Shown here piece by piece: positions 1 through 64,000 of a stretch of DNA of 64,000 nucleotides. The position numbers were made by a program, and so were the translations under genes. Origin of the DNA: Gammaproteobacteria bacterium (lineage in GTDB: Bacteria > Pseudomonadota > Gammaproteobacteria > Eutrophobiales > Eutrophobiaceae); contig OZ271833.1 in assembly GCA_965601665.1 (NCBI GenBank), positions 2,146,607-2,210,606 on the forward strand, read 5' to 3'. Each line of letters starts with the position of its first letter. Within the stretch, counting starts at the first letter, position 1. The notes beneath the pieces are model-generated. The model was not told the DNA's origin. It worked only from the letters and a program-made list of their open reading frames with translations, and searched no databases.

Positions 1-468
1 AGGCTCCTGTGCTATTTCAGGTACCAGCTCACTATGTATGACCTTATCGTTTTCATCCAGCACCAGTACCGCACGCGCTGTTATGCCTGCCAGCGGACCA
101 TCCTCGATTAATACACCGTAGTCCTTGGCAAAATTACGTGAACGCATCATGGATAACGGTATTACATTATCGGCCCCTTCTGCCGTGCAGAACCTCGACA
201 TCGCAAAAGGAAGATCAGCTGAAATCATCAAAAAAACCGCATTGGACTTCTCTTTTGCTGCATCATTGAATTTCTTGGTAGATGTGGCACACACCGGGGT
301 ATCCAGACTTGGAACAATGCTTAGCAGTTTCTTTTTGCCGGCGTATGTCGACAGCGACACGTTGTTGAGTTCAGCATCTACCAGATTAAGTTCCGGCGCA
401 CTTTCCCCGACAGCAGGCAGGTCGCCGCTGGTATGTATTTCTGTTCCTTGTAGTGTAATGGTTGCCAT
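1..468 (-). CDS. tpx: Thiol peroxidase Tpx (C-terminus runs off the window start)
   Basis: My own reverse-strand translation gives [29 protein letters not shown]...[10 protein letters not shown]...FCTAEG, with peroxidatic and resolving Cys in Tpx-like context. AGGAG lies 7 nt upstream of the ATG at 466-468. The listed + strand ORF 125-490 is its antisense. Confidence 0.85.
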
Positions 469-472
469 GTTG

Positions 473-862
473 TTACTCCTCTTCCGTTAATTGTGTATAG
501 GCATCAGCATCAAGCAATTCTTCCAGTTCGGATTTATCGTCCATTGCAATAATAAAAATCCAGCCGTCGGCATAGGGATCGCTATTGATGATTTCCGGTG
601 AATCTTCCAGTGCGGAATTAACTTCTACAATACTTCCACTGACGGGGCATATAATATCAGAGGTAGATTTCACTGATTCTACAACCGCACACTCTTCTTC
701 CTGTTCAAAACTACGACCCAGCTCGGGCGGCTCAACAAAAACAATATCGCCAAGCTCATCCTGGGCAAAATCAGTTATGCCAGCACGGTATTTTCCATCA
801 CCAACATGCTCTATCCAGAGATGATGGCTCGTATATAGTAATTCTCCAGGTATATGATGCAT
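473..862 (-). CDS. gcvH: Glycine cleavage system H protein (lipoyl carrier)
   Basis: 129 aa with a lipoyl-lysine motif (VESVKSTSD) and a typical GcvH length and acidic C-terminus. No gcvT or gcvP is adjacent. Confidence 0.85.
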
Positions 863-955
863 AAAAGGTTCTCTATAGCGGGTTTATGTTCAGTTAGAGC
901 CTTGTATAGTGTAGGTCACCACGCTGTGCTGTTCCAGCTTGCCCGCAGCCCTGCT

Positions 956-2008
956 TCAGGACTGAACCGGAAACATAACCAGGTGATCAATATCAAGACG
1001 TATACCAATGGCTTCATGCACAGGATGGTCGTGATGACTGGGTACAAGGCTTAGTAAACGCATACCATCAGGGCCTTCCAGTGTATACAGGAAATTGGCG
1101 CCCCTGAATGCCTTATCTAAAACTACGGCACGCATGTGACTATGATCATCATGCACTATGTCATCCGGTCGTATCAGCACATCAACCTTTACACCGGAAT
1201 CGAACGCATGCCCGGCCTTGTTCTTGATAATGCCAATCTCTGTCTTAACTTCAGTTGCGGATATAACCTGGCCTGCAATGAATACGCCTTCACCAATCAG
1301 ATCAGCAACCTGTTCGGTTGCTGGTTGATGATAAAGATTAAATGCCGAGTCCCATTGTAATAGCTGGCCCTTATCCATGACCCCTATCACATCGGCCATT
1401 GCAAATGCCTCCAGTTGATTATGACTGACCATAATTGCCGTCACGCCATCGTGTTTCAATATATGCCTGAGCTCCAGTGCAAGTTGTTCACGCAGCTCTA
1501 CATCCAGCGAAGCAAATGGTTCGTCCAGTAACATGACCCTCGGTCGTGGCGCCATCGCTCTCGCCAGCGCAACGCGTTGTTGCTGACCCCCGGATAATTG
1601 ATGCGGAAATTTGTTGACATGTTCCTGCAGGGAGAGCAATTCAAGCAACTCCTCCAGCCTGTCAGCAGCCCTGCTTGAATGCCGCTGTTGCAAGCCAAAT
1701 TTAATATTATCGGCGACATCAAGGTGCGGGAATAATGCAAAGTCCTGGAAGACCATACCGATTTCCCTTTCTTCAACAGGCACTACATGATCCCCGTTAC
1801 TGGCACGAATACCATTAAGCCACACTTCACCATGCCGAGGTTTTTCAAAACCTGCAATACAACGCAGCAACGTGGTTTTACCGCAACCGCTGGGACCGAG
1901 GATACTGGCTATCCACGCTTCTGGTAACGCAAAACTGATCCCATCCAGTATTGAACGCCCGCCTTTTGCAACCGACAATTCCCTCGTTTCAACTATACTA
2001 TGCATCAC
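956..2008 (-). CDS. fbpC: Fe(3+) ABC transporter ATP-binding protein (FbpC/PotA-like)
   Basis: Walker A GPSGCGKTT, signature LSGGQQQRVALARA, Walker B LLDEPF, and a C-terminal TOBE-like domain. Confidence 0.85.
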   Translation of the reverse strand: MMHSIVETRELSVAKGGRSILDGISFALPEAWIASILGPSGCGKTTLLRCIAGFEKPRHGEVWLNGIRASNGDHVVPVEEREIGMVFQDFALFPHLDVADNIKFGLQQRHSSRAADRLEELLELLSLQEHVNKFPHQLSGGQQQRVALARAMAPRPRVMLLDEPFASLDVELREQLALELRHILKHDGVTAIMVSHNQLEAFAMADVIGVMDKGQLLQWDSAFNLYHQPATEQVADLIGEGVFIAGQVISATEVKTEIGIIKNKAGHAFDSGVKVDVLIRPDDIVHDDHSHMRAVVLDKAFRGANFLYTLEGPDGMRLLSLVPSHHDHPVHEAIGIRLDIDHLVMFPVQS

Positions 2009-3683
2009 CTGGTCTCGAGCGTCTGATACTGTTACTGATTAAAATGACAGGGATAATACCGGCAAGAACAATTGCCAAAGCCGGCACGGCTGCATCTGCC
2101 AACAATTCTTCGTTTGCGAGTTCATAGGCACGCACCGCAAGGGTATTAAAATTAAACGGCCGCAAGATTAACGTCGCGGGCAATTCTTTCATGACATCAA
2201 CAAATACCAGCAGTATCGCGGTCAGCAGGCTACCGCGCATCATTGGCATATGAATGCGACGCAATATAGCGGCGGTCGACAAACCGGATGTCCTTGCTAC
2301 CTCGTCCATTGCCGGTTTGATCTTGGCCAGGGCTGCTTCTGTCGTATTGATTGAGATAGCAAGAAACCTTACGAGATAGGCAAAAACAACAGTAAACAGC
2401 GTGCCGCTGAACAACAGGCCACTACTAATTCCAAAACTATTGGTAAGAAAACTATCGACAAAATTATCGAACCAGGCAAACGGTACCAATACACCAACGG
2501 CGATTACCGTTCCCGGTATGGCATATCCCATACTCACTATTCTAACCAGTATTGCATTAAGTAACGACGCGTTATTTCGCTTGCTGTAAGTCATAAGCAA
2601 CGCAATACACAGGGCCAGCAATGCCGTAAACAGGGCCAACATAAAACTGTTAGCAAGCAATAGATAAAACCCTTGATCAATGACACGCGTAAAGGTTGAC
2701 AACGCCCATTGCAACAACAGCAGGAACGGCAACACAAACCCAAGCAGCACAGGCAATGAACAAAAACAGGATGCCAGCATTGCAGCGCCGGGGCGGAGAC
2801 GCTGTTGTAACAGGCTACTGTATCGGGAACTGGTATGATGGTAACGCGCCAGCCTCCTTGATCGCCGTTCCAGATACAGGAACACAGCAACAAACATCAA
2901 CAGCATGGCAGACAACTGCGCCGCTGCGATACCATCGCCCATACCAAACCAGATTCGAAAGATACCCGTGGTGAATGCTGACACACCAAAATACTGGACA
3001 GTGCCGTAGTCAGCGAGTGTCTCCATCACGACCAGGGAGAGACCAACAATTATCGCGGGCCTGGCCAAGGGCAGGGCCACACGGAAAAATGCGGCACGTT
3101 GATTACAGCCCAGTGTACGTGACACTTCCAATACACAAACAGACTGCTCAATAAACGCTGCTCGCGATAACAGATAAACATAGGGATATAAAACCAGCGA
3201 CAGCATCGCGATCGCACCACCAATTGAACGTATTTCCGGAAACCAGTAATCACGGTATGACCAACCCATGATCTCTCGTAGCTGTGTTTGTATCGGCCCA
3301 GCCACGTCAAGAAATCCAGTGTAACTGTAAGCGATGATATAAGCAGGCATGGCCATCGGTAATAACAGTGCCCACTCAAGATAACGCGAGAGCGGGAAAC
3401 GATACATGGTAACCAGCCAGGCCGGCACGACACCAAGCACCAAACTCAGCAGACCCACGCCGCACATCAATAGCAGCGAATGAAGAACGTAGTCAGATAA
3501 AACGGTGGTATAGAGATGTGTCCAGATTTCAGTTGCCGGATAAAACAGGGAGCCAATAATGACAAAAACGGGGACGCAAAAAAGTACGGTAATGCAAAGC
3601 AACAGTAACCTGCTCCCGTGTCTGGCATATGCGGACCGATTGGAGTTCGTCAGGTGTTCTGCTTGTGTGGCGCTATAGTCCAA
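1998..3683 (-). CDS. fbpB: Fe(3+) ABC transporter permease, two-domain (FbpB-like)
   Basis: 561 aa polytopic membrane protein with duplicated permease halves. Lies between the substrate-binding protein and ATPase genes and overlaps fbpC by 11 nt. Confidence 0.8.
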   Translation of the reverse strand: MDYSATQAEHLTNSNRSAYARHGSRLLLLCITVLFCVPVFVIIGSLFYPATEIWTHLYTTVLSDYVLHSLLLMCGVGLLSLVLGVVPAWLVTMYRFPLSRYLEWALLLPMAMPAYIIAYSYTGFLDVAGPIQTQLREIMGWSYRDYWFPEIRSIGGAIAMLSLVLYPYVYLLSRAAFIEQSVCVLEVSRTLGCNQRAAFFRVALPLARPAIIVGLSLVVMETLADYGTVQYFGVSAFTTGIFRIWFGMGDGIAAAQLSAMLLMFVAVFLYLERRSRRLARYHHTSSRYSSLLQQRLRPGAAMLASCFCSLPVLLGFVLPFLLLLQWALSTFTRVIDQGFYLLLANSFMLALFTALLALCIALLMTYSKRNNASLLNAILVRIVSMGYAIPGTVIAVGVLVPFAWFDNFVDSFLTNSFGISSGLLFSGTLFTVVFAYLVRFLAISINTTEAALAKIKPAMDEVARTSGLSTAAILRRIHMPMMRGSLLTAILLVFVDVMKELPATLILRPFNFNTLAVRAYELANEELLADAAVPALAIVLAGIIPVILISNSIRRSRPGDA

Positions 3684-3693
3684 CTGTCGTCGT

Positions 3694-4698
3694 TTATTTC
3701 CAGCCTGCGCGATCCATCAACAACACGGCACGGGCATTAAATTCACCGAGCTTTCCCAGATTCAAGGTGTCTGCCTTGAACTCTCCCCAGCCAGACAAAA
3801 CGGCACTAGTTGCAACACCTTCACGCACCGGAAACTCATGATTGGTTTCACCATACCATTGCTGGGCCTTATCACCGGCAAGGAACTCAAGCAGCTTGAT
3901 GGCGGCAGTTTTGTTTGGCGCATGCTTCGTTATGCCTGCACCACTGACATTCATATGGGTGCCACGGCCGGCCTGGTTCGGCCAAAACAGACTGACCTTA
4001 TGCGCTAATTCAATCTGGTCTGCCTGGTCAGATTCCAGCATACCCGCCAGGTAATACGTGTTAACGAGAGCGACATCGCAAACCCCAACAGCGACCGCCT
4101 TAATCTGATCGCGATCACCTCCCTTTGGACTACGGGCAAAATTATCAACTAGGTCCCTTGCCCATGCTTCGGTCTTGTCTTCACCAAGGTGGGCGACCAG
4201 TGAAGCGACCAAAGACTGATTGTAAACGTTCGAGGAAGAACGAACGCATACCCTGTTCTTCCATATAGCGTCCGCCAGATTTTCATAAGAAGACAGTTCA
4301 CCAGGACTGACACGCTCCGGCGCATACACCATAATGCGAGAACGTAGTGACAAACCATACCATTGTCCATCTGCATCACGGTAGTTAGCCGGTATCAGCG
4401 CATTGAGCAGTTCTGATTTTACCGGTTGAAACAGGCCAAGTTCGCTGGCACGCGTTAAGCGGGCTACGTCAACGGTCAGAAGCATATCTGCAGGGGAATT
4501 TCGTCCTTCCGCCTCCAGGCGCTTGATCAAGGTATCTGCCTCTCCTGTCACCAGGTTTACCTTTATCCCGGTTTGCTCGGTGAAGCGCAGCAATAATGGC
4601 TTAATCAGGTTTTGCTTGCGCGCTGAGTAGATGTTTACTTCTTCTGCAAATACATTCGGCTGGAACAATAACAGGATAATAAAGAGGTACTTCTTCAT
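3694..4698 (-). CDS. fbpA: Fe(3+) ABC transporter periplasmic substrate-binding protein
   Basis: Start trimmed to MKKYLFIILLLFQPNVFA (signal peptide) at 4698. The listed ORF starts at an upstream Met. Confidence 0.8.
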   Translation of the reverse strand: MKKYLFIILLLFQPNVFAEEVNIYSARKQNLIKPLLLRFTEQTGIKVNLVTGEADTLIKRLEAEGRNSPADMLLTVDVARLTRASELGLFQPVKSELLNALIPANYRDADGQWYGLSLRSRIMVYAPERVSPGELSSYENLADAIWKNRVCVRSSSNVYNQSLVASLVAHLGEDKTEAWARDLVDNFARSPKGGDRDQIKAVAVGVCDVALVNTYYLAGMLESDQADQIELAHKVSLFWPNQAGRGTHMNVSGAGITKHAPNKTAAIKLLEFLAGDKAQQWYGETNHEFPVREGVATSAVLSGWGEFKADTLNLGKLGEFNARAVLLMDRAGWK

Positions 4699-4920
4699 AA
4701 CAACCTTGAAAGTGATTCGTCTAAATAGGAGATGAATTATATGGGATTCACACTGTTTTGTTCTATTAACGCTAACAGGCCTCATGCTGTAACGATACAA
4801 TAAAAAAAAGGTGCCATGAGACACCCTGAACATTGCTACCAGAGATGTAGAAGTGTTACTAAAAAATAAATGGGCTACCTTTGTAAAATTCTTGTAGTTT
4901 AATCATTATTCATCTATTGA

Positions 4921-4940
4921 GAATGCGAATCATTATTATC
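4921..4940. promoter_or_regulatory. Fur-box-like site (GAATGCGAATCATTATTATC) between bfd and fbpA
   Basis: Matches the GATAATGATAATCATTATC consensus in about 15 of 19 positions. An overlapping second partial box TTAATCATTATTCATC sits at 4899-4914. Confidence 0.5.
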
Positions 4941-4961
4941 ACTGGAGTAAAAAAAAACCGT

Positions 4962-5159
4962 TTATATTCCCAGTGCTGGCATGCCTTCGAGGTCTTTTTC
5001 CAATGATCGTTGCAAGCAAGCTGCAACATCACAGGCGCAGGATCCACATTGGGTGCTGGCGCCGGTATGGTCTTCCAGTTGACGAATGCTGTTACAACCT
5101 TGATTGACCGCTTTTTCAATATCTGATTCGGTCACGGCATTGCAAACGCATACATACAT
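4962..5159 (-). CDS. bfd: Bacterioferritin-associated ferredoxin (BFD-like [2Fe-2S])
   Basis: 65 aa MYVCVCNAVTE...CGSCACDV with the BFD four-Cys pattern. Located directly downstream of bfr as in other proteobacteria. Confidence 0.85.
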   Translation of the reverse strand: MYVCVCNAVTESDIEKAVNQGCNSIRQLEDHTGASTQCGSCACDVAACLQRSLEKDLEGMPALGI

Positions 5160-5201
5160 AAATTAAGAATCTCCCAGATACTATAAGTAGGAATACTAGT
5201 A

Positions 5202-5220
5202 GTAATGAGAATTATTATCA
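5202..5220. promoter_or_regulatory. Fur-box-like site (TAATGAGAATTATTATC) in the bfd promoter region
   Basis: About 14 of 16 matches to the Fur consensus core, 43-60 bp upstream of the bfd start. bfd is classically Fur-repressed. Confidence 0.55.
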
Positions 5221-5232
5221 ACATAAAAACAC

Positions 5233-5262
5233 AAAAAAAAGGGCAATTATTGCCCTTTTTCT
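5233..5262. terminator. Rho-independent terminator, bidirectional (A8-GGGCAATTATTGCCC-T5)
   Basis: Perfect GGGCAA/TTGCCC stem flanked by an A-run and a T-run, placed after the bfrB stop on the minus strand. Confidence 0.7.
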
Positions 5263-5283
5263 AATTATTTCATTAGAAATCAA

Positions 5284-5751
5284 TTACATCTGGGATTGCA
5301 GATAATTTTCCATGCCAATTTTCTCAATCAAGCCAAGTTGCTGTTCCAGCCAGTAAGCATGGTCTTCTTCTGTGTCCTTAAGTAAAACCTCAAGTAGCTC
5401 CCTGGTCGGGTAGTCTCGTTCAGCTTCACAGATAACGATAGCCTCTTTGAGATTTGCTACCACATCAATCTCCAGCCTGAGATCGCTGGACAACATCTCA
5501 GTCACATCTTTACCTATCTGCAGCCCTTCACGCCTGGTCATATCAGGTGTGCCTTCCAGAAACAGGATGCGCTTGATGATAGTGTCAGCATGCTCAGTTT
5601 CATGCTGCATTTCATGGCCAATATGCTCATAGAGCTTGGTTAGTCCCCAGTCTTCATACATGCGTGAATGAATAAAGTACTGGTCAATTGCCGCCAGTTC
5701 ACCGGCCAGCAATTTATTTAACTGTTTAATTACTTTGTTACTACCTTTCAT
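5284..5751 (-). CDS. bfr: Bacterioferritin subunit (paralog lacking the Met52 haem ligand)
   Basis: [24 protein letters not shown] with ferroxidase ligands conserved (E18, E51, H54, E94, E127, H130 by alignment to E. coli Bfr). The position aligned to Met52 is Thr (HETEHAD). Confidence 0.85.
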
Positions 5752-5769
5752 CGCGATTTACCGCCATCG

Positions 5770-6234
5770 TTACATTTGTGATTGCTGATAGTTGTCGAGG
5801 CCGATGCGTTCAATCAAGTCCAGTTGGGTCTCCAGCCAGTCAACGTGCTCTTCCTCACTCTCCAGGATTGATTCAAATAACTCACGCGATACGAAGTCGT
5901 TGACTGACTCACAATAATCAATTGCGTCGCGCAGATCAGGCACGGCGATGTTTTCCATGTCCAGATCAGCCTGCAGCATTTCCCTGGTATTTTCACCAAT
6001 TTTAAGTTTTCCAAGGTCTTGCAGGTTCGGCAGTCCCTCAAGAAACAGGATCCGTTCGATGAGCTTATCGGCGTGCTTCATTTCGTCGATTGACTCCTCG
6101 TATTCATGGTCACCCAATTGCTTCAAACCCCAGTCTTTATACATGCGAGAGTGCAAAAAGTACTGGTTGATCGCAGTTAATTCGTTCTTAAGTATTTTGT
6201 TCAAATGCTCGATAACTTTCTTGTCGCCTTTCAT
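5770..6234 (-). CDS. bfr: Bacterioferritin subunit (Met52-containing paralog)
   Basis: Start trimmed to [25 protein letters not shown] carries the E51-M52-H54 triad, with high identity to E. coli Bfr. Confidence 0.85.
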
Positions 6235-6320
6235 GATTCGCATCCAATTTGGTTTCAGAGTTAGCTGGAATAATAGGAGTAAATAATGCGATGTCAACAA
6301 TAAGTGCTTGTTTTATAATT

Positions 6321-6337
6321 GATAATTATTATTATTT
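6321..6337. promoter_or_regulatory. Weaker Fur-box-like AT-rich dyad (GATAATTATTATTATTT) upstream of bfr
   Basis: About 13 of 16 matches to the Fur core in the bfr/lemA divergent intergenic region. Confidence 0.3.
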
Positions 6338-6412
6338 ATATTTGATGCGCAGACCGCTCAGCTGAGCAAATAGCGTCTACAATAACCAGACTCACTCGCA
6401 GGAGAGACAAAG

Positions 6413-6985
6413 ATGGATCTATCAACAATCATTTTTCTGGGCATAGTCGTGGCTGCTGGTGTTTATGGCGTCACCATTTACAACAATCTCGTCTCACTCA
6501 AACACAACGTCTCCAAGGCGTGGTCAAACATCGATGTTTTGTTAAAACAGCGACATGACGAACTGCCTAAACTGGTAGAAACCTGCAAACAGTACATGGG
6601 CTATGAGCAGGAGACATTGGAAAAGGTCATGTTGGCTCGTTCGGCGGTTGCGTCGGCACGCGAACAGGGTGATGTTGCATCACTTGGACCCGCAGAAACC
6701 CAGTTACGTCTGGGCCTGGGTAATTTGTTTGCCCTGGCCGAGGATTACCCCGATCTAAAGGCCAATGAAAACTTCAAACATTTGCAACAGCGTATCTCGG
6801 GGCTGGAAGAGTCCATAGCCGATCGACGTGAGTTCTATAACGAAACAGTGAATGCCAACAATGTTAGAATTGAACAGTTTCCAGACGTCATTGTTGCACG
6901 GCTGCTTAACTTTGGCGCCCGCGACTTGCTTGAGTTTAGCGAGGAAGAAACACGCGACGTAGACGTCAAGGCTTTATTCAGCTGA
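6413..6985 (+). CDS. lemA: LemA family membrane protein
   Basis: 190 aa with an N-terminal TM segment followed by a LemA-type helical domain (NLVSLKHNVSKAWSNIDVLLKQRHDELPKLVE). Confidence 0.8.
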   Translation: MDLSTIIFLGIVVAAGVYGVTIYNNLVSLKHNVSKAWSNIDVLLKQRHDELPKLVETCKQYMGYEQETLEKVMLARSAVASAREQGDVASLGPAETQLRLGLGNLFALAEDYPDLKANENFKHLQQRISGLEESIADRREFYNETVNANNVRIEQFPDVIVARLLNFGARDLLEFSEEETRDVDVKALFS

Positions 6986-6988
6986 TAG

Positions 6989-7936
6989 ATGTCCAATGCA
7001 CTGCACGAACTGACGACGTGGGCCAGGTCAGGACCAACTGATGAATTCTGGTTCTGGGCTATTGCCCTGATCGTGTTCGCTTTAGTCAGTTTTTTTTTCG
7101 CATTTCACTACCTGCATAAGAAACGCACCATTGAGGATATACCCACGTCCAGGATACGTTCTGCTGCGCAAGGCTACCTGGAGCTTATTGGCAGTAGCGA
7201 AGTCATGGAAGGCCAGCCAATTATTGCCCCACTGACTGGAAGCCATTGCTCGTGGTACCAGTTCACGGTGGAAGAGAAAGTAAAAACCAATAACCGCTCC
7301 GACTGGAAAACCATACGCAAAGGCACCAGTGATGAACTGTTTCTGATACGCGACGAAACCGGCGACTGTGTCGTCGACCCTGAAGGCGCACATGTTGTCG
7401 TCGTCAGCAAGGACACGTGGTATGGCAACCAGGTAACGCCAATGCGTAAACCGCTGACCACAGGCAGGCAGTGGCTTAGCGTTAGCAGTGGCCGCTATCG
7501 TTATACAGAAAAGCGCCTTGGCATTGGCGAGCATTTGTTTGCAATCGGACTGTTTAAAACAACAGGCGGTTCTGGCGCAAAGCTGAATGTGAATGATGAC
7601 GTGCGTGAACTAATCCGGGAATGGAAACAGGACAGTGAAAGACTGTTAAAAAAATTCGATGGTAATGGTGATGGCGAAATCAGCATGGAAGAATGGCAGC
7701 AGGTCAGGGATGCGGCTTACAAGGAAGTACAGGAAAATCACAGGCAACAAAAGACGCTGCCGCCGGTCCATCTTATGTCACGTACACGTGACAAACGCCG
7801 ACCTTTCATCCTGTCTGCGGTGCCGGAAGAAGAGCTGACCAGCAAGTTTCACTGGTATTCCCTTTTCTGTTTCAGTGCCTTTGTTGCAGCCGGAAGCAGC
7901 TCGGCATGGCTGATTGTTTTGCGGCTGGCGAGTTAA
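6989..7936 (+). CDS. Membrane protein with a GIDE-like domain and a canonical EF-hand Ca-binding loop
   Basis: N-terminal TM helix and a GIDE-like core (GYLELIGSSEV...PLTGSHCSWYQFTVEE). Perfect EF loop DGNGDGEISMEE and a C-terminal TM helix. Genetically coupled to lemA with a 3-nt gap. Confidence 0.55.
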   Translation: MSNALHELTTWARSGPTDEFWFWAIALIVFALVSFFFAFHYLHKKRTIEDIPTSRIRSAAQGYLELIGSSEVMEGQPIIAPLTGSHCSWYQFTVEEKVKTNNRSDWKTIRKGTSDELFLIRDETGDCVVDPEGAHVVVVSKDTWYGNQVTPMRKPLTTGRQWLSVSSGRYRYTEKRLGIGEHLFAIGLFKTTGGSGAKLNVNDDVRELIREWKQDSERLLKKFDGNGDGEISMEEWQQVRDAAYKEVQENHRQQKTLPPVHLMSRTRDKRRPFILSAVPEEELTSKFHWYSLFCFSAFVAAGSSSAWLIVLRLAS

Positions 7937-7989
7937 TGCCCGATGACTTAACATCCGGGCAATCTATTAATCAATTACACTGTAGAAGT

Positions 7990-10032
7990 ATGAACGAGAA
8001 TCCATTACTTAATAACCAGGGACTGCCCAGCTTCGATGCGATCAAGGCCGAGCACATTGAACCTGCAATCGATACACTGCTGGACGAAAACCGTAAGCAA
8101 CTAGAGTCATTGCTGGAACAAACCAGCGATTACAGCTGGGACAACCTCCTACAACCGATGGAAGATATGGATGACCAACTCGGTAGAGCCTGGTCTCCAG
8201 TCAGCCACCTGCACTCTGTTGCAGACAACGAGGATCTGAGAACTGCTTATAATGCCTGCTTATCCAAGTTATCAGACTACGCGACCGAGCTCGGTCAAAA
8301 CAAACAGCTGTTTAAGGCATATGAATACATCGCAAACCGCGATGACTTTAACGAGCTGAGTACGGCGCAGCAAAAAATCGTTAGTAACGCCCTGCGTGAT
8401 TTTCGCCTGTCCGGCATCGACCTGGCAGCGGATAAACAGAAGCGTTACCGGGAGATCCAGCAGGAACTGTCACGACTGCAGACCAGGTTCGAGGAAAACC
8501 TCATGGATGCGACACAGGCATGGAGTCGGCTGGTTACCGATGAGACAGAACTGGCAGGCTTGCCTGAATCCGCCACGGCGCTGGCACAGCAGAATGCCAG
8601 CAACAACGGCAAGAAAGGTTGGCTGTTCACACTGGAACTGCCTTCATACATGCCTGTCTTGCAGTACGCAGATTATGCCGATTTACGTAAGGAGATGTAC
8701 GAGGCCTACGTAACCCGTGCGTCTGAACACGGTCCCGGCGCCGGCAAATGGGACAACAGCAGCGTTATGCAGGATATCCTCAAGCTGCGCACCGAGAAAG
8801 CAAAATTGCTTGGCTACGAAAGCTATGCTGATTATTCATTGGCCACGAAGATGGCGAATGATCCGCAACAGGTGCTGGAATTTTTAAGGGACCTCGCTGC
8901 ACATAGCTACGCTTCAGCAAAGAAAGATTTTACCGAAGTGGCTGAGTATGCACGCGATATAGACGGCAAGCACAGTCTCGAGGCATGGGATGTGGCTTAT
9001 TATTCGGAAAAGTTGCGCCATGAAAAATTCGATATCTCGCAGGAAATGCTTCGTCCGTATTTTGCGATAGACAATGTGCTTGACGGGCTGTTCGCAATTA
9101 CCGGCAAGTTGTACAGCGTTACCATCAAGCAACGCAAAGATATCAACGTCTGGCATAAGGACGTTCGTTTCTTCGATATCCTCGATAGCAACGGTCAGGT
9201 AAGGGGCAGTTTTTATCTTGACCTCTACGCGCGGCAACATAAGCGCGGCGGAGCGTGGATGGATGAATGCCTGGTTCGGAAGAAGCTTGCCAGCACTGTA
9301 CAGACGCCCGTTGCCTACCTTACCTGTAATTTCACTCCGCCTATCGGTGACAAACCATCGCTGATTACGCATGACGAGGTAACGACACTGTTCCATGAGT
9401 TTGGTCATGGCTTACATCATATGTTGACTCGTATCGATTTCAGTGGTGTATCCGGTATTAATGGCGTGCCATGGGATGCCGTAGAGCTACCTAGTCAGTT
9501 CATGGAAAACTGGTGTTGGGAAAAAGAGGCACTGGACCTTTTTGCCCGACATGTCGATAGCGGCGAAACCATTTCCGATGAGCTTTACGAAAAAATGACC
9601 CGCGCCCGGACATTCCAGTCCAGTATGCAAATGGTCAGACAGCTGGAATTTGCACTGTTTGATTTTCGTCTCCATCATGAGATTGCCGGTAACGAGGCCC
9701 TTGATATTCAGCAGTTATTAAACGAGGTGCGTGAAGAGGTTGCTGTTGTACCGGCACCTAACTTCAATCGTTTCCAGCACAGCTTCTCGCATATTTTTGC
9801 GGGTGGCTATGCCGCAGGCTATTACAGCTATAAATGGGCGGAAGTTTTGTCCGCCGATGCCTTTTCGAAGTTTGAGGAAAACGGTATCTTTGATCCAGAG
9901 ACAGGCAGGCAATTTCTTGAAACCATACTTGAGCAGGGAGGCAGTCGGGAACCACTGGATTTATTTATTGAATTCAGGGGCCGTGAACCCAGCATAGAGC
10001 CTCTGTTGAGGCATGCCGGCATTAGTGCCTGA
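7990..10032 (+). CDS. prlC: Oligopeptidase A (M3 family zinc metallopeptidase)
   Basis: Start trimmed to MNENPLLNNQGLPSF. HEFGH zinc motif (LFHEFGHGLHHMLT), and length of about 680 aa is typical. Confidence 0.9.
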   Translation: MNENPLLNNQGLPSFDAIKAEHIEPAIDTLLDENRKQLESLLEQTSDYSWDNLLQPMEDMDDQLGRAWSPVSHLHSVADNEDLRTAYNACLSKLSDYATELGQNKQLFKAYEYIANRDDFNELSTAQQKIVSNALRDFRLSGIDLAADKQKRYREIQQELSRLQTRFEENLMDATQAWSRLVTDETELAGLPESATALAQQNASNNGKKGWLFTLELPSYMPVLQYADYADLRKEMYEAYVTRASEHGPGAGKWDNSSVMQDILKLRTEKAKLLGYESYADYSLATKMANDPQQVLEFLRDLAAHSYASAKKDFTEVAEYARDIDGKHSLEAWDVAYYSEKLRHEKFDISQEMLRPYFAIDNVLDGLFAITGKLYSVTIKQRKDINVWHKDVRFFDILDSNGQVRGSFYLDLYARQHKRGGAWMDECLVRKKLASTVQTPVAYLTCNFTPPIGDKPSLITHDEVTTLFHEFGHGLHHMLTRIDFSGVSGINGVPWDAVELPSQFMENWCWEKEALDLFARHVDSGETISDELYEKMTRARTFQSSMQMVRQLEFALFDFRLHHEIAGNEALDIQQLLNEVREEVAVVPAPNFNRFQHSFSHIFAGGYAAGYYSYKWAEVLSADAFSKFEENGIFDPETGRQFLETILEQGGSREPLDLFIEFRGREPSIEPLLRHAGISA

Positions 10033-10050
10033 CGATATGCATAAACCGTT

Positions 10051-10737
10051 ATGACCACTAATCAATTCATTATTTTCTGTTTACTGGCAACTGTGCTCAG
10101 CAGCGCTCTTGCAGAAACGAATTATGTTATCGATGAATTGCGCGTGGGATTACACAAGGATGGCACAACCGAGAGCCCAATCGTCAAGATTGTTCCCAGC
10201 GGTACGGCACTGCAGATACTTGGCCGACAAGGCGATCTTGTGAAGGTAAGAGAGCCTGATGGAGAAGAGGGCTGGGTACATAAACGTTACCTGATTAATA
10301 CAGAGCCTGATAATACCCGCATGCTCGAACTTCAGCAGCGCAACACGGCCCTTGAAAAACAGCTACAGCAAAAACAGGCGGCGGCAAACACAGGCAACAG
10401 TAAGGAACTTGAACGCCAGCTGGATAGCGAAAGACTGAAAGTAGGCGAACTGCAGGCACAGCTGGCTGATCTGAAAGCGCGAATTGGTGATGCAGAAAAT
10501 AGCGAATTGCTGGAAGAACAGGTGCGGCTGCGTCAGGCAAATAATGACCTTGTTGCCCAGCTTGCCATGGCCGGCGTTGATATGCCGGCAGAGACTTCGC
10601 CCGCAGAAATCATCAGCGCCGGTAACTGGAAACTGATTGCGGTCTCGTTAGCCTGCCTGTTTGCACTTGGTGTCGCCAGTGGCGCATTCCTGCTTGATTA
10701 CCTTAATCGCCGACGCCACGGCGGCTTTCGCGTTTAG
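10051..10737 (+). CDS. Secreted SH3-domain protein (YgiM/TIGR04211-like) with coiled-coil and C-terminal TM anchor
   Basis: Signal peptide, bacterial SH3 segment (LRVGLHKDG...ALQILGRQGDLVKVREPDGEEGWVHKRYL), long coiled coil, and a C-terminal TM helix. Confidence 0.7.
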   Translation: MTTNQFIIFCLLATVLSSALAETNYVIDELRVGLHKDGTTESPIVKIVPSGTALQILGRQGDLVKVREPDGEEGWVHKRYLINTEPDNTRMLELQQRNTALEKQLQQKQAAANTGNSKELERQLDSERLKVGELQAQLADLKARIGDAENSELLEEQVRLRQANNDLVAQLAMAGVDMPAETSPAEIISAGNWKLIAVSLACLFALGVASGAFLLDYLNRRRHGGFRV

Positions 10738-10761
10738 TCGCCCACCGTAAACTGAATTAGC

Positions 10762-11532
10762 ATGTTCAAGATTGCGACGTGGAACGTTAATTCGCTGAAA
10801 GTACGTTTACCCCATGTGCTGGACTGGCTGGCCTCGGCCAAACCTGACGTGCTTGCATTGCAGGAAACCAAAACAGTGGATGAAAACTTTCCTGTGGAGG
10901 CAATTGAGGCGGCCGGTTATAACGCCAGTTTTATTGGCCAGAAAACCTATAATGGCGTGGCTGTTCTCAGCCGGCATACCCAGCAAACGCTGGCAATGGC
11001 AATACCGGACTATGAAGATCAACAGCGACGAGTGCTTGCTGTTAGCTGCCAGGGCGTCACCGTGTTGAATCTTTACGTGCCGAATGGCTCGGAAGTGGGT
11101 TCCAGCAAATACAGTTATAAACTGGAGTGGTTCTCAAACTTGCACCCGTTTGTAAAAGCATTGCTGCAACAGAATAACAAGGTAATTGTGCTGGGTGATT
11201 TTAACATCGCCCCCGAGGACAGTGACGTGCACGACCCGGCAGAATGGGCCGGATGCGTTCTTGTTAGTGAGCCTGAGCGTGCCGAGTTCCAAAAGCTGAT
11301 TGCTGCCGGATTCAAGGACTGTTACCGATTATTCGACCAGGCCGAATCCGGATTTTCGTGGTGGGATTACCGCGCTGCTGCATTCAGACGTAATCGTGGA
11401 TTGCGTATAGACCATATCCTGGCCAGCCAGCCGTTGGCGGAAACATGTGTAAGTTGTAGTATTGATAAGGAGCCCCGAAAACTGGAAAGGCCCTCAGACC
11501 ATACCCCGGTTGTCGCAGAATTTGACCTTTAA
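10762..11532 (+). CDS. xthA: Exodeoxyribonuclease III
   Basis: MFKIATWNVNSLKVRL...LQETK...GDFNIAP...DHTPV are the ExoIII/AP endonuclease family motifs. Confidence 0.9.
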   Translation: MFKIATWNVNSLKVRLPHVLDWLASAKPDVLALQETKTVDENFPVEAIEAAGYNASFIGQKTYNGVAVLSRHTQQTLAMAIPDYEDQQRRVLAVSCQGVTVLNLYVPNGSEVGSSKYSYKLEWFSNLHPFVKALLQQNNKVIVLGDFNIAPEDSDVHDPAEWAGCVLVSEPERAEFQKLIAAGFKDCYRLFDQAESGFSWWDYRAAAFRRNRGLRIDHILASQPLAETCVSCSIDKEPRKLERPSDHTPVVAEFDL

Positions 11533-11557
11533 CGCAATTTGACTAAAGGTAGCTTAA

Positions 11558-11923
11558 ATGATGGAAAACCAGAGCAATACATTCGATTTTGACGAAATGG
11601 CCCGCCTTGCGACGGAAGATCCGGATGGATTCGAACGTAGACGTGAACAATTACTGGCAGCGGTCATAGAACAGGCCTCGCCCGACCTGCAGCGACGTTT
11701 AAAAGGTCTTCAATGGCAAGTAGACCAGGTGCGCATGACCACCAGCAACCCGATGGCATCGTGCATTCGTATCTCGCAAATGATGTGGGACAGCGTACTG
11801 GAAAAAGATGGTCTGTTGGAAAACCTGCAGCGTCTTCACTATGCAGAACAGTCGCAACAGCAGCAGACCAAGCAGACCGCAACCGTGGTTCAGTTGTTTG
11901 ACGAGAAGCCGGCACAGGAATGA
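11558..11923 (+). CDS. DUF3135-like small protein
   Basis: FDFDEMARLATEDPDGFERRREQLL resembles the DUF3135 N-terminus. Assignment is from memory of the family. Confidence 0.45.
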   Translation: MMENQSNTFDFDEMARLATEDPDGFERRREQLLAAVIEQASPDLQRRLKGLQWQVDQVRMTTSNPMASCIRISQMMWDSVLEKDGLLENLQRLHYAEQSQQQQTKQTATVVQLFDEKPAQE

Positions 11924-11997
11924 TTGGCGTTGCGTCCCGGTCAGGTTTGACATAAACTCCCGGCCCCTGACTTTAAAGAGTATCTAGGTTTAATCAA

Positions 11998-12198
11998 ATG
12001 AAAGCGAGCATTCACCCTGATTATCAGGAAGTTAACGTCAAGTGCAGCTGTGGTAATACTTTCACCACGCGCTCTACCAACGGCCAGGATATGGTGATAG
12101 ACGTATGTTCCGAATGTCACCCGTTTTACACAGGTAAACAAAAAATCCTCGATTCTGGCGGTCGTGTCGATCGTTTCCGACGTAAATATGGCATGTAA
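11998..12198 (+). CDS. rpmE: 50S ribosomal protein L31 (zinc-ribbon type)
   Basis: 66 aa [22 protein letters not shown]...[13 protein letters not shown] with a CxxC...CxxC ribbon. Confidence 0.95.
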
Positions 12199-12221
12199 TA
12201 AAGTCACAAGCGCTATTTTAA

Positions 12222-12247
12222 AAAACGCCCTGACCGGGCGTTTTTTT
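12222..12247 (+). terminator. Rho-independent terminator after rpmE
   Basis: AACGCCC-tgac-GGGCGTT stem followed by T7. The T-run abuts the ATG of the next gene. Confidence 0.75.
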
Positions 12248-13006
12248 ATGCCCCTGACACTGGTTTTCTTGTTTGTTGCCAGTACCGCCCAAGGCGCTGA
12301 CGACAAGAAATGTGCAAGTACTCACTATCATGAGAGGGTTGAAATTAAAAAGGTTATCGATGGTGATACCGTCATACTGTCTGACGACAGACACATACGA
12401 CTGGTAGGTATAGATACACCCGAAATCTTTCATGATGACAGGCCTCATCAGCCCGGTGCTATCAGGGCCAGAAAAGCGCTAAAAGGTCTGCTCGCTGATG
12501 CCGACTACATAGGCCTTCGCTATGACTCGGAGCGCCAGGACCGCCATGGCAGAACACTGGCACACCTGTTCCTGCCCACGGGCACGAACATACAGGCAAA
12601 GCTGTTGGCAGCAGGACTTGCCATGCCCCTGTTTATTCCACCAAGTGTTATGTATGCAGAGTGTTATGCCGATGTCGCTGCTGATGCAAGATCTGCTTCC
12701 AGGGGACTTTGGGCATTGCCCACATACCAGCCTGTCAAAGTAAGCAAGTTAGCGGGTAACGAACGTGGCTTTCACATTATCACCGGACGGGTGCGATACC
12801 TGTCAGAAAGCCGCAGCGCATTGTGGATCAATCTTGAAAATAATGTCGCATTGCGGATCACTCGACCAGACCTGCCCTATTTCGATGACGCGAAATTACA
12901 AGGGTTGACGGGAAAGCAGATTGAAGCCCGGGGCTGGCTCTACGAGCGCAACAGTCAACTACGTATGCGTCTACGCTTTCCACTTGATCTATCTATAATT
13001 AAATAA
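12248..13006 (+). CDS. Secreted thermonuclease (SNase-like) family protein with extra C-terminal domain
   Basis: Start trimmed to MPLTLVFLFVASTAQG signal. Core DGDTV...RLVGIDTPE...RHGRTLAHLF is SNase-like. Confidence 0.7.
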   Translation: MPLTLVFLFVASTAQGADDKKCASTHYHERVEIKKVIDGDTVILSDDRHIRLVGIDTPEIFHDDRPHQPGAIRARKALKGLLADADYIGLRYDSERQDRHGRTLAHLFLPTGTNIQAKLLAAGLAMPLFIPPSVMYAECYADVAADARSASRGLWALPTYQPVKVSKLAGNERGFHIITGRVRYLSESRSALWINLENNVALRITRPDLPYFDDAKLQGLTGKQIEARGWLYERNSQLRMRLRFPLDLSIIK

Positions 13007-13044
13007 GTAGTCGACAAGGCACATCACTGGCGGAGTTAGGCAAT

Positions 13045-14508
13045 ATGTCGTTTTTTGTTCGGATTATCCTTGCAGTCCTGATGACAACCTTATCAGCATG
13101 CGCTGTGAATCCTGTTACCGGGAAACAGGACCTCGCCCTGATGTCCGAACAGGATGAAATTGCCCTCGGTAAAAAAACACATCAGCAGGTATTACAGCAA
13201 TACCGGGTTTACGATAATCCGGCATTACAAAGCTATGTGCGCCTGATCGGTAACAAGCTGGCTGACTCAAGCCATCGTCGTCAACTTGAGTACCACTTCA
13301 CTGTTCTGGACAGCAAGGAGGTCAACGCGTTTGCGTTGCCCGGGGGCTACATCTACATCACACGAGGGCTGATGGCCTATCTCAACTCGGAGGCAGAACT
13401 TGCAGCCGTACTAGGCCATGAGATAGGACATGTGACTGCCCGGCACTCGGTCAGGCAGTACAGCGCACAGCAATTGACCGGAATTAGCGTACTGCTTGGA
13501 TCATTATTTATTCCGGGTATGGAACAGGCCGGCAGTCAACTAATGCAGACTTTTGGTGCTGCCATCCTGCGCGGGTATGGCCGGGAACACGAACTGGAGG
13601 CAGATAAACTGGGTGCCGAATACCTGGCGCGCACAAATTATGATCCGGAAGCGATGCTGGATGTAATCGGCGTGCTCAAGGACCAGGAAGTATTCGAGAG
13701 GGATAAGGCCAGGGACCAGGGCAGGGAGCCAAATGTTTACCACGGTGTCTTTGCCACACACCCTGACAATGATACGCGACTTCAGCAAGTAGTCAGTTCG
13801 GCGAAATCGTTAGCTGGTGAGGGTAACGTAAACTACTTAGGTCACGAGGAATACATGTCATACATCGACAACCTCGTATTTGGCGATAGCCCAAAGGAAG
13901 GCATTCAGCGTGGATCTGATTTTTTTCACCTGGACCTGGACTTCGCCATGACCTTCCCAACCGGCTGGAATGTCACCAATAAGCCAGATCGCCTGGTTAT
14001 GGTTGAACCCGGAGAAAAGGCGGTCCTCCAGCTGTTTGCCGAAAAAATTGAGCGCAGCCTGACACCAAGGCAGTTCATGATCGAGCGACTCGGCCTTACA
14101 AATCTTGATAAAGAGTCCGCGTTGCTGATCAATGGCCTCGATGCCCATACTGGCATATCGGTTGTAAAAACCGGCGCAGGGCCAAGACCCGCCCGTTTCA
14201 CCGTTGTTTATCATGGCAATTATGCATTTGTATTTGCAGGCATGACGCCCTATGCGGGGCTAATGGCAACGTTCGACCCGATGTTTCGGCAAACTGCGGG
14301 CAGCTTTCATCAAATGACCGCTGCTGAACGAGACAAGGCACAACCGATGACTCTTCAGGTGATACAGGCCGATGCCGACAGCAGTTACGAGTCGCTTTCC
14401 AGTCAGTCAGTACTTGAAACCGATTCAGAAGCGCTGCTTAGACTATTAAATGGCCACTATCCTGATGGCGAGCCGGACGCAGGGGAATTGATAAAGATCG
14501 TTCGCTGA
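13045..14508 (+). CDS. M48 family zinc metalloprotease, lipoprotein (LoiP/YcaL-like)
   Basis: Lipobox LSAC, HEIGH motif (AVLGHEIGHVTARHS), NAFALPGGYIYITRGL, and a C-terminal domain of about 200 aa. Confidence 0.8.
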   Translation: MSFFVRIILAVLMTTLSACAVNPVTGKQDLALMSEQDEIALGKKTHQQVLQQYRVYDNPALQSYVRLIGNKLADSSHRRQLEYHFTVLDSKEVNAFALPGGYIYITRGLMAYLNSEAELAAVLGHEIGHVTARHSVRQYSAQQLTGISVLLGSLFIPGMEQAGSQLMQTFGAAILRGYGREHELEADKLGAEYLARTNYDPEAMLDVIGVLKDQEVFERDKARDQGREPNVYHGVFATHPDNDTRLQQVVSSAKSLAGEGNVNYLGHEEYMSYIDNLVFGDSPKEGIQRGSDFFHLDLDFAMTFPTGWNVTNKPDRLVMVEPGEKAVLQLFAEKIERSLTPRQFMIERLGLTNLDKESALLINGLDAHTGISVVKTGAGPRPARFTVVYHGNYAFVFAGMTPYAGLMATFDPMFRQTAGSFHQMTAAERDKAQPMTLQVIQADADSSYESLSSQSVLETDSEALLRLLNGHYPDGEPDAGELIKIVR

Positions 14509-14543
14509 TAGTTACCGTCGCAACCGGTCACAGCGTGCAGCGG

Positions 14544-14576
14544 TTATCCACATTTTCTGTGGATAACTATGTGGAA
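14544..14576. promoter_or_regulatory. DnaA-box cluster: perfect TTATCCACA and inverted perfect TGTGGATAA 5 bp apart, plus degenerate TATGTGGAA
   Basis: Read directly from the sequence. Both 9-mers equal the DnaA box consensus. Located in the 400-bp gap between convergent genes. Confidence 0.5.
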
Positions 14577-14781
14577 GGCTTGCAGACAAACAACTCTTCA
14601 GCCACTGTTTGTTGCCGCTATATTAAATCGGTTAATATTTAACCGGCCCCGCTATACATTTATAATCAACTAGTTACACGTATCAGCAAGGCGTTCAGCC
14701 AAGATCCTGGACAATCAATAAGCGTAAACCCAGATTGGCCCAGCATGTGCATAACCTTCAGCAGACTGTTGACAAGTTAAT

Positions 14782-14809
14782 CAGTTTCTGGAACTTAAAG
14801 ACAACCCAG
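14782..14809 (+). promoter_or_regulatory. Sigma-E/AlgU-type promoter GGAACTT-N16-TCTAA
   Basis: GGAACTT at 14782-14788, a 16-nt spacer, and TCTAA at 14805-14809. This is a textbook ECF sigma-E/AlgU consensus. Confidence 0.55.
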
Positions 14810-14815
14810 GGTTCT

Positions 14816-14933
14816 AAATAATTGCACTAGCATTCCCGCAACCTCCCTTAGCGGGAATACCCCGGTCTCCCCAGCCGGGTTAAATTTGCCCCGGCGTAAG
14901 CCTAACCCTATAGCTCCCCGGGGCCTTTTTTTT
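14816..14933 (+). ncRNA. Candidate sigma-E-dependent sRNA of about 118 nt, at the Spot42/ErsA position relative to engB
   Basis: Begins about 7 nt after the -10 element. 8-bp hairpin ATTCCCGC/GCGGGAAT, 5-bp hairpin CCCGG/CCGGG, and a terminal stem GCCCCGG/CCGGGGC followed by U8. Plus-strand orientation convergent with engB matches E. coli spf and Pseudomonas ersA. Confidence 0.45.
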
Positions 14934-15543
14934 CTTTTCCAAATAACCATCCTGCCAACTGCTGCCGCGCGTCATCAACCCCGGTGCCTTTCAGCGCGGA
15001 AAAAAGCTGGCAGGTCTCACCCGGACCAATCAGCTCATTTTTCACCTGTAGCATTGCATTCCTGGCTGCACTTTTAGATAACTTGTCAGCCTTGTTGAGC
15101 AGGATATGCATGGGAATACCGCATGTGCGTGCATAATCCAGCATCTGCCGGTCAAAATCGCCCAGTGGATGACGAATATCCATAATAAGGAAAATCCCCT
15201 GTAGAGACTGCCGCTCGCGTAAGTAATGTTCAAGCAGCCTGGCCCATGTCTTTTGCATTGCCTCACTGACCCTGGCAAAACCATAACCAGGAAGATCAAC
15301 CAGGTAGATACCGGTGTCATATTCAAAATAATTCAGTTCGCGCGTACGCCCCGGTAATTTACTGGTTCGGGCCAGGGATTTACGCTGGGTAACGCGATTA
15401 AGGACGCTGGATTTGCCCACATTTGAGCGGCCTGCAAACGCAACTTCAGTACCTTTATCTGGCGGCAGCTGTTTACTGGCAGCAACCCCGAGTTTGAACT
15501 CGAAACGACTGTACCAGTTATCAGGTAGCTCTATGTCAGGCAT
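14908..15543 (-). CDS. engB: Ribosome biogenesis GTP-binding protein EngB/YihA
   Basis: G1 GRSNVGKSS, G3 DLPGYG, G4 NKADK. 211 aa. Confidence 0.9.
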   Translation of the reverse strand: MPDIELPDNWYSRFEFKLGVAASKQLPPDKGTEVAFAGRSNVGKSSVLNRVTQRKSLARTSKLPGRTRELNYFEYDTGIYLVDLPGYGFARVSEAMQKTWARLLEHYLRERQSLQGIFLIMDIRHPLGDFDRQMLDYARTCGIPMHILLNKADKLSKSAARNAMLQVKNELIGPGETCQLFSALKGTGVDDARQQLAGWLFGKEKKGPGEL

Positions 15544-15720
15544 GGGTTTTTCTTCTTGTATCGGTCATCAATCTGGTAATCGGTGAATTTGTTCAAGCTT
15601 TTTTGAAGATCCACGCCATATCGATTAATCTAGCGACCCCTATCAGGGAACTATTGGGGCAAGGATACTATCAGTAACCAGGCAATGCCCATCAAGTTGA
15701 CGATTTTTAGGATCACTTAG

Positions 15721-16329
15721 ATGAATATCAGAAAAATAGCTACTTTAATTTTGCTTTCGGGTTTCGCAATCAGTGCAACTGCTGACAGTGGTGATCCGGC
15801 GAATGGTAAAACCCTTTCTGCCACCTGTGCTGCATGTCACGGCACTGACGGAAACAGCCCCAGCGGCGCCTGGCCAAAACTGGCAGGACAGCATTCTGTC
15901 TACATTATCAAGCAATTGCAGGACTACAAGTCTGGTGCTCGAGAAAATGCCATTATGGCGGGAATGGCGGCTACGCTCAGTGAGCAGGATATGCGCGATC
16001 TGGGCGCTTACTTCTCCAGCCAAAAAATCAAGTATGGTGTGGCCGACCCGCAATATGTAGAACTCGGTGAGCAAATATATCGTGCCGGCATCAGGGAATC
16101 CGGGGTGCCGGCGTGCATGGCCTGCCACGGACCTGCAGGCAAGGGTAACCCTGCTGCCAATTATCCTGCACTTGCAGGACAACATGCCGAGTACACCGAA
16201 ATACAGATGCAGGCCTGGAAGACCGAAACCCGTGCAAATGACAGCAATGCCGTGATGCGCACAGTAGCCGGACCAATGACTAACGAGCAAATCAAGGCGG
16301 TTTCAAACTATCTGCAGGGCTTGAGATAA
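15721..16329 (+). CDS. cc4: Dihaem cytochrome c4
   Basis: Signal peptide, two CxxCH motifs (CAACH, CMACH), and about 200 aa. Adjacent to dsbA and engB as in Pseudomonas. Confidence 0.85.
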   Translation: MNIRKIATLILLSGFAISATADSGDPANGKTLSATCAACHGTDGNSPSGAWPKLAGQHSVYIIKQLQDYKSGARENAIMAGMAATLSEQDMRDLGAYFSSQKIKYGVADPQYVELGEQIYRAGIRESGVPACMACHGPAGKGNPAANYPALAGQHAEYTEIQMQAWKTETRANDSNAVMRTVAGPMTNEQIKAVSNYLQGLR

Positions 16330-16405
16330 ATCGAGCTTGCAGGGCGTATTTTCGGATTTTCGCCTGTCTATAGAAATAGCATTGATTAAACTCATAAGGA
16401 TAACC

Positions 16406-17026
16406 ATGAAACGATTTATTACCCTGCTGGGCGTCAGCCTGCTGCTATTCAGCTTACAATCACAGGCAAAAGACGGCTACGTTTCCATTTCTCCTGCGCA
16501 GCCAACACAAACCGGAAACAAGATAGAAGTGGTTGAAGTGTTCTGGTACGGATGTCCACATTGCTACGACTTCGAACCCTACATTGATAAGTGGTTGGAA
16601 ACCAAACCTGATGATGTCGAATTCCGTCGCATGCCGGGGATATTTCGTAAAAGCTGGATACCACATGCCAAGGCGTACTACACGGCAGAAAAGCTGGGCG
16701 TACTGGATAAAATACACGCGCCACTTTTTACGGCTTTACATAAGCAAAGAAAACGAATCTACGATGACGAAAGCCTTGAAGAATTCTTCGAAGATCAGGG
16801 TATCGATGATGATGAATTTCGAAAAATTTATGATTCAGAAGAAGTTGATACCAAGGTTAAACAGGCTTTTGTCATGGGCCAGCGTTATAAGGTGACCGGC
16901 ACTCCTGCTATCGTCGTCAATGGCAAGTACTTGGTAAGCGGCAGTTCTGCAGGCAGTTTTGAAAATGCATTAAAGGTCATTGATGATCTGGTCGCTAAAG
17001 AGAGAGCGCTGGCCGCAAAAGAGTAG
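16406..17026 (+). CDS. dsbA: Thiol:disulfide interchange protein DsbA
   Basis: Start trimmed to MKRFITLLGVSLLLFS signal. Active site WYGCPHCYDFEP. Confidence 0.9.
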   Translation: MKRFITLLGVSLLLFSLQSQAKDGYVSISPAQPTQTGNKIEVVEVFWYGCPHCYDFEPYIDKWLETKPDDVEFRRMPGIFRKSWIPHAKAYYTAEKLGVLDKIHAPLFTALHKQRKRIYDDESLEEFFEDQGIDDDEFRKIYDSEEVDTKVKQAFVMGQRYKVTGTPAIVVNGKYLVSGSSAGSFENALKVIDDLVAKERALAAKE

Positions 17027-17104
17027 GTTTTCAACATTGGTGCGCGACCTGTAAAGGCCGGCATTACAATTCTCAAGCTGTCATGGCGCGATACGACCCG
17101 TTAA

Positions 17105-18868
17105 ATGATCGAGAATGCCATGCTCGCACAGTCCAACAAGTCGCCTGAAGACGCGGCCCTGAAACAAAAATACCAGGAGCTCGTTACCGAATTTGATGCC
17201 CGTGAACAGGAGTGGAATCGGGACAAGCAAACGCTGTTAAAGTCTGTGCTAAGCCTTACCTTTGTTTATCAAGGCGAGAATGAAGAGCTTGATAAAAAAC
17301 TATTTGATCTAAAAGAAAACCTTAAGCAGTCCCGCGACAAATTGCCGCAAAAGGAAATAGATGCGGCAATCAATTCCGTGCTTGCCAATAAAAAATCGGG
17401 CGATAAAGACCGCTTACGAACGCGGCAGTTAATCGATAATGTCCTGTTACTACTTAAATCAGATCCACGGCTGGTGCAGTTTGCTGACAAAATAGACTCC
17501 CTCGTAGATCAATCACAGGACAATGACATTATTCCAGCATCACAACTAAAGCAGGTGAATGATGTCATAGCAGAAATCAGCCAACAGTTGGCAAGACAAA
17601 AACAAAAGCCCGACAACTATAAAGTATTCCTGAAAAAGCTGGCCAGTAATGACAACGCAGACGCCGAGCTGGCTGCTTTCTGCAAACGCTCGCTGAAGTT
17701 AAATGAAGACAGGGCAATAATGCAATCTATTCACGATTGCATCGATATTATTAAAGACTTACATCACAGCCAGACTGCTACCGAACAAACGAAACTGGTT
17801 GAGGCTGGCATCGCCCATGTTTTAACGCTACTGGACTGGATTACCATTCCTGGTAAATCACAGGAAAAACTGGAAACCCTCAAGGCCCGTCTCGAAGAAC
17901 AACATGAGAGTGACGAGATTGGCAACCTTCTGCGCAGACTTTCACTGACTATCAACAACGCTTTTATGGAACTGCAATCAGAGCTTGATGCGACAGAAGG
18001 CTTCCTGAAAAAAGTCACAAACCAGCTTAATGAAATCACTCTACAGATCGCCGATATCGAAAAACTCGAAAACGAAAGCTTCTCTCAAACAGAGACGCTG
18101 AACGAAGAACTGGATAAGCAAATCAGGTTAATTCAGTCCGGGGTAGATGAGGCCGACAGCATCGACAAGATCAAGGAAGCGATCAATAAGCGTATAGAGA
18201 TCCTGCAAGACAATATGGACAATTTCATAAAAGTCGAACAAACACGTAAACATGTTTCCAACCAGCAGCATCGCGAGCTGGTGGAAAAACTGGGCAACAT
18301 GGAAAAGGAGACCGAGGCGCTCAGGAAAAGTATTGAAGAGGAAAAAAACAAGGCGCTTAACGATGCACTGACGCGCATAGCCAACCGTATGGCTTTTGAT
18401 CAGCGTATCAATACCGAGTTTAAACGGTGGCAACGCTATCGTTCCAGGCTGACGCTGTGCCTGGTTGATATCGATAAATTCAAAGCGGTTAACGATACCT
18501 ATGGTCACAAGGCAGGCGATATCGTGTTACGTACTGTTGCTGAAAAATGCGCGTCGAGAATCCGTCCCAGCGATTTTTTCGCCCGCTATGGCGGCGAAGA
18601 GTTTGCCCTGATTCTGCCGGAAACGGGCATTGATGCGGCCTGCGGCGTGGCAGAGGAGCTGCGCGAAACAATTGCAAAGTGCGCTTTCCAATATAAACAG
18701 GAAGTAGTGCCAATAACCATTTCCTGTGGGCTGGCAGAGTTCAAGGGCAGAGATACAATTGATACGGCATTCCAGAGAGCTGACAAGGCATTATACAAGG
18801 CCAAGGATTCAGGCAGAAACTGTGTTGTTGCTGAGAACCAGCTTAGCCTGGTAAGGGAAGCTGGCTGA
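17105..18868 (+). CDS. Diguanylate cyclase (GGDEF) with a long N-terminal coiled-coil domain
   Basis: C-terminal GGDEF domain with RYGGEEFALILPET and a KAVNDTYGH I-site-like region. About 400 aa of predicted coiled coil precedes it, with no TM segment. Confidence 0.85.
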   Translation: MIENAMLAQSNKSPEDAALKQKYQELVTEFDAREQEWNRDKQTLLKSVLSLTFVYQGENEELDKKLFDLKENLKQSRDKLPQKEIDAAINSVLANKKSGDKDRLRTRQLIDNVLLLLKSDPRLVQFADKIDSLVDQSQDNDIIPASQLKQVNDVIAEISQQLARQKQKPDNYKVFLKKLASNDNADAELAAFCKRSLKLNEDRAIMQSIHDCIDIIKDLHHSQTATEQTKLVEAGIAHVLTLLDWITIPGKSQEKLETLKARLEEQHESDEIGNLLRRLSLTINNAFMELQSELDATEGFLKKVTNQLNEITLQIADIEKLENESFSQTETLNEELDKQIRLIQSGVDEADSIDKIKEAINKRIEILQDNMDNFIKVEQTRKHVSNQQHRELVEKLGNMEKETEALRKSIEEEKNKALNDALTRIANRMAFDQRINTEFKRWQRYRSRLTLCLVDIDKFKAVNDTYGHKAGDIVLRTVAEKCASRIRPSDFFARYGGEEFALILPETGIDAACGVAEELRETIAKCAFQYKQEVVPITISCGLAEFKGRDTIDTAFQRADKALYKAKDSGRNCVVAENQLSLVREAG

Positions 18869-18878
18869 ACAACGGGCA

Positions 18879-18905
18879 ATAAAAAAGGAGCCTTGCGGCT
18901 CCTTT
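18879..18905 (-). terminator. Rho-independent terminator for pqqA-like gene (also weakly for the GGDEF gene)
   Basis: GGAGCC-ttgc-GGCTCC stem, with T6 on the minus strand (A6 on plus at 18881-18886) and TTT on plus. Confidence 0.7.
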
Positions 18906-18931
18906 CAGATAACTACTTTGCGAGAAGGAAG

Positions 18932-19006
18932 TTATTTGTTGTTGATGTACATGGTAACTTCAAAACCAAAACGAATGTCATTGTATTCAGGTGTTTCCCA
19001 TTTCAT
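18932..19006 (-). CDS. pqqA: PqqA-like peptide (coenzyme PQQ precursor-like), 24 aa, not in the supplied ORF track
   Basis: Translation is MKWETPEYNDIRFGFEVTMYINNK, compared with PqqA sequences recalled from memory (approximately [23 protein letters not shown] and [24 protein letters not shown]). The Glu-X3-Tyr pair (EVTMY) is conserved. GGAGGA lies 7 nt upstream of the ATG. Confidence 0.7.
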   Translation of the reverse strand: MKWETPEYNDIRFGFEVTMYINNK

Positions 19007-19051
19007 TGTCGTATCCTCCGGTTGGTTAACTAATGTGGTTATCAATATAAA

Positions 19052-19067
19052 TGCAGTCAGCGTGCCA
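19052..19067 (-). promoter_or_regulatory. Sigma-54 (RpoN) -24/-12 promoter TGGCACG-N4-CTGCA upstream of pqqA-like gene
   Basis: Minus-strand reading is tTGGCACGctgaCTGCAt. GG and GC are separated by exactly 10 nt, with 11 of 12 matches to TGGCACG-N4-TTGCW. Confidence 0.55.
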
Positions 19068-19144
19068 ATTCTGCCAGCAACGGATATACATTATATTTAT
19101 CAATAAGTTACGAATTATTATGTGATAGCAGGGCCTGCGTTATG

Positions 19145-19202
19145 AACCAGAATTGGTTAATCGCAACCAGATCCATTGGTTGTTCGCAACCAGTTCAACC
19201 AG
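19145..19202. promoter_or_regulatory. Array of AACCA/TGGTT dyads, a possible enhancer (UAS) for the sigma-54 promoter and/or terminator structure after the photolyase gene
   Basis: Sequence reads AACCAgaatTGGTTaatcgcAACCAgatccatTGGTTgttcgcAACCAgttcAACCAG. Located 80-135 bp upstream of the -24/-12 element. Confidence 0.4.
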
Positions 19203-20646
19203 ATTTTCGCCGATTATTGAATGCTTCGAAGGCAGCGAGTGCGCGCGTGCGACCGGCGGCGTGATCGATGACAGGACGCGGATAGTCCTCGCCAAGTGTG
19301 ATCCCGGCTGCTGCCAGTGTATTGGCATCTGCTTCCCAGGGCGTATGGATATGTGCTTTACCGAGTTGCTGTAATTCAGGCAGCCAGCGCCTGACATATT
19401 CACCATCGGGATCAAACTTCTTACCTTGTAAAATAGGGTTAAACACCCTGAAGTAAGGCGCGGCATCTGCGCCCGAACCTGCAACCCACTGCCAGCCTGC
19501 CGAATTATTGGCCTGATCCGCATCGACCAGTGTGTCCCAGAACCATCTCTCGCCATGATGCCAGTGGATCAGTAGATGCTTGACCAGGAACGAACCAACA
19601 ATCATGCGCACGCGGTTGTGCATCCAGCCGGTATGCCACAATTGTCGCATACCCGCATCAACGATCGGATAGCCGGTGCGCCCTAGTTGCCAGTCACGAA
19701 GTGACTGCTCATCCTCTTGCCAGGGAAAGTCTGCAAACTCCGGACGAAATGGCTGTTCGGGTAATTCCGGCCAGTGAAATAACAAGTGGTTGGAAAACTC
19801 ACGCCAACCCAGTTCGCGCAGGTAACTCGTGGCCTGTGTTTGCAAGGCACTGTTGTCAGCTGCAAACTGTTTTACCTCAAACCAGATACGCAGCGGCGAT
19901 ATTTCACCATGATGCAGGTGCGGTGACAGGCAGGAGGTCCCGTTAATGGCTGGCAGGTCGCGGTCACTGTCATAACTTTGCAAACCGTCCTTCAAAAAAC
20001 GCTGGAGTTGCTTATGCGCACCCGCTTCACCAGGCTGCCAAAGCGCTTTCAAACCGCCAGACCAGTCTGGCCTCGTCGGCAATAGCCGCCAGTCTTCCAG
20101 CTTGTCTGACGCAATTCGCGGCTTGTAAAAATCAATCTCTGTGGCCGCGCTCGATTTGCCTGGCGCCGGCTCTGGCATCGACAGGCAGGCTTTCCAGAAC
20201 GGGGTAAAGACCTTGTACGGCAAACCCTGTCCATTTTGTATCTGCTCTGGTTCGAACAGCAGGTAGCTTCCATACCGTTTGATCTCGTATTGCTCGTGCC
20301 AGTTATCGTGTATGGCCTGTTCAACCTGTCTCTGGCGCGGCTCATAGCCGCGACTCAGAACAATACGATCAATCCGGGTATCCTGCAGTATTGATTTCAG
20401 CACGTCGATACAATCGCCCTGGCGAAGATACAATTTACCCCCTGCAGCGCTGATATCATTAGCCAAGGCAGACAGACTGTGGTGTAGCCACCAGTGCGAC
20501 GCGCCGCCCGGCTTCGAGTGTGTGTTATCTTCATCCAGCACATAAAGGGGCAGGACAGGGCCTTTTGCTTTTGTCGCTGCCACCCATGCCGGGTTGTCTC
20601 GCAGGCGCAGATCATTCCGAAAAAGATACAGCGTAGTATTGGCCAT
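19195..20646 (-). CDS. phrB: Deoxyribodipyrimidine photolyase (class I CPD photolyase/cryptochrome family)
   Basis: Start trimmed to MANTTLYLFRNDLRLRDNPAW. C-terminal FAD-binding motifs WQWVAGSGADAAPYFRVFNP. Confidence 0.85.
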   Translation of the reverse strand: MANTTLYLFRNDLRLRDNPAWVAATKAKGPVLPLYVLDEDNTHSKPGGASHWWLHHSLSALANDISAAGGKLYLRQGDCIDVLKSILQDTRIDRIVLSRGYEPRQRQVEQAIHDNWHEQYEIKRYGSYLLFEPEQIQNGQGLPYKVFTPFWKACLSMPEPAPGKSSAATEIDFYKPRIASDKLEDWRLLPTRPDWSGGLKALWQPGEAGAHKQLQRFLKDGLQSYDSDRDLPAINGTSCLSPHLHHGEISPLRIWFEVKQFAADNSALQTQATSYLRELGWREFSNHLLFHWPELPEQPFRPEFADFPWQEDEQSLRDWQLGRTGYPIVDAGMRQLWHTGWMHNRVRMIVGSFLVKHLLIHWHHGERWFWDTLVDADQANNSAGWQWVAGSGADAAPYFRVFNPILQGKKFDPDGEYVRRWLPELQQLGKAHIHTPWEADANTLAAAGITLGEDYPRPVIDHAAGRTRALAAFEAFNNRRKSG

Positions 20647-20816
20647 TGGTCTCAAAGTTTTTTCTGCTGGACGCGTAGCATACTGCAGCCGAAGCAAATT
20701 ACTAATTTGTGTGCAATTAGCGAGCTATTGACCAGAACAGCGCCAACTGCAGCATGACGGCGCGAAATATGCTAAATTCGCCTGTTTTTTCAGGGCATAG
20801 CGGGAATTAACCAGGA

Positions 20817-21992
20817 ATGGCGGTATCTATCAAACGAAGTTTGGCAAGCGGACATCGCATCGGCATTGTCGGTGGTGGACAGCTTGCCAAGATGACATCA
20901 CTCCCCGCCATGGAGCTCGGCTGCGAGGTCGTTATCCTTGAAAAAAGTGAGGGGACGCCATCACAAAGTCTGGCTGCAGAAGTACTGTATGGTGACTGGG
21001 ACAAACCCGGCACGTTACTGGAGCTGGCAGACAAGGTCGATATAGTAACGCTCGAAAATGAATTCGTTGATGCCAACGCACTGGCGCACCTTGAGCAGGC
21101 AGGACATCGCCTGTACCCATCATCGAAAACGATTGGCCTGGTCCAGGATAAACTGATTCAAAAACAGACCCTGGAAGCAGCCAGTATACCCGTAGCCCCA
21201 TTTATCGCTGTAACTTCCAAGGAAGACATCATTACTGCCGGTGAAAAACTTGGCTGGCCGATGGTTTTGAAGGCCAGGCGCAATGGTTATGACGGCAAGG
21301 GCAATGCAACCGTGGAACAAGCGGGCGACATTGACGATGCCTGGAACAGGCTTAACGGAGATGAACGCGAGCTTTATGTCGAGGCTTTCTGTCCTTTCAA
21401 GGGCGAACTGGCCGTCATGGTAACCAGAAGCGTGGATGGTGAAATGGTGAACTATCCCGTAGTTGAATCTGTGCAGCGTGATCATATTTGCCACGTCGTC
21501 AGGGCGCCGGCGCGCATTGCACCAGAGCTGGCGCAACGCGCTGTCGACATGGCGTGCAAGGCGGTAACCACGATAGATGGAGTGGGGACGATAGGTGTGG
21601 AAATGTTCCTGACCGAAGACAACCAGATTATCCTCAATGAAATGGCACCCCGGGTTCACAATTCAGGGCATTACACGATTGAGGCCTGTGAATGTTCGCA
21701 ATTTGAAAACCATGTACGTGCGATTCTCGGCCTGCCGCTGGGATCCTGCGCAATGATTGCCCCCGCAGCCATCATGATCAACCTGCTGGGCGAGGAAGAA
21801 GGCAGTGGCTATCCGGCAGGCATTGACCAGGCGTTAACCGTTGCCGGCGCACATATTCATGTCTACGGTAAGGCGGCCACCAGAATAGGCCGCAAGATGG
21901 GGCATATCACGGCGCTGGGACAAACAATGGCAGAAGCCGAACAGAAAGCGGAAACTGCCGCAAACTTCATTCGCTTTGGAGCGGAACAATGA
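20817..21992 (+). CDS. purK: N5-carboxyaminoimidazole ribonucleotide synthase
   Basis: ATP-grasp protein with [12 protein letters not shown] at the N-terminus. Followed by purE and overlapping it by 4 nt. Confidence 0.85.
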
Positions 21993-22510
21993 AAAATAGC
22001 AAGACAGCACAAATAGGTATCATCATGGGTAGTGACTCGGACTGGCCAACGCTGGAGCCGGCGCTGGATGTTTGCGAGGCGTTTTCTGTGGGCTGTGAAG
22101 TGCATGTCGTTTCGGCACACAGGACGCCTGATGACATGGCACGCTATGCGCGCAACGCGGAGAAAAAAGGGATTCGCGTGATCATTGCCGCCGCCGGGGG
22201 CGCTGCACACCTGCCCGGTATGGTTGCCAGCCACACCACGCTGCCCGTAATTGGCGTACCGGTGCTGTCATCTGCTTTAAAAGGTATGGATTCTTTACTG
22301 TCTATTGTGCAAATGCCGAACGGTGTGCCTGTCGCAACCGTTGCCATTGGCGCAGGCAAGAATGCAGGCCTGCTCGCTATTCAGATCCTGGCTACCAGCA
22401 ACAAGACATTACAAACAAAACTGGCAACATATAAAAAAGAACTCAGCGCTATCTCCCGTGCGAAAGACAAGAAACTGAATAAACAGATCGCGAAGCGGGC
22501 CAGCACCTAG
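21989..22510 (+). CDS. purE: N5-carboxyaminoimidazole ribonucleotide mutase
   Basis: [13 protein letters not shown]...[14 protein letters not shown] are class I PurE motifs. Confidence 0.9.
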
Positions 22511-22519
22511 AAAAGATCA

Positions 22520-23245
22520 TTATTCCGAAAAAACGACCGCGCACCAGTTGCGGTAAATCTGTTCGGCTGTCGACGTTAATTCCGGCAGGATTCTGCGAAC
22601 ATCCTTATCCAGCGTCGCCACCGCGTTCTCCCCGAGACTGGCCTCCAGTGCCTGTCGATATGCCGGTATCTCACTCCACTCCGAGACAGTGCTAGCCAGT
22701 ATTTCCTGGTGATACTGCATCGACAGAATCTGCTTGCCACGAGCCAGCGATTGTATGCTACAGGTTTCAGAACCAGCCAGCACCGCAAACCCGTCGGGCG
22801 CCTGTTTGACCTCTGCAGAATGCCACTGCAATGTGGTCAGCGTATCGCCCAGTCCCGAAAGAAAGTGAGAGCGACTGCCCGCTTCGGTTTTAGTGACGGT
22901 CATAACACCTACTTCAGGCGTTCCCATACCGACTTCTGCATCGTAAGCCGCAGCCAGTAGCTGGTGCCCAAGGCAAATACCGAGATAAGGCTTTGCCAGT
23001 GTTTCAGTGGCCAGACGAATCGCGTTTTTTTCGTCCCGCAACCAGGGATATTCATCCTCTTGCCAAACGTCCATTGGGCCACCCATAACCCATAGTGCAT
23101 CAAACTGTTCCAGGTCAGGTATGGCATCGCCGGCATCCAGCTCCACCGTATGTAAATGCCAACCATCCTGTTTAACAAAATCCCGGAATATGCCCGGGTG
23201 TTCAATCGGCAGATGTTGAAACACCAATATATTTTTTTTCGTCAT
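22520..23245 (-). CDS. Class I glutamine amidotransferase (GMP synthase-like GATase domain protein)
   Basis: LGICLGHQLL carries the catalytic Cys motif, and the His/Glu pair is near the C-terminus. Confidence 0.7.
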   Translation of the reverse strand: MTKKNILVFQHLPIEHPGIFRDFVKQDGWHLHTVELDAGDAIPDLEQFDALWVMGGPMDVWQEDEYPWLRDEKNAIRLATETLAKPYLGICLGHQLLAAAYDAEVGMGTPEVGVMTVTKTEAGSRSHFLSGLGDTLTTLQWHSAEVKQAPDGFAVLAGSETCSIQSLARGKQILSMQYHQEILASTVSEWSEIPAYRQALEASLGENAVATLDKDVRRILPELTSTAEQIYRNWCAVVFSE

Positions 23246-24063
23246 CAGGCTTCCTTAAGCAAAATGCCCAGTGCAGCGCGGATATCCGTATATGTCGGTT
23301 GCCAGCCGGTACGCGCCACGGTCAGCCCGTTATCGCAACAGCGCCCGGGCTTGACTGCGGCGCCAGCCTCGAAGCCGGGCGCTGGACTGCAAGATAACTC
23401 GGCCAGTAGTCCGTAATAGTCACTGCGCTTTAGCGGTGTACCATCACTACCAAGCTCATGGCTTGCCGCATGAGGTAGCCCGGCTATCCGTATTAACAAC
23501 GCGGCGGCATCATCAATATGGATCAGGTTTAACCAGCCATCAGCATCACCGCTAATGGGCTGACCGGATCTTACCGCTTGCAGGCCAATGATACGCCCCG
23601 GGCCATACAGTCCGGCAAGACGTACCACGCATGCGTGCTCAGCGTCGCTTAACCATGCCTGTTCAACTGCATATTGTCGCTGCGCACGTTCACTATCAAT
23701 CATTACGTTGCTATCTGCGTCAACCATGCGTTCTTCCTGGCCGTACACGACAGTTGACGACGCCAGGATCCGGCGTCTGACAGGCAATTTATCAAGCTGC
23801 AACAAAAACTCTGGTAACACATCGATATTGATCCGACCGGGAGGAATCAGTAGATGAACAACGAGGGCATCGCAGCAAGATAATGAAGCCAGGTTGTCCC
23901 AGCTTGCCGGATCATTGATATCCAGTGCCAGCCCAATGCCTCCGGCATGAGCGGTGTTGGATGCAGAACGATTCGTGTACCAGAAGTTGCCGTCAGCAAG
24001 CTGGTCACCAAGTCGCTGACCGAGATAACCATTACCAATGATAAGGTGTTTTATTTTTTCCAT
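23245..24063 (-). CDS. NAD(P)-binding Rossmann-fold oxidoreductase (atypical SDR/epimerase-like)
   Basis: N-terminal IIGNGYLG glycine-rich motif. Overlaps the start of the GATase gene, suggesting a two-gene operon. Confidence 0.55.
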   Translation of the reverse strand: MEKIKHLIIGNGYLGQRLGDQLADGNFWYTNRSASNTAHAGGIGLALDINDPASWDNLASLSCCDALVVHLLIPPGRINIDVLPEFLLQLDKLPVRRRILASSTVVYGQEERMVDADSNVMIDSERAQRQYAVEQAWLSDAEHACVVRLAGLYGPGRIIGLQAVRSGQPISGDADGWLNLIHIDDAAALLIRIAGLPHAASHELGSDGTPLKRSDYYGLLAELSCSPAPGFEAGAAVKPGRCCDNGLTVARTGWQPTYTDIRAALGILLKEA

Positions 24064-24216
24064 AACCCCTTGATATCAGCAAATATCTATTTAGAAACGT
24101 CACGCCGGGCGAGAGTAAAACGACAACCCAAACACAAAGTTGGCATAAACCATGTATGTTAAATCAACATGGATTATTAATTCAAAAGTACTTACCGATA
24201 ATGACAGGGAGGTTGT

Positions 24217-25068
24217 GTGGTGGCCCCGGGAACGACAGATTATTTAATTGAAGCCGATCAGTTATTAACACTGCCCGAGGTCTATCTCAGGGTCAAGGAT
24301 GCACTGGAGGATCCGGATACAGGGCTTGATCAGGTTGCAGAGTTGCTCAGCCATGATGCCGCGATGACTGCTCGCATCCTGAAAGTAGCCAACAGCTCGA
24401 TCTATGGTCATGTCGCCAGTATCAATAATCTGACGCGCGCTATCACAGTGCTTGGTACACGTACAACCCACGATATCGTGTTGGCAACGTCGCTCGCCCA
24501 CACGTTCAAGGGCATGCAAAAAGTCAATTACGATATTACCTGCTTCTGGCAGGAATCATTAATGCGTGCGGCAGTGGCACGCACCACTGCAGAAGTATTA
24601 ACCATCAGGGACAGTGCCCGGCATTTTATCTGCGGGTTACTATCTGATATCGGACACATGATCATGTCTATTCGTGAACCGCAGTTGATGCAGAGGGTAA
24701 TGCAACAACAAGCGAAAACCGGCCACCCGCTACACTTGTATGAGCGTTCAACCTTTGGCTTTGACTTTGGTGAACTAGGCGCCGATCTACTGGAAAGCTG
24801 GTCTCTGCCGGAAACCATTTTCATGCCGATACGCTACCAGAATTGTCCTGAAATGAGTCCTGAACTGTGTACAGAGGCGGCAATTTTGTATTGCGCATCG
24901 CGACTACATCCTGACGAGGACCTGTTTCCATCGATTATCGACCTCAGGACACTGGAGCTGTGCGGCATCACACGGCTGGACTATGACGCCATCCGGACAG
25001 GCGCCAGTCATTTATACAACGAGGCCGTGGCACTGTTTCCATTACAGCAATATAAACAGGCCGTCTAA
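24217..25068 (+). CDS. HDOD domain signalling protein
   Basis: The N-terminal region, including VANSSIYG and ITVLGTRTTHDIVLATSL, looks HDOD-like. Uses a GTG start. Confidence 0.7.
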   Translation: MVAPGTTDYLIEADQLLTLPEVYLRVKDALEDPDTGLDQVAELLSHDAAMTARILKVANSSIYGHVASINNLTRAITVLGTRTTHDIVLATSLAHTFKGMQKVNYDITCFWQESLMRAAVARTTAEVLTIRDSARHFICGLLSDIGHMIMSIREPQLMQRVMQQQAKTGHPLHLYERSTFGFDFGELGADLLESWSLPETIFMPIRYQNCPEMSPELCTEAAILYCASRLHPDEDLFPSIIDLRTLELCGITRLDYDAIRTGASHLYNEAVALFPLQQYKQAV

Positions 25069-25173
25069 CTACTGACCAGATCTCCAGCCACAGACACTAT
25101 TTCCTGCATTCGGCACAATTGAGTATAATTTGCCAATAAGATACGTATAAAACTACCAACAGAGAGTAGAACA

Positions 25174-25710
25174 ATGAGTCAGGAACAGGATCGAATATTT
25201 TTTCGCAATTTTTCACTGGTCGTCGGCGGCATTGCCGTCATGATGGTCATATTCTTTCTCGCGGCCAAGGTAGTCAGCCCCGATGCCTACGCTGATGCTG
25301 ATGCGGCTGACGAAAAAGTCGCCGAGATTACCAGGCCAGTTGGAAAGGTCGTTGTTGCCGGTGAAGAGGCGGCTGTCGAGGAAACGGCGATTGCTGAAGC
25401 CGCTGTAGCCGAAGCTGAAACTATGGTTGCTGCGGCAGACACGGGCGGCGGCAAGAGTGGTGAAGAAGTCTATAACGGCTTGTGTAAAAACTGCCACGGC
25501 ATGGCGGCAATGGCGGCGATGATGCCGCAGCTTGGTGACAAGGCGGCCTGGGAACCGCGCATAGCCAAGGGCATTGACAGCTTGTATAACAATGCCATTA
25601 ACGGCTATGCCGGAGAAATGGGCGTTATGCCGGCAAGAGGTGGCAACCCTGCATTATCTGACGACGAAGTTAAGGCTGCCGTTGATTATATCGTCGAAGC
25701 TTCTCAGTAG
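25174..25710 (+). CDS. Membrane-anchored cytochrome c5 family monohaem cytochrome
   Basis: N-terminal TM anchor, Ala/Glu-rich linker, single CKNCHG motif, and a C-terminal ALSDDEVKAAVDYI typical of the c5 family. Confidence 0.8.
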   Translation: MSQEQDRIFFRNFSLVVGGIAVMMVIFFLAAKVVSPDAYADADAADEKVAEITRPVGKVVVAGEEAAVEETAIAEAAVAEAETMVAAADTGGGKSGEEVYNGLCKNCHGMAAMAAMMPQLGDKAAWEPRIAKGIDSLYNNAINGYAGEMGVMPARGGNPALSDDEVKAAVDYIVEASQ

Positions 25711-25723
25711 ACTTTTTGAGATA

Positions 25724-25757
25724 TTAAAAAAAAAAGGCCCTGCAGGGCCTTTTTTTA
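25724..25757. terminator. Bidirectional rho-independent terminator (A10-GGCCCTGCAGGGCC-T7)
   Basis: Perfect 6-bp stem around a GC loop with flanking A-run and T-run. Serves the convergent cytochrome c5 and TRAP substrate-binding protein genes. Confidence 0.8.
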
Positions 25758-26873
25758 TGGTGTTTGCAAGGACCTTGTGTAGGCCTGTTCTGACAGATCA
25801 TTCCAATTTTTATAACTGGTTCGAAATGCTTCATAGGCCTCGTAAACACGCTTGAAGTCGGGGTTGGCTGCCGCCTCTTCCCGCAGTGTCTGGCGCGTGG
25901 TTTGCCTGAACTCACTGATGACATCATCGGGGAAGCCGAGAATGTCGACCTTATTTTTCTTCTGTAATTCCTGCAACGCCACCTGGTTTCGGTATTCCAT
26001 TTGCGCATAAATCCATTCGCTGGTTGCCGCTGCTGTGACTTCCACTATCTTTTTCAAATCATCACCCAGCAGTGTCCACTTGTCCTTGTTTACCATCAGC
26101 TCAAAAACCGTGCCTGGCTCATGCCAGCCGGGGTAGTAGTAATAACTTGCAGCCCTGTCCAGACCAAGCCGCATGTCATGGAACGGTGCCACCCATTCAG
26201 TCGCATCAAGCATGCCGCGCTCAAGCGCAGTATAAATTTCTGCACCGGACATCAGGACCGGATTACCGCCCGCTTTCTTGAACACTTTGCCACCAAGTCC
26301 CGGGATGCGCATACGCAAACCCCTGATATCATCGATGGATTCAATCTTCTTGTTAAACCAGCCACCCATTTGTAAGCCGGTATTGCCCATTGGAAACGGC
26401 AGCACGTTAAAGGGCGCATAGATTTCCCGCCACAGTTCCAGCCCACCACCGTTGTACAGCCATGCATTCATGCCCTTGGCCGTCATACCAAAAGGCACCG
26501 TAGAAAAGAATTGCGCCGCCGGCACTACACCGGCCCAGTAATATGGCGAGCCATGCCCCATTTCAACGAGGCCCTGCGATACAGCATCGAAGACCTGTAA
26601 CGCGGGTACCAGTTCGCCTCCGGCATAAACCTGAATATCCAGTCGACCGTTACTCATCGTGCGCACATCATCGGCAAACTTGATCGCACCTTCCTGGAAG
26701 ACAGGAAAATTGGCCGGCCATGTCGTCACCATCTTCCATTTGAATACTTCGTTAGAAGCGACGGCAGCAACACCGGGCGCACCGACATCAATCAGCGGCT
26801 TGCCATCACAACCGGAAAGCAAGGCACTTATCAATAAACTCGCTAATAATGAAACATGTTTTAATCTGCTCAT
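25755..26873 (-). CDS. TRAP-type transporter periplasmic substrate-binding protein (DctP family), orphan
   Basis: Lipoprotein-like signal (LLSGC) and a DctP-family fold by sequence. No DctQ or DctM is adjacent. Confidence 0.7.
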   Translation of the reverse strand: MSRLKHVSLLASLLISALLSGCDGKPLIDVGAPGVAAVASNEVFKWKMVTTWPANFPVFQEGAIKFADDVRTMSNGRLDIQVYAGGELVPALQVFDAVSQGLVEMGHGSPYYWAGVVPAAQFFSTVPFGMTAKGMNAWLYNGGGLELWREIYAPFNVLPFPMGNTGLQMGGWFNKKIESIDDIRGLRMRIPGLGGKVFKKAGGNPVLMSGAEIYTALERGMLDATEWVAPFHDMRLGLDRAASYYYYPGWHEPGTVFELMVNKDKWTLLGDDLKKIVEVTAAATSEWIYAQMEYRNQVALQELQKKNKVDILGFPDDVISEFRQTTRQTLREEAAANPDFKRVYEAYEAFRTSYKNWNDLSEQAYTRSLQTP

Positions 26874-27023
26874 CGCTAAAACTCTGAATATTTAATGTTC
26901 AATCTGGAATGAGTAATTTTTCAACATATAAGGCGCGAGGTCTTTGAGAAGCGGAATTGACTAGCGCGTCAATGAGCATCGAAAAAGGCCGAGCAACAAA
27001 GTAATCGGAAAAAATAAACATGC

Positions 27024-29189
27024 CTATGCGGGTTGCAGGTTGGCATAGGCGGCGACCAGCCACTTACACCCCGCCTGCTCAAAGTTAACCTGAATCCGCA
27101 TGTGCCCACCACTGCCCTCAAGGTTAAGCACGACACCCTCTCCAAACTTGGCATGCGACACGCGCTGTCCCAGTGATAAACCACTCTTGTCGGTTTCGCT
27201 ACTGATATGCTGACGGCTAAATAAGGACTCAGTCACACTGCCACCAAGACGGATGTCATTAAGCAAACTCGATGGGATCTCGTCGATGAAACGTGATGGT
27301 GTTGGATAGTAATCCGAACCATGCAGGCGTCGGTGTTGGGCGTGGGTCATGGTCAGTCGCTGCTGGGCACGAGTGATGCCGACATAGCAAAGGCGGCGCT
27401 CCTCTTCCAGCTGCACCAGGTCTTCGCTGCTGCGTTGATGGGGAAACAACCCCTCTTCCATGCCAACCAGGAATACATCATTAAACTCCAGTCCCTTGGC
27501 AGAATGCAGCGTCATAAGGTGCACGCAGTCCGAGGCCTCGCTGGCCTGCGTTTCGCCTGATTCCAGTGCGGCATGCGCAAGAAAAGCGGACAAGGCATCC
27601 ATCTCAGCAAGCTCCTCATCATCACCAATCTCGAATTCCTGCGCAGCCGACACCAGTTCTTCCAGGTTTTCAATGCGCGCCTTGCCCTTCTCGCCCTTTT
27701 CTTTCTGGAAGTGTTGGATCAGTCCACTGAGCTTGATGACCTGATCGATGTGCTCGTTCAAAACTGTATCGGCCTGGGATTGCTGCATACGTTTTATCAG
27801 TTGCAGAAATTGCTCCAGCGCATTCAGGGCGCGGGCACTGAGTAATTTATGTTGCACAATATGCTCGGCGGCCTGCCACATCGAACACTGGTCCTGTCTT
27901 GCTACCTGACGTAACTCATCGATCGTGCGATTGCCGATACCTCGAGTTGGCGTATTCACAATACGCTCGAACGAGGCATCGTCGTCCTGGAAGCGGGTAA
28001 GACGCACATAGGCAAGTGCGTCCTTAATCTCTGCCCGTTCGTAGAATCGCATACCACCATATACCCGGTAAGGAATCGTCTCCCGCATTAATGCCTCTTC
28101 AATGACCCGAGACTGCGCGCTGACCCGGTACAGGATTGCATAATCCTTATAGGGTTTGCCTTGCTCTGGCGCTGAACGAATTTGATCAACAACGTAGCGG
28201 GCCTCGTCAGTCTCGTTATACGCCATGTATACCCCGATACGATCGCCATCTTCGCCCTCGGTCCAAAGGTCTTTACCGAGGCGTGCGTTATTATTGGCAA
28301 TCAACTCGTTGGCAGCCTTGAGGATGGTTGCCGTTGATCGATAGTTCTGCTGCAGTTTAAGCAATTGCACGTGCTTGAAATCCTGCTCAAAGGCCTGCAT
28401 GTTTTCCACCCGCGCACCACGCCAGCTATAAATCGACTGGTCATCATCACCAACGGCAAACAGCGTGTTTTTCTCGCCAACCAGCAGTCGCAACCATGCG
28501 TATTGCAACGCGTTGGTATCCTGGAATTCGTCTACCAGTACATGGCCAAAACGTTGCTGGTAATGTTCGCGTATCGATGCATGATCGCGAAACAGTTCGA
28601 ACGTGCGTAGCAACAGTTCAGCAAAATCAACAAGGCCGGAACGCTCACAGCTTTCCTGGTAGGCCTTGTAAATCCGGATCATTTGCGCCGTGGTGACATC
28701 TCCATGGTCATCAATCTTGTCCGGGCGCAGGCCGTCATCTTTCCTCGCGTTAATGAACCACTGCGCCTCACGCGGCGGGTATTGAGACTCGTCCAGTTGC
28801 ATGGATCGCACCACGCGCCGAACTGCGCGAAACTGGTCCTCGCTATCCAGTATCTGGAAGCTTTCCGGAAGGCCGGCCTCCTGCCAGTGTGCACGCAAGA
28901 ACCGATGCGCAAGGCCATGGAAGGTGCCTACCCACATCCCTTTAACTGACTGCCCCAGCAGCTTCTCAATGCGCGCACGCATCTCGGCGGCCGCCTTGTT
29001 GGTAAAAGTGACTGCCAGAATACTGTAAGGCGATGCCTGTCCTGTTTCTATATACCACGCAATGCGATGCACCAGCACCCGCGTTTTACCACTGCCGGCA
29101 CCGGCCAACACCAGCTTATTGCCAGTCTCGGCCGCCACGGCCTCGCGTTGTTCGCTGTTCAGGGAATCAAGAATATGGGATACATCCAT
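27024..29189 (-). CDS. uvrD: DNA helicase II (UvrD/Rep SF1 helicase)
   Basis: Start trimmed to MDVSHILDSLNSEQ. Motifs AGAGSGKT, TFTNKAA and VDEFQDTN are present. Confidence 0.9.
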   Translation of the reverse strand: MDVSHILDSLNSEQREAVAAETGNKLVLAGAGSGKTRVLVHRIAWYIETGQASPYSILAVTFTNKAAAEMRARIEKLLGQSVKGMWVGTFHGLAHRFLRAHWQEAGLPESFQILDSEDQFRAVRRVVRSMQLDESQYPPREAQWFINARKDDGLRPDKIDDHGDVTTAQMIRIYKAYQESCERSGLVDFAELLLRTFELFRDHASIREHYQQRFGHVLVDEFQDTNALQYAWLRLLVGEKNTLFAVGDDDQSIYSWRGARVENMQAFEQDFKHVQLLKLQQNYRSTATILKAANELIANNNARLGKDLWTEGEDGDRIGVYMAYNETDEARYVVDQIRSAPEQGKPYKDYAILYRVSAQSRVIEEALMRETIPYRVYGGMRFYERAEIKDALAYVRLTRFQDDDASFERIVNTPTRGIGNRTIDELRQVARQDQCSMWQAAEHIVQHKLLSARALNALEQFLQLIKRMQQSQADTVLNEHIDQVIKLSGLIQHFQKEKGEKGKARIENLEELVSAAQEFEIGDDEELAEMDALSAFLAHAALESGETQASEASDCVHLMTLHSAKGLEFNDVFLVGMEEGLFPHQRSSEDLVQLEEERRLCYVGITRAQQRLTMTHAQHRRLHGSDYYPTPSRFIDEIPSSLLNDIRLGGSVTESLFSRQHISSETDKSGLSLGQRVSHAKFGEGVVLNLEGSGGHMRIQVNFEQAGCKWLVAAYANLQPA

Positions 29190-29291
29190 GGAACAGATTG
29201 TACGCAAATGTATCTGACTATTAAATTGACACGCACGTTGACAGGCTTGAATGCTAGACTGTCACCTCGACATTACCCACAAACAGGAATT

Positions 29292-30641
29292 ATGGAAGCA
29301 ATTAGTACAACCGGCCTTAATGCCAAACGCGAGGAACTGGTAGCCATTATTGATAGCGTGCTGAAACGCGCTAGTGCACTTGGCGCCACGGCAGCCGAGG
29401 CGGACATTGGCGCAGGTTCAGGACTTACAGCCAATGTCCGCATGGGAGAAATCGACAAACTTGAGTTTGAGCGAGACAAGGGCCTCAGTGTGACGCTTTA
29501 TGTTAACGGTCAGAAAGGCAGCGCCAGCACCTCTGACTTCAGTTCGGCAGCGCTGGAAAAAACAGTAAACGCTGCCCTCAGCATCGCCCGCTATGCCAGC
29601 CATGACAAGTATGCAGGGCTGGTGGACGCCAGCGAAATGGCAGGAGACATACCCAATCTTGACCTGCATCATCCGTGGTCAATTTCGCCTGAACAGGCCA
29701 TTGATATGGCGAAGGAGTGTGAACAGCTCGCTTTTGACAAGGATAAGCGGATTACCAATGCGGATGGCACCGTTGTCAGTACCTATTCAGGTATCAACCT
29801 GTATGGAAACAGTCATGGTTTTATCGACGGCTGGGACTGGTCAGTGCACAGCATCGATTGCACCGTTATCGCTGAAGACGGCAACGGCATGCAGCGTGAT
29901 GGCTGGTACAGCAAGACCCGGGATCCCCGGGACCTGGAAGATATCAAGGCCATCAGTAGTGAAGCAGCCAGGCGCACGATTAATCGACTCGGGTCGCGCA
30001 AGCTGAGCACCCGTCAGGCGCCGGTTATCTTTGAGGCGCCGGTCGCTTCGGGATTGTTCTCCGCGCTGATTTCCGCAATTTCGGGTAACAGCCTGTATCG
30101 TCGGGCCAGTTTCATGCTCGATATGAAGGGTAAACCGGTGTGCGCTGATCACATTAACATCGGGGAACACCCGCATATGCTGAAGGCCATGGGCAGTGCG
30201 CCATTTGATAATGACGGTGTTGCAACGCGTGAACGCCCGATAGTCAGCAATGGTGTGCTACAGGACTATGTCCTTAGCGGCTACTCGGCAAGACGACTCG
30301 GCATGCAGACCACGGCCAATGCCGGCGGTGTGCATAACCTGATGGTTGAACCAGGACCCAATAACCTGCAGCAGATGCTAAAAGACATGGGCACCGGATT
30401 ATTGATCACCGATATGATTGGCTTTGGTGTTAACCAGGTTACCGGTGACTACTCGCGTGGTGCATCCGGCTTCTGGGTCGAAAATGGCGAACTGGCCTAC
30501 CCGGTTGAAGAGATTACTGTCGCTGGCAACCTGAAAGACATGTACATGAACATCGTACAGACAGGAAACGATATCGATACACGAGGTAATTATCGTTGCG
30601 GATCGGTATTGATTGAGAATATGACCATCGCTGGTGAGTAA
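29292..30641 (+). CDS. pmbA: Metalloprotease PmbA (TldE)
   Basis: Start trimmed to MEAISTTGLNAKREELV. TldD/PmbA family across the full length of about 450 aa. Confidence 0.85.
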   Translation: MEAISTTGLNAKREELVAIIDSVLKRASALGATAAEADIGAGSGLTANVRMGEIDKLEFERDKGLSVTLYVNGQKGSASTSDFSSAALEKTVNAALSIARYASHDKYAGLVDASEMAGDIPNLDLHHPWSISPEQAIDMAKECEQLAFDKDKRITNADGTVVSTYSGINLYGNSHGFIDGWDWSVHSIDCTVIAEDGNGMQRDGWYSKTRDPRDLEDIKAISSEAARRTINRLGSRKLSTRQAPVIFEAPVASGLFSALISAISGNSLYRRASFMLDMKGKPVCADHINIGEHPHMLKAMGSAPFDNDGVATRERPIVSNGVLQDYVLSGYSARRLGMQTTANAGGVHNLMVEPGPNNLQQMLKDMGTGLLITDMIGFGVNQVTGDYSRGASGFWVENGELAYPVEEITVAGNLKDMYMNIVQTGNDIDTRGNYRCGSVLIENMTIAGE

Positions 30642-30650
30642 TACTCAGCT

Positions 30651-31607
30651 ATGAACATGCAGGACGACAACAGCGCGCTGATTGACTCTGCGGTACAAAA
30701 GCTGGATGAGGTAATCAACAACGTCAATCGCATCATTCTCGGTAAGGACAAGGCAATACGACTATCGGTGTCATGCCTGCTGGCCAGAGGCCACCTGTTA
30801 ATTGAGGATACACCCGGGGTAGGAAAGACCACGTTGTCTCATACGCTTGCCAACGTCATGGGGCTTAGCTATCAGCGTATCCAGTTTACCAGCGACCTGT
30901 TGCCTGCCGATATCCTTGGTGTCTCCGTTTACAATCGGGACAGCAGTGGCTTTGACTTTCACCCAGGTCCTGTTTTCTCCAACGTTATCCTGGCTGATGA
31001 AATTAACCGTGCCACACCGCGCACACAAAGCGCGTTACTTGAAGCAATGGCCGAGTTCCAGGTCACTATAGAGGGCGAAACACGGAACCTGCCGGTTCCC
31101 TTTTTCGTCATCGCAACTCAAAACCCGATCAACCAGGTTGGTACATTTCCACTGCCAGAATCACAACTTGACCGTTTTCTTATGCGTATCGATCTTGGTT
31201 ACCCGGATACGATGGCAGAACGTGAACTGTTAAAAGGAAAAAATCGCAAGGAACTGATCGATGCACTGCCAGCGGTATTGTCCGGGCAGGAACTTGTCGC
31301 CTTGCAAAACCACATAGACTCAATTCATGTAGCAGATGCACTGCTTGATTACCTGCAAAACATACTGGAATACAGTCGCAACGCCGGATGCTACCTGCAC
31401 GGCTTATCACCGCGCGCTGGCTTGTCCATTCTTAACGCCGCAAGAGCATGGGCCATGCTGCATAGCCATGAACATGTCATGCCCGAGGACATACAGGCCG
31501 TTTTACCAAGTGTGACAGGCCACCGACTTCAGTACAGTCATGATACCGATAATGATCCGGCATTAACGCCGGCCCAGCATTTGATAAACAACGTCGCAAT
31601 ACCCTGA
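30651..31607 (+). CDS. MoxR-family AAA+ ATPase
   Basis: Walker A EDTPGVGKTT, Walker B ILADEINRA, and sensor 1 ATQNP. Confidence 0.85.
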   Translation: MNMQDDNSALIDSAVQKLDEVINNVNRIILGKDKAIRLSVSCLLARGHLLIEDTPGVGKTTLSHTLANVMGLSYQRIQFTSDLLPADILGVSVYNRDSSGFDFHPGPVFSNVILADEINRATPRTQSALLEAMAEFQVTIEGETRNLPVPFFVIATQNPINQVGTFPLPESQLDRFLMRIDLGYPDTMAERELLKGKNRKELIDALPAVLSGQELVALQNHIDSIHVADALLDYLQNILEYSRNAGCYLHGLSPRAGLSILNAARAWAMLHSHEHVMPEDIQAVLPSVTGHRLQYSHDTDNDPALTPAQHLINNVAIP

Positions 31608-31609
31608 TC

Positions 31610-32587
31610 ATGGCTACGTCTGTAGTACTGGAACGTGTTCAACGTGATAAAACCGGCACTACGGGATTCAATACTGAACAACTGACACGGCAGCGCGTTT
31701 ATATCTTTCCAACCGCACAGGGCTGGGTCTACGCGCTAATGCTGGTCGTGATGCTGTTGGGTGCGATCAATTACAGCAATAGCATGGCCTTCATGCTGTG
31801 TTTCCTGCTAACAGGGCTCGGCATTGTGTGCATGTTGCACACTTACCGCAATCTTGCCGGGCTTGTCATCACCGCGCACAAACCTGATGCAGTTTTTCAA
31901 GGCCAGACGGCACAGTTCCCCATTCAAGTCGATAACAGGCCCGGGCAGGACAGGTTTGGTCTCACCCTGAAGCGAAAGTCCAGGCAAAAGAAAATAGATG
32001 CGAACCCGGGCAACCAGTTCAGTGTCGACGCCGGGCAGCAACAACAGGTGTTGTTCCCGGTGCCGACGACGAGGCGTGGCCGCATCTATGCGGGACAGTT
32101 GATCATTGAAACCCGCTTTCCACTCGGTATCTTTAGGGCATGGTCGCAAATCAACCCTGAACAGGATTGCGTGGTATATCCGCAAGCGACAGGACAGAGG
32201 TTGTTACCGGAACATTCGCAACTCGAGGAAGAACTCGAGCTTGGCAACAAGACGGGTACTGATGACTTTGCCGGCTTCAGGAAATACCGGCCGGGTGATG
32301 CAACGCGTTCGATAGCCTGGAAGGCCTTTGCCCGTGAACAAGGGCTGCATGTTAAACAATTCAGCGGTAGCGGTAGCGAAACCCTTGTTTTTGAATGGGA
32401 GGATGTGTCATTCCTCGATCAAATTGAAGCGCGCCTGTCACAACTTTGCCTGTGGATACTGATTGCTGATGATAGCGGCTTGCAATACGGCTTGAATATA
32501 CCCGGTGTTGAAATAGAACCCGGGGCGGGCGAGCAACACCGTCACCAGTGTCTGGAAAAACTCGCACTGTTCGGGAGCGCTGAATGA
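31610..32587 (+). CDS. DUF58 domain protein (MoxR partner)
   Basis: N-terminal TM pair plus a DUF58-type region. The start is 3 nt after the moxR stop. Confidence 0.7.
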   Translation: MATSVVLERVQRDKTGTTGFNTEQLTRQRVYIFPTAQGWVYALMLVVMLLGAINYSNSMAFMLCFLLTGLGIVCMLHTYRNLAGLVITAHKPDAVFQGQTAQFPIQVDNRPGQDRFGLTLKRKSRQKKIDANPGNQFSVDAGQQQQVLFPVPTTRRGRIYAGQLIIETRFPLGIFRAWSQINPEQDCVVYPQATGQRLLPEHSQLEEELELGNKTGTDDFAGFRKYRPGDATRSIAWKAFAREQGLHVKQFSGSGSETLVFEWEDVSFLDQIEARLSQLCLWILIADDSGLQYGLNIPGVEIEPGAGEQHRHQCLEKLALFGSAE

Positions 32588-34563
32588 AGACAAATGCGCT
32601 TGGCGTCGACAGCATTAGCTGGCTTGCCGCCGGCATTGTACTGGCGGGTTTACCACACTGGGAACGCCTGCCCGTGTGGATACCCGTTTTGCACCTGCTA
32701 CTGATAGGCAGTCGCATCTATGTACCATGGAAATACCCGCGTTACTGGGAGAGCCAGCAGACACTCTTAAACATTATTCGATTGCTGGTCATGTTTGGTG
32801 GCGTCATCGGTGTATATAGCACATACGGCACTTTTGCCGGTCGTGATGTGGGCATTACGCTGCTGGTTTTACTTTCCGCGCTAAAGGTCTTCGAAAGTCA
32901 TAACGAACGTGACTACTATGTCTGCGCCTACCTTGGATACTTTCTTGTCATTACAAATTTCTTTTATCAACAAACGATTCCGACCGCTGTTTATATGTTT
33001 GTCGTTGTGATCATTATGACCACCAGTCTGATTGGCTTTAATGATTCAGATAAACGCATGACCGTGACAAAGAAAACCCGGCTGGCATTTAACATGCTAA
33101 TCCAGGCGATGCCATTATTACTTATCCTGTTCATTTTGTTTCCGCGTATAGACGGTCCATTGTGGGGGTTACCTGAAGACGCATTTAACTCCGTCACGGG
33201 TATCGATGATCAAATGACACCGGGTTCAATCAGTAAACTGAGTCAATCGGGCGAGATTGCCTTTCGCGTAAAGTTCGATGGTGAGATACCGGATCCCGCG
33301 CAACTATACTGGCGCGGCCCTGTACTCTGGCAAACAGACGGACGTAAATGGACCCGCGGCGCAGGCAGCCGTTCTGAAGAACAGGTCAAACTGGAATACC
33401 TGGGCGAGGCCGTGCGTTATAACCAGATGCTGGAACCAACCAACAAGAAATGGATTTTTCCATTGGAAATGGCAGCCGACACCCCGGTTAACACCTATTT
33501 CACTTACGATATGCAGTTAAAGTCCAGAGACACCATACAATCGAGAAAGGCCTTTGATGTCGTTTCTTATACAGACTATAAAATGTATGAATCTTCAAGG
33601 AATAATTTACTCAAGGCCCTGGCCCTGCCGGAACTGTATCACCAGAAAAGCCGCGCCCTGGGCGTGGAGCTGCGTGAACGCTACCAGCAGCCTGAGAAGA
33701 TAGTTGAAGCGACGCTGGCCTGGTTCAGCGAACAGAATTTTAGTTACACGCTGCAACCACCGCTCAGCATCGGCGACACGATTGATGAGTTTCTATTCGA
33801 GAACCAACAGGGTTTTTGCGAACACTACGCCGCCGCGTTTACGGTATTGATGCGATCTGCCGGCATCCCGGCGCGCGTTGTTGCCGGTTACCAGGGCGGT
33901 GAGATAAATCCTGTCGGTAACTACCTTGTTGTACGCCAGTATCATGCCCATGCATGGACAGAAGTCTGGTTGGAAGACAAGGGATGGATGCGAATTGATC
34001 CAACACGCGCGGTGTCGCCGAACCGCATCGATCGAGGTATAGAACAGGTACTTCCGGATGAGATTGCCAGCGTTGTGCCATTGGGGATGAGCAACAACCG
34101 GTTGATGACGCAACTCTGGCAAAAACTACGCAACGCGGTAGACAACATTAATTACCAGTGGGCGCAGTGGGTACTGGGTTACGGACCAGAAAAACAGAAA
34201 CAGCTGATGCAATTACTCGGGCTGGGACTGGTGGACTGGAAAAAATTGACCATCATTTTGTTTGCAATACTATCAGTAGCTGTGGTCGGTCTGACTGTTT
34301 ATGTCCTTTCACGTAAAACAGAAACAACGGATCCCGCCCGTGCAGCCTATGATCTTTATTGCCGGAAACTGGCGCGCCTTGGGCTGGCGCGCAGGAATGC
34401 AGAGGGACCGGATGCCTTTGCACTGCGTGTCAAGCAAACACGGCAGGACCTGGCAACTGAAGTAGACAGGATAACGGCTTTATATGTCGCCGTGCGCTAT
34501 CGCTCACAACAGGCAAGGCTGGGTGAACTACAACAGGCCAGCAAGGGATTCAAACCGGCATGA
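32584..34563 (+). CDS. tgpA: Transglutaminase-like membrane protein (TgpA-like: DUF3488 N-domain plus transglutaminase core)
   Basis: Polytopic N-terminus, transglutaminase core GFCEHYAAAFTVLMRSAGIPARVVAGY, and a C-terminal TM helix. Overlaps the DUF58 gene by 4 nt. Confidence 0.8.
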   Translation: MKTNALGVDSISWLAAGIVLAGLPHWERLPVWIPVLHLLLIGSRIYVPWKYPRYWESQQTLLNIIRLLVMFGGVIGVYSTYGTFAGRDVGITLLVLLSALKVFESHNERDYYVCAYLGYFLVITNFFYQQTIPTAVYMFVVVIIMTTSLIGFNDSDKRMTVTKKTRLAFNMLIQAMPLLLILFILFPRIDGPLWGLPEDAFNSVTGIDDQMTPGSISKLSQSGEIAFRVKFDGEIPDPAQLYWRGPVLWQTDGRKWTRGAGSRSEEQVKLEYLGEAVRYNQMLEPTNKKWIFPLEMAADTPVNTYFTYDMQLKSRDTIQSRKAFDVVSYTDYKMYESSRNNLLKALALPELYHQKSRALGVELRERYQQPEKIVEATLAWFSEQNFSYTLQPPLSIGDTIDEFLFENQQGFCEHYAAAFTVLMRSAGIPARVVAGYQGGEINPVGNYLVVRQYHAHAWTEVWLEDKGWMRIDPTRAVSPNRIDRGIEQVLPDEIASVVPLGMSNNRLMTQLWQKLRNAVDNINYQWAQWVLGYGPEKQKQLMQLLGLGLVDWKKLTIILFAILSVAVVGLTVYVLSRKTETTDPARAAYDLYCRKLARLGLARRNAEGPDAFALRVKQTRQDLATEVDRITALYVAVRYRSQQARLGELQQASKGFKPA

Positions 34564-34569
34564 CAACAG

Positions 34570-36408
34570 TTAACCTGTCACCGCATCTACACCGGTTCGG
34601 GGTGCAGTAAACTTGACCTGGTGCAGGCGGGCATAATGCTTGTTTAGTTTCAGCAATTCATCATGTCGCCCCTGCTCTACAATCCTGCCTTTATCCATGA
34701 CAATAATCCTGTCAGCGTTTTCTATTGTCGATAATCGATGGGCGATAATGAGGCACGTGCGACCTTTCTTGACGTTTTCCAGTGCGTCCTGGATATGCCT
34801 TTCTGACTTGGTGTCGAGTGCAGACGTCGCTTCATCAAGGATTAATAAACGCGCATCTTTCAATAAGGCACGGGCTATGGCAAGACGCTGCCGCTGACCG
34901 CCGGAAAGTCGCGTCCCGTCTTCGCCAACCAGGGTATCCATTTTCTCTGGTAGCTGATCGATAAAATCCATCGCAAACGCATCTGCCGCCGCCTTTCTAA
35001 TCGCCGCGTCATCGGCACCCTGTAGATCACCATAGGCAATATTATTGCGTACCGAATCATTAAACAGGATGACTTCCTGGCTGACATAGGCGATATGTTT
35101 TCGTAACGATACCAGCGACAGTTCACGAATATCGTTATCATCATAAAGAATGCTGCCATGTTGTGGCTCATAAAAGCGGGGAATAAGGTTAGCCAGCGTG
35201 GATTTGCCACTGCCTGATTCGCCCACCAGCGCCACTGTCTCACCCGGGGCAATGGTAAAGCTGATGTCATTGAGTGCATTCTGTTCTGACAATTCGTACC
35301 TGAAACTGACATCACGAAACTCAATCTTGCCTGTTGGATTATTTAACTGTTTGCTGCCCGTGTCTCTCTCCTGTTCGGTATCCAGTAAGGTGAACACGCT
35401 ATCGCAGGCGGCAAGCCCTTTCTGTATGTGTTCATTAATACCAGCGAGTCGCTTTAATGGATCCATTAGCATCGCCATTGCTGCAAAAAACGAGGCAAAG
35501 TCGCCGACAGTCAGGTTTTCCTCTATTGCCTGCCTGGTTGCGATGGCAACGATAAGCGCAATAAAAATAGCGGTGATAAACTGTACTGATGGACTACTGG
35601 CCTGGGCAGTAAAAATCTGCTTGTTATTGAATTGACGATGCTTGTTGGCGCTGTAAAAAAAACGCTTTTTTTCGTTCTTTACTCCACCGTATAACTTGAT
35701 AATTTTTTTTGCATCCAGCGCTTCAGCAAGCACATGATGCAGGTCTGCCATCGCTTCCTGTACATGATGGCTCATCTTGCGCAGGCGTTTTCTGATCATC
35801 GAGATTACGCCCGCCATCATGGGCGCACCCAGTAAACTGATCGATGCCAGGAACCAGTCTATGTAAAACATCCATACGAGCAGACCAACCACTGTCAGTG
35901 CATCACGTACAAGTGTATTGATGACCGTGGTTGATGCCTGCTGTATCTGCAGAACATCGAACGTAAAACGCGAAATGATGGTACCGGAACGACTGTTGTC
36001 GTAATAGCGAAGCGGACATTCAATCAAGCGGTTAAACATTTCCAGACGCAGGTCCATGATGACCCTTGATCCCACCCACTGCAGGGCCGTGTTACCCACA
36101 TAGGCTGCGACACCACGAATAAAAAACAAGCCAACGAACAGCCAGGGCATAATAGCAATCGTATCCGGGTCCTTGTTCACCACGGCACCATCAAGCAATG
36201 GCTGCATTAATGCGGGCAATGCCGGCGCCGTTAACGCAAGGATTGCCATTGCAATGATGGACAACAGGAACGTTTTCCAGAAAGGCAGCACGTAACCCAA
36301 CAGTCTGCGATACAATGAAAAATCGTCAGATATAGTTGGGCTCAAATTATTCTCCTTGTAAATCAGAGTTTTATATGGCTTATAATGCCTACAGCATGAA
36401 TCAAGCAC
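34570..36408 (-). CDS. ABC transporter permease/ATPase fusion, MsbA-like exporter
   Basis: Six-TM N-terminal half. Walker A GESGSGKST, signature LSGGQRQRLAIARAL, Walker B LILDEATS. The precise start is uncertain. Confidence 0.8.
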   Translation of the reverse strand: MLDSCCRHYKPYKTLIYKENNLSPTISDDFSLYRRLLGYVLPFWKTFLLSIIAMAILALTAPALPALMQPLLDGAVVNKDPDTIAIMPWLFVGLFFIRGVAAYVGNTALQWVGSRVIMDLRLEMFNRLIECPLRYYDNSRSGTIISRFTFDVLQIQQASTTVINTLVRDALTVVGLLVWMFYIDWFLASISLLGAPMMAGVISMIRKRLRKMSHHVQEAMADLHHVLAEALDAKKIIKLYGGVKNEKKRFFYSANKHRQFNNKQIFTAQASSPSVQFITAIFIALIVAIATRQAIEENLTVGDFASFFAAMAMLMDPLKRLAGINEHIQKGLAACDSVFTLLDTEQERDTGSKQLNNPTGKIEFRDVSFRYELSEQNALNDISFTIAPGETVALVGESGSGKSTLANLIPRFYEPQHGSILYDDNDIRELSLVSLRKHIAYVSQEVILFNDSVRNNIAYGDLQGADDAAIRKAAADAFAMDFIDQLPEKMDTLVGEDGTRLSGGQRQRLAIARALLKDARLLILDEATSALDTKSERHIQDALENVKKGRTCLIIAHRLSTIENADRIIVMDKGRIVEQGRHDELLKLNKHYARLHQVKFTAPRTGVDAVTG

Positions 36409-36471
36409 AAGTTGCCGGCATGGGTATTTGCAGGGCAGCTCAAAATCAGCCTAGAGGATAAGTGATATACC

Positions 36472-37347
36472 ATGTCAGTGAAACATCCCATCGTTGCCGT
36501 GACCGGCTCATCCGGTGCAGGCACCAGTGCAGTCAAGGATGCGTTTCAATACATCTTTAACAAGCACAACATCGATGCCGCGGTTATCGAGGGCGATTGC
36601 TTTCACAAGTATAACCGTATTGAAATGGAATACCTCAGCCGCGAAGCACACGAGCAGGGATACAACCTCACGCACTTTGGGCCCGAAGGTAACCTGTTTG
36701 AAGAACTGGAAAGCGTATTTAAAAATTACAGTGAGAATGGCGCCGGCAAGCGCCGATACTATATCCATGACGCGCGAGAAGCACAGCAACATGGTTCACC
36801 ACCGGGCACGCTTACCGAATGGGAGCCGCTACCTGAAGATACTGATTTATTATTTTACGAGGGATTACATGGCAGCGTTGTGGCCGACAAGATTAATGTC
36901 GCACAGTATGTCGATCTGCTGATTGGTGTGACGCCGATTATCAACCTGGAATGGATGCAGAAAATTCACCGGGATCGGGAAATTCGTGGCTACAGCGCTG
37001 AAGACGCGACTAATTTAATTCTCGACAGGATGCATGACTACGTGCATTACATTACCCCACAGTTCTCCAATACCGATATTAATTTTCAGCGCGTTCCGAC
37101 CATTGATACGTCAAATCCCTTTGCCGCCACGTATATACCAAGCAACGATGAGAGTTTCATGGTTATTCATATCCGCAATACAGACAAGATTAAATGTGAT
37201 TATCGTCACCTGCTGGAGATGCTGGACGGCGCCATGATGTCCAGTCCGGAAACCATTATTGTGCCGGCTGGCAAGATGGTATTTGCCATGCAATTGATCC
37301 TGACCCCCGTCATCACCAAACTGATGGCCGAAAAAACCCGCTCATAG
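36472..37347 (+). CDS. prk: Phosphoribulokinase
   Basis: PIVAVTGSSGAGTS P-loop and full-length similarity to bacterial PRK (CbbP/PrkB), 291 aa. Confidence 0.85.
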   Translation: MSVKHPIVAVTGSSGAGTSAVKDAFQYIFNKHNIDAAVIEGDCFHKYNRIEMEYLSREAHEQGYNLTHFGPEGNLFEELESVFKNYSENGAGKRRYYIHDAREAQQHGSPPGTLTEWEPLPEDTDLLFYEGLHGSVVADKINVAQYVDLLIGVTPIINLEWMQKIHRDREIRGYSAEDATNLILDRMHDYVHYITPQFSNTDINFQRVPTIDTSNPFAATYIPSNDESFMVIHIRNTDKIKCDYRHLLEMLDGAMMSSPETIIVPAGKMVFAMQLILTPVITKLMAEKTRS

Positions 37348-37420
37348 GGATCTTGGGCATGAAATTTTCCTGTTTTTTCTATACCATGCGCGTCTCATCA
37401 CACACTGATACACTAACCTG

Positions 37421-38080
37421 ATGCGTACTATCGTTGTTTTAAATCCCAAAGGCGGATGTGGCAAAAGCACACTGGCTACCAATATAGCCAGCTTTTTTGC
37501 CATGCATGACCAGAAAGTGACACTGGCTGATTGTGATCCACAGGGCTCCAGTGAGGATTGGCTCGCGGTTCGCCCGTCAAACTATAAACAGATAAACAGT
37601 GCACCCCTATCCGGCAACTCATTACAAATACCGCAAGACACCGAGGTATTGATTTTCGATACGCCGGCAGCAGTGGATGACGAACGCCTGAAAAAATTTC
37701 TCAGTCAGGCACAGACCATGGTTATGCCTGTTATTGCTTCACCGGTAGATATGCGCGCCGCTGAACGTTTTATCAAGGAATTGTTCTCCCTAAAGGGAAC
37801 GATCAATAACAAGATCAAGATTGCGACGGTGGCAAATCGGGTCAGGGAAGATACCTTGATTGCAGCACAACTGGAACACTACTTACAAAGTATTAAATTA
37901 CCCAATGGTAAAAAATTACCATTTATGACCATGCTCAGGCAAAGTCAGAATTACATCAGGGCTGCTGAACAAGGTATCAGCATTTTTGAACTTCCACCGC
38001 ATAAGACTTATTACGATAGAGAACAATGGGACCCATTGTTACGCTGGCTTACCAGTAGTAAAAGCCTGCCCGCAAACTAG
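37421..38080 (+). CDS. Small ParA/MinD-family ATPase (orphan, no parB)
   Basis: Deviant Walker A NPKGGCGKST, 219 aa. No partner partition gene is adjacent. Confidence 0.75.
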   Translation: MRTIVVLNPKGGCGKSTLATNIASFFAMHDQKVTLADCDPQGSSEDWLAVRPSNYKQINSAPLSGNSLQIPQDTEVLIFDTPAAVDDERLKKFLSQAQTMVMPVIASPVDMRAAERFIKELFSLKGTINNKIKIATVANRVREDTLIAAQLEHYLQSIKLPNGKKLPFMTMLRQSQNYIRAAEQGISIFELPPHKTYYDREQWDPLLRWLTSSKSLPAN

Positions 38081-38110
38081 ACTTTTTTTAACAATCAGTA
38101 CCTTTTACCT

Positions 38111-39121
38111 ATGAGTTTCAAGGCAACACTGGCCAACCAGGATATATCTTTTGCCATCGAAAACAATGAAACTGTTCTCGAGGCGGCATTACGACAAAAT
38201 ATCAGCTTGCCCTACGGCTGTCGTAATGGCGCCTGCGGCGCCTGTAAGGCAAAGCTGGCAAGTGGCACGGTTCACTACGATAACGGTTTACCGTCGGCCA
38301 TTACTGAACAGGATCAGGCTTGTGGGCAAGCACTATTGTGTTCTGCACGACCGGAAAGCGACCTCGTCATCGAAGCACGAACGGTGGACGCAGCCGGTGA
38401 TATCAGTATACGAAAGTTGCCATGCCGGGTGACCAGTTGCGAAAAGCTCAGCAAGGATGTCATTCGTCTGTTTCTTGAATTACCTAAAACAGAACGATTG
38501 CAATTTCTCGCGGGTCAGTATATCGACATATTAATGAGCGGCGATAAACGGCGCTCGTTTTCAATGGCAAACCCGCCGCATAAGGATCAGCAGATCGAGT
38601 TACATGTCCGCTATTATGATGGCGGTGTGTTTTCGGAGTATGCGTTCAATGATCTACAGGAAAAAGCCCTGTTGCGAATTGAGGGGCCGTTAGGCTCGTT
38701 CACACTTAAGGAAACAGGGCGTCCAATGATAATGGTCGCCGGTGGCACCGGTTTTGCGCCAATCAAGAGCCTGATCGAACACGCGCTTCATGTTGATGAC
38801 AAGCGTGACATATTCCTCTATTGGGGCGTACGCGGCGAAAGTGACCTGTATTTAAACAACATGGCAATAGAGTGGGCGGCACAAAATGAACACATTCATT
38901 ATGTCCCCGTATTGTCAGAGGTCGATAGCGATACGGAATGGTCAGGCAAACAAGGCTTTGTTCACGAGGCAGTGCTTGCAGATTTCAGTGACTTGTCCGG
39001 ATACGATGTCTATGCCTGTGGACCACCGCCCATGATTAACGCGATCGTGGAAACACTACCCGAACAGGGATTGAATAAGGAAAATATCTATTCTGATTCA
39101 TTCGAGTTTGCTACCAGCTAG
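38111..39121 (+). CDS. [2Fe-2S] ferredoxin / FAD / NAD(P)H oxidoreductase (AscD/MmoC-class reductase)
   Basis: Plant-type ferredoxin Cys pattern (CRNGACGACK...C), FAD site RSFSMAN, and NAD site GGTGFAP. Confidence 0.75.
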   Translation: MSFKATLANQDISFAIENNETVLEAALRQNISLPYGCRNGACGACKAKLASGTVHYDNGLPSAITEQDQACGQALLCSARPESDLVIEARTVDAAGDISIRKLPCRVTSCEKLSKDVIRLFLELPKTERLQFLAGQYIDILMSGDKRRSFSMANPPHKDQQIELHVRYYDGGVFSEYAFNDLQEKALLRIEGPLGSFTLKETGRPMIMVAGGTGFAPIKSLIEHALHVDDKRDIFLYWGVRGESDLYLNNMAIEWAAQNEHIHYVPVLSEVDSDTEWSGKQGFVHEAVLADFSDLSGYDVYACGPPPMINAIVETLPEQGLNKENIYSDSFEFATS

Positions 39122-39126
39122 TTTGA

Positions 39127-40320
39127 CTAGGCCGGTGGCGTGCTTGTAGCCAGCGTTAATCCCTTTTGGTAACACGCTGCTGCCTGTTCCTGTTCACCTT
39201 CATGTTCATGCAGTTTGGCAAACTCATAGTAGGCTTCCGGGTTTGGTTGTACATCAAGGCTTTCCTGCAAATAATCACGCGCCTTACCCCAGAGCCTGTT
39301 ACGCATGCAGATTCTTCCCAGCGTTAATAGCAATACCGCATCGCGGGCATGACTGGCAAGATAGGATTCGGCTACCTGTAACTGCTTATTCAGATCCTTA
39401 CCACCAACAAGTCCATATAGACGTATCAGGATTCCATCCCATTGCTTCTTCAAAGCAGTCCTGAGTAATTCCTCACAATCCTCGGTATTCTCAAACCTCA
39501 GTCGTTCCGTGACGTAGACCTCAATCAGGTAAAAATGCTGCTTCAGTTTTTTTGGAATCGAGTTCCAGACCTCATTCAGTCTTTCAAGGTTCTGCATCCC
39601 GCCCGCTTTTTTCATCAAGCCAGCATAGGCTTCAAGCTGCTTGGCCTCAATCTCTGCGCGTGAATACAGCCCGGTTTTTTCAACAGCAGGAATCAGTTTC
39701 AGCATGGATGTCCAATCCTGCAAATCGGTATAGGTATTAATAAGCAGTTGTTTGACCTGAGCCTGATCCGGCTGTTTGTTTTGTAAATGCTTCAGTGTCG
39801 CCAGTGCCTGTTCGGTTTGTTTCTGTTCGAGCTGTAATTCTGCCTGCGTTATACCTACTGCAAGACTTGCATCGGGGTTTTTTTGATAAGCAAGTTTTAG
39901 CAGGTCATCACGTCTTTCAATCGCGCCTTGTTCCTGCGCTGCACGGGCAGCATAAAGGTAGTTGATATAAGGAGAACGACCATAAGGTGCTGCACGTTTG
40001 AAATCGCGCTCTGCTTTTTTCCATTTACCTTCTGTCATATTAATGAGCCCATCAGTAAGGTATTTTTCCGCGCGACGCTGGCGCCTGTGCAATCGCCATT
40101 TCTTTATATCCGCTGGCATCTCGATGAACCGCATCAGGCTACGACAGACAAAATAGAGAATAATGAAACCCAGAAACAACGCGATCACGAACAAGGTCGC
40201 ACTGGTTTGAATGGTCCAGCCCGCCAACGTCATGACCACGTAACCGGTATCAGATCCGGCCAATGAGCCAATAAATACGGCTACCAGCAATGCAACCAGG
40301 CTATAAAGAAGTACCTTCAT
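39127..40320 (-). CDS. hemY: HemY-like TPR membrane protein
   Basis: HemY_N-type N-terminus with two TM helices plus TPR repeats. Last gene of the hemCDXY cluster. Confidence 0.8.
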   Translation of the reverse strand: MKVLLYSLVALLVAVFIGSLAGSDTGYVVMTLAGWTIQTSATLFVIALFLGFIILYFVCRSLMRFIEMPADIKKWRLHRRQRRAEKYLTDGLINMTEGKWKKAERDFKRAAPYGRSPYINYLYAARAAQEQGAIERRDDLLKLAYQKNPDASLAVGITQAELQLEQKQTEQALATLKHLQNKQPDQAQVKQLLINTYTDLQDWTSMLKLIPAVEKTGLYSRAEIEAKQLEAYAGLMKKAGGMQNLERLNEVWNSIPKKLKQHFYLIEVYVTERLRFENTEDCEELLRTALKKQWDGILIRLYGLVGGKDLNKQLQVAESYLASHARDAVLLLTLGRICMRNRLWGKARDYLQESLDVQPNPEAYYEFAKLHEHEGEQEQAAACYQKGLTLATSTPPA

Positions 40321-41459
40321 TATTCTTCGCTTTCTTGCTGCTGTTGTTGTTGCTGACTTGTTCTGCGGGCCAGCGCTTTCACAGATTCGATAGATGAACT
40401 GATATCTATATTAGGAAAGGCCAGCTCAATACGACTCATTTTTTGCAGGGAGTCGGACACGTTTCGCACTGACGCATCAGACTTGTCAAAATAGTTTTGC
40501 AACCAGTCCTGGAGGTGCTCAATGGATGCATTGAAATTCCCGGTATCACGGTTGAATACTGCAAAGCGGGCATTGGCAAGCTCCAGCTTGATATTGGAAC
40601 GAAGAAAATAAATTTCATCAGGCAGTAGCAGGGTCTTACTGATATCCTGGTCACGTGAAATAATAACCAGGCTCTTTAGCTCTGCCCAAACCAGTCGAAA
40701 AAATTCGCTGATCTTGTTCTCTGCATCGGCAGCCGGCTTAACCTCTTCAAATTCAGGGGCGGAAACAATAACGTCCTCCCTTACTGGCAGACTATCAACA
40801 CGTTTTATCAGGTCTGACAGGAACAGCCCCAGACCACTCAGGTCCGCCTGGTTTAATGAGCGCAGGGAATTCATATCAGCAATGATTTGTTCCCTGACTT
40901 GCAGGGCACCCGGCACGGTAAGGTTTTGCAGACGCAGATCTGCCGTTTCCATTGCCTTAAGCGCCGTAGCAACATCATTATTCAATTGCAGCCTGTAATT
41001 CGCGATGGTGAGTAGATGTTCTATTTCAGCAAGTGCAAATTCTTCATTAAGCTCTATCGTTTCAGTTACCGGCTCGGGAATTAGTTCGCGCAAACTATCC
41101 TGGCGCTTAGCCAGGGCATCCAGCCTGTTATTGATGTCGGTGAAACCGGAGCGACTCTTTCCAATTTCCTCCTCAAGCCCTGTCACAATAGCCTTGATAT
41201 CTTCATCAGCACTGCTTGATGTATCCAGTGATGCAACGAACTGCTCAAATTGCTTGTAGTTATAGGCTGCCAGTGCAGTCGCACCGCCGGCGATAATAAA
41301 GACAAGAAAAACAAGGAAGCCGCCACCCGACTTTCTTTTTTCTTCAGGTTTCACTTCTTCATAGACAATTTCGTCAGCGACGTTTTCTTCAACAGTCTTT
41401 TCAGGTGCATCAGCACCGGAATCATCGTTGGGCTGTTTGTCTTTGCTTGCATCCGTCAT
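40320..41459 (-). CDS. hemX: HemX-family membrane protein
   Basis: Acidic N-terminus, single TM helix, and coiled-coil periplasmic domain. Positioned between hemD and hemY. Confidence 0.75.
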   Translation of the reverse strand: MTDASKDKQPNDDSGADAPEKTVEENVADEIVYEEVKPEEKRKSGGGFLVFLVFIIAGGATALAAYNYKQFEQFVASLDTSSSADEDIKAIVTGLEEEIGKSRSGFTDINNRLDALAKRQDSLRELIPEPVTETIELNEEFALAEIEHLLTIANYRLQLNNDVATALKAMETADLRLQNLTVPGALQVREQIIADMNSLRSLNQADLSGLGLFLSDLIKRVDSLPVREDVIVSAPEFEEVKPAADAENKISEFFRLVWAELKSLVIISRDQDISKTLLLPDEIYFLRSNIKLELANARFAVFNRDTGNFNASIEHLQDWLQNYFDKSDASVRNVSDSLQKMSRIELAFPNIDISSSIESVKALARRTSQQQQQQQESEE

Positions 41460-42244
41460 GTATGCGCTATCTCCAGTAGATCCAGGGTTGCTTTACATAA
41501 CCCGCTATCGTTCATTTCGCTGGTCACGATAATATTACCTGTGAAGCCGTGCTCACTGGCACATACGGCATTTCTCGCCGACATAACAACCAGGGGCGTT
41601 TGTAGCAGTGTTTGTCGTTTAGCATCAGGCGTCAAGTTAACGAGATTTTCAATACTCTCATTACTGGTCACAATGATCGCATCTGGTGCTACCTGTTGCC
41701 ACAAGCGACTAGTCTCGTTTGTATCATATTGTGGCGTATTACGCATGTAGACCTCCGCTATTTCTACACTGGCGCCGCGTTCTGTCAGCGTATCGACCAA
41801 TAACCCGCGGCCACCCTGACCGCGAACCAGCAAAATACTGGTGTCGACAACCATTTCGGCTTGCAATTCCGGCATGGACAGCAGTGCTTCACTATCAGCG
41901 CCACCACTTGCGTGCAGGACATTAGTCAAACCATGTTGCTGCAGCATAGAGGCAGTGCTGCCTCCTATTGCGACGATCAGCGTGTCGTGTGGTACAGATG
42001 CCACGTCCAGGTAATGTTGAATTGACAGCGCCACGGCATTTTGACTGACAAAAACAAGCAGTTGATAGCGGGCAATGTTACCGAATATGGATGTCAACCT
42101 GTCAGATCCGGTTATGGGCTGGATCTCGATAACGGGGAAACGCACAACATGTAATCCGGCACCAGTCAGCAAATTGCTTACACCGTCTGCCTGGTGTGAA
42201 GGGCGGGTTACCCAGACATTTGCACTTGCTGCAGAAGTTGACAC
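41456..42244 (-). CDS. hemD: Uroporphyrinogen-III synthase
   Basis: HemD family over 262 aa. Overlaps hemX by 4 nt and follows hemC. Confidence 0.8.
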   Translation of the reverse strand: MSTSAASANVWVTRPSHQADGVSNLLTGAGLHVVRFPVIEIQPITGSDRLTSIFGNIARYQLLVFVSQNAVALSIQHYLDVASVPHDTLIVAIGGSTASMLQQHGLTNVLHASGGADSEALLSMPELQAEMVVDTSILLVRGQGGRGLLVDTLTERGASVEIAEVYMRNTPQYDTNETSRLWQQVAPDAIIVTSNESIENLVNLTPDAKRQTLLQTPLVVMSARNAVCASEHGFTGNIIVTSEMNDSGLCKATLDLLEIAHT

Positions 42245-42246
42245 GT

Positions 42247-43167
42247 TTACTTGAGAATTTCTTTCAGTATTTGATCAGCGCCATTCACCAGCAGCTGCTC
42301 ACCCAGTTCCTTGCCCAGTTTATCGCCATCATCTTTATCGCCCTCGACAGTCGATTTAACTATTTCACTGCCATCAACCCGGGCAACGAGGCCGGTCAGG
42401 CCAAGCGTATTGCCATTTAGTATTGCCTGTCCGGCAATGGGTAATTGACAACCACCATACAATCGCCGACTGAGTGAGCGTTCAGTTTCGACACACACTC
42501 GCGTGTCCTCATGGTTCAGGGGAGCCAGGAGTGAATGTATTGCCGCATCGCCTTCACGGCATTCGATGCCAATAGCACCCTGGCCAATGGCAGGAAGTAT
42601 CTCATCATGCGGAATCAATTGGGCAATGCGATCAGCGAGTCCAAGACGCTTTACGCCGGCCGCAGCAAGAATGATGGCATCGTATTGACCATCGTCAAGT
42701 TTACCGAGACGCGTGCCAACGTTGCCGCGCAAATCACGAATCTTGATGTCCGGGCGCAGGGCTGTTAATTGAGACTGACGCCTTAGACTGGAGGTGCCAA
42801 CAATACCCCCCTCCGGTATCTCGGCAATACTGTTATAGTTATTCGAAACCAGCACATCATGGGTATCTTCCCGTTGCATAATGACGGGCAGGATAAAACC
42901 GGCTGGCATGTCTATCGTGACATCCTTCATTGAGTGCACGGCAATGTCTGCCCGTTGCTCAAGCATTGCCTGCTCCAGTTCCTTGATAAACAAACCCTTG
43001 CCGCCTACTTCAATTAACGGGGCTTCCAGAAAGCGATCGCCTTCTGTGGTCATGCCCACCAGTTCAACATTCAGATCCGGGTGCACATTCACTAAACACT
43101 GTTTAACATGCTCAGCCTGCCACAGCGCGAGAGGGCTTTTTCTTGTTGCTATTCTTATGGTTTCCAC
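42247..43167 (-). CDS. hemC: Hydroxymethylbilane synthase (porphobilinogen deaminase)
   Basis: IRIATRKSPLALWQAEHV matches the HemC N-terminus. 306 aa. Confidence 0.9.
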   Translation of the reverse strand: METIRIATRKSPLALWQAEHVKQCLVNVHPDLNVELVGMTTEGDRFLEAPLIEVGGKGLFIKELEQAMLEQRADIAVHSMKDVTIDMPAGFILPVIMQREDTHDVLVSNNYNSIAEIPEGGIVGTSSLRRQSQLTALRPDIKIRDLRGNVGTRLGKLDDGQYDAIILAAAGVKRLGLADRIAQLIPHDEILPAIGQGAIGIECREGDAAIHSLLAPLNHEDTRVCVETERSLSRRLYGGCQLPIAGQAILNGNTLGLTGLVARVDGSEIVKSTVEGDKDDGDKLGKELGEQLLVNGADQILKEILK

Positions 43168-43270
43168 TTTGCTTCCTGACTTAATTATTAATAGATATCC
43201 GTACGGTAATGATACACTTTAAGACTTGTTCAGTAAGCGCAAATTCTGGTCAGTACAGACAACGTAAAAC

Positions 43271-44221
43271 ATGAAGCTCGGCATCATCATGGATCCGATA
43301 GAGCGGATCAATATTCAAAAAGACAGCTCATTTGCAATGCTGTTGGCAGCACAATCACGCGGCTGGGATCTGTTTTATATGGAGCAACACGATCTTTATA
43401 TGCAACAGGATCGGGCAATGGCACGCATGCGTGGTTTGCATGTTGAAGATAATGCGAAAGGATGGTTTGCACTGCAACAAGCTGTGATCGAGGAACTTGC
43501 CACGCTGGACGTGTTATTGATGCGCAAGGATCCGCCGTTCGATTTAAATTATATTTACACTACCTATATTCTCGAGCAGGCACAAAAAGCCGGCACATTG
43601 GTCGTCAATGACCCCCGTGCATTACGTGATGTAAACGAAAAATTTTTTATTACCCACTTTCCACAGTGCACGGCGCCAACGCTGGTCACTTCAGACATGC
43701 AGATTCTCAACGAATTTATTGCGCATCATGACACTACCATCGTTAAGCCGCTTGACGGTATGGCCGGACAAGGCATCTTCAGGGTAACCGCTACCGACCC
43801 CAACAAGATGGCAATACTCGAAACAGCAACAGAGCATGGCCATCGCCATATCATGGCCCAGAAATTTATTCCCGAGATTACCGAGGGTGACAAGCGCATT
43901 CTGCTTGTTGACGGTGAACCGGTACCGTTTGCATTGGCCCGGATTCCCGCCACGGGTGAATTTCGCGGCAACCTGGCTCGTGGCGGCACCGGCAAAGGCG
44001 TCGAATTAACCGAGCGCGACCGCTGGATTTGTGAACAGGTTGGTCCCACATTAACCGGGATGGGGTTGTATTTTGTTGGCCTGGATGTCATCGGTGATTA
44101 CCTGACCGAGATTAACGTCACCAGCCCGACCTGTATCCGCGAACTGGATAGCCTGTATAATATAAGTATTGGTTCACAGCTCATGGATGTCATCGAGAGA
44201 GAGATACAGGGCAACGACTGA
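43271..44221 (+). CDS. gshB: Glutathione synthetase
   Basis: MKLGIIMDPIERINIQKDSSFAMLLAAQSRGW is the prokaryotic GshB ATP-grasp N-terminus. 316 aa. Confidence 0.9.
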   Translation: MKLGIIMDPIERINIQKDSSFAMLLAAQSRGWDLFYMEQHDLYMQQDRAMARMRGLHVEDNAKGWFALQQAVIEELATLDVLLMRKDPPFDLNYIYTTYILEQAQKAGTLVVNDPRALRDVNEKFFITHFPQCTAPTLVTSDMQILNEFIAHHDTTIVKPLDGMAGQGIFRVTATDPNKMAILETATEHGHRHIMAQKFIPEITEGDKRILLVDGEPVPFALARIPATGEFRGNLARGGTGKGVELTERDRWICEQVGPTLTGMGLYFVGLDVIGDYLTEINVTSPTCIRELDSLYNISIGSQLMDVIEREIQGND

Positions 44222-44275
44222 TAGCATGCAAACCGCACATACAGTCATCTTCTTTTCCAGACGTAAATAATCATC

Positions 44276-45292
44276 GTGGCCGCCAGCCAGGTAATTCAAA
44301 CAGTCATTACCCCGTTAGACCGCCTTGGGCTAACCATGAGTCTTGCTATTCTGTTGCATGCCTCGGTCATACTTGGCATCACCTTCACTGAGGAAGACCG
44401 GTCGCAGGCACGTTACAACACCATGGAAATTGTACTGGTGCAGCAATCCAGCGAGACACCAGAGGACGCAAAGATGCTGGCGCAGGCCAGCCTCGAGGGG
44501 GGCGGCAACACCGAAGAGGCCGTCAACCCCAGCACACCATTACCACCCCCTTTTCCAGACCTGACACCAAAATTAACCGCGCCACCGCCGACTGAATCAG
44601 CCCCCCCTGTGCCTTCACCACCAGTGGCAAATAAAACAGAAACGCCGGAGCCGGAACCGGTCAAGAAAGAAATGGTAGAAACCATTGCCGTGGTGGAGGA
44701 AAACAGCAAACAACCGGTCACAGAAAAAGTAGCGCAGCCAAGCAAGGAAAGGACTATCACCGACACAGCGGAGAACAAAAAGGTAAAACCGGATCCAGAG
44801 CCAAAAAAGACCATTAAAAAAGTACTAAAAGCGGTCAAGAAACCACCCATGCCATCAGCAACCGAGCTTTTGACAAACAGCTTTCGAATCGCATCGTTAA
44901 GCGCCGAGGTCAGGCGAAAAATGGAAGCCAAGGCGCAACGGCCAAGGCGAAAATTTATCTCCGCCACAACCAGGGAATATAACTATGCCGCTTACATGGA
45001 GGCATGGCGTGCCAAGGTTGAGCGCGTTGGCAACCTGAACTACCCGGAACAGGCCAGAAAACAGAAACTATCCGGTAGCCTGGTACTGGATGTCGCCTTG
45101 AATGCTGATGGCACCATCAACGAGATAACAATACGTCGATCATCCGGCGAAAAAATCCTGGACGATGCAGCAGTGCGTATCGTCAAACTGTCCGCGCCCT
45201 TTTCTCCTTTTCCTCAACATATCAAGGATGAAACCGATATCCTGCATATCATGCGGACATGGCAATTTATTAACAACAAGGGTTTTCGCTAG
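44276..45292 (+). CDS. tonB: Energy transducer TonB
   Basis: Proline-rich spacer and a C-terminal TonB domain (YPEQARKQKLSGSLVLDVALNADGTI). Alternative start at 44336 (MSLAILLHASV). Confidence 0.8.
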   Translation: MAASQVIQTVITPLDRLGLTMSLAILLHASVILGITFTEEDRSQARYNTMEIVLVQQSSETPEDAKMLAQASLEGGGNTEEAVNPSTPLPPPFPDLTPKLTAPPPTESAPPVPSPPVANKTETPEPEPVKKEMVETIAVVEENSKQPVTEKVAQPSKERTITDTAENKKVKPDPEPKKTIKKVLKAVKKPPMPSATELLTNSFRIASLSAEVRRKMEAKAQRPRRKFISATTREYNYAAYMEAWRAKVERVGNLNYPEQARKQKLSGSLVLDVALNADGTINEITIRRSSGEKILDDAAVRIVKLSAPFSPFPQHIKDETDILHIMRTWQFINNKGFR

Positions 45293-45353
45293 TCACGCAC
45301 GTCTTCAGGTAAAGTCGCTTGAGTATTGGTGCGTATCTGTCAATACTTGGGTT

Positions 45354-45914
45354 ATGGATAACACCAACCTTACCGATCAGTTCCTGATCGCAATGCCCAG
45401 CCTCAAGGATCCTAATTTTGAGAAAACGGTCACCTACATCTGTGCCCACAATGAGGAAGGCGCCATGGGTATTGTCATCAACAAGCCTCTCGACATAGAG
45501 CTGGGAGAAATATTCCAGCAAATGGAAATAGACACTAGCAACGCTATTGCCAGGCAACAAACCGTTTTCCAGGGTGGTCCTGTACACATTGACCGCGGTT
45601 TTATCCTGCATAAATCTGCAACAACATGGGATTCATCTATCAATGTCACCGACAACATAAGTGTTACTACCTCGAAGGATATACTTGAAGCCATGGCGCA
45701 GGGAGAGGGGCCGCAGGAATCACTCATCGCGCTCGGTTATGCAGGTTGGGGCAGCGGCCAGCTGGAAGAAGAGATATTACATAACGCCTGGCTAAGTGGT
45801 CCTGCCGATCAGGATATTATTTTCAAGACTCCGTACCAGGATTGCTGGCAGGCAGCGGCTGAACACCTTGGCGTTGATCTGGATAAACTCTCTACTGATG
45901 TCGGTCACGCGTGA
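45354..45914 (+). CDS. yqgE: YqgE/AlgH family protein (UPF0301)
   Basis: Start trimmed to MDNTNLTDQFLIAMPSL. Conserved gshB-tonB-yqgE-ruvX order. Confidence 0.8.
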   Translation: MDNTNLTDQFLIAMPSLKDPNFEKTVTYICAHNEEGAMGIVINKPLDIELGEIFQQMEIDTSNAIARQQTVFQGGPVHIDRGFILHKSATTWDSSINVTDNISVTTSKDILEAMAQGEGPQESLIALGYAGWGSGQLEEEILHNAWLSGPADQDIIFKTPYQDCWQAAAEHLGVDLDKLSTDVGHA

Positions 45915-46339
45915 AACAGGAAACGCTGCTTTGCTTTGACCTTGGTCAAAAACGTATTGGCATAGCCGTAGGCCAGACAATCACCCAAACGGCTACACCG
46001 CTGGAAACAGTGGCAGTCAAACACAACAAACCGGACTGGCTACGTATTCAACAATTGATCGATGAGTGGCAACCAGACAGGTTAATCGTCGGTTACCCGC
46101 TGCAAATGGATGATGGCAGACAGCCCATGACAGAATTCTCGGAGCGCTTTGTACGACAGCTCGATGGACGCTATCATTTGCCGGTAGATGTCATTGATGA
46201 ACGATTGTCGTCTTACGAGGCCAGGCAGCGAATCAAATCCACCCGTAGCGTAGATCCGATCGCCGCCCAGGCCATACTGGAAACCTGGTTTACGGAAAAC
46301 GAGGGTAAAGCAAACAAGGAACAACGGGGCCATGACTAG
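45911..46339 (+). CDS. ruvX: Putative pre-16S rRNA nuclease / Holliday junction resolvase-like RuvX (YqgF)
   Basis: LLCFDLGQKRIGIAVG is the RNase H-like YqgF N-terminus. 142 aa. Confidence 0.85.
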   Translation: MKQETLLCFDLGQKRIGIAVGQTITQTATPLETVAVKHNKPDWLRIQQLIDEWQPDRLIVGYPLQMDDGRQPMTEFSERFVRQLDGRYHLPVDVIDERLSSYEARQRIKSTRSVDPIAAQAILETWFTENEGKANKEQRGHD

Positions 46340-46841
46340 TACTACTATCGATTTCGATGCCACGCTGAAAAACATGGCGGTGGGCATCAATGAACTGATC
46401 AAACACTACCGGCCTGAACAGGTGATGATGGTCGGTATCCGCACAGGCGGCATATGGATTGCGCAACGACTACATAAACAACTAGAACTAAAGAGCCCGC
46501 TTGGGGAATTGAATATTTCCTTTTACCGCGATGATTTCAGCACACTGGGACTGCATCCGGAAGTCAAACCAAGCAAACTGCCAATCGATATTACCGATAT
46601 GCATATCATCCTGGTTGATGATGTGTTTTATACAGGTAGAACCATTCGCGCTGCCATGAACGAAATCTTCGACTATGGCAGACCGGCAAGCATTAGACTC
46701 GCGGTGCTCATTGACAGAAATGAACACGAGCTCCCGATCAGCGCCGACGTGGTCGGAAAAAGTTTGACGCTGAAACAGGGAGAACATGTTAAACTCTCCG
46801 GCCCAGAGCCACTGGCACTGGAAATAACTAAAACGGGATGA
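46332..46841 (+). CDS. pyrR: Bifunctional pyrimidine operon regulator / uracil phosphoribosyltransferase PyrR
   Basis: PRTase motif [16 protein letters not shown]. 169 aa, positioned upstream of pyrB. Confidence 0.85.
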
Positions 46842-47812
46842 CTGGCAAGACACTGCAAACCGACAATCAAGGCAGGCTGAAACACTTTCTAACGACGGAA
46901 GGCCTGAGTCATACCCTACTTACTTCCATTCTTGATCACGCCGAAAACTTTGCCGGGGTTGCCGACCGCCCGGTAAAGAAAGTACCGTTACTGCGTGGCA
47001 AAACTGTCGTTAACCTGTTTTTCGAGGCCAGCACCAGGACACGCACAACGTTTGAGCTGGCTGCCAAACGTCTATCAGCCGATATCCTCAACCTGAATAT
47101 TGCGACGTCAGCAACCAGCAAGGGGGAAACCCTGAGTGATACACTGCGCACGCTTGAGGCCATGCATTGCGATATGTTTGTTGTACGCCACGCCAATAGC
47201 GGTGCCGCACACTACATCACCACGCAGGTTGCACCACATATCAGTGTGATTAATGCTGGCGATGGACGCCATGCGCATCCGACGCAGGCCATGCTGGACA
47301 TGTTTACCATCCGCAGGCACAAGGGTGATTTTGCACCGCTGCGTGTCGCGATCGTCGGCGACATTTTGCACTCGCGCGTGGCCCGTTCCGAGATCCATGC
47401 GCTGAACACGCTGGGCGTGACCGAGGTTCGCGTCGTCGGCCCCGACACACTGATGCCGAAAGATGTCGAGAGTCTGGGCGTACATGTCTATGATGACATG
47501 AGCGCCGGCCTTGAAAACGTGGACGTGGTCATGATGTTACGTTTACAGCGCGAACGCATGACCGGCGCACTACTCCCAAGCGCCCACGAGTATTACAACC
47601 GGTTCGGGTTAACGTCAAAACGCCTGGCGTCGGCCAGGAAAGATGCCATTGTTATGCATCCCGGGCCCATTAACCGTGGCGTGGAAATTGAATCCAGCAT
47701 CGCAGACTCAACGCGCTCGGTCATTCTGCAGCAGGTTAGTCACGGTATTGCGGTGAGAATGGCGGTGATGGCCATGTGCATGCAACGTTTCAATGATGAA
47801 GGCGGCGCTTGA
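46838..47812 (+). CDS. pyrB: Aspartate carbamoyltransferase catalytic subunit
   Basis: STRTR and HPTQA motifs. 324 aa. Confidence 0.9.
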
Positions 47813-49092
47813 TGGGCATAGAAATAAAAAACGGCAGAGTATTTGATCCGGCCAGCCAACTTGATAAGAAAACCAACCTGTTTATTGATAAAGGCAAGAT
47901 TGTCGCTATTGGCAGAAAGCCGTCCGGTTTTACTGCAACAAAAACCATTGATGCATCCGGTCAACTGGTGATACCGGGACTGGTCGACCTTTGTGTCAGA
48001 ACCCGTGAACCCGGCTATGAGCATAAGGCAACAATGGAATCAGAATTGCGTGCCGCCAGCCATAGCGGGGTGACATCACTTTGCTCGCCACCTGATTCTG
48101 ACCCGGTAGTGGATTCACCCGCCGTTGTTCGCCTGATACAAGAGCGTGCCAGTGAAGCCGGTCATACCAGGGTTTATACGCTGGGTGCGCTAACAAGGGG
48201 ATTAATGGGTGAGCAACTTGCAGAAATGGCTGCCTTGCAACAAGCTGGCTGCATTGCGATGAGCAACGCGCTGCAGCCAATTAAAAATGCCGAGGTGTTG
48301 AGGCGCGCATTTGAATATGCCCGTAGCTGTGACCTGACCGTTTTTATTCATCCGAACGATACCGATCTTCAAAACAATGGCGTTGCCAATGAGGGGGCAA
48401 TCAGCACCCGGCTAGGATTACCACCGGTCCCCGAGACAGCCGAAACGGTGGCGCTGGCAAGGGCCCTGTTATTAATTGAACAATCCGGGGTAAGCGCGCA
48501 TTTTTGCCGGCTCTCTGCCGCGCGATCGGTCGCTATGGTACGACAGGCACAACAGGAAGGATTACCCATCACGGCGGATGTTGATATCTGTCACTTGCAC
48601 CTCACCGATATGGATATCGCTGACTATAATGTGGACTGTCATCTGCAACCGCCACTGAAAAACGAACGTGACCGGGAAGGCCTTGTACAAGCAATCGAAG
48701 AAGGTGTGATTACTGCCGTCTGCTCTGATCATCAGCCACACGATCGAGATGCCAAGTCGGCGCCGTTTAGCCTCACCGAGCCGGGTGCCTCAACAGTAGA
48801 GTTATTGCTGCCACTGGTATTACATCTTGTTGAAGCTGGACAACTATCATTAGACAAAGCGATAGCTGCCATCACCAGTCAACCTGCCGGAATACTGGGT
48901 ATTGCAGGGGGTACACTGGCAGTTGGTACCAATGCCGATATTTGTGTCGTTGATCTTGATAACCCGTGGCAGGTTGAACGTGAAAACATGATTAGCATGG
49001 GCAAGAATACACCTTTCCATGGCTGGAACCTGTCTGCGCGGGTAAGCGCGACCATCATAAACGGCAAGATTACATACAAAGATAACGCCTGA
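47809..49092 (+). CDS. pyrC: Dihydroorotase-like protein PyrC' (predicted non-catalytic, lacks the HxH zinc motif)
   Basis: Amidohydrolase fold over 427 aa. The position of the DLHVH metal ligands reads DLCVRTRE. Gene order after pyrB matches the Pseudomonas pyrB-pyrC' arrangement. Confidence 0.75.
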
Positions 49093-49982
49093 TGTCTCAT
49101 CCGGAAACCCGAAACACCTTGTTCGTTGAACAGGCCGAAGTCGTACTGCACGATGCTTACCCTGAGCGCCAGTATCATATGCAACTGCGCGCACCGGAAA
49201 CGGCCCAGCGGGCCAAGGCAGGGCAGTTCGTACACATGCAGTGTCATCCAGGTCTGTTAATGCGGCGCCCGATGTCTATCATGCGTGCGAATGCCGAACA
49301 GCAAACCATCGATATTCTGTACAAGGTTCATGGTCAGGGCACCGATCTGTTGTCGACACGCACGCAGGGGGAAACGATTGATCTGATCGGACCGATTGGC
49401 CAACCCTTCAAGCTGGATGGATACAAACAGAGGCCTTTGTTGATTGGTGGAGGTGTCGGGATCCCGCCCATGGTGTTTTTGGCCGAGCATTTGAAACGAA
49501 CGCAACAACAGCTAAGCCCGTTGGTCATCATGGGCTCTGAGATTCCATTTCCATTTACAACGCGACCGTCGCAAATCATGCTGCCGGAACTCCCGGCTGA
49601 CGTGATTGCCTGCATGCCATTACTGGAGGACTGGGGGATCCCAACGCGGTTGACCAGCATGCAAAACTACCCGGGCTGCTTTCACGGATATGTGACTGAC
49701 CTGGCCCGCCACTGGCTTGACAATCTTGATGACAACCAGCGTAGTGAAGTTGAAATATTTACCTGCGGGCCGACACCCATGTTGAAAGCGGTAAGTCAGC
49801 TTGCCGGAGAATATAACCTGCCATGTCAGGTATCACTTGAAGAATACATGGCCTGTGCCGTGGGTGGCTGTGCAGGTTGTACAGTACTGGTTGATACTGA
49901 TAAAGGTCCGGCAATGAAACGCGTCTGTGTGGACGGGCCGGTGTTTGAATCCTCACACGTCAAGATGTTCCAGGAGTCATGA
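49092..49982 (+). CDS. PyrK-like FAD/NAD-binding oxidoreductase with a C-terminal [2Fe-2S] Cys cluster
   Basis: Ferredoxin-reductase-type FAD/NAD module plus CAVGGCAGC...C near the C-terminus. Confidence 0.65.
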   Translation: MSHPETRNTLFVEQAEVVLHDAYPERQYHMQLRAPETAQRAKAGQFVHMQCHPGLLMRRPMSIMRANAEQQTIDILYKVHGQGTDLLSTRTQGETIDLIGPIGQPFKLDGYKQRPLLIGGGVGIPPMVFLAEHLKRTQQQLSPLVIMGSEIPFPFTTRPSQIMLPELPADVIACMPLLEDWGIPTRLTSMQNYPGCFHGYVTDLARHWLDNLDDNQRSEVEIFTCGPTPMLKAVSQLAGEYNLPCQVSLEEYMACAVGGCAGCTVLVDTDKGPAMKRVCVDGPVFESSHVKMFQES

Positions 49983-50725
49983 CAGGCAATTCACGCCCTG
50001 TTCTAAGCTCACAAGCAGGCATATCTGGTCAACTGGAACAGCTGGTTAAAAAACATCTAGGCTCAAGCTTCGATAAACCGTATAGACACTTTAGTGAGGC
50101 TCTTTTTGAGCAGTTACGACAGGTTGTCGACAGGGTAAACCTGCCAATTATACTGGATGCGGGTTGCGGCAACGGTGACAGCAGTGCGCAGCTGGCAAAA
50201 GATTATCCTGATAACCTTGTTGTCGGCATTGATAAATCCCAATATCGGCTGAGCAAGTATCTTAATGGTGAAACGTTTTATCATAACAAGAATCTGTTTC
50301 TCGCCAGGGGTGATCTCGTTGATACTTGGCGCTACATCGCTGAATCCGGCTGGCGAGTAGACAAACAATATATTCTCTATCCAAACCCATGGCCCAAGGC
50401 AAACCAGGTCAAGCGACGCTGGCATGGGCACCCGGTGTTTGCGACGCTGGTGAACATGGCGCTACAGTTGGAGTTAAGGACAAACTGGAAAGTCTACGCC
50501 GACGAATTTCTTTTTGCCCTGCACTTGCTCAACAGGCAAGCAACGATAGAAACAGTATCACCGGCAGCGGCCATCAGCCCTTTCGAGCAGAAATACATGC
50601 AAAGCGAACATGTGCTATACCGTGTGACTACGCCGGTAAACGCAGTTCGTAAGTCAGGCCATCTGCGCTCTTCCCCGTACGGCCACGCTGCGACGAGAAG
50701 TAGAGCCGACTGCCATCGGGACTAA
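49979..50725 (+). CDS. SAM-dependent methyltransferase of the TrmB (tRNA m7G46) family
   Basis: SAM motif ILDAGCGNGD plus a YPNPWPKANQVKRRW box resembling the TrmB FPDPWHKARHNKRR motif. The 3' end overlaps the convergent gene by 98 nt. Confidence 0.55.
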   Translation: MTGNSRPVLSSQAGISGQLEQLVKKHLGSSFDKPYRHFSEALFEQLRQVVDRVNLPIILDAGCGNGDSSAQLAKDYPDNLVVGIDKSQYRLSKYLNGETFYHNKNLFLARGDLVDTWRYIAESGWRVDKQYILYPNPWPKANQVKRRWHGHPVFATLVNMALQLELRTNWKVYADEFLFALHLLNRQATIETVSPAAAISPFEQKYMQSEHVLYRVTTPVNAVRKSGHLRSSPYGHAATRSRADCHRD

Positions 50726-51752
50726 ACGCGGGCCCGGTAATTTCCGACAGGTCCTGGCCGTATATCTGAAGAAATACGTAGGGCGTGTATTGTTTATCAA
50801 GACCAATAATTTGCATGTTACCGCCATCTTCGGCGATCAATAATTCACCTGATGCCGACACCTCAATGTTATCAACGCCGGTCAATAGTGGCTGCGGGTA
50901 AGCAGACGCGGAGTAAATCCGGTTAATTGCACCGGTTGCAATCTGATAACACCAGACCGAGTTATCCAGCTTGGTGGTAAAGTAAATACTGCCCCTGTCA
51001 TAAACGATGCCTTCACCACCCATAAATCGGGCCGCGTCTTTGACCTGGTAACGAACCGGCAGGGTCTTTCCCGCGGGATCGGGTATCGGGACCCAGGTTA
51101 AGACCTGCCTATTGGTAACAGCAACCTCGAGTTTTCCACTTGCCAGGTTAGCTTGAACGTCAGGTATAAAGCGATACAGACAACCGTCCCTGACATCTTC
51201 CGTCATGTAGCAAACAGATGAGCCGGGATCGATAGCAACCGCCTCGTGATTAAACAGACCCATCATCGGACGCGCTACTGCCTCACGCTCGCCCAGCGGA
51301 TCGCATTCAAACACGCGCCCGTCATCGCCGTTTTCTTCACAGGAAAGCCAGGTCTGCCACGGCGTTTTACCGCCCGCACAGTTTCGCGATGTTCCGCGCA
51401 GGATGGAATAGGCGTCTATGGTTTCACCAGCAGCATTAAACCGTATTGCACCGACACCGCCCTGACCGTGCTCTAGTTCACTGTTGGAGACGTATATCCA
51501 GCCACCATCTGTGGTTGCAAAACAGGCGCCACCATCCGGGGCACCATGCCAGTTGTAGCTTGAAGAAGTCAGCACCGGTTTACTGCTTGCGGCGACCAGG
51601 CGCAGCTGGCAATCCGGCGGCAGCGCAACATTGTTTACTGTATCCAGAACCAGGGGCTTGTTGAAGGGTTTGGCTATCGTGCGCGGGGCAAGGGCAAGAC
51701 CGACCATGCCATACAATAAATTACCCAGGAGTTGTCTACGTGATAACTTCAT
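50628..51752 (-). CDS. Tat-exported PhoX-family (DUF839) beta-propeller protein, short form
   Basis: Twin-arginine signal MKLSRRQLLG and the PhoX-like motif GTSRNCAGGKTPWQTWLSCEEN. Confidence 0.55.
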   Translation of the reverse strand: MKLSRRQLLGNLLYGMVGLALAPRTIAKPFNKPLVLDTVNNVALPPDCQLRLVAASSKPVLTSSSYNWHGAPDGGACFATTDGGWIYVSNSELEHGQGGVGAIRFNAAGETIDAYSILRGTSRNCAGGKTPWQTWLSCEENGDDGRVFECDPLGEREAVARPMMGLFNHEAVAIDPGSSVCYMTEDVRDGCLYRFIPDVQANLASGKLEVAVTNRQVLTWVPIPDPAGKTLPVRYQVKDAARFMGGEGIVYDRGSIYFTTKLDNSVWCYQIATGAINRIYSASAYPQPLLTGVDNIEVSASGELLIAEDGGNMQIIGLDKQYTPYVFLQIYGQDLSEITGPAFSPDGSRLYFSSQRGRTGKSADGLTYELRLPA

Positions 51753-51785
51753 GGCAAACCAAAACCGAATGCAGTTACGGCTATT

Positions 51786-52199
51786 TTATGCCGGAAATGT
51801 TGCAGCGTATTTACTAATCCATTCCTGCGCGGCCTGTTCACTGGAAAGTGCGCGGCCCTCTGTGCGCTCAACCTCGTTACGATAATGCTCAATGTGGCAG
51901 AGTTGTTCAACCATGCGTAACAGAAACATATTTTGTTTACTGGTCAGAAATTCGACACCCACTTCGTAAGCCGTTTCATTTTGCCGACACCAGACAACCT
52001 GGCCCGTCATTTCAAAATCAGGGTCTACGCATTCTACCCGGATAGTTACGCTGGCCCCTAGCTCGACCGGGTGCGCGCTAATACAGGAAATACCGCCAAT
52101 ACTGACATTGTTGAGTGTACACAGGCCTATTTCAGGATCACCATCCAGCTCTTTTACCTGTATCGGAACGGATGCCGGGTGTCGTATAAACTCGCGCAT
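51786..52199 (-). CDS. Stand-alone PilZ domain c-di-GMP-binding protein
   Basis: RxxxR motif (REFIRHP) and the N/DxSxGG motif (NVSIGGIS). 137 aa. Confidence 0.75.
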   Translation of the reverse strand: MREFIRHPASVPIQVKELDGDPEIGLCTLNNVSIGGISCISAHPVELGASVTIRVECVDPDFEMTGQVVWCRQNETAYEVGVEFLTSKQNMFLLRMVEQLCHIEHYRNEVERTEGRALSSEQAAQEWISKYAATFPA

Positions 52200-52255
52200 C
52201 TTTTCAGTCTAGTCTGTTTGCGGCAAACCCACTATGAAAAAACAGGTTATGACAG

Positions 52256-54310
52256 TCACAGAAACAAGTATCGAACCGATAAACCGGCATAAATATTCAA
52301 CTCAGGCGCTGGTTCGAAGTAGCGGCTGCCAAACGCGTTTATCCTGACGTTGCCAATATATTCTTCATCAAAAAGATTATTAATACCGAAATAAGGTGTC
52401 AGTTCGACCCCGTCGATAACACCACTATAACCAAGTCGCAAGTTGGAAACACCGTACGGCCTGTTCTGTGCCGTGTTGTCATTATTAACAAAAAAATTGC
52501 TGACGTATTGAAAATCCATACTGGAAAAGAAGCCCGAAGGATGGGTGTAAGACCATTCGGTATAAAAGTTATGATCTGGCAAACCAGGTAACCTGTTGCC
52601 ATCACAACTGGCTACCCCGCACTCTGAGCCCGGAAAACTGTCAAAAGTAAAATCGTTATAAGTGTAGGACATCAAGATACTCAAGCCGGAAACCGGTATG
52701 AAAGAAGCTGTTGCCTCAACGCCTTTCCGGGTTGTGTCAGCATTGGCAAAAGCCGTACGCCCGTCAACATTAATCGTGTTGATGATCTCGTCATCAACAT
52801 CGATGTGGAACAAGGAAAGCTGATAATTTAATCGCGAAGTCGGTGATCCTTTTATGCCAACTTCATAGTTCAGCGCTTTCTGTGCGGAGATATCGGTAAA
52901 ACCACCTGGTGCGACGCCGGTTAACTCGGTAAAGGTTGGTGTTTCGAATACGCTGGAAACGTTAACAAAAGCATTCATTGCCGGGTTAACTTTCCATAAC
53001 AGACCGCCCATAGGGCTGACTTCTTCAAAATTCAATTCCGCTGAATCATCCCCATTGCCAAGAAACTGGTCCTCAACCTCCAGATCTACCTTGTCATAGC
53101 GGATACCGAGTGACAGTTCCAGGCGCTTTGTCAGGTCGGTTTCATTGCGGAAATAAATACCAATTGAATCGCCTTTTTCAAGCTGGTCCAATGCCAGCGC
53201 GCCCTGCGTACCGTTATTATTGGCATAGCGCTGCCTGTCATCTTCCTGCGTATCGATATCAAAACCAATCGTGGTGCGGTTGCTTAACCCAAAGATTTGG
53301 CTCCCAATATTGTACTGAGCACCACCACCAAACTGAAAACGGTCGAACTCTACCCAGCCATTTGGTGGTAAAGGCAACAGGCCCTGAAAGTTTCTTTGTA
53401 GATAATAGTTTCTTAATATCAGTTCCTGGTCAGGTGTAATCTGGCGACGATATGTCAGCCCGAGTTTCTGTTGATCGATATCTTCATTCGAATTCAGGTC
53501 AAGATTTCTATCCCTGGCCTGTCGGCGGTTATCTTCAACACTTGCCTGATCAAGGCCGCCCGGATCCTGCGCCACAGGTGCATCAAAGGCTGTCACTACA
53601 GCAGTAAAATCAGACTTGTTATCGATATCATAAATAAATTTTGAATTGAACTTGGTATTTCTGACGCGGCTGTGCTCGCGATACCCGGAGGTATCGAGAT
53701 GAGATAAATTAAAGAAATAGTTGAGCTTGCCGAGTTCGCCACCGGTCTTGATGTTTCCAATATGAGTCTGGTATTCACCAAGGCTATAGTTGGACTCTAT
53801 ATAAGGAGCAATATAATCACTATTGCCGGTAAAGAAATTCAGGACGCCACCGGAAGAACTGCCATATAAAGATGAAGCAGGTCCCTTCAACACCTCGATA
53901 CGTGTAATTGAATTAAGATCGATATCTTCAATTCCCCCCTGACCATCTACGGTAGTAAGAGGTATACCATCCTGGTATAGCTTTATTCCACGTGTACCGA
54001 AGTTAGCACGCGCACCAAAACCACGGATAGATATTTTCAAACTCTGGGCAAAATTATAGCGGTTTTGTAAAAACAGGCCGGGCAGTTGCACCAGTGTTTC
54101 ATCTATACCCAGTCTTTGTTTACCATTCGTGATATCAACACTATCGACCACGCCAACCGACGCGGGAACGCCGTACAGTGATTTATCAACGCGGGTGGCT
54201 GTGACGGTAATATCTTCCAGGGTCTGTACCTGTGTATCCGCCTTTGCAGGGGGGATTGAAAAGACACTGACAGCAGTTAGAAATAGAATGCTGCGCATAT
54301 TGTTAGACAT
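52256..54310 (-). CDS. TonB-dependent outer-membrane receptor
   Basis: Signal peptide, TonB-box-like DITVTATR, plug and 22-strand barrel, and an aromatic C-terminus. 684 aa. Confidence 0.85.
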   Translation of the reverse strand: MSNNMRSILFLTAVSVFSIPPAKADTQVQTLEDITVTATRVDKSLYGVPASVGVVDSVDITNGKQRLGIDETLVQLPGLFLQNRYNFAQSLKISIRGFGARANFGTRGIKLYQDGIPLTTVDGQGGIEDIDLNSITRIEVLKGPASSLYGSSSGGVLNFFTGNSDYIAPYIESNYSLGEYQTHIGNIKTGGELGKLNYFFNLSHLDTSGYREHSRVRNTKFNSKFIYDIDNKSDFTAVVTAFDAPVAQDPGGLDQASVEDNRRQARDRNLDLNSNEDIDQQKLGLTYRRQITPDQELILRNYYLQRNFQGLLPLPPNGWVEFDRFQFGGGAQYNIGSQIFGLSNRTTIGFDIDTQEDDRQRYANNNGTQGALALDQLEKGDSIGIYFRNETDLTKRLELSLGIRYDKVDLEVEDQFLGNGDDSAELNFEEVSPMGGLLWKVNPAMNAFVNVSSVFETPTFTELTGVAPGGFTDISAQKALNYEVGIKGSPTSRLNYQLSLFHIDVDDEIINTINVDGRTAFANADTTRKGVEATASFIPVSGLSILMSYTYNDFTFDSFPGSECGVASCDGNRLPGLPDHNFYTEWSYTHPSGFFSSMDFQYVSNFFVNNDNTAQNRPYGVSNLRLGYSGVIDGVELTPYFGINNLFDEEYIGNVRINAFGSRYFEPAPELNIYAGLSVRYLFL

Positions 54311-54523
54311 ATCGCTCCTCTCATTCTTCTTTACGCTGTTTTATATTTATCAATGAGTTAACAGCAATATTTATACCGCATCACCAGTTATTGGCCGGGT
54401 GCAGATTTTATTTTTTGAAACAACAGTTTAGTTTAAAGCGCGGGGACGGTTATTTACAACAGGAGGCACTCATATCCAAATAGCTGCACGTTATGAACCA
54501 GTGCAGCTATTTCCGGTAAGACT

Positions 54524-55579
54524 TTAGCCAAAGTTGATCTTGGCTTCGAGGTTGGTCCTTGAGTCGGCGTTACTCAAGGCTTCCTCAAGTTCGATACGTT
54601 CTTCCTTGTAGAGGTTATACAGCGCCATATCGAAGGTTTGCATCCCTGCCTGACCACTCTCGGACATGGCAACCTTGATTTCATCAATGTCGCCTTTCAA
54701 AATCAGTTCGGCAATGTGCGGCGTGTTGATCATTATCTCAATTGCCGCACAACGACGACCATCAACAGCCATGACCAGACGCTGCGAGATCACCGCACGC
54801 AGGTTTAATGACAGGTCCATGAATAATTGTTTATGCATGTCCTGCGGGAACATGTTGATAACGCGTTCCATTGCCTGGTTAGCGTTGTTCGCATGCAGTG
54901 TAGATATAGCAAGGTGGCCGGTGTTACTCAGCTCCAGCGCTGCTTCCATCGTGATACGGTCACGAATCTCACCAATAAGAATGACATCCGGTGCTTCACG
55001 CAAGGATGCCTTCAATGCATTCGCATACGACATGGTATCAACGCCGACCTCACGCTGATTGACGATTGATTTCTTGTTTGGATGACTGAACTCAACCGGG
55101 TCCTCGATGGTAAGGATATGACCGGACATGCGTTCATTGCGATGGTTTATCATTGCGGCCAGGGTTGTAGATTTACCGGAACCGGTCGCGCCCACCATGA
55201 GGATTAAACCACGCTTGTGCAGGATCAAGTCACTAAGAATCTCAGGCAGGCCAAGCTGATCTACTGTTGGAATAACATTTGGGATCTGGCGCAATACCAT
55301 GCCGACTTCACCACGCTGTCGGAAGACATTGACACGGAAACGCGCCATTTTCTCAAGCGAGATCGCAAAATCGCATTCCATGGTGTCTTCAAAATGCTTG
55401 ATCTGGTGATCGTTCATAATGCCATACGCGGCGGCCTTGGTTAGCTCGCCGGTTAATACGGTCTTGCCCACCGGGTTTTGGTTACCCTCAATCTTTACTT
55501 TTACCGGGGAATTGACGGTGAAAAAGACGTCGGAGGCGCCCTTGTCAACCATTAACTTCAAGTAAGGTGTGATATCCAT
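54524..55579 (-). CDS. Type IV pilus retraction ATPase paralog (PilU-like, third PilT-family gene in tandem)
   Basis: Walker A GATGSGKSTT, Asp box, His box. Lacks the AIRNLIRE signature (has HIAELILKG). Confidence 0.8.
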   Translation of the reverse strand: MDITPYLKLMVDKGASDVFFTVNSPVKVKIEGNQNPVGKTVLTGELTKAAAYGIMNDHQIKHFEDTMECDFAISLEKMARFRVNVFRQRGEVGMVLRQIPNVIPTVDQLGLPEILSDLILHKRGLILMVGATGSGKSTTLAAMINHRNERMSGHILTIEDPVEFSHPNKKSIVNQREVGVDTMSYANALKASLREAPDVILIGEIRDRITMEAALELSNTGHLAISTLHANNANQAMERVINMFPQDMHKQLFMDLSLNLRAVISQRLVMAVDGRRCAAIEIMINTPHIAELILKGDIDEIKVAMSESGQAGMQTFDMALYNLYKEERIELEEALSNADSRTNLEAKINFG

Positions 55580-55614
55580 TGCTTTGCTCTGCTTGCTTCA
55601 GTCCACCGCCGTTG

Positions 55615-56781
55615 TTAACGCATCAGGCCTTTTTCTTCATCGGTCTCATCAAGAGTCAGGTGGTCAAGTCCTTCGAGCTTGTCCTTGCCCTTTGAGTCTT
55701 TGCCTTCCAGTTTAATGCGTAGACGCAGTTCGTTCATTGAATCCGCAGATCGTAGCGCATCTTCATAGGAAATCCTGTCCGCCTCGTACAGATCAAACAA
55801 CGCCTGGTCAAACGTCTTCATGCCAAGCTCGTTTGACTTCGCCATGATGGCCTTGATCTCATGTACCTCGCCTTTCAGGATCAGATCCGCGATCAACGGT
55901 GAATTCAACAGGATTTCAATCGCGGCCACACGGCCCTTGCCGTCCGGTGTCTTTAACAAACGCTGCGAGATAACCCCTTTCAGGTTCAGGGACAAGTCCA
56001 TCAACAACTGTTGCTTACGCTCTTCCGGGAAGAAGTTGATGATTCGATCCAGTGCCTGGTTGGAACTGTTTGCGTGCAGTGTGGCCATGGCAAGGTGACC
56101 GGTTTCAGCAAAGGCGATACCGAACTCCATGGTTTCACGGTCACGAATCTCACCCAGCAGGATCACATCGGGCGCCTGGCGCAGCGTGTTTTTCAGCGCG
56201 ATATCCCAGTCATCGGTATCAACACCCACTTCGCGCTGCATGATGACGCAGTTCTTGTGTGGGTGGACGTATTCAATCGGGTCTTCGATGGTAATGATGT
56301 GGCCATAGCTGTTGCGGTTGCGATAATCGATCATAGCAGCCAGCGATGTCGATTTACCGGAGCCGGTACCACCGACCATGATAACAAGGCCGTTCTTGGT
56401 CATGACCACGTCTTTCATTACTTCCGGCAGGCCAAGTTTTTCTATTGTTGGCACCTCGGTTTCAATCACGCGCAATACCATGCCACAGTAGGTTTGCTGC
56501 ACGAAGGCGTTGGCGCGGAAACGGCCAATGCCAGCCGGCGCCACAGCAAAGTTACATTCCTTGGTTGCCTCGAACTCCTTCAATTGCTTGTCGTTCATGA
56601 TGGCATACGTCAACGCCTTGGTATTCTCGGCGCTAAGCTCGGTCTTGGATACCGGCGTGACCTTGCCGTGCACCTTGATCGCGGGTGGAAAGCCAACAGT
56701 AATAAACAAATCTGACCCCTTCTTCTCAATCATGAGCTTGAGGAGGTCACGCATAAATTTTATCGCCTGTTCTCTTTCCAT
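55615..56781 (-). CDS. pilU: Type IV pilus ATPase PilU
   Basis: 388 aa with an extended acidic C-terminus. Walker A GGTGSGKSTS, and no AIRNLIRE motif. Confidence 0.85.
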   Translation of the reverse strand: MEREQAIKFMRDLLKLMIEKKGSDLFITVGFPPAIKVHGKVTPVSKTELSAENTKALTYAIMNDKQLKEFEATKECNFAVAPAGIGRFRANAFVQQTYCGMVLRVIETEVPTIEKLGLPEVMKDVVMTKNGLVIMVGGTGSGKSTSLAAMIDYRNRNSYGHIITIEDPIEYVHPHKNCVIMQREVGVDTDDWDIALKNTLRQAPDVILLGEIRDRETMEFGIAFAETGHLAMATLHANSSNQALDRIINFFPEERKQQLLMDLSLNLKGVISQRLLKTPDGKGRVAAIEILLNSPLIADLILKGEVHEIKAIMAKSNELGMKTFDQALFDLYEADRISYEDALRSADSMNELRLRIKLEGKDSKGKDKLEGLDHLTLDETDEEKGLMR

Positions 56782-56958
56782 CTAACCTCTCCGATTACTT
56801 TTCCAGTTCTAGCTGCAATGGCTTTATAAAAATAGCAGTTTTTTCGCCAGTTCGAGAAAGCCGCGCACGCAAAACCGGAGTGTATGTATCAATACACGAG
56901 GATTTGAGTACGTGGCTGACGAAGTAATGGTGGAAAATATGCATTTTTAGAGAGTCAT

Positions 56959-57993
56959 TTAGAAGTTGTCCTTGTTCGCTGCTTTCGACATGGCTTCCTG
57001 TCGCGTAACGACATTCTTGGCAACCAGTTGTTGCAGGTTCTGATCCAGTGTCTGCATACCAAACTGCTGACCGGTCTGGATTGCCGAATACATCTGCGCA
57101 ATCTTGTTTTCGCGGATCAGGTTACGTATCGCCGGTGTACCGATCATGATCTCGTGCGCGGCAACACGGCCACCGCCCTGTTTCTTGAGTAGCGTTTGCG
57201 AAATAACGGCCCGGAGTGATTCTGACAACATCGCGCGTACCATGTCTTTTTCCTCGGCCGGGAAGACGTCAACCACGCGGTCGATAGTCTTGGCCGCGGA
57301 ACTGGTATGCAATGTACCGAACACAAGGTGACCGGTTTCCGCTGCAGACAGTGCCAGGCGAATCGTTTCAAGGTCACGCATTTCCCCCACGAGGATAACA
57401 TCCGGGTCTTCACGCAGGGCCGAGCGTAACGCCTCGTTAAAGCCCAGCGTGTCACGGTGGACCTCACGCTGGTTAATCAAACATTTCTTACTTTCATGCA
57501 CAAATTCAATCGGGTCTTCAACAGTCAGGATATGACCGTACTCGGTTTCATTCTTGTGGTTCACCATCGCTGCCAGCGTGGTGGACTTGCCCGAACCTGT
57601 CGGCCCGGTAACCAGTACCACGCCACGCGGGAAGTCAGCTATTTGTTCAAATATCTTGGGGGCATTTAATTGCTCAAGCGACAGAATCTCGGAAGGGATC
57701 GTTCTGAATACCGCACCGGCACCACGGTTCTGGTTGAAGGCGTTAACACGAAAGCGGGCAAGACCGGGGACCTCGAATGAAAAGTCGCACTCAAGAAACT
57801 CTTCAAAATCCTTGCGCTGTTTGTCATTCATAATGTCGTACACCATGTCATGTACGTCTTTATGATCCAGTGACGGCACATTGATACGTCTGACGTCACC
57901 ATCAACACGAATCATGGGTGGCAATCCCGCGGATAAATGCAAATCGGAACAGCCGTTTTTAACCCCGAATGCCAAAAGCTCACCAATGTCCAT
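56959..57993 (-). CDS. pilT: Twitching motility ATPase PilT
   Basis: 344 aa with Walker A GPTGSGKSTT and the canonical PilT signature AIRNLIRE. Confidence 0.9.
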   Translation of the reverse strand: MDIGELLAFGVKNGCSDLHLSAGLPPMIRVDGDVRRINVPSLDHKDVHDMVYDIMNDKQRKDFEEFLECDFSFEVPGLARFRVNAFNQNRGAGAVFRTIPSEILSLEQLNAPKIFEQIADFPRGVVLVTGPTGSGKSTTLAAMVNHKNETEYGHILTVEDPIEFVHESKKCLINQREVHRDTLGFNEALRSALREDPDVILVGEMRDLETIRLALSAAETGHLVFGTLHTSSAAKTIDRVVDVFPAEEKDMVRAMLSESLRAVISQTLLKKQGGGRVAAHEIMIGTPAIRNLIRENKIAQMYSAIQTGQQFGMQTLDQNLQQLVAKNVVTRQEAMSKAANKDNF

Positions 57994-58165
57994 TCAAACC
58001 CCCTATTCTGGTTTTGTCATAGATGACATTGCATTCTTATAAAATGAATTATTCGAGTGAAACTTGGCGAAACCCCAAAACCGTGAATTTGTTATTATTT
58101 CACCAGAACACGTCATTTATCTTACTGATATTTTAAATTATAGACTAGCTTATTAGCGTAAATTT

Positions 58166-58855
58166 ATGAATATTGCCAAGAATCTGGCCGCTATTAACGA
58201 GCAAATCAGGCAGACGGAAGAACAATTCCAGCGCCCTGAAAATTCAGTCCGACTTATTGCGGTTAGCAAGAAAAAACCGGCCAGCGATATAGTGGCAGCG
58301 GCGGCAGCCGGACAACGTGATTTCGGCGAGAATTATTGCCAGGAAGCCATAGACAAAATACAGCAAATTCACGATCCAGCGCTGACATGGCATTTTATTG
58401 GGCCAATACAGTCAAATAAAACTCGCCTTATTGCAGAACACTTCGACTGGGTGCATACGGTGGATCGCACCAAGGTGGCAAAACGATTACATGAAGCACG
58501 ACCGGCCGACAAACCGCCATTGAATATCTGCATCCAGATCAATATCAGTGGCGAAACAACCAAGTCAGGCATTCATGTCGAACAGGCGCCAGATTTTCTC
58601 AAGGCCATGCAGGAATTTCATCGACTCAGGGTGCGTGGTTTGATGGCCTTGCCAGCACCGACAGAAGGTCTTGAAAATCAACGCGCGGCTTTTGCCCGCT
58701 TACAGCAATGTCTGCATGCATTACAACAAATCGATCCGGAACTGGATACGCTATCGATGGGCACGACACAGGACATGCAGGCAGCCATTGCCGAGGGCGC
58801 GACGTTGGTACGCATTGGTACCGCTATCTTTGGTGCGCGCGATGCAAGCCAGTGA
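58166..58855 (+). CDS. yggS: YggS-family pyridoxal phosphate homeostasis protein
   Basis: LIAVSKKKP carries the PLP lysine. 229 aa, diverging from pilT as in many gammaproteobacteria. Confidence 0.85.
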   Translation: MNIAKNLAAINEQIRQTEEQFQRPENSVRLIAVSKKKPASDIVAAAAAGQRDFGENYCQEAIDKIQQIHDPALTWHFIGPIQSNKTRLIAEHFDWVHTVDRTKVAKRLHEARPADKPPLNICIQINISGETTKSGIHVEQAPDFLKAMQEFHRLRVRGLMALPAPTEGLENQRAAFARLQQCLHALQQIDPELDTLSMGTTQDMQAAIAEGATLVRIGTAIFGARDASQ

Positions 58856-58898
58856 GCATATTGCTAAACTGGTTTTAACTACATAAAGAGAGTTCTAC

Positions 58899-59723
58899 AT
58901 GGAGAATTGCACGATTGCATTTATTGGCTGTGGCAACATGGCGCGCAGCCTGATTGGCGGACTGATCGCCAACGACATCGACAAATCCCGATTAATCGCA
59001 GCCGATCCTGACGCGGGACAACGACAGAAAATCAAGGACCAGTTCGCTATCGAGACGTTAAGTGATAACAGCGCCGCGATCGAGCAAGCTGACGTAGTGT
59101 TACTCGCGGTAAAACCCCAGGTCATGCAGGAAGTGATTAAGAACATTGCCGCCGACCTTGCCGGTAAGGGTAAGCTGCTTATTTCTATCGCAGCCGGCAT
59201 CGGGGTTGAAAGCATGCAGTCATGGCTGGGCAGTAATGAGGCAATTATCAGGGCCATGCCAAATACACCGGCAATGATCCAGGCCGGCGCCGCTGCCCTT
59301 TATGCAAACAAGGCAGCGACCGAAGCGCAAAAACATATTGCCGAGTCCATGTTGCGCTCTGTTGGCACCGCGGTGTGGCTGGAAGACGAATCACTTATGG
59401 ATAGCGTCACAGCCTTGTCCGGCAGTGGGCCCGCTTACTTTTTTTATTTCATGGAGGCGATGGAAAAAGCGGCCATTGAACTTGGCATGGAAGAAGAGAT
59501 GGCCAGACTATTAACCATTGAAACAGCTGTCGGTGCCGCAAAGATGGCGCTGATGTCAACGCATGACCCGGCAACGCTGCGGCAACAGGTCACTTCTCCA
59601 GGCGGCACAACGGAGCAGGCATTAAACATCTTTAATAAAAACGCGCTGGATGAAATCATTAGCAAAGCGATGCAAGCAGCGAAGCAGCGATCAATCGAGA
59701 TGTCCGAAGGATTAAGTCAATAA
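58899..59723 (+). CDS. proC: Pyrroline-5-carboxylate reductase
   Basis: IAFIGCGNMARSLIGGL Rossmann motif and ProC C-terminal domain. Confidence 0.9.
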   Translation: MENCTIAFIGCGNMARSLIGGLIANDIDKSRLIAADPDAGQRQKIKDQFAIETLSDNSAAIEQADVVLLAVKPQVMQEVIKNIAADLAGKGKLLISIAAGIGVESMQSWLGSNEAIIRAMPNTPAMIQAGAAALYANKAATEAQKHIAESMLRSVGTAVWLEDESLMDSVTALSGSGPAYFFYFMEAMEKAAIELGMEEEMARLLTIETAVGAAKMALMSTHDPATLRQQVTSPGGTTEQALNIFNKNALDEIISKAMQAAKQRSIEMSEGLSQ

Positions 59724-59724
59724 C

Positions 59725-60309
59725 ATGGGTGGTAATTACTTCATACAGGCAGCTGTTTTTTTAATTGAGGTCATCTTCGGCCTCTATATCCTTGCTGTAT
59801 TGTTACGCTTCCTGTTTGCCACCGTAAGGGCCGATTTCCATAACCCACTGTCGCAATTTATCGTTAAGGTAACGAATCCACCGTTAAAGATACTGCGCCG
59901 ATTTATTCCCAGTTACATGGCAATCGACTGGGCAGCCATCGTATTGCTGTTGGCCGTGCAGGCACTGGAGATCGTATTAACTGCGCTGGTAGTCGCCGGC
60001 ATGATACCGGCACCCATGGGCATCTTCGTCATGACCTGTGCTGAATTGTTAAAAACGCTGGTGTGGCTATACATTATCGTTGTCTTTATCCAGGTGGCGA
60101 TTAGCTGGATCAACCCGCATGCCTATAACCCGTTGACGGTAATCATGCACCAGTTAACGGAACCGGTGATGAAACCCGCTCGGAGAATGATTCCACCTGC
60201 CGGCGGCTTCGACTGGTCGCCACTGGTGGTGCTAATTGGGCTTAACCTGATGCTGATATTGCTGGTAACACCGTTGACGGATATAGGGCGGCGGTTGCTA
60301 ATAGGATAA
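59725..60309 (+). CDS. yggT: YggT-family membrane protein
   Basis: Four-TM protein of 194 aa with duplicated YGGT repeats, after proC. Confidence 0.8.
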   Translation: MGGNYFIQAAVFLIEVIFGLYILAVLLRFLFATVRADFHNPLSQFIVKVTNPPLKILRRFIPSYMAIDWAAIVLLLAVQALEIVLTALVVAGMIPAPMGIFVMTCAELLKTLVWLYIIVVFIQVAISWINPHAYNPLTVIMHQLTEPVMKPARRMIPPAGGFDWSPLVVLIGLNLMLILLVTPLTDIGRRLLIG

Positions 60310-60370
60310 GTTTCTACTTGTCGTGATGACCAATCTATTTTCAATAATCGGTTTCGCCTTTGAACGGCGA

Positions 60371-60396
60371 CTTACTTTTCTTCATAGAAAAGTAAG
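60371..60396. repeat. Perfect 11-bp inverted repeat hairpin CTTACTTTTCT-tcat-AGAAAAGTAAG
   Basis: Read directly from the sequence. Lies 60 bp after the yggT stop at the edge of a compositionally atypical islet, with no adjacent T-run. Confidence 0.5.
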
Positions 60397-60485
60397 CAAA
60401 AGAACTTTCCCCTACTGTCATGGCCTGCGGCTCCCTTCGTCGTCATCCGTCACGACGGGCCGCGCATAGCGTCTTCCCTGACGCA

Positions 60486-60516
60486 ATGCACTCAATTGTG
60501 CATCCATGCACAATTG
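60486..60516. promoter_or_regulatory. Operator-like palindrome array ATGCAC-t-CAATTGTGCAT-cc-ATGCACAATTG
   Basis: A 24-bp near-perfect palindrome (CAATTGTGCATccATGCACAATTG) plus an extra ATGCAC half-site, upstream of the islet genes. Confidence 0.45.
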
Positions 60517-60726
60517 CCCCTGTTCCAGATGACTCCTTAGCATGACATAACGGGGGATAATGATAGGATCGGCAAAGTGAGCCTGCTGGATATTGAGTAA
60601 AAGGTGGGCTACAGTTAATAAACATTTGATTATAAGGAGATTATCAATATGTCCCGCCAAACCACCTATATAACATTATGCGAAACTCGGTCTCCCTAAT
60701 ATATTGTTAAATGGCTCAATAAAGAT

Positions 60727-60894
60727 ATGACGAAAATACGGAAATCAACGCTCGGAATATTTTTGACAGCGATACTTCTATACCTACTCTCACCCGCGTT
60801 AGGCTTAGCTGTAGGTTTCCTGGGCGTAATCTTAGAAGTTTTTGCCTGGATTTCATGGATCAAAGAGTACAACGAAGAGAACAAGGAAAATTAA
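60727..60894 (+). CDS. Small hydrophobic membrane peptide (55 aa), not in the supplied ORF track
   Basis: My own translation is MTKIRKSTLGIFLTAILLYLLSPALGLAVGFLGVILEVFAWISWIKEYNEENKEN. Basic N-terminus, one or two TM helices and an acidic tail, in an AT-rich islet. Weak RBS. Confidence 0.35.
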   Translation: MTKIRKSTLGIFLTAILLYLLSPALGLAVGFLGVILEVFAWISWIKEYNEENKEN

Positions 60895-60943
60895 TGGCAG
60901 CTTCTTGCTATAAAAATCTAGAAATAGCCAACCATTTAACAAG

Positions 60944-61261
60944 TTGCGCAATTGGGACAAAGTACTGCGCACTTCGCCCATTAGCAAGGCGTTATATGCA
61001 TTAAATAAAATGGATGTGCTAAGTGAAAAAGACCGAAAACATAGGAAAGAGCTATTCGAGAAAGTGAATAAGCTCAGAAAGGAATATGGAGAAGCTCCAA
61101 TACCTTATGTAGAAGATCCTGAATTAATATATTGTTCTTTTTGTGGAAAAGTACCATCCGAAATTGAATCAATGATACAGGGAATCGGGGTATTCATTTG
61201 TAATGAATGTATTGTTATGTCTAAAGAGTTGATTGATGAGGTATCAAACAATGCAGAATAA
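60944..61261 (+). CDS. Stand-alone ClpX-type C4 zinc-finger protein with helical N-terminal extension
   Basis: C-terminal 40 aa IYCSFCGKVPSEIESMIQGIGVFICNECIVMSKELI aligns with the ClpX N-domain [36 protein letters not shown]. No AAA+ module. The listed start is TTG, with an alternative ATG at 61010. Confidence 0.6.
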   Translation: MRNWDKVLRTSPISKALYALNKMDVLSEKDRKHRKELFEKVNKLRKEYGEAPIPYVEDPELIYCSFCGKVPSEIESMIQGIGVFICNECIVMSKELIDEVSNNAE

Positions 61262-61362
61262 TGCATATAACAAGTCACTCCACAGCGACTTGAAGACACA
61301 ACTGCAGGAAAGCGAAGGAGCAGTGAACTCGCTATCAGGCGCGAAGTTAAGTTAGAAAAGAA

Positions 61363-62136
61363 TTATAAAGTTAGATCATAATCCGTAATCAACGGCGCAT
61401 GGTCCGAAAAGCGTTCTTCCTTGTAAATATCAACTGACTTGATCCTGTCTTTTAAACCGGGCGTCACTACCTGGTAATCAATCCGCCAGCCCACGTTCTT
61501 TGCCCACGCCTGGCCACGGTTAGACCACCATGTGTATTGGTCTGGCTCCTGGTTAATGACCCTGAATGAATCCACCATACCCACCTCGTCGAATACCTTA
61601 TCCATCCAGGCACGTTCTTCCGGCAGGAAACCGGAGTTCTTTTGGTTGGAGCGCCAGTTCTTTAGATCGATTTGCTTATGGGCAATGTTCCAGTCGCCAC
61701 AGATAATATATTCACGCCGGCGCCGGCGCATCTTTTTCATCAACGGCAGGAAGAAATCGAGGAAGTCATACTTGATTTGCTGACGCTCATCACCGGAAGT
61801 TCCTGATGGCAGATACAAAGACACGATACTGAGCTTGCCGAAATCCGCTTGCAGGTAACGCCCTTCCTGATCGGCAACAGGGAAGCCAAGCAAGTCAGTC
61901 ACCTTGTCCGGCTTGTTTCGGCTATAAATGGCCGTACCGCTGTAACCCTTTTTCTCGGCATCGTTAAAGAAAGCATGATAGCCATCAGGCTGCAGAATTT
62001 CCTCGCCAAGCTGGCTGGTCTGGGCCTTGGTTTCCTGTACGCAAACCACATCGGCGTTAGACTTTTGCAACCAGTTAAAAAAACCTTTCCTGTGTGCGGC
62101 CCGTATGCCGTTCAGGTTAACGCTAACGACTCTCAA
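61363..62136 (-). CDS. crc: ExoIII-family protein, Crc-like (catabolite repression control protein homolog)
   Basis: MRVVSVNLNGIRAAHRKGFFNWLQKSNADVVCVQETKA closely parallels the Pseudomonas Crc N-terminus. Divergent from pyrE as in Pseudomonas, and second exoIII-family gene in the window. Confidence 0.65.
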   Translation of the reverse strand: MRVVSVNLNGIRAAHRKGFFNWLQKSNADVVCVQETKAQTSQLGEEILQPDGYHAFFNDAEKKGYSGTAIYSRNKPDKVTDLLGFPVADQEGRYLQADFGKLSIVSLYLPSGTSGDERQQIKYDFLDFFLPLMKKMRRRRREYIICGDWNIAHKQIDLKNWRSNQKNSGFLPEERAWMDKVFDEVGMVDSFRVINQEPDQYTWWSNRGQAWAKNVGWRIDYQVVTPGLKDRIKSVDIYKEERFSDHAPLITDYDLTL

Positions 62137-62263
62137 GATTTCCCCCTGTATTATTCAACGGTATGATAAGCGCATAAGTTTGGCACTAAGCAAATGAAGC
62201 AGCATGCCAAACTGACATAAAAATGAAAAGCGGCTTATGACAGTTTGATAAAACAGGGGCATC

Positions 62264-62914
62264 ATGGAACAGTATCAAAAAGAATTTATTGAATTCGCAA
62301 TTAATAAACAGGTGTTACGGTTTGGCGAATTCACACTAAAGTCGGGGCGTGTGAGTCCTTATTTTTTTAATAGCGGACTATTCAATGACGGCGATAGCCT
62401 GGCCAGGCTCGGCGAGTTTTATGCCGCTGCAGTAGCCAACGCGGGTATAGAGTTCGACATGATATATGGCCCTGCCTACAAGGGAATCCCGCTCGCATCG
62501 ACCATGGCTATTGCCTTCTCGGAGCAACACAGCAAGAACTACCCTTTTGTGTTTAACCGTAAGGAAGTAAAAGATCATGGGGAAGGAGGGATTACCTTCG
62601 GTGCCGACATTAATGGCCGGGTATTAATCATCGATGACGTGATCTCCGCGGGCACGTCAGTACGCGAATCCGTCGAAATTATTGGTAACCATGGTGGCAC
62701 GACTGTCGGTGCCGTGGTTGCCGTGGATCGACAGGAACGCGGCCAGGGTGCGACCTCGGCCATACAGGAAGTGGAACAACAGCACGGGATCAAAGTCATA
62801 AGTATTATTAGCCTGGAACACATTATTAGTTATTTGCATGCCGATGGCGAAATGCAGGCGCACCTTGAGGCGATCAATGCCTACAAGGCTGAATATGGCG
62901 TATCGGCAGCATGA
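62264..62914 (+). CDS. pyrE: Orotate phosphoribosyltransferase
   Basis: PRPP-binding motif [13 protein letters not shown]. 216 aa. Confidence 0.9.
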
Positions 62915-62973
62915 TTAACCACCGTGAAATGTCTATAATTCTCTAAACAAGTCGTTTCTTGTCAGGAGGCAAC

Positions 62974-63597
62974 ATGAACAAGCAGTTTATCAATAGCATC
63001 ATCGTGGTCACGGCGGTTTCCAGCCTGATGCTAATCACGCCCGCACAGGCTCGAATGAAATGCTGGAAAAACCATGAGGGAATAACCGAATGCGGTGACA
63101 AGGTACCCCCGGAGTTTGCCCAGGGTGGGCACAAGGAAATTGGTGAGAGCGGTATCGTACGTGAAGAAGTTGAGAGAGCTAAAACCCCTGAGGAAGTGGC
63201 CGAAGAAGCACGACTGGCAAAACTGGAAGAGGAAAAACTAAAGCAGGAAGAAGAAAAGCGACTCAAGGACAGAATCCTGCTGGAAACATTTTCCTCTGTT
63301 GAAGACCTGGAGAATGCTAGAGATGATCGTATTCAATCACTTGAAGCGTCTATCGGTGTGACCGAAGCGCGACGTGATAAAATCCAGCTCGACCTGGATA
63401 AACGTATTGCCCGCGCCGCTGATCGTGAACGCCGCGGCCAGGAGCCTAATAAGGAACTACTTGATGATATCGATTCATTGAAGCGGCAAATTAGCGATAT
63501 TGATAAATTTATTGCCGAGAAACGCGCAGAGCAGGAACAGATCCACATCAACCATGCCGCAGACGTGGAACGCTACAAAAAGCTGAAAAACCAGTAG
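62974..63597 (+). CDS. Secreted coiled-coil protein, DUF4124-like
   Basis: AGGAGG RBS and signal peptide MNKQFINSIIVVTAVSSLMLITPAQA. Short Cys-containing N-domain (KCWKNHEGITECGDKVP), then a Glu/Lys-rich coiled coil. Confidence 0.5.
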   Translation: MNKQFINSIIVVTAVSSLMLITPAQARMKCWKNHEGITECGDKVPPEFAQGGHKEIGESGIVREEVERAKTPEEVAEEARLAKLEEEKLKQEEEKRLKDRILLETFSSVEDLENARDDRIQSLEASIGVTEARRDKIQLDLDKRIARAADRERRGQEPNKELLDDIDSLKRQISDIDKFIAEKRAEQEQIHINHAADVERYKKLKNQ

Positions 63598-63602
63598 TAA
63601 CG

Positions 63603-64000
63603 CTAGCGAAATAATCCGGACTGCATGACGACCCACTGTTCATTCCAATGTTCAGTGGGTTTTTTATTGAATGAACTACGCGCAAACTGGGACATCTTGC
63701 CTTCTACGTAAGTCACCATCATATTTGATGCGGCTTCAATATTACTAATCGGTCGTGGCCCGTCGCCCAGGTTGGCCTCACGCATGATCTGCCGCAGCTG
63801 TGTTTCCAGCCTGTCGAAAAACTGAATAACACGTTTGTGCAGGCGCTCATTTTCACCAACCAACGCATCACCAATCAGTATGCGTGTAATACCGGGATTG
63901 CGCTCGGAAAACCCAAGCAATACCTGCATGATCTTTTCGCAACGAACAACGGGGCTGGCCTCGTTGCTGACAATCTTGTTGATGAGGCCAAATACCGTTT
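63603..64000 (-). CDS. slmA: Nucleoid occlusion factor SlmA (TetR family), N-terminus beyond window end
   Basis: QVLLGFSERNPGITRILIGDALVGENERLHKRVIQFFDRLETQLRQIMRE parallels E. coli SlmA [50 protein letters not shown]. The reading frame continues past 64000. Lies next to pyrE as in E. coli. Confidence 0.75.
   Translation of the reverse strand, partial: TVFGLINKIVSNEASPVVRCEKIMQVLLGFSERNPGITRILIGDALVGENERLHKRVIQFFDRLETQLRQIMREANLGDGPRPISNIEAASNMMVTYVEGKMSQFARSSFNKKPTEHWNEQWVVMQSGLFR

Follow-up and report, generated by a model that had tools for sequence, protein, structure and literature searches.

An AT-rich chromosomal islet carrying a stand-alone ClpX-type zinc-finger gene, probably an integron remnant without an integrase

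Between yggT and a convergent gene of the ExoIII family lies an interval (positions 60310-61362 of the window, the 64-kb stretch of DNA that was analysed as a whole) which encodes a small hydrophobic peptide and a small protein ending in the zinc-binding domain of ClpX. This locus raises the question of where such an interval came from, whether its two genes belong together, and what a ClpX-type domain that lacks the AAA+ module might do. Our results point, with a probability of roughly three in four, to a horizontally acquired integron remnant without an integrase, which consists of a leader and two gene cassettes. The cassette and attC nature of the islet, taken by itself, is highly likely.

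A composite interval and its native part

The flanking genes are pilT, yggS, proC, yggT, xth/crc, pyrE and a slmA-like gene. Pfam agreed with the earlier naming of pilT, yggS, proC and pyrE. At the right flank is an ExoIII-family gene; its earlier name, crc, is a positional guess only, because the gene scored as exodeoxyribonuclease III (Table 1). All the features listed in the original prediction were recovered where it had placed them, with palindromes and low GC content beyond chance. In the interval, 4 perfect inverted repeats are 11 nt or longer, versus 0.11 expected, and none of 500 dinucleotide-preserving shuffles reached 4. The GC content of 60561-61362 was 38.0% compared with 49.4% for the window (z = -3.65, in the lowest 0.4% of 802-nt windows), and that of 60310-60560 was 48.2%. 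GC3 was 0.27 for the zinc-finger gene versus 0.61 for yggT. Another AT-rich stretch of the window, at about 4.5-6.4 kb, was made up of bfd/bacterioferritin genes and their spacers.

The yggT-crc junction was compared in relatives, and the islet was missing from all 80 related loci, including that of the closest relative, L003. The nearest relatives are uncultured gammaproteobacterial MAGs. The interval is thus a composite of a native left quarter (60310-60560) and about 800 nt of foreign AT-rich DNA (about 60561-61352). The description of the interval as AT-rich holds for these right-hand 800 nt, whereas the left ~250 nt are native and not AT-rich; a foreign, lineage-specific insertion between core genes is likewise borne out for the right part only.

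Table 1. Features of the interval and its two flanking genes (window positions; R1, attC covariance model described in the text)
Feature	Position	Strand	Basis or remark
yggT	59725-60309		Pfam YGGT
Terminator-like / REP-like hairpin TCGCC-N7-GGCGA, just after yggT	60354..60370	+	Terminator scan; native DNA
11-bp perfect hairpin, CTTACTTTTCT tcat AGAAAAGTAAG	60371..60396	.	Inverted-repeat scan
Structured RNA resembling Rfam TwoAYGGAY	60396..60560, core 60435-60540	-	Native DNA
Sigma-70-like promoter match ATGACA-16-TG-TAGGAT	60542..60569	+	Native/foreign junction, reads into leader and cassettes; candidate
Conserved leader adjoining cassette 1	60578..60705	+	Candidate attI-like or expression leader
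Degenerate attC-like or attI-like junction, ATATAACA...GTTAAAT	60668..60712	+	R1 only 6-8 bits
Gene cassette 1: 55-aa peptide gene and own attC	60707..60991	+	Boundaries as in the L083/L084 homologous cassette
55-aa hydrophobic peptide gene	60727..60894	+	ORF list
Intact attC: R'' ATTTAAC, spacer AAGTT, L boxes, spacer AAGGC, R' GTTATAT	60934..60997	+	R1
Gene cassette 2: zinc-finger gene and decayed attC	60992..61346	+	Right end uncertain
83-aa protein, N-terminal helix and ClpX-type C4 zinc-binding domain	61010..61261	+	Pfam PF06689
Degenerate attC candidate after zinc-finger gene, ATATAACAAG...GTTAAGT	61265..61352	+	R1 7.1 bits, not significant
ExoIII-family gene, convergent	61363-62136		Exodeoxyribonuclease III TIGR00633, 268.8 bits

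The native quarter is rich in secondary structure. Window positions 60338-60382 matched L003 5302-5259 at 82%, and hairpins of the TCGCC-N7-GGCGA type occur in 4 copies in the homologous spacer of this relative. The predicted 11-bp perfect hairpin was found (arms 60371-60381 and 60386-60396) and gave a 12-bp stem in the minus-strand fold; a second 11-bp palindrome lies at 60493-60503/60506-60516. The former sits directly downstream of a minus-strand structured RNA, and an analogous hairpin follows each copy of this RNA in L003; it is probably a bidirectional terminator or stabiliser.

The RNA scored 42.8 bits (E 1e-5) against RF01731, for which the gathering score is 43, and the L003 element scored 40.6 bits. 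Its fold energy was -90.8 kcal/mol (z = -6.55), the loops show AUGGAU and AGGGAA, and GGA motifs are present in both hairpin loops. The two elements are 85% identical, with one compensatory change seen in hairpin 1. Our own model, R2, gave 192 bits at the window RNA and showed that L003 carries two head-to-head copies; an inversion of the RNA relative to L003, which had been considered, is therefore not required and was dropped. Conservation of the RNA rests on two genomes, because neither R2 nor the Rfam gathering thresholds detected it in more distant relatives. The TwoAYGGAY family is a predicted CsrA binder (PMC4333381). From its sequence and predicted fold, the window RNA is a candidate CsrA/RsmA-titrating sRNA of the TwoAYGGAY/Rsm type. 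An operator-like palindrome array, as proposed earlier for this region, was not supported, since 60493-60516 is the first hairpin of this opposite-strand RNA and the rest of the array belongs to terminator- or REP-like hairpins.

Cassettes, attC sites and leader

The attC sites were searched for with a covariance model, R1, built from 13 attC sites that all came from other, unrelated contigs. R1, as well as the arrays regarded as bona fide, was judged by canonical attC features rather than by IntegronFinder or intI linkage. A single strong match was obtained in the 64-kb window (40.4 bits, E 1.3e-6), located exactly between the two ORFs (60934-60997), and 631 kb of relatives' DNA gave no match with E < 1 and a best score of 17.2 bits. 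The significant attC count in the islet is thus 1, which by strict counting makes it a SALIN. Two more candidates stand at the expected positions and scored only 6-8 bits, so the ends of the array and its class, CALIN or SALIN, are uncertain. Minimum-energy single-strand DNA folds of the attC candidates did not yield the classic hairpin, and the covariance model was needed because folding alone would have missed the intact attC. A crude AAC...GTT palindrome score, which recognises only some attC sites, was used only as a second, conservative count. Perfect inverted repeats of 11 nt and 13 nt flank each ORF, and these are the product expected of a cassette's own R' remnant and R'' box.

The boundaries of both cassettes recur at other loci. 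The recombination point G|TT of the left junction falls at 60706/60707, and the homologous cassette in L083 begins with exactly the same GGCGTTAAATGG; DNA identity of cassette 1 to this cassette in L083/L084 was 78% over window positions 60706-60945. The start of cassette 2, TTATATGCATTA, and its R'' box, TAATGCATATAAC, are common to L001/L002 and L085, and identity to L001 was 79% over 60989-61273. About 10 nt lie between the end of the degenerate site behind the zinc-finger gene and the stop codon of the convergent xth/crc gene. L085 also has the left half of this site, and four loci (L001, L089, L091 and L145) have an intact attC at the matching position. Both cassettes are promoterless and in canonical orientation.

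No integron integrase was found in the 64-kb window. Pfam searches of the flanking ORFs and of 30 ORFs of 108-684 aa, which took in every window ORF of 280-427 aa, detected no tyrosine recombinase. Compared with a complete integron (intI with an adjacent attI and Pc), the window has no intI and the leader is only a candidate attI. This leader carries a strong Shine-Dalgarno sequence, AAGGAG (60634-60639), and a 16-codon ORF (60649-60699). It is 71% identical to L085 5848-5984, which lies directly before the start of the zinc-finger cassette there (GTTATATGCATTA), and both copies keep the Shine-Dalgarno sequence, the ATG, 16 codons and the stop despite indels. The attI-like reading of the leader makes it a candidate that rests on one other locus group, L085-L088, in which neither attC nor integrase was detectable. 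Support for the promoter match at the native/foreign junction is weak, because 3 sigma-70-like matches were seen in the region and 3.0 were expected by chance. Transcription would begin at this junction, and translation of the 16-codon ORF may bring ribosomes to cassettes without good ribosome-binding sites.

We suggest that an integron integrase would have placed the cassettes between the core genes, and that the peptide cassette would have gone in at the G|TT that joined leader and zinc-finger cassette, the point at which integrons take up new cassettes. The array now appears essentially fixed, because no integrase is nearby and only one attC is intact. It is also possible, at clearly less than even odds, that an integrase encoded elsewhere inserted the cassettes into a non-att site of the attG type, producing a SALIN or small CALIN and no decayed resident integron; the leader would then have come in with the cassettes, for instance as a third, decayed one. 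Such an origin fits with the lack of an integrase in the window and of an intI pseudogene at the junction, and with the ATATAAC...GTTAAAT pair in which the leader ends. Integrase-driven insertion outside att sites has been shown and was proposed as the origin of SALINs and two-cassette CALINs (Loot et al., bioRxiv 10.1101/2022.09.11.507474). However, the leader is common to two contexts and adjoins the first cassette, and the new cassette stands exactly at the junction, which is more like an attI-type platform. Leader-like sequence was found in two genomic contexts only, the window and the L085 group, which is too few to tell a decayed integron from an attG insertion. The integron remnant with a leader is the reading we prefer.

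The two cassette genes

The 55-aa hydrophobic membrane peptide matched no family in Pfam, PHROGs, PADLOC or NCBIfam. Identity to its homologue P0003 is 85% (dN/dS 0.095); the cassette of P0003 has the same start and R'' box and stands in an array with at least 7 attC sites. The zinc-finger ORF had been called as 105 aa with a TTG start (60944-61261). This call is probably 22 codons too long, because its first 22 codons fall inside the attC and the homologues, of 77-87 aa, start at ATG 61010; this ATG is probably the true start, which gives a protein of 83 aa. With dN/dS of ~0.1 versus their homologues, both ORFs are, on sequence grounds, real genes.

The presence of a ClpX-type C4 zinc-binding domain (ZBD) without an AAA+ module, as originally predicted, was confirmed by Pfam, PDB and fold matches, and 16 residues follow the last Cys of the protein. 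The PF06689 (zf-C4_ClpX) profile gave 48.5 bits versus a cut-off of 27, and the best PDB sequence matches were ClpX ZBDs. The NCBIfam ClpX models, on the other hand, gave 31-34 bits versus cut-offs of 359-371, indicating that the protein does not qualify as a ClpX unfoldase. PHROGs searches with both cassette proteins matched only the ZBD. The AF2 model (pLDDT 86.8) superposed on 2DS6/2DS7/2DS8 at 0.5-1.2 A; the arrangement of helix and ZBD in it is uncertain, because pTM was only 0.49. All four Cys are kept in 27 of the 28 aligned family members, with C42, C64 and C67 invariant and C45 nearly so.

Identity of the domain to the ZBD of E. coli ClpX is 44-46%, a degree of similarity that would also suit the N-terminal remnant of a disrupted full-length clpX. 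This reading was rejected and is given virtually no weight. No ATPase remnant would fit downstream, because only ~100 nt lie between the stop codon and the convergent gene. Moreover, the ZBD is C-terminal and preceded by a family-specific helix, a layout shared by at least 28 homologues of 68-101 aa, and the gene, which stands within cassette boundaries, belongs to a family of its own under purifying selection (dN/dS ~0.1).

This family, as delineated by homology searches, consists of ~80-aa proteins with an N-terminal helix and a ClpX-type ZBD that are mostly encoded in cassettes. Word-index searches returned 1-2 relatives per protein, and the family surfaced only by an exhaustive HMMER search together with a profile. 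The family alignment shows no variation at F44 (ClpX F16) and only hydrophobic residues at L74 (ClpX I46); N20 and R23 of the N-terminal helix are invariant and G27 is near-invariant. The genes of P0002, P0233, P0188 and P0196 lie in arrays with an attC directly after the gene. Of 18 distinct family loci, at least 10 were flanked by an attC according to one or other of two objective scores, the cruder of which had a background of 1% per window in controls. In L002, a group II intron lies inside the attC after the zinc-finger gene.

The original prediction had raised the possibility of one toxin/antitoxin-like or phage-derived module, in which the peptide would be the toxin and the zinc finger would control the peptide or ClpXP. 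The two genes are adjacent, co-oriented and both small, and small stand-alone ClpX-type ZBD proteins do occur in phage families (phrog_6797, 12435 and 5259). However, an intact attC lies between the genes, and homologues of each are found beside unrelated genes, in arrays without the other and with identical cassette boundaries. Homologues of both genes co-occurred in 0 of 146 fetched loci, so the conserved adjacent pair of a type II toxin-antitoxin system was not seen. PADLOC defence models matched neither protein nor two homologues, and the islet contains no phage genes. Because the cassettes recur elsewhere with the same boundaries and never together, such pairing is not supported and we consider it very improbable. 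The two genes are very likely independent of each other, and their products would be so in function as well.

Possible role of the zinc-finger protein and comparison with known systems

Lambda O, SspB, RssB and trigger factor bind ClpX at the patch that includes F16 and I46 (PMC7804408). Literature searches on the domain turned up no functional study of stand-alone zf-C4_ClpX (PF06689) proteins. In isolation, the ClpX domain is known as a hub at which adaptors and substrates dock, and the family therefore offers a concrete and cheap hypothesis. The ClpXP-modulator role suggested in the original prediction stays reasonable. From the modelled fold, it is plausible, though at less than even odds, that the zinc-finger protein is a decoy of the ClpX N-domain. 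It would mimic this domain, either titrating adaptors and substrates that depend on the N-domain or pairing with the N-domains of ClpX; titration is proposed because the fold and the hydrophobic ligand patch are kept. The conserved N-terminal helix would give a second, family-specific contact.

A serious competitor, though still short of an even chance, is that the ZBD is a dimerisation or zinc-ribbon scaffold and no ClpX decoy, the protein being an adaptor that delivers a target to ClpXP via its N-terminal helix, a regulator of another protein, or a partner in defence, for instance of the TIR protein of L085. Thousands of proteins other than ClpX carry the ZBD, frequently as 2-4 copies in tandem or joined to further domains, and the conserved N20, R23 and G27 imply that the helix has a ligand of its own. 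In L085, a TIR_2 gene lies 74 nt downstream of the zinc-finger gene. This neighbour, however, was observed in a single locus group, the zinc-finger gene forms a cassette of its own, alone, where it lies in arrays, and the residues of the ClpX ligand patch are kept. The wider proposal, that the ~80-aa proteins are cassette-borne mimics of the ClpX docking domain which reprogramme ClpXP substrate choice on capture via adaptor or substrate titration, is speculative and rather unlikely at present. If true, protease retargeting would be a trait traded through integrons, and it could block ClpX-dependent phages or transposons (Mu-like, lambda-like) or stabilise ClpXP-labile proteins.

The oddity of the raw sequence is explained in full by these results. 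The element itself is ordinary, as many bacterial chromosomes contain attC and cassette remnants without an integrase, for which the catalogued classes CALIN and SALIN exist. What the islet adds is a coherent family under purifying selection that travels mainly as integron cassettes. The short, putatively translated leader before the first cassette and the Rsm-like RNA beside the islet are leads on the expression and the landing sites of such arrays.

ORF-11, in the attI1 site of class 1 integrons, is a short translated ORF that raises the expression of cassettes without a ribosome-binding site. The leader resembles it in having a strong Shine-Dalgarno sequence, a short ORF ending a few nt before the first cassette, and cassette genes without good ribosome-binding sites. 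In contrast to ORF-11, it has no sequence relation to it and no adjacent intI, its conservation is that of two sequences, and its function is putative. CALINs and SALINs comprise attC sites and cassettes from which the integron integrase is missing (Cury et al. 2016, PMC4889954; IntegronFinder 2.0; Loot et al.). Like these, the islet is a small two-cassette chromosomal array between housekeeping genes, with promoterless single-gene cassettes in one orientation, an attC in which R''/R' boxes accompany an imperfect palindrome, GC content below that of the host, and no integrase found in the 64-kb window. Unlike them, it has one intact attC with decayed outer sites, and cassette 1 is preceded by a conserved leader with a short ORF, which is outside the CALIN/SALIN definition.

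The minus-strand RNA shares with TwoAYGGAY RNA (RF01731), CsrB, RsmY and RsmZ two hairpins with GGA loops inside a long closing stem, an intergenic position and a gammaproteobacterial host. It differs from RF01731 in falling just below the gathering score and in lacking the long external stem of the model. It stands outside the islet and, unlike for these sRNAs, its strand and its existence as a separate transcript are predicted only.

Compared with the N-terminal ZBD of ClpX (1OVX, 2DS5-2DS8), the zinc-finger protein has the same C-x2-C...C-x2-C pattern, the same fold over ~40 residues, and ligand-patch equivalents of F16 and I46. By contrast, its domain is C-terminal and follows a conserved helix of 20 residues with a P-x-P-[YF] linker, an AAA+ module is lacking, the gene is on a mobile cassette, and the subclade found in the window has GIG where ClpX has GPS. 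The anti-adaptors IraD, IraM and IraP bind the adaptor RssB and have no ZBD. Like these and other ClpXP modulators, the zinc-finger protein is small and is proposed to alter the set of substrates that ClpXP receives; unlike IraD, IraM and IraP, it would do so by mimicry of the protease's own docking domain.

Layout of the spacer and its native left quarter

yggT is separated from the ExoIII-family gene by a spacer of 1053 nt, with pyrE beyond. The original prediction had placed an AT-rich islet here among conserved core genes. Pfam backed the identities of yggT, pilT, yggS, proC and pyrE but crc was not upheld: the gene in that position matched TIGR00633 (exodeoxyribonuclease III) at 268.8 bits (cut-off 99), so the name "crc" is a positional guess only. 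The AT-richness held for the right part of the interval (60561-61362, GC 38.0% versus 49.4% window-wide, z = -3.65) but not for the left part (60310-60560, GC 48.2%). The two described ORFs, of 55 and 105 aa, were present. Perfect inverted repeats of 11 nt or longer numbered four in the interval against 0.11 expected, and 0 of 500 dinucleotide-preserving shuffles had as many. The earlier observation is confirmed, beyond chance. The stretch at 4500-6400, which ranks second lowest in GC within the window, holds bfd, two bacterioferritin genes and AT-rich spacers; it looks ordinary and contained no attC match.

Features of the yggT-xth/crc interval (window positions)
Feature	Position	Strand	Remark
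yggT	59725-60309	+	Pfam YGGT
TCGCC-N7-GGCGA hairpin	60354-60370		just downstream of minus-strand RNA, after yggT
11-bp hairpin of the original prediction	60371-60396		just downstream of minus-strand RNA, after yggT
TwoAYGGAY-like RNA element	60396-60560 (core 60435-60540)	-	Rfam
Leader 16-codon ORF	60649-60699	+	stops a few nt before G|TT
55-aa peptide ORF	60727-60894
attC site	60934-60997	+	40.4 bits, E 1.3e-6
105-aa zinc-finger ORF	60944-61261
ExoIII-family gene (xth/crc position)	61363-62136	-	convergent, beside pyrE

The left quarter of the interval is native and bears an RNA rather than operators. The minus-strand element scored 42.8 bits (E 1e-5) against a gathering score of 43 for TwoAYGGAY, a predicted CsrA-binding sRNA (PMC4333381). 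The palindrome at 60493-60516, previously read as operator-like, was found to be hairpin 1 of this RNA, with loop AUGGAU, and the loop of hairpin 2 displays AGGGAA. The minus-strand fold of the region reached -90.8 kcal/mol (z = -6.55). In the closest relative recovered, a gammaproteobacterial MAG (L003; yggT, xth/crc and pyrE proteins 85-87% identical), the spacer is 643 nt and holds hairpins and two RNA copies only. The L003 element is 85% identical to that of the window (40.6 bits), with one compensatory change, U-A to C-G, in hairpin 1. A two-copy covariance model (window and L003) located the L003 copies head to head, the well conserved copy lying at 4900-5070 (-) and its diverged counterpart at 5069-5236 (+). 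The window retains solely the copy facing yggT, and the islet sits where L003 has the copy facing xth/crc. No RNA copy was detected in more distant relatives with 570-1010-nt spacers. The element may be either an Rsm-type sRNA or a structured repeat.

Both hairpin types next to the RNA recur after each RNA copy in L003 and behave like terminator/REP-type elements. With four occurrences in the L003 spacer (4740-5420) and one in the window, the TCGCC-N7-GGCGA hairpin resembles a family of REP-type repeats belonging to this lineage.

Integron cassettes in the right three quarters

The right three quarters of the interval are assigned to integron cassettes. The peptide gene is bracketed by the perfect inverted repeat TTGTTAAATGG / CCATTTAACAA and the zinc-finger gene by GTTATATGCATTA / TAATGCATATAAC, and both pairs include the integron core motifs GTTRRRY and RYYYAAC. 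A linear cassette has exactly such repeats, because it opens with bases that come from R' of its own attC. An attC covariance model trained on 13 sites from other contigs (L083, L084, L001, L089 and L091; window excluded) gave a single strong match over the 64-kb window, exactly between the two ORFs. Across 631 kb of genomic DNA from related loci, which served as a control, it scored no higher than 17.2 bits. The unpaired spacers of this site, AAGTT / AAGGC, are the same as in the training sites. The array-end candidates at 60668-60712 and 61265-61352 kept the R boxes alone (6-8 bits) and are decayed or atypical. A weak match at 25584-25630 (+) (13.5 bits, E about 1), ending TAACAA...GGCGTTA, is probably chance.

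The sole relative of the peptide, P0003 (85% identical), lies in L083/L084 among small co-oriented ORFs split by ...TAACAAG...GGCGTTA... imperfect palindromes. Its cassette opens with GGCGTTAAATGG and carries the R'' CCATTTAACAAGTT, both identical to the window's. The nearest relative of the zinc-finger protein, P0002 in L001/L002 (83 aa, 75% identical), shares with the window both the start GCGTTATATGCATTAA and the R'' TAATGCATATAAC and is followed by a 60-nt classic attC hairpin. At L002 421-850, a group II intron (RF02001 126 bits, RF01998 46.8 bits) interrupts the attC after the zinc-finger cassette, its 5' GTGTG beginning directly after ...CCCGAATCG. Group II introns include a class that targets attC sites.

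In the ~80-aa subfamily of the zinc-finger protein, attC flanks were detected by the model at L001/2, L089/90, L091, L093, L094, L118 and L145/6, and a cruder palindrome score (control rate 1%) added L104, L105 and L110. Among 18 distinct loci, at least 10 have an attC flank; the subfamily travels mostly as cassettes. In L145 (1-560) the zinc-finger cassette comes first in an attC array. A gpmB-like histidine-phosphatase gene lies about 450 nt away and no integrase sits in the gap; this array is likewise integrase-less. Another member, P0228 (L144 2384-2635), has CSFYGN for CSFCGK, losing one zinc ligand. Its gene overlaps an opposite-strand one and is followed by a truncated attC, and it is probably a decaying copy.

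Ahead of the first cassette lies a leader: window 60578-60713 and L085 5848-5984 share 71% identity. In L085 the zinc-finger cassette (P0161, 65% identical) follows this leader directly; the window has the peptide cassette between the two. Integrons take up new cassettes at this position, so the leader behaves like an attI-type junction. Both leaders have AAGGAG, ATG and a 16-codon ORF, whose frame is retained despite indels and whose peptide sequence is not conserved, a pattern that, from two sequences only, is a lead and not a finding. No integrase was found at the window or L085 locus, and no attC was detected in L085. The array could be driven from a sigma-70-like match at 60542-60569, but matches of this kind occur no more often than chance predicts. 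The one locus group with the window's leader carries, in L085 (6326-7264) and also in L086, a 312-aa TIR_2-domain gene downstream of the zinc-finger gene, at a distance of 74 nt. This may or may not be meaningful, as a functional pair or a coincidence.

The zinc-finger protein and its possible role

The ClpX-type C4 zinc finger was verified with Pfam zf-C4_ClpX (48.5 bits), and the best solved relatives were the E. coli ClpX zinc-binding domain (ZBD). The AlphaFold model (28-sequence family alignment, pLDDT 86.8) places a helix at residues 6-25, followed by a linker and the ZBD, which superposed on 2DS6/2DS7/2DS8 at 0.5-1.2 Å. The TTG start of the public 105-aa call (P0001) falls within the attC (60944-61009 extension) and homologues start at ATG 61010, so the product is likely 83 aa. 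The dN/dS of the gene was about 0.1. Subfamily members have a conserved N-terminal helix ahead of the finger, with N20 and R23 invariant and G27 nearly so, then a P-x-P-[YF] linker.

A free ClpX finger is in itself not unusual, because an exhaustive search (E up to 0.001) returned 3580 domain-bearing representative proteins, of which the best 150 were mostly small and non-ClpX, many of them carrying the domain two to four times in tandem. Many small proteins, P0004-P0014, P0051 and others, are made up of two to six tandem ClpX-type fingers without the ATPase (four in the 230-aa P0004), an architecture that appears unstudied.

The suggestion that the two genes form a toxin/antitoxin-like pair was not supported, because they are separate cassettes and never occur together elsewhere among the fetched loci. 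PADLOC gave no match. The peptide is conserved and strongly hydrophobic, and no family match was obtained for it. The ClpX ZBD docks SspB, RssB, trigger factor and lambda O-type substrates through a hydrophobic patch including F16 and I46 (PMC7804408). In the 28-member alignment the F16 equivalent, F44, is invariant, and the I46 equivalent, L74, is hydrophobic in 28/28. The best-supported idea, a weakened form of the ClpXP modulator or anti-adaptor first proposed, is that the protein may be a decoy for ClpX N-domain ligands, to which we give roughly three chances in ten. The free ZBD could titrate SspB/RssB/substrate-type ligands or pair with ClpX N-domains, and the N-terminal helix may supply a second contact. 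Roughly the same likelihood is given to a scaffold or adaptor role. The family is uncharacterised and yields a testable hypothesis.

Insertion and class of the element

Neither protein was encoded in any of 80 related loci, where the yggT-xth/crc spacer ranged from 18 to about 2400 nt. The islet is a lineage-specific insertion. The Pfam scan of the flanks and of 30 window ORFs sized 108-684 aa, with every ORF of 280-427 aa among them, revealed no tyrosine recombinase. By the usual definitions the element would be classed as a SALIN (a single attC site lacking an integron integrase), or as a decayed two-cassette CALIN (clustered sites). Elements of this class are described by Loot et al. (bioRxiv 10.1101/2022.09.11.507474), with integrase-driven insertion outside att sites as a possible origin. 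The element belongs to a known kind, that of integrase-less integron cassettes, and lies beside a native Rsm-like RNA; nothing in it is categorically new.
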